Virus record (IMG/VR): IMGVR_UViG_3300046479_000175 | DNA length: 20,000 nucleotides | Reading direction: 5' to 3' (one strand) | Origin: an uncultured virus (IMG/VR IMGVR_UViG_3300046479_000175) | Lineage: Duplodnaviria > Heunggongvirae > Uroviricota > Caudoviricetes | Shown here: positions 1 through 20,000 of the stretch, piece by piece | Position numbering within the stretch: position 1 is the stretch's first letter | How the letters are laid out: each line of letters begins with the position of its first letter | Program-made: the position numbers and the translations under genes | The notes under the pieces: generated by a model | Told to the model about the DNA's origin: nothing | The model's database searches: none | What the model saw: only the letters and a program-made list of their open reading frames with translations

Positions 1-891
1 GTATCCGACCTTGGCAGTCGGGTCGCTCAGAAGAATGGCTGACTGCGCGCCCACATGGATCGGGCTCGTCGTGTCGCTGACCCCCGTCACATAGAGGGTC
101 GGAAGCGCCGTGAAGTGTCTGCCGTGCTCGAGGTCGGCGCTGGAGCGATAATGCGACAGAGCCACATCCACAAGAGCCAACAACGGGGGCTTTTCGATCT
201 TGTCGGACTGCCCAAAGCAGGAGAGCCAAAAGAATGGGATTTCGTTGAGGGTCAATCCGAGCTTTGTGGGAACCAGCTCTTCGAATATGATCCAGTCGTC
301 GGTCTCGGCCTTGATATCGCTGTTCTTCTTGCGCCAGATGCGCACTTTGTAAATGCCATCTTCAATCGTCAATTCTCGGTATTGCTCAATCTCCTTCAGT
401 GCGAAGCGGTCTGTACCATCCTGAACGAAGGCTGATTCCTTGAGGACAATGAAGTCCGTTCCCCAATTCGTGATGCTCTCGGCTGTATAAGCGACGAGAT
501 AGGCCCGCTTGGCGTTCTCATCGAAGTCGACAAGAATGCCGGCGCGCCCCGCGAGAAGATCCTCGCAGGACAGTTTCTTGATGAACTCGGTGAGCCCAAT
601 TCCGGAGGCTGTGGCGTCTTTCTCGAAGACCTCCATCTTCGCGGGCAGCTTGATGCCCGGCGGCTTGCGAACGATGGAACCGACGAACCCGTCAATGCTC
701 CGGCCCACAGCACCGTAATAAAGCGCACGCTTCGCATAGGCGCCGTATTGCTTACCATCCTGCCCAGAGAGTTTCGGGAGGTAATCTTCGCCAGCGGATT
801 TAACAGCGTCTGCGCCCTCGTATGCGTCGCGACACCGTTTCCACCGGTCAAGATTGTCCTTGTAGGACGGGTGGACGCTTATGATAGGCAT
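1..891 (-). CDS. Phage portal protein (DUF4055-like), partial; runs off the window start
   Basis: Not in the ORF track. ATG at 891 directly abuts the terL stop and reads MPIISVHPSYKDNLDRWKRCRDAYEGADAVKSAGEDYLPKLSGQDGKQYGAYAKRALYYGAVGRSIDGFVGSIVRKPP, which resembles DUF4055 portal N-termini. Canonical position after terL. Confidence 0.85.
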   Translation of the reverse strand, partial: MPIISVHPSYKDNLDRWKRCRDAYEGADAVKSAGEDYLPKLSGQDGKQYGAYAKRALYYGAVGRSIDGFVGSIVRKPPGIKLPAKMEVFEKDATASGIGLTEFIKKLSCEDLLAGRAGILVDFDENAKRAYLVAYTAESITNWGTDFIVLKESAFVQDGTDRFALKEIEQYRELTIEDGIYKVRIWRKKNSDIKAETDDWIIFEELVPTKLGLTLNEIPFFWLSCFGQSDKIEKPPLLALVDVALSHYRSSADLEHGRHFTALPTLYVTGVSDTTSPIHVGAQSAILLSDPTAKVGY

Positions 892-2343
892 CTACGTCCC
901 CACGATCTTGGTTTGGCTCGCAGCACCCCCAGAATCAACGAGCAATTCAGTCGCTGCCCAAACGAGTGCGTCAACCCGATTCGGGCTGTCCGTCGATTCG
1001 AGCGGCACCCACGTCACCATTTCATCTTCGAGACCGATAAAGGTGCCGCAGTGATGCATGCGCCCTTGTTCGTAAAGCGCAGCGACCGGCTCGGCGCGCG
1101 CCTGTTTACCGCGGGATGCATGGACCAGCTTGACTGGAACGTTTGGACCGACAACCCGTATCGTGCTTTCGACCATCTGTCCGCCGAAGTTCGCCTCAGC
1201 TACTATCCGGTCGGCCTTGAATTGGCGATAGAGCGCGACCGTCTTGCTGGCCCAAGTCTCAGGGCTGTACCGCCCGGAGTGATCGGCCAGCACGAAACCG
1301 TGCCTCTGTGCATCGATGCCGACGACCACAAGGCCTACTTCATCGTTTCTCTCCTTGTCACCACCTGAGGGATCGACCGCAACCACGATACGAACCAGTA
1401 CCGGATGACCGCCTAGAACCCGTAAATTGTCGATTTGGTCGCGCTTCCAAAGCGCGCCCGGCACTTCCGCACTAAAAGCCTCTGCGGGCGTTGCAGGATA
1501 CTCACGCCTAAAATTGTGAATTCCGTTGAGCTCGATAATCTTGGCGCGGCGCCATACGATCTGTTCGAGATCTAAGCCATAGCTCGCCTGATACGCCAGC
1601 TCGTCTCCGGTTGGGACAAAGCCCTCCGGGATAGGCTTTCGGTACTCCGATTGCCAAAACCATGGGATGAAAACGAGGATGTACTCGCCTTCACCGCGCA
1701 TCGCCGCAGCGCACATCTCGTAGAAAAGCCCCTGCCGGCCGTTCGAGGTGCTTTCTAGAATGATTTCTGTTCCTGGCTCGTCGGGGACGGCCTGCAGTGC
1801 ACCGGCGACGTGTGTGGCTGCATTGGGCCAGAAACCAATCTCCGACCCGTGGAAGAGCTGTATCGTCTGGCCGCGACCCGTCCCCTTACTCCCCGCCGTG
1901 CCAACCTTGTAGCCGCTATCGAGGACATTAAAGACCAGTTCTTTGGCGTTCGAAGCGGCCAGCGCAGGCCTTACTGCCTCTGGGCAATGATCGTAAAACC
2001 GCTTGGCCATCCCGAACAGGTTAGCCGTGGCTTCATCCATGTGCGTGAGGATGAATGCCCTCGTACCGCGCCGGTGAGTGGCCTGATGGAAGAAGCGTCC
2101 TTCCGTGTAAGTCGACACGCCCTGTTGGCGGCCCTTCAAAACAAGCGCGCGAACTTTGCCGATGCGCTTCTTTTGCGCTTCAAGCTCGCGGTGTAAATAT
2201 TGCTGCGATTCATTGAGGTTAAGCGGGCTTACGCCGCCAGCCTTCGTTCTGATCTTGAGACAGCGCGGAGCGTAATATTCGAAATCGTCTTTTAAACGCT
2301 TCCGTATTCGCTTTTCATCCGGCGTCATCCCCGCCAACATCAT
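892..2343 (-). CDS. terL: Terminase large subunit
   Basis: 483 aa. ATPase motifs LKGRQQGVST and LFHGSEIGFW, coupling motif ESTSNG; C-terminal RNase H-like nuclease motifs VVAVDPS, AEANFGG, KQARAEP and NRVDALVWA. True start may be 2340 or 2328. Confidence 0.95.
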   Translation of the reverse strand: MMLAGMTPDEKRIRKRLKDDFEYYAPRCLKIRTKAGGVSPLNLNESQQYLHRELEAQKKRIGKVRALVLKGRQQGVSTYTEGRFFHQATHRRGTRAFILTHMDEATANLFGMAKRFYDHCPEAVRPALAASNAKELVFNVLDSGYKVGTAGSKGTGRGQTIQLFHGSEIGFWPNAATHVAGALQAVPDEPGTEIILESTSNGRQGLFYEMCAAAMRGEGEYILVFIPWFWQSEYRKPIPEGFVPTGDELAYQASYGLDLEQIVWRRAKIIELNGIHNFRREYPATPAEAFSAEVPGALWKRDQIDNLRVLGGHPVLVRIVVAVDPSGGDKERNDEVGLVVVGIDAQRHGFVLADHSGRYSPETWASKTVALYRQFKADRIVAEANFGGQMVESTIRVVGPNVPVKLVHASRGKQARAEPVAALYEQGRMHHCGTFIGLEDEMVTWVPLESTDSPNRVDALVWAATELLVDSGGAASQTKIVGT

Positions 2344-2617
2344 CTAGGGCTGCGAGAGCCTCTTCGTGAGGCATTGCGATGGAGCCGCTGTGCTCAAGGG
2401 CTTGGGGCGGCTTACCTTCCATCCGATCCCCAAATTCCTTCATAGCAGTCATATCACCAGCAAAAGCCGCATCAATCAGCTTGTCGGCTAGATCATCGAT
2501 ACCCTCAAGGTCGAGCTTTCCCCTGCGTCGCATGATCGCACGCTCGATTGCGTCCCGCCATATGCGGTTCTTTGGCTGTCCGCCGGGATTTCCAGATTGT
2601 CCTTTCTTGAATGGCAT
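2315..2617 (-). CDS. terS: Terminase small subunit (DUF5681-like N-terminus)
   Basis: N-terminal PFKKGQSGNPGGQPK motif and C-terminal DRMEGKPPQ; overlaps the terL start. Confidence 0.85.
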   Translation of the reverse strand: MPFKKGQSGNPGGQPKNRIWRDAIERAIMRRRGKLDLEGIDDLADKLIDAAFAGDMTAMKEFGDRMEGKPPQALEHSGSIAMPHEEALAALDDVGGDDAG

Positions 2618-2661
2618 TCAGCAGAACCTTAAATATTTGAAAAACATGGCAAATTCCGAGA

Positions 2662-2678
2662 ATGTTTCAGTGAAACAT
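2662..2678. promoter_or_regulatory. Palindrome ATGTTTCA-G-TGAAACAT (parS-like with a 1-nt central deletion)
   Basis: Perfect 8-bp inverted arms; equals the parS consensus TGTTTCACGTGAAACA minus one central base. Confidence 0.45.
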
Positions 2679-2680
2679 CG

Positions 2681-3076
2681 TCAACCGACCAGCTTCAGGT
2701 CCGGGTTCAGCCCGCGAGAGTATTCCTCAAGGTCGAAGTCCCTGATCTGGATACAATCCGTAGGGTCGAAGTCGGTCCGGGATACCTCGTAATAGCGGGC
2801 CTCGTCGTGGCCGAGCCCTGGGGTAACGACAAACCGGTCAAACTCGAAGACGATGAGCTGGTGAACCGGCCATTTTTGGCCGTTCTTGACGAATCCGCGC
2901 GGATCGCTCTGATTGATCCACGGAAGAACAATCTGATGTGGTGGTTGCCCGGTATGCGCCTTAGCGCGAATCAGGTATCCTTCGTCCTTCGTCACCATCA
3001 CCGGCCACCACGGCCTTACTAGGGGCCGTTTCGTGGTTTCCGCAGTATTCGCAGCATTCGAGTGGTCATCAGGCAT
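2681..3076 (-). CDS. Hypothetical phage protein upstream of terS
   Basis: 131-aa ORF co-oriented with the late genes; AAAGG upstream of the ATG; no recognisable motif. Confidence 0.6.
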   Translation of the reverse strand: MPDDHSNAANTAETTKRPLVRPWWPVMVTKDEGYLIRAKAHTGQPPHQIVLPWINQSDPRGFVKNGQKWPVHQLIVFEFDRFVVTPGLGHDEARYYEVSRTDFDPTDCIQIRDFDLEEYSRGLNPDLKLVG

Positions 3077-3127
3077 CGATTGCCTTTATGGGGATTTGAT
3101 GGGCGCGTAGTTCTTCGAGATTGACGT

Positions 3128-3155
3128 ACTATACAGCGCTGAATCCTGCCGTCAA
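3128..3155 (-). promoter_or_regulatory. Putative sigma70 late promoter (TTGACG-N16-TATAGT)
   Basis: Minus-strand -35 at 3155-3150 and -10 at 3133-3128, pointing into the packaging genes. Confidence 0.55.
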
Positions 3156-3206
3156 GCAATTTTGCAAAGAGCCTATGCAGGTGTTCCTCGGACGCTCACG
3201 TTTTAC

Positions 3207-3692
3207 TCAGACAAAACCGGCTACTTTTTGCGCCTTCTCTTTAATAATCGCGCGATACTTTTCCATTTCCTCGGTGGCAGCGACCAGTTCCTGTAATGGC
3301 CCCGGATCGTAGGAACCGGTAGTGTGAAATTTCTCTTTCAGAGCGGGATCATCCGATTTGTCGATAACCGACCTTACGAGATGTAGTGCTCTCACATATT
3401 TGTCGATAATCTCCTGATCGGCATCATCGAAGTAAAGCGAATGAGAAAGGAAATACTCGTTGATGCTGCGCAATTGATCACTCAGGCTTGGAGCCTTCTC
3501 AGTCTTCTTCCGAAGGTCCAGATTGACCTGTTCAAGACGCTTCCATAGGCCTTCGTAGGCCTCTCTCCTCGCGGCGGCATTGGCGCCCCTGTTCGGATTA
3601 GCATTCTGCTTTTTCCATTGATAAAAGCCGAGCGCAGCCACCAGCAATGTTCCAAGAAGTGCAAGGACAGGCGTGATGAGCTCGTGGTTCAC
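3207..3692 (-). CDS. Hypothetical protein with N-terminal transmembrane helix (moron-like)
   Basis: 161 aa; hydrophobic LITPVLALLGTLLVAALGFYQW followed by a helical domain; TAGAAT 6 nt before the GTG start. Confidence 0.75.
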   Translation of the reverse strand: MNHELITPVLALLGTLLVAALGFYQWKKQNANPNRGANAAARREAYEGLWKRLEQVNLDLRKKTEKAPSLSDQLRSINEYFLSHSLYFDDADQEIIDKYVRALHLVRSVIDKSDDPALKEKFHTTGSYDPGPLQELVAATEEMEKYRAIIKEKAQKVAGFV

Positions 3693-3712
3693 GCCGAGAT
3701 TCTATCGCTATT

Positions 3713-4393
3713 TCACGAGTAATTCCCGAACCGTTTTTGCAGGTCCTTCATGAGCCGGGCCATCCCAAGCTTTTCAGTCGGTTGCGCAGTCGCATTGAAG
3801 ACGGTGATGAATTCCATCGCCGCCCTCACCCCTCGTCCATAGGCCTTATCCTGCCCGAGCGAGGCCATTTTGCCCATGTCGATTAGGCCGTAATGGAGGG
3901 CCAGACGCTCCAGCGATGAGTGAAGGATGCCCGAGGCCTTGTCTGCATTCATTCCGGCGCCGGCGGCGCGCACGAAATCGGTCCATTGTTCCAACGTCAT
4001 ACCGAGACCAATCACGTTCCATATGCAGGATTGGGATAGGCTCTGGCCTTCCCGCCCACGGCCCAGCGCTTCGACAGCCCTACCGATTCGCATCTTTGCT
4101 GCAGCGACGGTGTCCGTTATCTCCTGCTTCCCGGCGCGGGTTTTGAACATATCGAGCCGGGCGTAGTTGCCGGAAAGCTGCGCCCGTTCGAAATCCATGC
4201 GGAATTTCTCGCCCGCGTCGAAGAGCTCGGGGGCTATTTTGCCGGTAGAGCGTAGGCGTTCGTGGACATAGGCTGAACGTCTCACCGCATGGACGACCGT
4301 GGCACCATTGGGATCGCGCTCCCGCACCAATTCAGCCGGATGCTGGCCGTTATTGATTCGGATGGTCCCGAGGTGCTCGGCGGTTTTTTTCAT
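3713..4393 (-). CDS. DUF6456-like phage protein (putative late regulator in the Q-like position)
   Basis: Pattern HERLRSTGKI..ELFDAGEKFRMDFERA..IWNVIGLGMTLEQW..LERLALHYG is typical of alphaproteobacterial prophage DUF6456 proteins; lies upstream of the late promoter. Confidence 0.7.
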   Translation of the reverse strand: MKKTAEHLGTIRINNGQHPAELVRERDPNGATVVHAVRRSAYVHERLRSTGKIAPELFDAGEKFRMDFERAQLSGNYARLDMFKTRAGKQEITDTVAAAKMRIGRAVEALGRGREGQSLSQSCIWNVIGLGMTLEQWTDFVRAAGAGMNADKASGILHSSLERLALHYGLIDMGKMASLGQDKAYGRGVRAAMEFITVFNATAQPTEKLGMARLMKDLQKRFGNYS

Positions 4394-4566
4394 CGGTCGT
4401 TCGCCGGTGAACCTGAGCTGATGGCGAACAAGCTGTCAAGCTTGAGTTCGTGCCACGCGGTGATGGAGGCGCCAATCGGATCAACCCCTCGGTGTTGTAA
4501 GCTCGCGCGCATACGCAGAAGCCGCTCGAACAGCCTGATGATCCCGATCCGTTCCTCGTCCTTCAT
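4390..4566 (-). CDS. Small hypothetical protein (58 aa)
   Basis: Read manually: MKDEERIGIIRLFERLLRMRASLQHRGVDPIGASITAWHELKLDSLFAISSGSPANDR; its TGA overlaps the next ATG (ATGA at 4393-4390). Confidence 0.55.
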   Translation of the reverse strand: MKDEERIGIIRLFERLLRMRASLQHRGVDPIGASITAWHELKLDSLFAISSGSPANDR

Positions 4567-5044
4567 TTAGGGTCTTTTCGATCATGTCTTTGACCGCGAG
4601 AGGATGCCGCAAAACTTCCGCGTTGGCAATCCGAATCGTGCGCACACCATGTCGCTCGAGAAGCCACTTGTCCCTCCCGGCGTCGTATCCCCCCCGGTCG
4701 TCGTGACTCGACCCGTCGATCTCGACAGCCAGTTTCTTGGCTGGCAGGAAGAAATCGGCCAAAATATAGCGGTCTCCGTTCTGGAAAATCTTCTCCCTCA
4801 CGAACCAGACGTCGAGTGCGCGAAGGATGTCGGAAAACATCAACTCCGCAGCCGTCGGATTCCGCAGCCGAGACTGCCGATGCATCTCGGCGTGCGCCAT
4901 GACTTGGTAGTCGGTCCGCTTGCGCCTGTATTGCTTCGTTGGGTCCGCCCCGTGGGCGTGAAATTTGGCGCGGGCCTTGATTCGCTTCCGGCGGCGCTTG
5001 AGGGGCGTTTTCCGCGATATTGGCTTGCGTCTAACCATCCACAT
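4481..5044 (-). CDS. DUF559 / Vsr-like PD-(D/E)XK endonuclease
   Basis: Motifs RNPTAAE, YILADFF, LAVEIDGSSH, YDAGRDKWL and VRTIRIANAEV; start uncertain. Confidence 0.85.
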   Translation of the reverse strand: MWMVRRKPISRKTPLKRRRKRIKARAKFHAHGADPTKQYRRKRTDYQVMAHAEMHRQSRLRNPTAAELMFSDILRALDVWFVREKIFQNGDRYILADFFLPAKKLAVEIDGSSHDDRGGYDAGRDKWLLERHGVRTIRIANAEVLRHPLAVKDMIEKTLNEGRGTDRDHQAVRAASAYARELTTPRG

Positions 5045-5132
5045 TCTTAAAGCGGTTTCACATCAGAATCCAGCCCCCAAAAACACGCGCTGAGTCTCTC
5101 CACGTAAGTGTTATGCTTTCCATATCTTCCGC

Positions 5133-5807
5133 ATGCCCGAAGCTTCAATTCTTGAACTCATTTCGATTATCGTCAGCGCTATTTCGGCGCTGCTAGGGAC
5201 TGCCTTCGCCTCCGAGACAGCTACCAAACTGCTCGCAAAGTATTTCAAATCGGAAATCAGGTATATATCCATCGGCGGCACAAAGTATGCACTTGCGGAT
5301 GCCGCGTCAGCTCTGGGGGCGAAGCCACCTCCGCCATCGGACGCACCAACCGTTCCAAAGATTGATACAGCACGGGACCATCTGATTACCCGATTGAATC
5401 AGGCGTCAGAATTAGAACGCAGGGATCGGATTCTATCGAACGTATGCAGATGGTCGTCGCGACTTTTCACCTTCAGTCAATACATCGTTGGCGGAGCATT
5501 AACGCTTTCGTTCGTCAAACAGCAATTTAGTGCGCAGACTATTGGCGTTTTTGGGGTTGTCGTCTTTGTCGCCTCCGGATTAAATCAGCATTTCAACCCT
5601 AGCGGACGTGCGGAAGTCGCAGAAACGGCCGCGGAGCAATTCGAGGACTTGATTCGCGAAACCGAGGACAAACTCCTTGCCATCGACCTCACCAGCGACG
5701 GCGTAAATAAAGACCCGAAGCCGATACTTGATTTGATAAAGAAGACGTCGTCGGAGATCGGCCGGATCAAGGCCATGAGTAAACGCCGGAACCGTACCAA
5801 GCACTGA
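5133..5807 (+). CDS. Membrane protein with SLATT/DUF4231-like 2TM domain and extra N-terminal TM
   Basis: N-terminal hydrophobic helix, Pro-rich linker, two TM helices (FTFSQYIVGGALTLSFV; TIGVFGVVVFVASGLN), then FNPSGRAEVAETAAEQFEDL, the usual post-TM helix pattern of SLATT domains. Opposite strand to the phage operon. Confidence 0.6.
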   Translation: MPEASILELISIIVSAISALLGTAFASETATKLLAKYFKSEIRYISIGGTKYALADAASALGAKPPPPSDAPTVPKIDTARDHLITRLNQASELERRDRILSNVCRWSSRLFTFSQYIVGGALTLSFVKQQFSAQTIGVFGVVVFVASGLNQHFNPSGRAEVAETAAEQFEDLIRETEDKLLAIDLTSDGVNKDPKPILDLIKKTSSEIGRIKAMSKRRNRTKH

Positions 5808-5917
5808 TCATCTTTGGTGCTTCCCGAAAAACCACAGTTCCCCTTCCGTGGCGCCGCCCCGCTAATGACAGGACACGGTCAGAGAGACCCAACGATACGG
5901 CGTTAGAATGAGTCGTA

Positions 5918-6346
5918 ATGTCCCGCCTGACCAAAGAACGTATCGCCGCGGTAGTCGACGCCCACCACCTCGATAAGGAAGAAGCCGATGCCGCAACAAG
6001 CGCTGCATCACACATCATCAACATGTTCGTCGAATGGAACATGTCGCCGGAATCTGTTGCTGGCGTCATGGAGTTGCTAGCCCATCTGCGTCATGATCGC
6101 TGCGCGGCGAAGCCGACGCAGTCAGGTGAGAACAGAGAGCCCTTTGAGATTTTCACCGAAGCCGTAGCCGAAACGGGCAGAAATGGTTTGACGAAAAGTG
6201 AATTGCTTCCCACCTTGCTGGATTTCTCGGCGGCTATAGCAATCGCCCTCGGCGGTGAAGAGGCTTTGGTTAACTGCATGATCCGCTTTGGGGATCGTAT
6301 CAAGGACTTCCGGGAGGGGACGTTCCCCGTGGATGACGCTACATAA
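5918..6346 (+). CDS. Hypothetical helical protein
   Basis: 142-aa ORF with protein-like composition; TAGAAT at 5904-5909, 8 nt before the ATG. Confidence 0.65.
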   Translation: MSRLTKERIAAVVDAHHLDKEEADAATSAASHIINMFVEWNMSPESVAGVMELLAHLRHDRCAAKPTQSGENREPFEIFTEAVAETGRNGLTKSELLPTLLDFSAAIAIALGGEEALVNCMIRFGDRIKDFREGTFPVDDAT

Positions 6347-6527
6347 GCCGTGGGACCTTATCCATTTGTTCGGGCCCATACCGGCCCCCTAATCGGCTGG
6401 CCAGTGCTCGTTCCCCTCACTTCTTAGTTAGCCGCGCAGTTTTTTCCACGACATTCATGCCAATGAAGTCGTAATAGTACTTGACCGGGTTGTCCCTCGA
6501 GAGTCCAATTGCCTATCGCGGAGGCTC

Positions 6528-7145
6528 TTGATGGATAACCAAACTAAACACAAATGGGCTGTGGCTGGGTTGGTCATTTTCCTTGTTTTGCTTGTTGTCG
6601 GTGGGATTGTCTATGCATGGATTCCGATCAAGATCGATGCTCCGTCCAATGACCGACTGGTGGTTTTGATTTACACCGACGCTTATTGGTTTAAACAACT
6701 TTACATGCGATGGACGGTCGTCGATTGGGCGCTGACAGCGTTCGCTGCAGGGACTGCCGTTAGCGCAGCCATCAAGAATGCCTATTCAGTGAAGCAAGAC
6801 AAGCAAGATGCGCCATCGAAACTCGACATTACCCTAATGATCTTAGCGGTTCTTGCGGTCCTTGCGACCACCTTCGACGCGAAGCTTCACGCAGGACAAT
6901 TGGCCGAGCAATATCGAAAGGGCGACTTAATTCTTCAGGACGCGAAGATGCACTTCGAGAAAAATCCAAATGATCCAGCTGCCAAGGATAAACTCCTTGC
7001 CGAGTGGCAGAAGGCCGAAGATATTCTCGAATCTCCTCAGCCGATAGGAAAATCTCGGGGTGATGGCCAAACACCCCCAGTCGCAGATCCGAGCGCTCCA
7101 GTGAATGACCAGGCAAAGAAGAAGACGAACACATCGGGAGATTAG
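6528..7145 (+). CDS. Membrane protein with SLATT/DUF4231-like 2TM domain and extra N-terminal TM
   Basis: GGAGG RBS; N-terminal TM, two further TMs (VVDWALTAFAAGTAVSAAI; LMILAVLAVLATTF), then HAGQLAEQYRKGDLIL. Confidence 0.6.
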   Translation: MMDNQTKHKWAVAGLVIFLVLLVVGGIVYAWIPIKIDAPSNDRLVVLIYTDAYWFKQLYMRWTVVDWALTAFAAGTAVSAAIKNAYSVKQDKQDAPSKLDITLMILAVLAVLATTFDAKLHAGQLAEQYRKGDLILQDAKMHFEKNPNDPAAKDKLLAEWQKAEDILESPQPIGKSRGDGQTPPVADPSAPVNDQAKKKTNTSGD

Positions 7146-7172
7146 ATCTAACATACTTCCACTTCCGTAGCC

Positions 7173-7481
7173 CTAGTCAACCAGCGATGCCACATTCAGC
7201 AGTTTGGCGCCCTCGCGGCGCAGTCGGTCGATCCAAACGGCTTCGGAAATGTCCCATTTCGCGTCATTATCGATCACCACGATCTTAGGCTGAAGATCCT
7301 TGGCATGAAGCGCGAGTAGCCACGCACCCACCGGTGACAGGCGCAACCCTCTATTGCGCCGGTTCCTCATATTTTTGAAATGCCATTTCAGCCTTGTCTT
7401 TGGGCCACACCGGGTCTGCCCAACGTACCGCGTCTCCCCCGTCTCCGGGCAGATCAAAACATAAACTCTGGCTCGGCCCAT
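7173..7481 (-). CDS. GIY-YIG nuclease family protein
   Basis: VYVL..RYVGQT..RLKWH and the later E-x-x-WI..LLN pattern; stand-alone catalytic domain of 102 aa. Confidence 0.85.
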   Translation of the reverse strand: MGRARVYVLICPETGETRYVGQTRCGPKTRLKWHFKNMRNRRNRGLRLSPVGAWLLALHAKDLQPKIVVIDNDAKWDISEAVWIDRLRREGAKLLNVASLVD

Positions 7482-7494
7482 TCGCTTTCCTCAT

Positions 7495-7800
7495 AGCTCC
7501 GCCCTTTCTACCTGCCGGTCTGACCCCGCAGCCCACGACCAATGGGAGGCAACATGCCCGTATACTCGTTCCCTTTCAAAACTGTGCAATCCCTTGCACA
7601 GCTAACCGGAAGCATTTTTCGGAGCTTCCACGCTCGGTTGTAGGCCGGAGGTCATCCCGGCTGGCACACCGAACGCTGCCGTACCGATCCCGGTTTTGCC
7701 GGAATACCGTATAGGTCGAGGGTGGAAGTGGCACACCAGAGCCCCTGTTTTGTTCGGCATCTGACGAGCAGGGATGCCGCAAGCTGCGGGTGACACATCA
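7495..7800 (-). ncRNA. Putative large structured RNA / leader upstream of GIY-YIG (family unknown)
   Basis: Many stems: 7755-7761/7773-7779, long-range 7625-7631/7722-7728 enclosing three hairpins, and 7582-7589/7594-7601 with a GGGA (GNRA) loop on the minus strand. G-U pairs favour the minus strand. Boundaries approximate. Confidence 0.5.
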
Positions 7801-7804
7801 TGTA

Positions 7805-7833
7805 TTGCTTTTTGATGGAGAGGCGGCTATAGA
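7805..7833 (+). promoter_or_regulatory. Putative sigma70 promoter TTGCTT-N17-TATAGA for the small antisense RNA
   Basis: -35 at 7805-7810, exact 17-nt spacer, GCTATAGA -10 region resembling alphaproteobacterial housekeeping promoters. Confidence 0.55.
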
Positions 7834-7837
7834 TAGT

Positions 7838-7926
7838 GCCGCATTCTGCCGCAACAGCAATGCACCGGCTCGGGACTGTCACCAACAGACCGGCCATGGA
7901 GGGGAACCCTAGCGGTTCCCCTTTTC
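7838..7926 (+). ncRNA. Putative ~90-nt three-hairpin antisense RNA
   Basis: Bounded by a promoter and a terminator; hairpin 1 at 7841-7863 (loop CCGCAA), hairpin 2 at 7865-7893 (loop CACCA), hairpin 3 is the terminator. Confidence 0.55.
7900..7926 (+). terminator. Intrinsic terminator
   Basis: GGGGAACC-ctagc-GGTTCCCC followed by TTTTCATTTT. Confidence 0.75.
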
Positions 7927-7954
7927 ATTTTCAAGTGTCTTATGTAATCTCCCT

Positions 7955-8173
7955 CATCGGACGTCGCTCCCAATTCCACTCGGTGCTGGTACTTCCGTCC
8001 TGCCGGGCCAGCAACGGCCAAGCCGAGCAGGTTAGGGAATGAGGCTGCGTGGTTGAAGCTGAAGGCCTCCTTTGTGGCGTGGGTGGGGATTGTCGCAACC
8101 AATCTCCTTAGTGGGGTGGTCCCGTTCCGCCCCGACAATACGGGACACCGCTCTCCGAAGCGACGCCGCGATG
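7955..8173 (+). ncRNA. Putative ~220-nt closed multi-stem RNA or ssDNA structure (family unknown)
   Basis: Closing stem CATCG..CGTCGCT (7955-7968) with AGCGACG..CGATG (8159-8173); four or more internal stems; G-U pairs favour the plus strand. Confidence 0.4.
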
Positions 8174-8345
8174 CGTGCGCCCAGCACGCTGACGCGAGCG
8201 GCGGCGCGCTTCACCGCAGGTGCGGTTTCGGGACCGCGCGCGAATGCGCGCCCACCGGCACGGCTGAATTGCTATCGAAAAGGCCTATAATGCCGCTCAT
8301 CATCTCCCGGGCCATGCGGCTCCATCTAAGATAGGAGGGGCGAAA

Positions 8346-9896
8346 ATGTCCGCTCCCGTTATTAAGTTACGTCGGTTGATTCAAGAAAACAGCAGGATCC
8401 AGAAGGGTTCGTCGATTGAGATCGATTACGTTGATGTCACTCATGCTTTAGCAGATGCCACCACCCGCCAAAACCACGTCGTTTTCGGGCGCCGCGGATG
8501 TGGAAAGAGTTTGCTCCTGGAAAAGGTTCGAAAGGGGATCGGCCCGAACATCAAGGCTATCTATATAAACTGCGAGGACTACAAGCATCATTCGTTTCCA
8601 AACGTTCTTATCGAGATCCTCGATGCTGTTTTCACGGAAATCGAGGAACATCTCAGCGGGTGGTTCGGCAAGAAGAAGCGCCTGCGCGCTCTCGTCGCCG
8701 AGCTGAGAGGATCGCTCGACAAACTTCGAACCAAGGATGACGAAATTGAGAAGAAGGTGAAGAGCCGCGCTGAAATCGAAAAGAAGGGGTCTGCTAGCGC
8801 AAAAGCAGCGGTTCCTCACACGCATCTCGGCTTCGAGTTCTCTGGCGCGCGCAAAGAATCTATTGAGGCGGAATATCACACGTTCGATGACAAAATCCGT
8901 GATCTCAACCAACTGCTGCCGAAATTGAAGAGGACGATTCAGCAGTTTTTTGACTTATCAAACAAGGTTGAGGTCATCTTCATCGAACTGGATGATTTCT
9001 ACCAGCTGAGAAGGCCCATCCAGCCTTATGTTGCCGATTACGTTCATCGACTGTGCAAAGACCTTCCTCTGTTCTTCAAGATCGGAACGTTGCGTCACGT
9101 AAGCTCACTTTATGCTGACCGCCATCAGCAACCCATTGGCGCACAAGAGCGTCATGACTATCAACCAATAAACGTCGACTACACTCTCGCTGATTTCAAG
9201 AAAACATCGGCCCAGATTCGCAAAATACTGCATGAGTACGCGAAAAAAGCAGGGATGACGCCGGATGAAGCAGACTCACTGTTCAAGGGAGAGGGCTTCA
9301 ACCGCCTCGTGCTCGCATCCGGTGGCGTACCGCGCGATTTTCTTTCCCTCCTCCTTGAGGCCCTAGCCGACAAGCCGCCGGGCGATGAAAAGATCGGGAA
9401 GGATGATGTAAGGGGGCTCAGTCTTCGAACCTTTCATCACCGCATCGAAGAATTGAAGGCAGACTCAGAGGAGAAAGATCACGACACGCTCATACGCGGA
9501 ATCTATGCAATCCGTAAGCTCTGCCTCGACCGCAAGACAAACGTCTTCCTGGTCGCCGACAAGAATCTCCAAGAAATGAGCGGAATTAAGGACCTCCTAA
9601 ATCGGCTGGTCGACTATCGAATCGTTCACCTCGTCGGAGCAGCATTGACCCACAAATCTCAGCCGGGGACCTTTACCGCTTACATGATCGATATGGGTGC
9701 CCATGCAAATATGCGCAAATTGGCCGGCAAATTTAAGGAAATCGACATCACAGCCCCAGATGCGAAAGAGCAGTGCCGGAATGCTCCAGTTCTGGAAGTG
9801 GCGACGCTGGAAGCGATGTTCGCTTCCGCTCCTATTAACGCCGAAGAGGTCCTCATAAAAGAGGTGGAGAGTGAGGAGGAGGAGGATTCGAACTAG
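8346..9896 (+). CDS. P-loop ATPase (AAA+/ORC-CDC6-like or STAND-like), inserted cargo
   Basis: Walker A GRRGCGKS, Walker B IFIELDDF, GGVPRDF motif, probable C-terminal winged helix; TATAAT at 8286-8291 and AGGAGG RBS; opposite strand to the flanking phage genes. Confidence 0.8.
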   Translation: MSAPVIKLRRLIQENSRIQKGSSIEIDYVDVTHALADATTRQNHVVFGRRGCGKSLLLEKVRKGIGPNIKAIYINCEDYKHHSFPNVLIEILDAVFTEIEEHLSGWFGKKKRLRALVAELRGSLDKLRTKDDEIEKKVKSRAEIEKKGSASAKAAVPHTHLGFEFSGARKESIEAEYHTFDDKIRDLNQLLPKLKRTIQQFFDLSNKVEVIFIELDDFYQLRRPIQPYVADYVHRLCKDLPLFFKIGTLRHVSSLYADRHQQPIGAQERHDYQPINVDYTLADFKKTSAQIRKILHEYAKKAGMTPDEADSLFKGEGFNRLVLASGGVPRDFLSLLLEALADKPPGDEKIGKDDVRGLSLRTFHHRIEELKADSEEKDHDTLIRGIYAIRKLCLDRKTNVFLVADKNLQEMSGIKDLLNRLVDYRIVHLVGAALTHKSQPGTFTAYMIDMGAHANMRKLAGKFKEIDITAPDAKEQCRNAPVLEVATLEAMFASAPINAEEVLIKEVESEEEEDSN

Positions 9897-9911
9897 TTCA
9901 GGGAGAACTCC

Positions 9912-10127
9912 GTGCCCGCGATTAGAGATTTAACTCGCGACATCCTCGGCGAGCTCGACAAGACCATTCTGGATAGCTTCACAACTGAGGAGCTGCAGAT
10001 CATCGACGTCTCCGTCCAGCTTTCTTTTTTATTCACCCCCAATCCTCGCATGGCGCGAACGGGAAGGCTTTTTGACCTGATAGCCGTTCAGTCGGCCATA
10101 TCCCCAATATTGGCGTCTCTCCAGTAA
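9912..10127 (+). CDS. Possible small gene or truncated remnant downstream of the ATPase
   Basis: GGGGAG RBS before the GTG; the first ~40 aa look protein-like, while the rest overlaps the convergent phage gene. Confidence 0.3.
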   Translation: MPAIRDLTRDILGELDKTILDSFTTEELQIIDVSVQLSFLFTPNPRMARTGRLFDLIAVQSAISPILASLQ

Positions 10128-10361
10128 CCCAAGACGAACAAGATGCCACAGGATAGGCCTCACCACGAATTCATCGAGATCGTCATCAACCTGCTCAACG
10201 ACGGCCACAACCTCCATCGGCGTCAGCCAAATGAAGTCCGTTATGTGATTTAGAACGATTGAACGTAGCTTATGTTTACGTGGCCGGCGCCCATAGGGCT
10301 TACGTTTTGTCCGACCGGAGATCTTCACTGCCTCGGGAGGCGTCCACCCTCGCTTCATCAT
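10029..10361 (-). CDS. Hypothetical protein, possible winged-helix DNA-binding domain
   Basis: ATGA overlap with rusA; basic N-terminus; LTPMEVV..VRPILWHLVRLGLLERR..GYQV resembles a wHTH recognition helix plus wing. Confidence 0.6.
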   Translation of the reverse strand: MMKRGWTPPEAVKISGRTKRKPYGRRPRKHKLRSIVLNHITDFIWLTPMEVVAVVEQVDDDLDEFVVRPILWHLVRLGLLERRQYWGYGRLNGYQVKKPSRSRHARIGGE

Positions 10362-10765
10362 TGTTCGATCACTGACACCGTCACATACGTCTTTTCCTCC
10401 ACCTCTGTGTATTGCCGCCGGACGATCAGTTCGTTCACGAACCGATCATCGAGGAACACCGTCCGGTTCATCCCATCGGTGATCGCCTTCACGCAGTTGT
10501 CAACGTCGCAATGCGTTGGCATCAACTCGCCGCGTAGCGCAAGGCCGCGCTTCTTCGAAGACCAAGATTGCGGTATCGAGCAGTAGATGCGGATGCTTAG
10601 GCTGACGAAGCCGAGCAATGGCGGATTGCCCTTCATCGCGATGTTTGCGACCTGACGAACGAGTTTTTCGTAGGCGCGCGTTTCAGGGGGCGTTACGAAG
10701 CGGTTGCCGAACGTCCGTTGCTTTGGCTGACAGTAGCCGGGTATTTCGAACTCGACCGCCCGCAT
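10358..10765 (-). CDS. rusA: RusA-family Holliday junction resolvase
   Basis: DVDNCVKAITDGMN..FLDDRFV catalytic motif; N-terminal IPG..QPKQR..TPPETRAYE. Confidence 0.92.
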   Translation of the reverse strand: MRAVEFEIPGYCQPKQRTFGNRFVTPPETRAYEKLVRQVANIAMKGNPPLLGFVSLSIRIYCSIPQSWSSKKRGLALRGELMPTHCDVDNCVKAITDGMNRTVFLDDRFVNELIVRRQYTEVEEKTYVTVSVIEQ

Positions 10766-10776
10766 TCATAGCATCT

Positions 10777-11040
10777 CTAATCCAAGTAGCCCAATAAGAA
10801 GCCGGGGAGCGAATAATCAGCTTCCCGCGATGCTATTCGCCGCTCATCAATATCCGCATTCTTCCGCTTGCGCGCAACTCTGTACGACTTCCATGGAGCG
10901 CGCTTCTCTAATCTGAGGCGATGGACCTTCCCAAGAACCGCGCAACGTGATGTCTTCAGCGCGAATGCGATCTCCTTTGGGCTCTTTCCAGCGGCCCACA
11001 TCTGTTTCAGTCGTTCAGCGTCTTCGGCGCTCCATTTCAT
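10777..11040 (-). CDS. gcrA: GcrA-like protein (N-terminal DNA-binding domain only)
   Basis: MKWSAEDAERLKQMWAAGKSPKEIAFALKTSRCAVLGKVHRLRL matches the GcrA N-terminal HTH (W..E....L...W..G.S..IA..L..SRNAVIGK.HRL); the C-terminal domain is absent. Confidence 0.85.
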   Translation of the reverse strand: MKWSAEDAERLKQMWAAGKSPKEIAFALKTSRCAVLGKVHRLRLEKRAPWKSYRVARKRKNADIDERRIASREADYSLPGFLLGYLD

Positions 11041-11654
11041 GCGGCGCCACCGGCAGCCGCGAATTTATCCGTCTGGTTTCCCCATGTGTCCCATCCCGAT
11101 CTGCGCTGCCGGGCAAAGAGTTCGCAATATGGACCAGCAACAAGCCGCTCAATCCTTTCGTGAATGCCCTCGGGCTTCCGAGAGTGCTCTCGGCGGGGAG
11201 CGATGATGCCTTGGCGAACGTCGGCGTGCAGACGCTTAGGCTTACCCCGCGTCGCAAGCAAAGAGGGCTCGGTGTTCGCCCGCGTCCAGTAGCCGAGGCC
11301 CGCGAAAGGTGTTTTGTCATCCGCGAAGAGTCGATACGGGTCCGCTTTCATCCAGCTAAAGGCGCACGTTTTGTAGGTAAATCCCCACGCATCCAAAATC
11401 GCGAGCGAGCGCTGCAGGACAGGCCAGCAAGTCCACATGAATAGAACGCAGTCCTCTGCCGCCAATTCCGAAACTGGCAACGCGGCAATTTTGTCGTCGT
11501 CCATCAGGTCGTAATGTCGTTCGATAGCCCGCGACGGATAGTTATTTCCAACCTTCTTGGGTCGCGCTCCCCAAAGAGAGTTAAAGACCCATGGCGGATC
11601 CGCAAGGATCGCCCCGTAATGACCGGCCTTCAGATCTTCGAAAGGCCACGTCAT
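11037..11654 (-). CDS. MT-A70 family N6-adenine methyltransferase
   Basis: ILADPPW catalytic motif, LFMW, AWGFTYKT, GLGYWTRANTE, EHSRKP and ELFAR. Confidence 0.93.
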   Translation of the reverse strand: MTWPFEDLKAGHYGAILADPPWVFNSLWGARPKKVGNNYPSRAIERHYDLMDDDKIAALPVSELAAEDCVLFMWTCWPVLQRSLAILDAWGFTYKTCAFSWMKADPYRLFADDKTPFAGLGYWTRANTEPSLLATRGKPKRLHADVRQGIIAPRREHSRKPEGIHERIERLVAGPYCELFARQRRSGWDTWGNQTDKFAAAGGAA

Positions 11655-12016
11655 CAGTTACCCATGAATACGTAAACAGGTGTCTTCCGTGCGTGACTCC
11701 TCTTTTCCTTCATCGCCCGATAAGCTCCGGTTGCTTTCAAAAGCCCATCGCGGACAGCTTTATTGATCAGCGCACCCCATGCATTTGCGTGACCTGGATG
11801 GCCGACGCGGGCGATAAGCATGCGGCGAAGATCCTCGCCCGTGACGCCGTGCTCCGTATTTGCCCAGCCATTGGGCATGCGGGCGAGCTGCTCAAGCTGA
11901 AGCAATGCGAGTGCCATCCAATCGGAATTATTTTCTGTGACTTGCTCGATGCCGGCGTCCCGAGCCTGAGCCGATGCGAGGAAGTCGAGGAGCGGAGCGC
12001 CGGATTCCATCTTCAA
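11654..12016 (-). CDS. Hypothetical phage protein
   Basis: Translationally coupled on both sides (TTGA and TGATG overlaps); ARDAGI..HANAWGAL..SHAR pattern seen in phage early proteins. Confidence 0.7.
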   Translation of the reverse strand: MKMESGAPLLDFLASAQARDAGIEQVTENNSDWMALALLQLEQLARMPNGWANTEHGVTGEDLRRMLIARVGHPGHANAWGALINKAVRDGLLKATGAYRAMKEKRSHARKTPVYVFMGN

Positions 12017-12204
12017 CCCCCGCCGTAGATATCGGCCAATGTCACGTCGCCCTTGCAGAATTTCACGATCCGCTTCGCCATAACAGGGCGCGGAACTCGC
12101 AGACCATGCACATATCGGCGCGCGCTCTCATGCGTCGTTTTGATCCCGTCAGCAAAGGCCTGGATCGACAACCGATTCTTTGCTAGGTATGCGCTGAGTT
12201 TCAT
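12013..12204 (-). CDS. Cro-like XRE helix-turn-helix regulator
   Basis: MKLSAYLAKNRLSIQAFADGIKTTHESARRYVHGLRVPRPVMAKRIVKFCKGDVTLADIY; ATG at 12204 preferred over 12237 because of the promoter position. Confidence 0.85.
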   Translation of the reverse strand: MKLSAYLAKNRLSIQAFADGIKTTHESARRYVHGLRVPRPVMAKRIVKFCKGDVTLADIYGGG

Positions 12205-12331
12205 GGGGTCGCAACCTACACCGATTTGGTGGGGCATTGCAAGCGAGAAAATAGCAATAAAGTTGCGCGAGAAATTCTTGCGATTCCCTCCGAATTGGTG
12301 GAGAGTGCATCAACGGAAAACGGACGACAAG
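12205..12331. promoter_or_regulatory. Divergent early promoter region with two operator-like sites
   Basis: Minus strand TTGCAA-N18-TAGGTT (12242-12213); plus strand TTGCGA-N17-GAGAGT (12278-12306). CACCGATTTGGTG (12219-12231) and CTCCGAATTGGTG (12288-12300) each lie in a promoter spacer. Confidence 0.6.
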
Positions 12332-12484
12332 ATGAACTCCTCGATCTACGACACACGCAATTGCGACTGCGATCTATGCGAAGCCCTTCGCAAACGCGAT
12401 CTCTGGCGTGAAGCGCGCCAGTGGGCGCTCTTTCTCTTCGTTATCGGCATCCTCGCGGCGGTGCTTATCTGGGGGGTGCCATGA
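12332..12484 (+). CDS. Small membrane protein (50 aa)
   Basis: MNSSIYDTRNCDCDLCEALRKRDLWREARQWALFLFVIGILAAVLIWGVP; C-terminal TM; ATGA overlap with the next gene. Confidence 0.6.
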   Translation: MNSSIYDTRNCDCDLCEALRKRDLWREARQWALFLFVIGILAAVLIWGVP

Positions 12485-12822
12485 AGTGCGACTCAACCAT
12501 TACCGGAGAGAAGAGAAGATTCTCAAGCCACCTCTACCGCATCATCGACGCTGCCCTCGAGATTGAGCCGGAGGACAAACCGAAACCCATCCCAGAGTTT
12601 CGCGCCGGTCAGGTCGTCGCCGTCTATACCGATTCCGCACAGGGTCAGTTCATCTCCTACGGACGCATCGTCACCGGCACGTGGGAGCATGACGCGTGGT
12701 ACTACGCGATTCAGACGCTTGGTGGAACGCTCATCAGCCATCCTTCATGCTGTCTCCGGGCCATCAGTCCTGACGAACAACGTGCGCTGTGGATAAGGGT
12801 TTCGGGAGACGCTCATGTCTGA
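12481..12822 (+). CDS. Hypothetical phage protein (possible SH3-like barrel)
   Basis: ATG at 12481 in an ATGA overlap with a GGGGG RBS; FRAGQVVAV..GRIV..YYAI pattern. Confidence 0.6.
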   Translation: MKCDSTITGEKRRFSSHLYRIIDAALEIEPEDKPKPIPEFRAGQVVAVYTDSAQGQFISYGRIVTGTWEHDAWYYAIQTLGGTLISHPSCCLRAISPDEQRALWIRVSGDAHV

Positions 12823-12967
12823 GGCGCCGCGACACCTAAGCCCCGAGACGTTGCAGTGGCTCCGCGACCACATGCGCCTTGGCGACCGCTTCATCTTTCG
12901 TGATATGGAGGAAGCGGTGAGGCGCAGCAAGCAGCCGACGCACCTCGAACCGGCCAGTCGGCCATGA
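12815..12967 (+). CDS. Small hypothetical protein (50 aa)
   Basis: Read manually: MSEAPRHLSPETLQWLRDHMRLGDRFIFRDMEEAVRRSKQPTHLEPASRP; GGGAG RBS; ATGA overlap with the exonuclease gene. Confidence 0.55.
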   Translation: MSEAPRHLSPETLQWLRDHMRLGDRFIFRDMEEAVRRSKQPTHLEPASRP

Positions 12968-13995
12968 TCGAGGACGGCGTCTACTTTTCCCTGCCCGAAT
13001 CCGACTATCACGCGCTTCCTGCATTAAGCGCCAGCGGCATCAAGAATCTGCTCATCAGCCCTATGGACTTCTGGGCACGTTCATGGATGAACCCTCTCAA
13101 AGATATCGACGAGGAAGACGGAGACGAACCGGAATGGAAGATAATAGGCCACGCTTACCACAAACGGATTCTCGAGGGTAAGACCGCATTCGACGCGTGT
13201 TATGCACCAACCTTCGAGGCCCCGAAGGGCTGTCTCAAAACAATCGATGACATCGAGACTCACCTGCGTGAAATCGGCGCAGACACCAAGGGCTGCAATA
13301 GCAAGCCCAAATGGATTGCGCGCCTCAAAGAGGTTGAGCCAGCCGCACTAATTTATGACGAGTTGCGCGCGGGTTACCTCAAAAAACACGACGGCATGGA
13401 ATTTCTCCCCATTGAAGCGATCACCAAGATCGAATTGGCCGCTGCAATGATCGAAAAGCATCCGCATCTTGTGAAATGCTTTCGCGGCGGATACCCAGAG
13501 GTGACCGTCATCTGGTCAGAAAACGGCGTCCCCTTTAAATCCCGTTTCGACTACCTAAAGCCGAAGGCGGTCATCGACCTCAAAACGTTTGCCAACCTGA
13601 TGAACAAGCCGATTGACAGCGCAATATACAGCGCGATGGCTTCCAGAAAATATCACATTCAGGCTGCGTTCTACCTTCGCGCCGTAAAGGCCGCTCAGAC
13701 GCTTTCACATCCAGTTGATTTTCCCGGTGACGACAAATGGCTTGAAGCTTTCACAGACTGCACGGAGCACGACTTCTTCTTTGTGTTCCAGCAGAAGGGC
13801 ATAGCACCTCTCGCGCGCGGGAAGAAATTCATACGCGGCTCGTTGTGGGCCTGTGGCGAAGTCGCTATCGATGAAGCTATCGCCCGTTACAAGCACGGCG
13901 TGGAAACTTTCGGACCTGACGCCCCGTGGATCGACAACGCACCAATCGAGGAATTCGACGACAGCATGTTCCCCGCTTACGCAACGGAGTTATAG
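12964..13995 (+). CDS. RecE/ExoVIII-like PD-(D/E)XK exonuclease (DUF3799-like)
   Basis: YHALPALSASGIKNL, IGHAYH, PEVTV..KSRFDYL..VIDLKT, YHIQAAFY and FFFVFQQK. Confidence 0.88.
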   Translation: MIEDGVYFSLPESDYHALPALSASGIKNLLISPMDFWARSWMNPLKDIDEEDGDEPEWKIIGHAYHKRILEGKTAFDACYAPTFEAPKGCLKTIDDIETHLREIGADTKGCNSKPKWIARLKEVEPAALIYDELRAGYLKKHDGMEFLPIEAITKIELAAAMIEKHPHLVKCFRGGYPEVTVIWSENGVPFKSRFDYLKPKAVIDLKTFANLMNKPIDSAIYSAMASRKYHIQAAFYLRAVKAAQTLSHPVDFPGDDKWLEAFTDCTEHDFFFVFQQKGIAPLARGKKFIRGSLWACGEVAIDEAIARYKHGVETFGPDAPWIDNAPIEEFDDSMFPAYATEL

Positions 13996-13997
13996 CT

Positions 13998-14816
13998 ATG
14001 AACGACCACACCGACGACGACATCGAACTCAGCTCGCCGAAAGTCGATGTACAAGATACCGAGGCTACCGAGGCTACCGAGGCTACCGAGGCTACGAATG
14101 CCATGCCTCAGGAGACCGAACAGAAGCTGCCGGTGAAGGCACAAGTTGGCACTGTGGAGCGAATCATGCCTATCGCATGCCGCAGCATCGAGGAGGCCTA
14201 TCGTACTGCCGAAATGTTCTGTTATGCGGCGATGGTTCCAAACTCTTATGCAGTCGATAAGAGGGGTCCGAATGGCGCCGTCCTTAAGGGACAACTCGAT
14301 TGGAAGGCTACATGTTCCCGAATGGCAGTCGCGATCATGGCTGGCAGTGAGGTCGGCTTCGGACCGGCGGCGGCGCTCAAAAATATCGCCGTGATAAACG
14401 GCCTCGCCTCGATTTTCGGACAGGGAGCAAAGGCTCTCGTCCAACATTCCGGCGCACTCGAATGGGAGAGGATCGACACCGAAGGCGACTGGGCTACCGG
14501 TGACTATAAGGTCATCGTGAGCCTTAAACGTAGGGGTCAAGAGATTCCTTACACCAAGTCTTTCGGCAAAGAGGACGCAAAGAAAGCTGGCCTTCTGGGA
14601 CGCGCCAAGGCCGGTTCACCGTGGCAGGCCTATCCGGAACGCCAAACTTATTGGCGCGCATGGACATGGGCTGCCCGTGACGGATTCGCAGACGCCCTTA
14701 TGGGCCTCACGATTGCAGAAGAACTCGAAGACTATGCACAGATCGAAGCCGCCCGGGAGCACAAGACCGACACCAGCAGTCTCGACGACGGAGGTCCCGC
14801 AGATGCAGCGGCCTGA
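13998..14816 (+). CDS. RecT/Redbeta-like single-strand annealing protein
   Basis: AIMAGSEVGFGPAAALKNIAVING, EDAKKAGL, PWQAYPERQ and ARDGFADALMGL..EE; directly follows the exonuclease. ATG at 13998 with GGAG RBS. Confidence 0.85.
   Translation: MNDHTDDDIELSSPKVDVQDTEATEATEATEATNAMPQETEQKLPVKAQVGTVERIMPIACRSIEEAYRTAEMFCYAAMVPNSYAVDKRGPNGAVLKGQLDWKATCSRMAVAIMAGSEVGFGPAAALKNIAVINGLASIFGQGAKALVQHSGALEWERIDTEGDWATGDYKVIVSLKRRGQEIPYTKSFGKEDAKKAGLLGRAKAGSPWQAYPERQTYWRAWTWAARDGFADALMGLTIAEELEDYAQIEAAREHKTDTSSLDDGGPADAAA
14057..14095 (+). repeat. In-frame 9-bp tandem repeat (TACCGAGGC)x4.3
   Basis: Four perfect copies plus TAC, encoding TEATEATEATEAT in the acidic N-terminus of the annealase. Confidence 0.95.
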
Positions 14817-15060
14817 CGACCTCGCAATTCCCCAATTTCTCAAACGGACAACGGAGCCAGTGATGACACAGACCACCGCCAAGAAGCGCACCAGAGCCGA
14901 ACTGCCGACTACCTTATCTGATGGAGACGTGATCGCGGACCTTTCTCTCTCGGAACTCGTGGAGAAGAAGGCTGTTTGGGAAGCGGCTATTGCCTCTCAC
15001 GGATGCCAACAGCTTGAACTCAGAGCAATCAACGCGGCTATTCGCGCGAAAGCCAAGTGA
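14803..15060 (+). CDS. 85-aa phage protein with an N-terminal FtsZ C-terminal-peptide-like motif
   Basis: GGAGG RBS at 14790-14794 and ATG at 14803; begins MQRPDDLAIPQFLKR. Confidence 0.7.
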   Translation: MQRPDDLAIPQFLKRTTEPVMTQTTAKKRTRAELPTTLSDGDVIADLSLSELVEKKAVWEAAIASHGCQQLELRAINAAIRAKAK

Positions 15061-15211
15061 TCTAGCCATCCCAACACCGATCCGATACAGTGCATAGCCC
15101 CTCAACCACCAGCAATGGAGCAGTACAGGTGTGGCCGCGTTAACAAAGTACTGCTTGACCGATGACCCAGCGGATGCTACCTCTCTTCGCCCACTGATCA
15201 CTTTCGGTCCG

Positions 15212-15739
15212 ATGCAACACGAACACATCAAAGCCATGTATCTCGACAACAAAATGAGTATCCCTCAGATAGGCGAGATAACGGGCATCCCTGTTTCTAC
15301 CGTCCGGAATAGATTGATTGCACTCGGAACGGTCTTGCGCTCCCGTGGGTCCGGTCAAACCGAATCAGGAAGAACCGGGGGAGCAGCCCTCAAGGGCAAA
15401 CGTCAGAAAGGCCCCAGATCACCCCAATGGTGTCGAAGCATCGCACTCGGCCGCAAGAAATGGGCCGCTGCGAACGCTGCCGGCGTTTCTCTGAAACCCA
15501 GCGGATATCTGGAAATCACCACCGGCCAAAACAAGGGTCGTCTTCTCCACGTGGTCATCATGGAGCAACGCATCGGAAGGCGACTGTCACCCGATGAATG
15601 CGTCCACCACATCGACGAAAACAAAACAAATAACTCCGATGAGAATCTCGCTTTCATGACCAAGGCGGCACACTCTCGCCTTCATCGTTTAACAGAGTGC
15701 AACTCGAGAAGGAGAAGTCACAATGGCCGCTTCGCTTAA
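15212..15739 (+). CDS. HNH homing-type endonuclease with N-terminal HTH
   Basis: HVVIMEQRIGRRL..ECVHHIDENKTNNSDENL..HSRLH; HTH-like MSIPQIGEITGIPVSTVRNRL. ATG at 15212 preferred; TTGACC-N17-TACCTC at 15155-15183. Confidence 0.88.
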   Translation: MQHEHIKAMYLDNKMSIPQIGEITGIPVSTVRNRLIALGTVLRSRGSGQTESGRTGGAALKGKRQKGPRSPQWCRSIALGRKKWAAANAAGVSLKPSGYLEITTGQNKGRLLHVVIMEQRIGRRLSPDECVHHIDENKTNNSDENLAFMTKAAHSRLHRLTECNSRRRSHNGRFA

Positions 15740-16136
15740 TAAATGCCAGCTCATTGGTTACATCGGAGCCGACCCTGAAGTCCGCAAGCTTCCCAGCGGC
15801 GACCGCGTCGCATCCTTCAGTGTGGCCACCACCGACCGATGGACCGACAAGGACCAGAACGCCCAAGAGAAAACCGTTTGGCATCGAGTCCAAATCTACA
15901 ATCAGGGCCTCGTCACCCTTGCTGAGAAATATTTGCAGAAGGGGTCACGAATTTTCCTCGAAGGAGCGCTCGAAACGCGCCAATGGACCGACAAGGACAA
16001 CATCGAGCGCTATTCCACCGAAATCGTGCTTCGCGCCTTCCGCGGCGAACTAACGATGCTGGATGCTCCCAAGCCGGAGCCCTCCGCACCGACGCCGATC
16101 AACCGCAAGGGCAAGCCGCACGAGCCGTCCGCCTAG
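15723..16136 (+). CDS. ssb: Single-stranded DNA-binding protein
   Basis: LNKCQLIGYIGADPEVR..FSVATTDRW..TVWHRV..YLQKGSRIFLEGALETRQW..RYSTEIV; GGAG RBS; lacks the acidic C-terminal tip. Confidence 0.95.
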   Translation: MAASLNKCQLIGYIGADPEVRKLPSGDRVASFSVATTDRWTDKDQNAQEKTVWHRVQIYNQGLVTLAEKYLQKGSRIFLEGALETRQWTDKDNIERYSTEIVLRAFRGELTMLDAPKPEPSAPTPINRKGKPHEPSA

Positions 16137-16999
16137 TCACTGGCCGCCCGTGGCGGTGTTGTATCCGCCGTCACGGGTGTGCTTCGCAACGTCTTCGTGT
16201 TAAATTCTCGCAGCTCACCCCTCATAGCCCTACATTCGATATCGCTTCTCTTCAGCTCGTATGTCTTGAACAGCCAGTAGAAGCCGAACGCCCATACTCC
16301 GGCTGCCTCTACGAAAAACATACCGTGCGGATCCTTCCACAGCAAAAGATGCGCGGTGATCGGAAGGACGATCATCAACGTGCCGAAAACGCGATACCAG
16401 CGCTTATAAAACGCAATGACCTTGGCCCGGTGTGGAACTGTCGAAGGTATCTCTTCGAGCGTCTTATCGCAGCAGAAAACACAGGTGAATCCCACGCACA
16501 CGAAAAATGCTATCGCGAAGGTCAAATGCGGATTGAATCCCGTTTCGTCTCCCCAGTTCATCGGGAAGAGCGCAACACATGGGGCCATGATGCCAGCGAT
16601 GTTCAGGGCCCAGTTCTCATAGCGGCTGAACCCTCTCATCAGGAGCATTGCGCCTCCGATGAAGAAGAGGCTGCCGACGAACCAATTGCGCATTGGGCCC
16701 GTCCCGACAGCTAGGCACGGCCTTTCATCCGGTGGTTCCTGTCCGGCATTTTCGGTAGTTTCTTCTTGATGGACCGCCTTGATTCCGGAACAGTCCTTCG
16801 TCGCGTGATAATAGGCGCTCATTGAGCCTGCGAGTGGAATTCCGTGGACTAGAAAGCCGACACCACCAAGAATCACCGGAAGGGCGATGCCGACGATACC
16901 TACTCCCCACCTGAGAGCGATAAACATCATAAGCATATGATTTTGGATAGGCGTCAACGTACACTTCTGGATATCCGTCACCACACCACCTCCTAACAT
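16133..16999 (-). CDS. Multi-pass membrane protein (DUF998-like)
   Basis: About six TM helices; LRWGVGIVGIALP, SMSAYYH, MRNWFVGSL, ENWALNIAG..VALFP and EAAGVWAFGFYW. Confidence 0.75.
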   Translation of the reverse strand: MLGGGVVTDIQKCTLTPIQNHMLMMFIALRWGVGIVGIALPVILGGVGFLVHGIPLAGSMSAYYHATKDCSGIKAVHQEETTENAGQEPPDERPCLAVGTGPMRNWFVGSLFFIGGAMLLMRGFSRYENWALNIAGIMAPCVALFPMNWGDETGFNPHLTFAIAFFVCVGFTCVFCCDKTLEEIPSTVPHRAKVIAFYKRWYRVFGTLMIVLPITAHLLLWKDPHGMFFVEAAGVWAFGFYWLFKTYELKRSDIECRAMRGELREFNTKTLRSTPVTADTTPPRAASD

Positions 17000-17078
17000 T
17001 GGGTTATGCGACTAATAAGCTGGGGGATATGGCTCACCATTAAAACACGAAAACACCTTCGCGCGGTAGAATCGCGCA

Positions 17079-17348
17079 ATGAAGAAGCGCTTCCCCGAAG
17101 AACTTTCCGAAAGCCAACGGTCGCGTCGTCTACAGGCCGTGATCGGTCTCTTGGACGGGCAGTCCACCCAGGATCAATTCCGCCAAATCTTCGACATCAT
17201 CTATGACCAGACCGTCCTCGAGAACCTGTTCGTCAACACGGTCGACGAAGACGCCGTCAACCGTGAACACGCCCACGCGTACAGCCGTATTCTTGAAGCG
17301 TTGAAGATTCCCCGGCGACGATACAAGCGCACCTCAGTATCGCGCTAG
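17079..17348 (+). CDS. Small hypothetical protein, paralogue A
   Basis: 89 aa; TAGAAT-N6-ATG; aligns without gaps to the next ORF. Confidence 0.7.
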   Translation: MKKRFPEELSESQRSRRLQAVIGLLDGQSTQDQFRQIFDIIYDQTVLENLFVNTVDEDAVNREHAHAYSRILEALKIPRRRYKRTSVSR

Positions 17349-17357
17349 AATCGCGGG

Positions 17358-17588
17358 ATGCCGAAAAAGCCACCACGAAAGCTCCGCGTCATCAAGGCAC
17401 ACTTCGTTTCCGCCGAAAACGTGCGGAAGATCGCGGCAAAGCTCGAAAAACTGCGGCGAATCGAGCGGATTGTGTATGAAGAAGAATGCCTCTTTAGCGT
17501 CCTCACCCCGGACGCCGCAGGGGACTGCCTGCGCCGCGTTCACGCCAATGGCTATCGGCGAATTCTCGCCGTCCTCAACAAACCCTAA
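17358..17588 (+). CDS. Small hypothetical protein, paralogue B
   Basis: 76 aa; TAGAAT-N6-ATG; shares R.HA..Y.RIL..L..P with the preceding ORF. Confidence 0.7.
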   Translation: MPKKPPRKLRVIKAHFVSAENVRKIAAKLEKLRRIERIVYEEECLFSVLTPDAAGDCLRRVHANGYRRILAVLNKP

Positions 17589-17630
17589 AACCCTTTACCT
17601 GCGCGCGGAAGAGCTCTATGCTCCGGCGCC

Positions 17631-18578
17631 ATGTCTTTTGGTCATGCCGCACGCGAAGCTACACGCCGCGATCCGATGCAGGAATTCGCGGACACGATCA
17701 TTACTGAGTTGGAAAAAGGGGTAAAGCCGTGGGTACGCCCGTGGGACCCTGACAAATGCGCCGGGCCGCAGGCGCCCGTCAACGCGGTGACGGGGCACCG
17801 CTATTCGGGGGTAAACGTCCTCGTGTTGGGAATGGATATTCGCGCTTTCATGTCGTCAGATCCACGCTGGGCGACTTTCCTGCAGGTTCAGGAGAAAGGA
17901 TGGAAAGTTCGGAAAGGTGGAAAGAGCCGCACCATTTTCTTCTACAAGCAGCACGAAATCGAGGACGACAAAGCTGAGGATGGCAAGTGCATAATTCCAG
18001 TGCTAAAGACCTTCCACGTCTTCCATTCGACTGATATCGAAGGAATTCCGGCCCATGAACCCCCGAAAGCGGACGAAGCCCCATGGACACGGCCCGAGGC
18101 GGCGCAAACGATCCTGACGAATAGCGGTGCTACCATCTGCATCGGCGGCGACCGAGCCTTCTACAGCCCCGGCACAGATCATATCCAGCTTCCGCCCGAC
18201 CACGCCTTCCGGGGTCCTCCTGAATTTGCCACCGTTGCGCTTCACGAACTCAGTCATTGGACGGGAGCCCCAACCCGCCTAAACCGCGACCTCTCCGGGG
18301 CGAAGCAGTCCGTCCTCTATGCGCGTGAGGAATTACGCGCTGAGCTTTCAAGCGCGTTCCTCGCCGGCGAACTCAATATACCGTCGGACATTCCAAACCA
18401 CGCCTCGTACATCGATCATTGGCTCGCCTTCCTCAAAACCGACAAGCGAGAGATTTTTCGGGCGGCCGCAGATGCGCAGCGGATCGTCGATCTGATTCTC
18501 GCCTTCCATCCGGATTTCGTAGCTCGCCCCGGCCGTGGACCACCAGTCGTCATCCAGCCGGTCGCCATCAGCCCTTAA
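17631..18578 (+). CDS. ardC: ArdC-family antirestriction protein (ssDNA-binding domain plus zincin-like domain)
   Basis: PWVRPW, YSGVNVLVL, RWATFLQ..GWKVRKG, RAFYSPGTDHIQLP, HELSHWTG (HExxH), YAREELRAEL and HASYIDHWL. Confidence 0.92.
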   Translation: MSFGHAAREATRRDPMQEFADTIITELEKGVKPWVRPWDPDKCAGPQAPVNAVTGHRYSGVNVLVLGMDIRAFMSSDPRWATFLQVQEKGWKVRKGGKSRTIFFYKQHEIEDDKAEDGKCIIPVLKTFHVFHSTDIEGIPAHEPPKADEAPWTRPEAAQTILTNSGATICIGGDRAFYSPGTDHIQLPPDHAFRGPPEFATVALHELSHWTGAPTRLNRDLSGAKQSVLYAREELRAELSSAFLAGELNIPSDIPNHASYIDHWLAFLKTDKREIFRAAADAQRIVDLILAFHPDFVARPGRGPPVVIQPVAISP

Positions 18579-18921
18579 CGAGGTGGAGGTTTCTCTTCTT
18601 TAGGTATGGATTGCCATGTCTGCACGGTTTATCGCCGTGCACTTTTTTCCGGCATTCCGGGCAATTGTAGCAACCGCAAGTATATGCATAATCCCAAGCC
18701 GCATCGGGCCGCCACAACACGGGCTTCATCCGCGCCCCGCAAGTTTCACAGCGCACTACCCCCTTTGGCGGCTTACGCCCGCTCGCCTTCGCCGCATCCA
18801 TGCGGGTCTTGATGAGTTCGGCCAATTCCTCGCATGGTGGGCACAGCTTCCGCTCGCTGAGCTTCCAACGCTTCTCGCCTGCGCGCCACACCCGGTGACA
18901 CACCACGCACGCCAAATCCAT
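18568..18921 (-). CDS. Cys-rich putative zinc-finger protein
   Basis: CVVC, CPPC, CETC, CGC and CPEC; TAGAAT-N6-ATG start signature. Confidence 0.6.
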   Translation of the reverse strand: MDLACVVCHRVWRAGEKRWKLSERKLCPPCEELAELIKTRMDAAKASGRKPPKGVVRCETCGARMKPVLWRPDAAWDYAYTCGCYNCPECRKKVHGDKPCRHGNPYLKKRNLHLVKG

Positions 18922-18930
18922 CCGCGGATT

Positions 18931-19338
18931 CTAGTCCCGTTTGCCCTTCGAAGATTCCCACAATTTGGCGTATTGATCCGGCGTCAGTTCCAGCCACACA
19001 CTGCCGCGACCGTTCGCAATGGCGTGCCGCATCGCTAGTCGGTTCTCGAGGTTGAGCACGTACCCGCCGCGTTCGGCCAACTCCAGCAGCTTCGCTGAAT
19101 CCTGCAACACGAGCTTTCGCGGGATTGGCGTTTTCAGGTCCTCTTCAAGGAATTGGCAGTACCATCCGCTGCGCCACATGAAGTGCAAATACACGCGCCG
19201 CTTCGAACCCCTCTCCTTCAGGCACTTCTCACAGAGCTGTTCTCCCGGCGCGTGCGGAGGTGGCAGTGACCTTCGGCACAATGCGCAAGCCCGACCGGCC
19301 AGCCGCGCCCGCACCGCCGAGGATCGTTCGCCGCCCAC
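18931..19338 (-). CDS. Hypothetical protein with N-terminal CxxC..CxxC Zn ribbon
   Basis: CALC..CEKC followed by RRVYLHFM..GWYCQFLEEDLKTPIPRKL..AERGG..GRGSVWLELT; TAGAAT-N6-GTG start. Confidence 0.75.
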   Translation of the reverse strand: MGGERSSAVRARLAGRACALCRRSLPPPHAPGEQLCEKCLKERGSKRRVYLHFMWRSGWYCQFLEEDLKTPIPRKLVLQDSAKLLELAERGGYVLNLENRLAMRHAIANGRGSVWLELTPDQYAKLWESSKGKRD

Positions 19339-19357
19339 GATGGGATTCTATCCGCAG

Positions 19358-19372
19358 TTTCGCTTTTTGTTC
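19358..19372. promoter_or_regulatory. Possible LexA box TTTC-N7-GTTC
   Basis: One mismatch from the GTTC-N7-GTTC direct repeat; lies just upstream of the TAGAAT -10 (19350-19345) of the minus-strand gene. Confidence 0.4.
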
Positions 19373-19433
19373 TCCACAGCCGTTCCGGACCGGACTAAAA
19401 TGACGCCCAAGGCTTCGTGAAAGAGGCAAAGCA

Positions 19434-20000
19434 TTGAATGAGACGCCGGGGATTTTATCGTTCATCGCCAAGATGGTTTCGTCGTTGGTGTGGCCGATTA
19501 CTACGATTGCCTGTGTTTTACTGCTGCGCCGCTACCTCACTGCCCTCATACCGCTTCTTAGAACCGTCAAATATAGCGACGTCGAGATTCGCTTCGGCAA
19601 AGAAGTAGCGGAATTGGCAAAATCAACCGAGCTTTCGTCCCTCTCGAAAGGGCATATCCTTCCCCCAGCACAACAGGCTCCCTCGGATCTCACCAAGATG
19701 GCGGAAGTGCGGCCACGGACGGCGATCCGCATGGCGTTCCGAAATGTCGAACAAGCGATTCTGGAAGTTGCACACCGGCGGAACATTGAAGTCACAGATG
19801 CAGCGACAGGCATGCCAATGGTTGTCGGCTCCATACTCCTCAACCAAGGGGTCATGTCGAACGACCAATACGAGCTTTTGACGAAACTGAGGATACTCGT
19901 GAACGATGCCGAGCACTCGCCTCCGGACGTGATCAAGCCTGAGAGTGCCGCGGAGTTTATCGCCTTAGCGACCAACTTGGCGGATTCAATCGCCCAATGA
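19434..20000 (+). CDS. TM-anchored protein with HEPN/DUF4145-like C-terminal domain
   Basis: TM segment SSLVWPITTIACVLLLR; P.TAIRMAFRNVE and LTKLRILVNDAEH..A.EF pattern; the stop is at the window end. Confidence 0.65.
   Translation: MNETPGILSFIAKMVSSLVWPITTIACVLLLRRYLTALIPLLRTVKYSDVEIRFGKEVAELAKSTELSSLSKGHILPPAQQAPSDLTKMAEVRPRTAIRMAFRNVEQAILEVAHRRNIEVTDAATGMPMVVGSILLNQGVMSNDQYELLTKLRILVNDAEHSPPDVIKPESAAEFIALATNLADSIAQ

What the first reader, a model, noticed from the sequence alone, without database searches (positions are those of the whole stretch)
7734..7926. Antisense sRNA whose loops match a second, downstream target with mutually exclusive hairpins
Seen: a promoter (7805-7833), three hairpins and a terminator. 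The loop-1 sequence TGCCGCAA (7847-7854) is repeated at 7775-7782, and the loop-2 sequence CACCA (7880-7884) at 7734-7738. The sRNA can therefore pair with the minus-strand RNA at its template site and again further downstream. The 7775-7782 target lies where two alternative hairpins compete (7777-7789 versus 7755-7779). Established: the P1/P7 C4 and P4 CI RNAs act through short repeated target boxes. Inference: an RNA switch that could provide immunity or copy control in a phage lacking CI. The 5-nt match alone is weak evidence.
Basis: partly seen in the sequence, partly recalled or inferred. Interest (0 to 1): 0.72.

Follow-up and report, generated by a model that had tools for sequence, protein, structure and literature searches.

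The report
Small-RNA module beside conserved phage RNA element
The region holds a plausible 90-base small RNA next to a conserved, folded, non-coding element of a soil phage, but the proposed antisense switch built on repeated boxes does not hold up.

Summary
The motifs, hairpins and terminator are at the stated coordinates. The 8-nt repeat is no more than chance: 25% of shuffles give an equal or longer direct match. The promoter fails a sigma-70 scan.

The "target" half (7734-7790) is the 3' end of a ~310-nt conserved non-coding element (7492-7799). Two other metagenome contigs carry it (L001, L002), with compensatory stem changes and no open frame. TGCCGCAA at 7775-7782 is one arm of a conserved stem.

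In L002 that stem is identical, but the sRNA region is unrelated in sequence. It keeps the same layout: TTGC..TATA, two hairpins, terminator. It has no repeated boxes. Hairpin B is broken in L001. No Rfam family matches, C4 included.

A same-strand pairing does co-vary. The loop-2 region (7877-7888) pairs with 7784-7795; the L002 counterparts pair 11 of 11.

My best reading (0.4) is a plus-strand non-coding locus: a conserved scaffold plus a swappable ~90-nt module matched to a box at the scaffold's edge. The logic resembles P4 CI, but it is not a family member. The evidence rests on three sequences, and no expression data cover the sRNA.

The parts
7492..7799 (+). Conserved, structured, non-coding element of about 310 nt. 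The strand is tentative; + is favoured.
   Evidence: It aligns with L001 and L002 from another collection. The consensus fold has 79 pairs with 95.4% of cells paired. Seven pairs change on both sides; 1 of 500 shuffles reaches this, and slid controls give 0-1. Substitutions show no codon-position bias, all six frames carry stops in at least one sequence, and indels are 7, 1, 1 and 1 nt. No Rfam match.
7743..7790 (+). 3' hairpin of the conserved element.
   Evidence: The outer stem 7744-7747/7787-7790 pairs 4 of 4 in all three sequences. The inner stem 7753-7762/7772-7782 pairs 10/10, 8/10 and 10/10, with one compensatory change. 7748-7791 is identical in L002 and in one 151-nt contig of run X14.
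7784..7795 (+). Left box. It is complementary, on the same strand, to hairpin 2 of the sRNA module.
   Evidence: 7784-7786 and 7789-7795 pair with 7886-7888 and 7877-7883: 10 of 12 positions (I9). Duplex energy is -16.4 kcal/mol, and 8.3% of 1000 shuffles do as well. The homologous L002 site 450-460 pairs 11 of 11 with 546-556 (I3), at -23.2 kcal/mol, and 0.2% of shuffles do as well.
7805..7833 (+). Promoter-like sequence: TTGCTT, 17-nt spacer, TATAGA.
   Evidence: It fails the sigma-70 scan. The TTGC and GCGnnTATA positions align with L002 in an otherwise dissimilar stretch. L001 has TTGACG at the same place.
7841..7863 (+). Hairpin 1 of the putative sRNA, with loop CCGCAA at 7849-7854.
   Evidence: Minimum-energy fold. 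The sequence is not conserved in L002.
7867..7895 (+). Hairpin 2 of the putative sRNA, with loop CACCA at 7880-7884 and the right box at 7877-7888.
   Evidence: Minimum-energy fold. It is complementary to 7784-7795. Its 3' side resembles the 3' side of the L002 terminator hairpin.
7898..7932 (+). Intrinsic terminator: stem-loop 7898-7924 followed by a T-rich tail.
   Evidence: Terminator scan and fold. The tail is shared with L002, while the stems differ.
7173..7481 (-). Small GIY-YIG nuclease gene that abuts the 5' edge of the conserved element. Context only.
   Evidence: Pfam GIY-YIG, E 2e-4, 22.1 bits against a cut-off of 22.6. It is absent upstream of the element in L001 and L002. A homologue at 50% identity in L003 also sits beside a non-coding gap of about 620 nt.

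Best explanation
The finding straddles two adjacent non-coding modules in an accessory island of a phage-like contig.

Module 1 (7492-7799) is a conserved RNA-like element of about 310 nt with several helices.

Module 2 is a unit of about 90 nt that ends at a terminator (about 7838-7928). It is probably transcribed from its own weak promoter (7805-7833) on the + strand. Its body differs completely between close relatives, like a swapped cassette.

Inferred mechanism: hairpin 2 of module 2 (7877-7888, loop CACCA) pairs with the box 7784-7795. This box sits on the same strand, at the 3' edge of module 1. The pairing acts on plus-strand RNA that reads out of module 1, either in trans (the small RNA on a longer read-through RNA) or in cis. 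It competes with the stem that closes the last hairpin of module 1 (7744-7747/7787-7790). The box and loop sequences set the specificity, as in heteroimmune phages.

Shown here: the conservation and covariation of module 1; the recurrence of the module 2 layout; the co-varying complementarity in two sequences.

Inferred only: that either RNA is made, the strand of module 1, and any regulatory outcome.
For: - Conserved element with compensatory changes and no coding signal.
- Two hairpins keep invariant loops while their stems change on both sides.
- L002 repeats the layout with unrelated sequence. Local alignment scores of 12 and 15 compare with a shuffle mean of 13.3. Its fold has z -3.8.
- TTGC and TATA align at equal spacing.
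- Same-strand box and loop pairing sits at the homologous site in both sequences. The window pairs 7 contiguous bp plus 3; L002 pairs 11 plus 3. The duplexes have the same shape. Shuffle fractions are 0.083 and 0.002.
- Against the whole upstream element, the L002 11-mer is reached in 0.5% of shuffles.
- The loops differ by one inserted base (CACC against CAACC), and the boxes match this (GGTG against GGTTG).
- When 7783-7930 is folded as one RNA, the box-loop helix appears in the minimum-energy structure.
- Weak hint only: a contig from an RNA library carrying the L001-type element ends 2 letters beyond the position matching 7492. A DNA-run contig of the same variant continues 588 nt further.
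Against: - There are only three sequences. L001 stops before the sRNA region, so the covariation rests on two.
- The window's own pairing is not significant alone (8.3% of shuffles).
- I defined the box zone after seeing the L002 match.
- The promoter fails the sigma-70 scan in the window and in L002.
- The strand of module 1 is unresolved. Consensus folds of the two strands are similar: -94.4 kcal/mol with 79 pairs against -98.4 with 86 pairs.
- The minimum-energy folds of the full-length RNAs do not contain the box-loop helix.
- L003's analogous module shows no loop-target complementarity above chance.
- In L002 no plus-strand gene follows the terminator, so no regulated gene is evident.
Confidence: 0.4

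Rival explanations
1. There is one long plus-strand non-coding RNA of about 435 nt (about 7490-7928). Region 7784-7888 is a variable peripheral stem-loop domain closed by a co-varying helix. The promoter-like hexamers are incidental, and no separate small RNA exists.
For: - The box-loop helix encloses 81 nt in the window and 85 nt in L002.
- Folded as one RNA, 7783-7930 forms a long rod in which the -35 region pairs with the 3' arm of hairpin 1 (7801-7809/7856-7864).
- L002 has an equivalent inner helix, 465-473/528-536 (I7).
- The promoter fails the scan.
- The RNA-library contig ends at the 5' edge of the element (weak).
Against: - TTGC and TATA are kept at equal spacing in an otherwise unrelated stretch.
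- No promoter is visible upstream of 7492, and the three upstream flanks are unrelated.
- The minimum-energy folds of the full-length RNAs do not use the helix.
Confidence: 0.25
2. A small RNA or a plain terminator is present, but there is no special pairing. The complementarities and repeats are chance. The conserved element and the 90-nt module are unrelated neighbours.
For: - The window's pairing alone is reached in 8.3% of shuffles.
- The 8-nt repeat is at chance level.
- L003's analogous module has no matching box.
- Many inverted repeats of similar quality occur in the 864-nt gap: 32 pairs are listed.
Against: - The L002 11 of 11 match is reached in only 0.2-0.5% of shuffles, and it lies at the site homologous to the window's match.
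- The insertion in the loop is matched by one in the box.
Confidence: 0.2
3. The features act at the DNA level. TGCCGCA repeats (7775, 7837, 7847) would be protein-binding operators around a promoter with a dyad centred on the palindromic -10. Alternatively, the short inverted repeats would flank an invertible promoter segment.
For: - Three TGCCGCA copies lie within 79 nt. Two are 10 bp apart, just downstream of the -10.
- A dyad surrounds 7826-7833.
- L001 carries a second copy of the 9-mer TTGCCGCAA 730 nt upstream.
- Inverted repeats flank 81-85 nt that differ completely between relatives.
Against: - L002 has a single GCCGCAA.
- The variable segments are not inversions of each other.
- Pfam named no invertase or integrase among the 30 ORFs scanned.
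- A 7-bp repeat is short for a recombinase site.
- Compensatory changes in module 1 point to RNA.
Confidence: 0.08
4. A plus-strand sRNA acts as an antisense RNA on a minus-strand transcript at its own template. It acts a second time at the repeated boxes 7775-7782 and 7734-7738, switching between hairpins 7755-7779 and 7777-7789.
For: - The boxes and hairpins exist in the window.
- The GIY-YIG gene needs minus-strand transcription that may cross the region. By eye, a minus-strand TTGCGG, 17-nt spacer, TATAGC lies at 7854-7826; no tool supports it.
Against: - The repeat is at chance level.
- It is absent from L002 although the target there is identical.
- Hairpin B keeps 3 of 5 pairs in L001.
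- TGCCGCAA is a conserved stem arm.
- No minus-strand promoter was found by the scan.
- There is no C4 or other Rfam match.
Confidence: 0.07

Closest known systems
Satellite phage P4 immunity: CI RNA with its target sites seqA and seqC
   Same: A small phage RNA pairs with short boxes on transcripts of the same strand near its own gene. The box and loop sequences set specificity. I read the description in a passage of PMC4825925: CI RNA pairs with seqA upstream and seqC downstream and causes premature termination.
   Different: - Only one box, upstream, was found here. The box heptamer (7789-7795) does not recur on the + strand anywhere in the non-coding stretch after the terminator.
- Here a separate promoter is suggested, whereas CI RNA is processed from a leader transcript.
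- There is no sequence or structure match in Rfam.
- No downstream replication operon is evident.
P1/P7 C4 antisense RNA (Rfam C4 family; the family name is recalled, and I saw it only in the listing)
   Same: A phage immunity RNA whose loops pair with repeated boxes on the same transcript (from recall).
   Different: No covariance-model match in the window at gathering score or in 7400-8400 at E up to 10. No ant or icd-like target gene was identified.
IsrK of the Gifsy-1 prophage (short sRNA and long read-through isoform)
   Same: A short terminated RNA acts on a longer read-through RNA of the same locus and strand (abstract and one passage of PMC4825925).
   Different: In IsrK both isoforms share one promoter, and the target is a ribosome-binding region of a downstream ORF. 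Here no ORF target is known, and the box lies upstream of the putative sRNA start.
Rfam BjrC68 (Bradyrhizobiaceae sRNA)
   Same: This is the best sub-threshold Rfam match to 7852-7930. It aligns one hairpin plus the terminator.
   Different: It scores 17.1 bits against a gathering score of 39, E 0.13. Most of the score comes from the terminator. It is not a member.

Membership tests
Rfam C4 antisense RNA (P1 C4 / P4 CI) | Covariance-model match at or above the gathering score | tested here: not met
   0 families at gathering score in the whole window. C4 is not among the 6 matches at E up to 10 in 7400-8400.
P4 CI-type immunity RNA (mechanism) | sRNA complementary to boxes both upstream and downstream on the same-strand transcript | tested here: inconclusive
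   One upstream box (7784-7795) is complementary to hairpin 2 and co-varies in L002. No downstream copy exists: GGTGACA occurs on the + strand only at 7333, 7789 and 18894.
P4 CI / P1 C4 | sRNA released by processing of a longer leader transcript | not testable with these tools
   No reads with mapped ends. The runs laid were contigs only.
cis-antisense sRNA | A transcript on the opposite strand overlaps the sRNA gene | not testable with these tools
   No strand-resolved RNA data. The scan found 0 promoter-like sites on either strand in 7000-8700.
   The 8-nt repeat is reached in 25.3% of shuffles. In L002 the longest direct match is 6 nt, and 98.8% of shuffles do as well. L002 has a single GCCGCAA.
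   Hairpin A pairs 7/7, 5/7 and 7/7. Hairpin B pairs 5/5, 3/5 and 5/5 (window, L001, L002).
Rfam BjrC68 | Score at or above the gathering score of 39 bits | tested here: not met
   17.1 bits, E 0.13.
Intrinsic (Rho-independent) terminator | G+C-rich stem-loop followed by a T run | tested here: met
   7898-7924, 11 pairs, 6 G-C, T-rich tail. L002 has a counterpart at 539-569 with the same tail.
Sigma-70-type promoter | At least 4 of 6 matches in each hexamer and 9 of 12 overall, with a 16-18 nt spacer | tested here: not met
   0 sites in 7000-8700. The L002 counterpart was not found either. TTGC and TATA are nonetheless conserved between the window and L002.
Structured non-coding RNA (generic) | Base pairs kept through changes on both sides, with no coding signal | tested here: met
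   7 of 79 pairs change on both sides; 1 of 500 shuffles reaches this, and slid controls give 0-1. No codon-phase bias, and stops in every frame. Only 3 sequences, and the structure was derived from them.

The most novel reading that the evidence does not exclude
A previously undescribed phage RNA of about 430 nt. It has a conserved ~310-nt scaffold and an exchangeable ~90-nt 3' cassette. A loop in the cassette is matched to a box at the scaffold's edge. This would be a programmable specificity module, for example an RNA-only determinant of heteroimmunity, or a guide-like RNA whose partner protein is not encoded next to it.
Probability: 0.15. Interest if true: 0.75.

Novelty: new variant of a known kind. 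Interest (0 to 1): 0.45.

Why it matters
If the scaffold-plus-cassette reading holds, it adds a new RNA family to the few known cases of RNA-based specificity control in phages (P4 CI, P1 C4). This one comes from uncultured soil phages, where regulation is almost unknown.

It also gives a testable rule: the box at the scaffold's 3' edge should predict the loop of the downstream hairpin.

If it does not hold, what remains is ordinary: a terminator-ended small transcript beside a conserved non-coding element of unknown role. In either case the repeated boxes that motivated the finding are not evidence for a switch.

Tried and rejected
**Searches for homologues that found none**
- Phage records, blastn with 7482-8345.
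- Plasmid records.
- IMG/VR exact or degenerate patterns: searches gave 0 hits. One search gave 4 hits and one search gave 7. All are chance matches in unrelated, mostly coding, DNA.
- IMG/VR with the ATPase protein.
- 78 IMG/VR loci around related terminases: nhmmer found 0, and covariance model R1 matched only its own 3 training sequences in 979,054 bases.
- Species-representative genomes: one search gave 0 hits; one search gave 3 chance hits with no nhmmer match.
- 401 Acidobacteriota genomes: only 23-43 nt chance matches.
- Earlier notes of this scan: none.

**Host.** The terminase reaches only 31-40% identity in 29 of 401 Acidobacteriota genomes. The host is unresolved.

**Ideas tested and dropped**
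- Inversion of the variable segment between the window and L002.
- RNAduplex on whole regions: it gave unrealistic giant loops and no signal, so I replaced it with exact-match statistics.
- A hairpin hiding the ribosome-binding site in the ATPase leader: not in the minimum-energy fold, z -0.34.
- A known anti-phage defence system around the locus: only weak PADLOC matches.
- A coding reading of 7492-7799.

**Expression.** RNA-library run X14 has no contig over 7792-7930. Small RNAs are usually lost from such libraries, and these are contigs, so this says nothing either way.

Full report
**Setting.** The window is a phage-like contig.
- The minus strand carries portal and large terminase (1-2343), a RusA resolvase and an MT-A70 methyltransferase (10358-11654).
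- The plus strand carries exonuclease and RecT-like genes and ArdC.
- Near-identical DNA occurs in peat metagenome runs. Two independent studies hold 0.82 and 0.64 of the sampled words, and their contigs lay at 99% identity or more.
- No whole genome is held for the window.
- The finding lies in an 864-nt gap without a credible ORF (7482-8345). On one side is a 102-aa GIY-YIG gene (7173-7481, minus strand). On the other is a 516-aa P-loop ATPase (8346-9896, plus strand).
- The plus-strand genes 5133-9896 form an island. None of 78 related phage loci carries it, although their terminases reach 82% identity.

**Checking the observation.**
- The terminator 7898-7924 is strong.
- 7834-7932 folds into two hairpins plus the terminator hairpin, with z -3.08.
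- The promoter is weak and fails the sigma-70 scan.
- The repeated 8-mer is not evidence. Matching the sRNA body against the 317 nt upstream gives a direct match of 8 nt or more in 25.3% of 1000 shuffles.
- TGCCGCA occurs three times in 79 nt, and 9 times in the window against 4.2 expected. That is mildly unusual, but it was found after the fact.

**What is really there.** Laying public runs on the region showed a diverged relative that matches 7492-7522 and 7605-7751.

A pattern taken from this block retrieved two metagenome contigs, L001 and L002. The three sequences share a block from 7492 to about 7799.

Evidence that the block is non-coding:
- L001 and L002 differ from the window by 42 and 19 substitutions in 7600-7795.
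- These substitutions fall evenly over codon phases (17/14/11 and 9/4/6).
- All six frames carry stops in at least one sequence.
- Indels are 7, 1, 1 and 1 nt.

Evidence that it is structured:
- The consensus fold has 79 pairs with 95.4% of cells paired.
- Seven pairs change on both sides. One of 500 shuffles reaches this, and slid controls give 0-1.
- Two hairpins keep invariant loops while their stems change.
- A third hairpin (7581-7600) has an entirely different stem sequence at the same place in L001 and L002.

No Rfam family matches the window, L001 or L002. The flanking genes differ in all three contexts. The element therefore behaves as a self-contained module.

- The target box TGCCGCAA (7775-7782) is the 3' arm of a stem kept in all three sequences. 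The inner stem pairs 10/10, 8/10 and 10/10, with one compensatory change.
- CACCA at 7734-7738 lies in an invariant internal loop near the base of the element.
- Hairpin B (7777-7789) loses 2 of 5 pairs in L001 without compensation.
- L002 is identical to the window across 7752-7791, yet its sRNA region is unrelated in sequence in either orientation.
- L002 has one GCCGCAA only, and no direct repeat beyond 6 nt.
- So loop and target do not vary together in the way proposed.

**What survives, and what is new.** The layout of the 90-nt module recurs.
- L002 has TTGCAG, a 17-nt spacer, TATAAC, two hairpins and a terminator with the same T-rich tail. It spans about 89 nt, with z -3.8.
- MAFFT aligns TTGC and GCGnnTATA between the two otherwise dissimilar stretches.
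- L001 has TTGACG where the window has TTGCTT.
- L003 is a related phage whose GIY-YIG homologue also abuts a ~620-nt gap. It has TTGACG, an 18-nt spacer, CATAAA and an 89-nt unit of two hairpins plus terminator, on the strand opposite to GIY-YIG.

A same-strand complementarity co-varies.
- In the window, 7784-7786 and 7789-7795 pair with 7886-7888 and 7877-7883 (I9).
- In L002, 445-447 and 450-460 pair with 558-560 and 546-556, the long arm 11 of 11 (I3).
- The left arms are homologous positions just after the last helix of the element.
- The duplexes have the same shape. They are reached in 8.3% and 0.2% of shuffles. Against the whole upstream element, the L002 match is reached in 0.5%.
- The loops differ by one inserted base, and the boxes match this difference.

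So loop 2 matters, but its partner is a complementary box on the same strand.

**Mechanism.** I favour, at 0.4, a plus-strand locus in which a small RNA from 7805-7833 to the terminator pairs through hairpin 2 with the box 7784-7795. Alternatively the same sequence pairs in cis within a read-through RNA. The box lies on RNA leaving the conserved element, so the pairing competes with the stem that closes the element's last hairpin.

This is the logic of P4 CI RNA with seqA and seqC (passage in PMC4825925). It is not membership: there is one box only, no Rfam match, and no known regulated gene.

The main rival, at 0.25, is a single RNA of about 435 nt with a variable peripheral domain.

**Limits.**
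- The analysis rests on three sequences, and only two cover the sRNA region.
- The strand of the element is unresolved.
- There is no expression evidence for the 90-nt RNA.

Noticed in passing
window 7492-7799; L001 759-1068; L002 150-460: A conserved, structured, non-coding element of about 310 nt with no Rfam family. It was found in only two other metagenome contigs and in contigs of two runs. It became the centre of this report.
   Followed up: yes
L003 4120-4246 (minus strand of the locus): A related phage (terminase 82% identical) has, beside its GIY-YIG homologue, a ~620-nt gap. The gap holds a promoter-like TTGACG, an 18-nt spacer, CATAAA and an 89-nt unit of two hairpins plus terminator. 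This is a positional analogue with unrelated sequence. The best Rfam match is sub-threshold (rdlD, 24.2 bits against 50).
   Followed up: partly
window 8193-8252: A G+C-rich block of 60 nt also occurs, with 10 differences, inside an otherwise unrelated 817-nt contig of run X4, with loose ends on both sides. It may be a small repeated or mobile hairpin element. Only a weak Rfam chance match lies there (18.2 bits).
   Followed up: no
window 7748-7791: A 151-nt contig of RNA-library run X14 matches this hairpin exactly. It is preceded by 102 nt that do not match the window. The last hairpin of the element may therefore occur in a third context.
   Followed up: no
window 5133-9896: An island of plus-strand genes sits between minus-strand late and early modules. 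It includes a protein with weak SLATT/2TM-effector matches, two ORFs of unknown function, the GIY-YIG gene (minus strand) and an ORC/CDC6-like P-loop ATPase. tblastn found none of the plus-strand island proteins in 78 related phage loci; only the GIY-YIG protein has a homologue, in L003. It may be an accessory or defence island, but PADLOC gives only weak matches.
   Followed up: partly
window 7514-7522 and 7886-7894: A 9-nt exact complementarity links the invariant 5' strand of the element and the 3' arm of hairpin 2. It is reached in 5.6% of shuffles. The L002 counterpart keeps it with one bulge.
   Followed up: partly
window, whole; L001 313-321: All 9 copies of TGCCGCA in the window lie on the + strand. 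L001 carries a second copy of TTGCCGCAA about 730 nt upstream of the conserved one.
   Followed up: no
window 7830-7844 and 8314-8328: A 15-nt stretch spanning the -10 and the start of the putative sRNA is 87% complementary to the ATPase leader just upstream of its ribosome-binding site. The leader fold is not unusual (z -0.34), and L002 has no ATPase, so I did not pursue it.
   Followed up: partly
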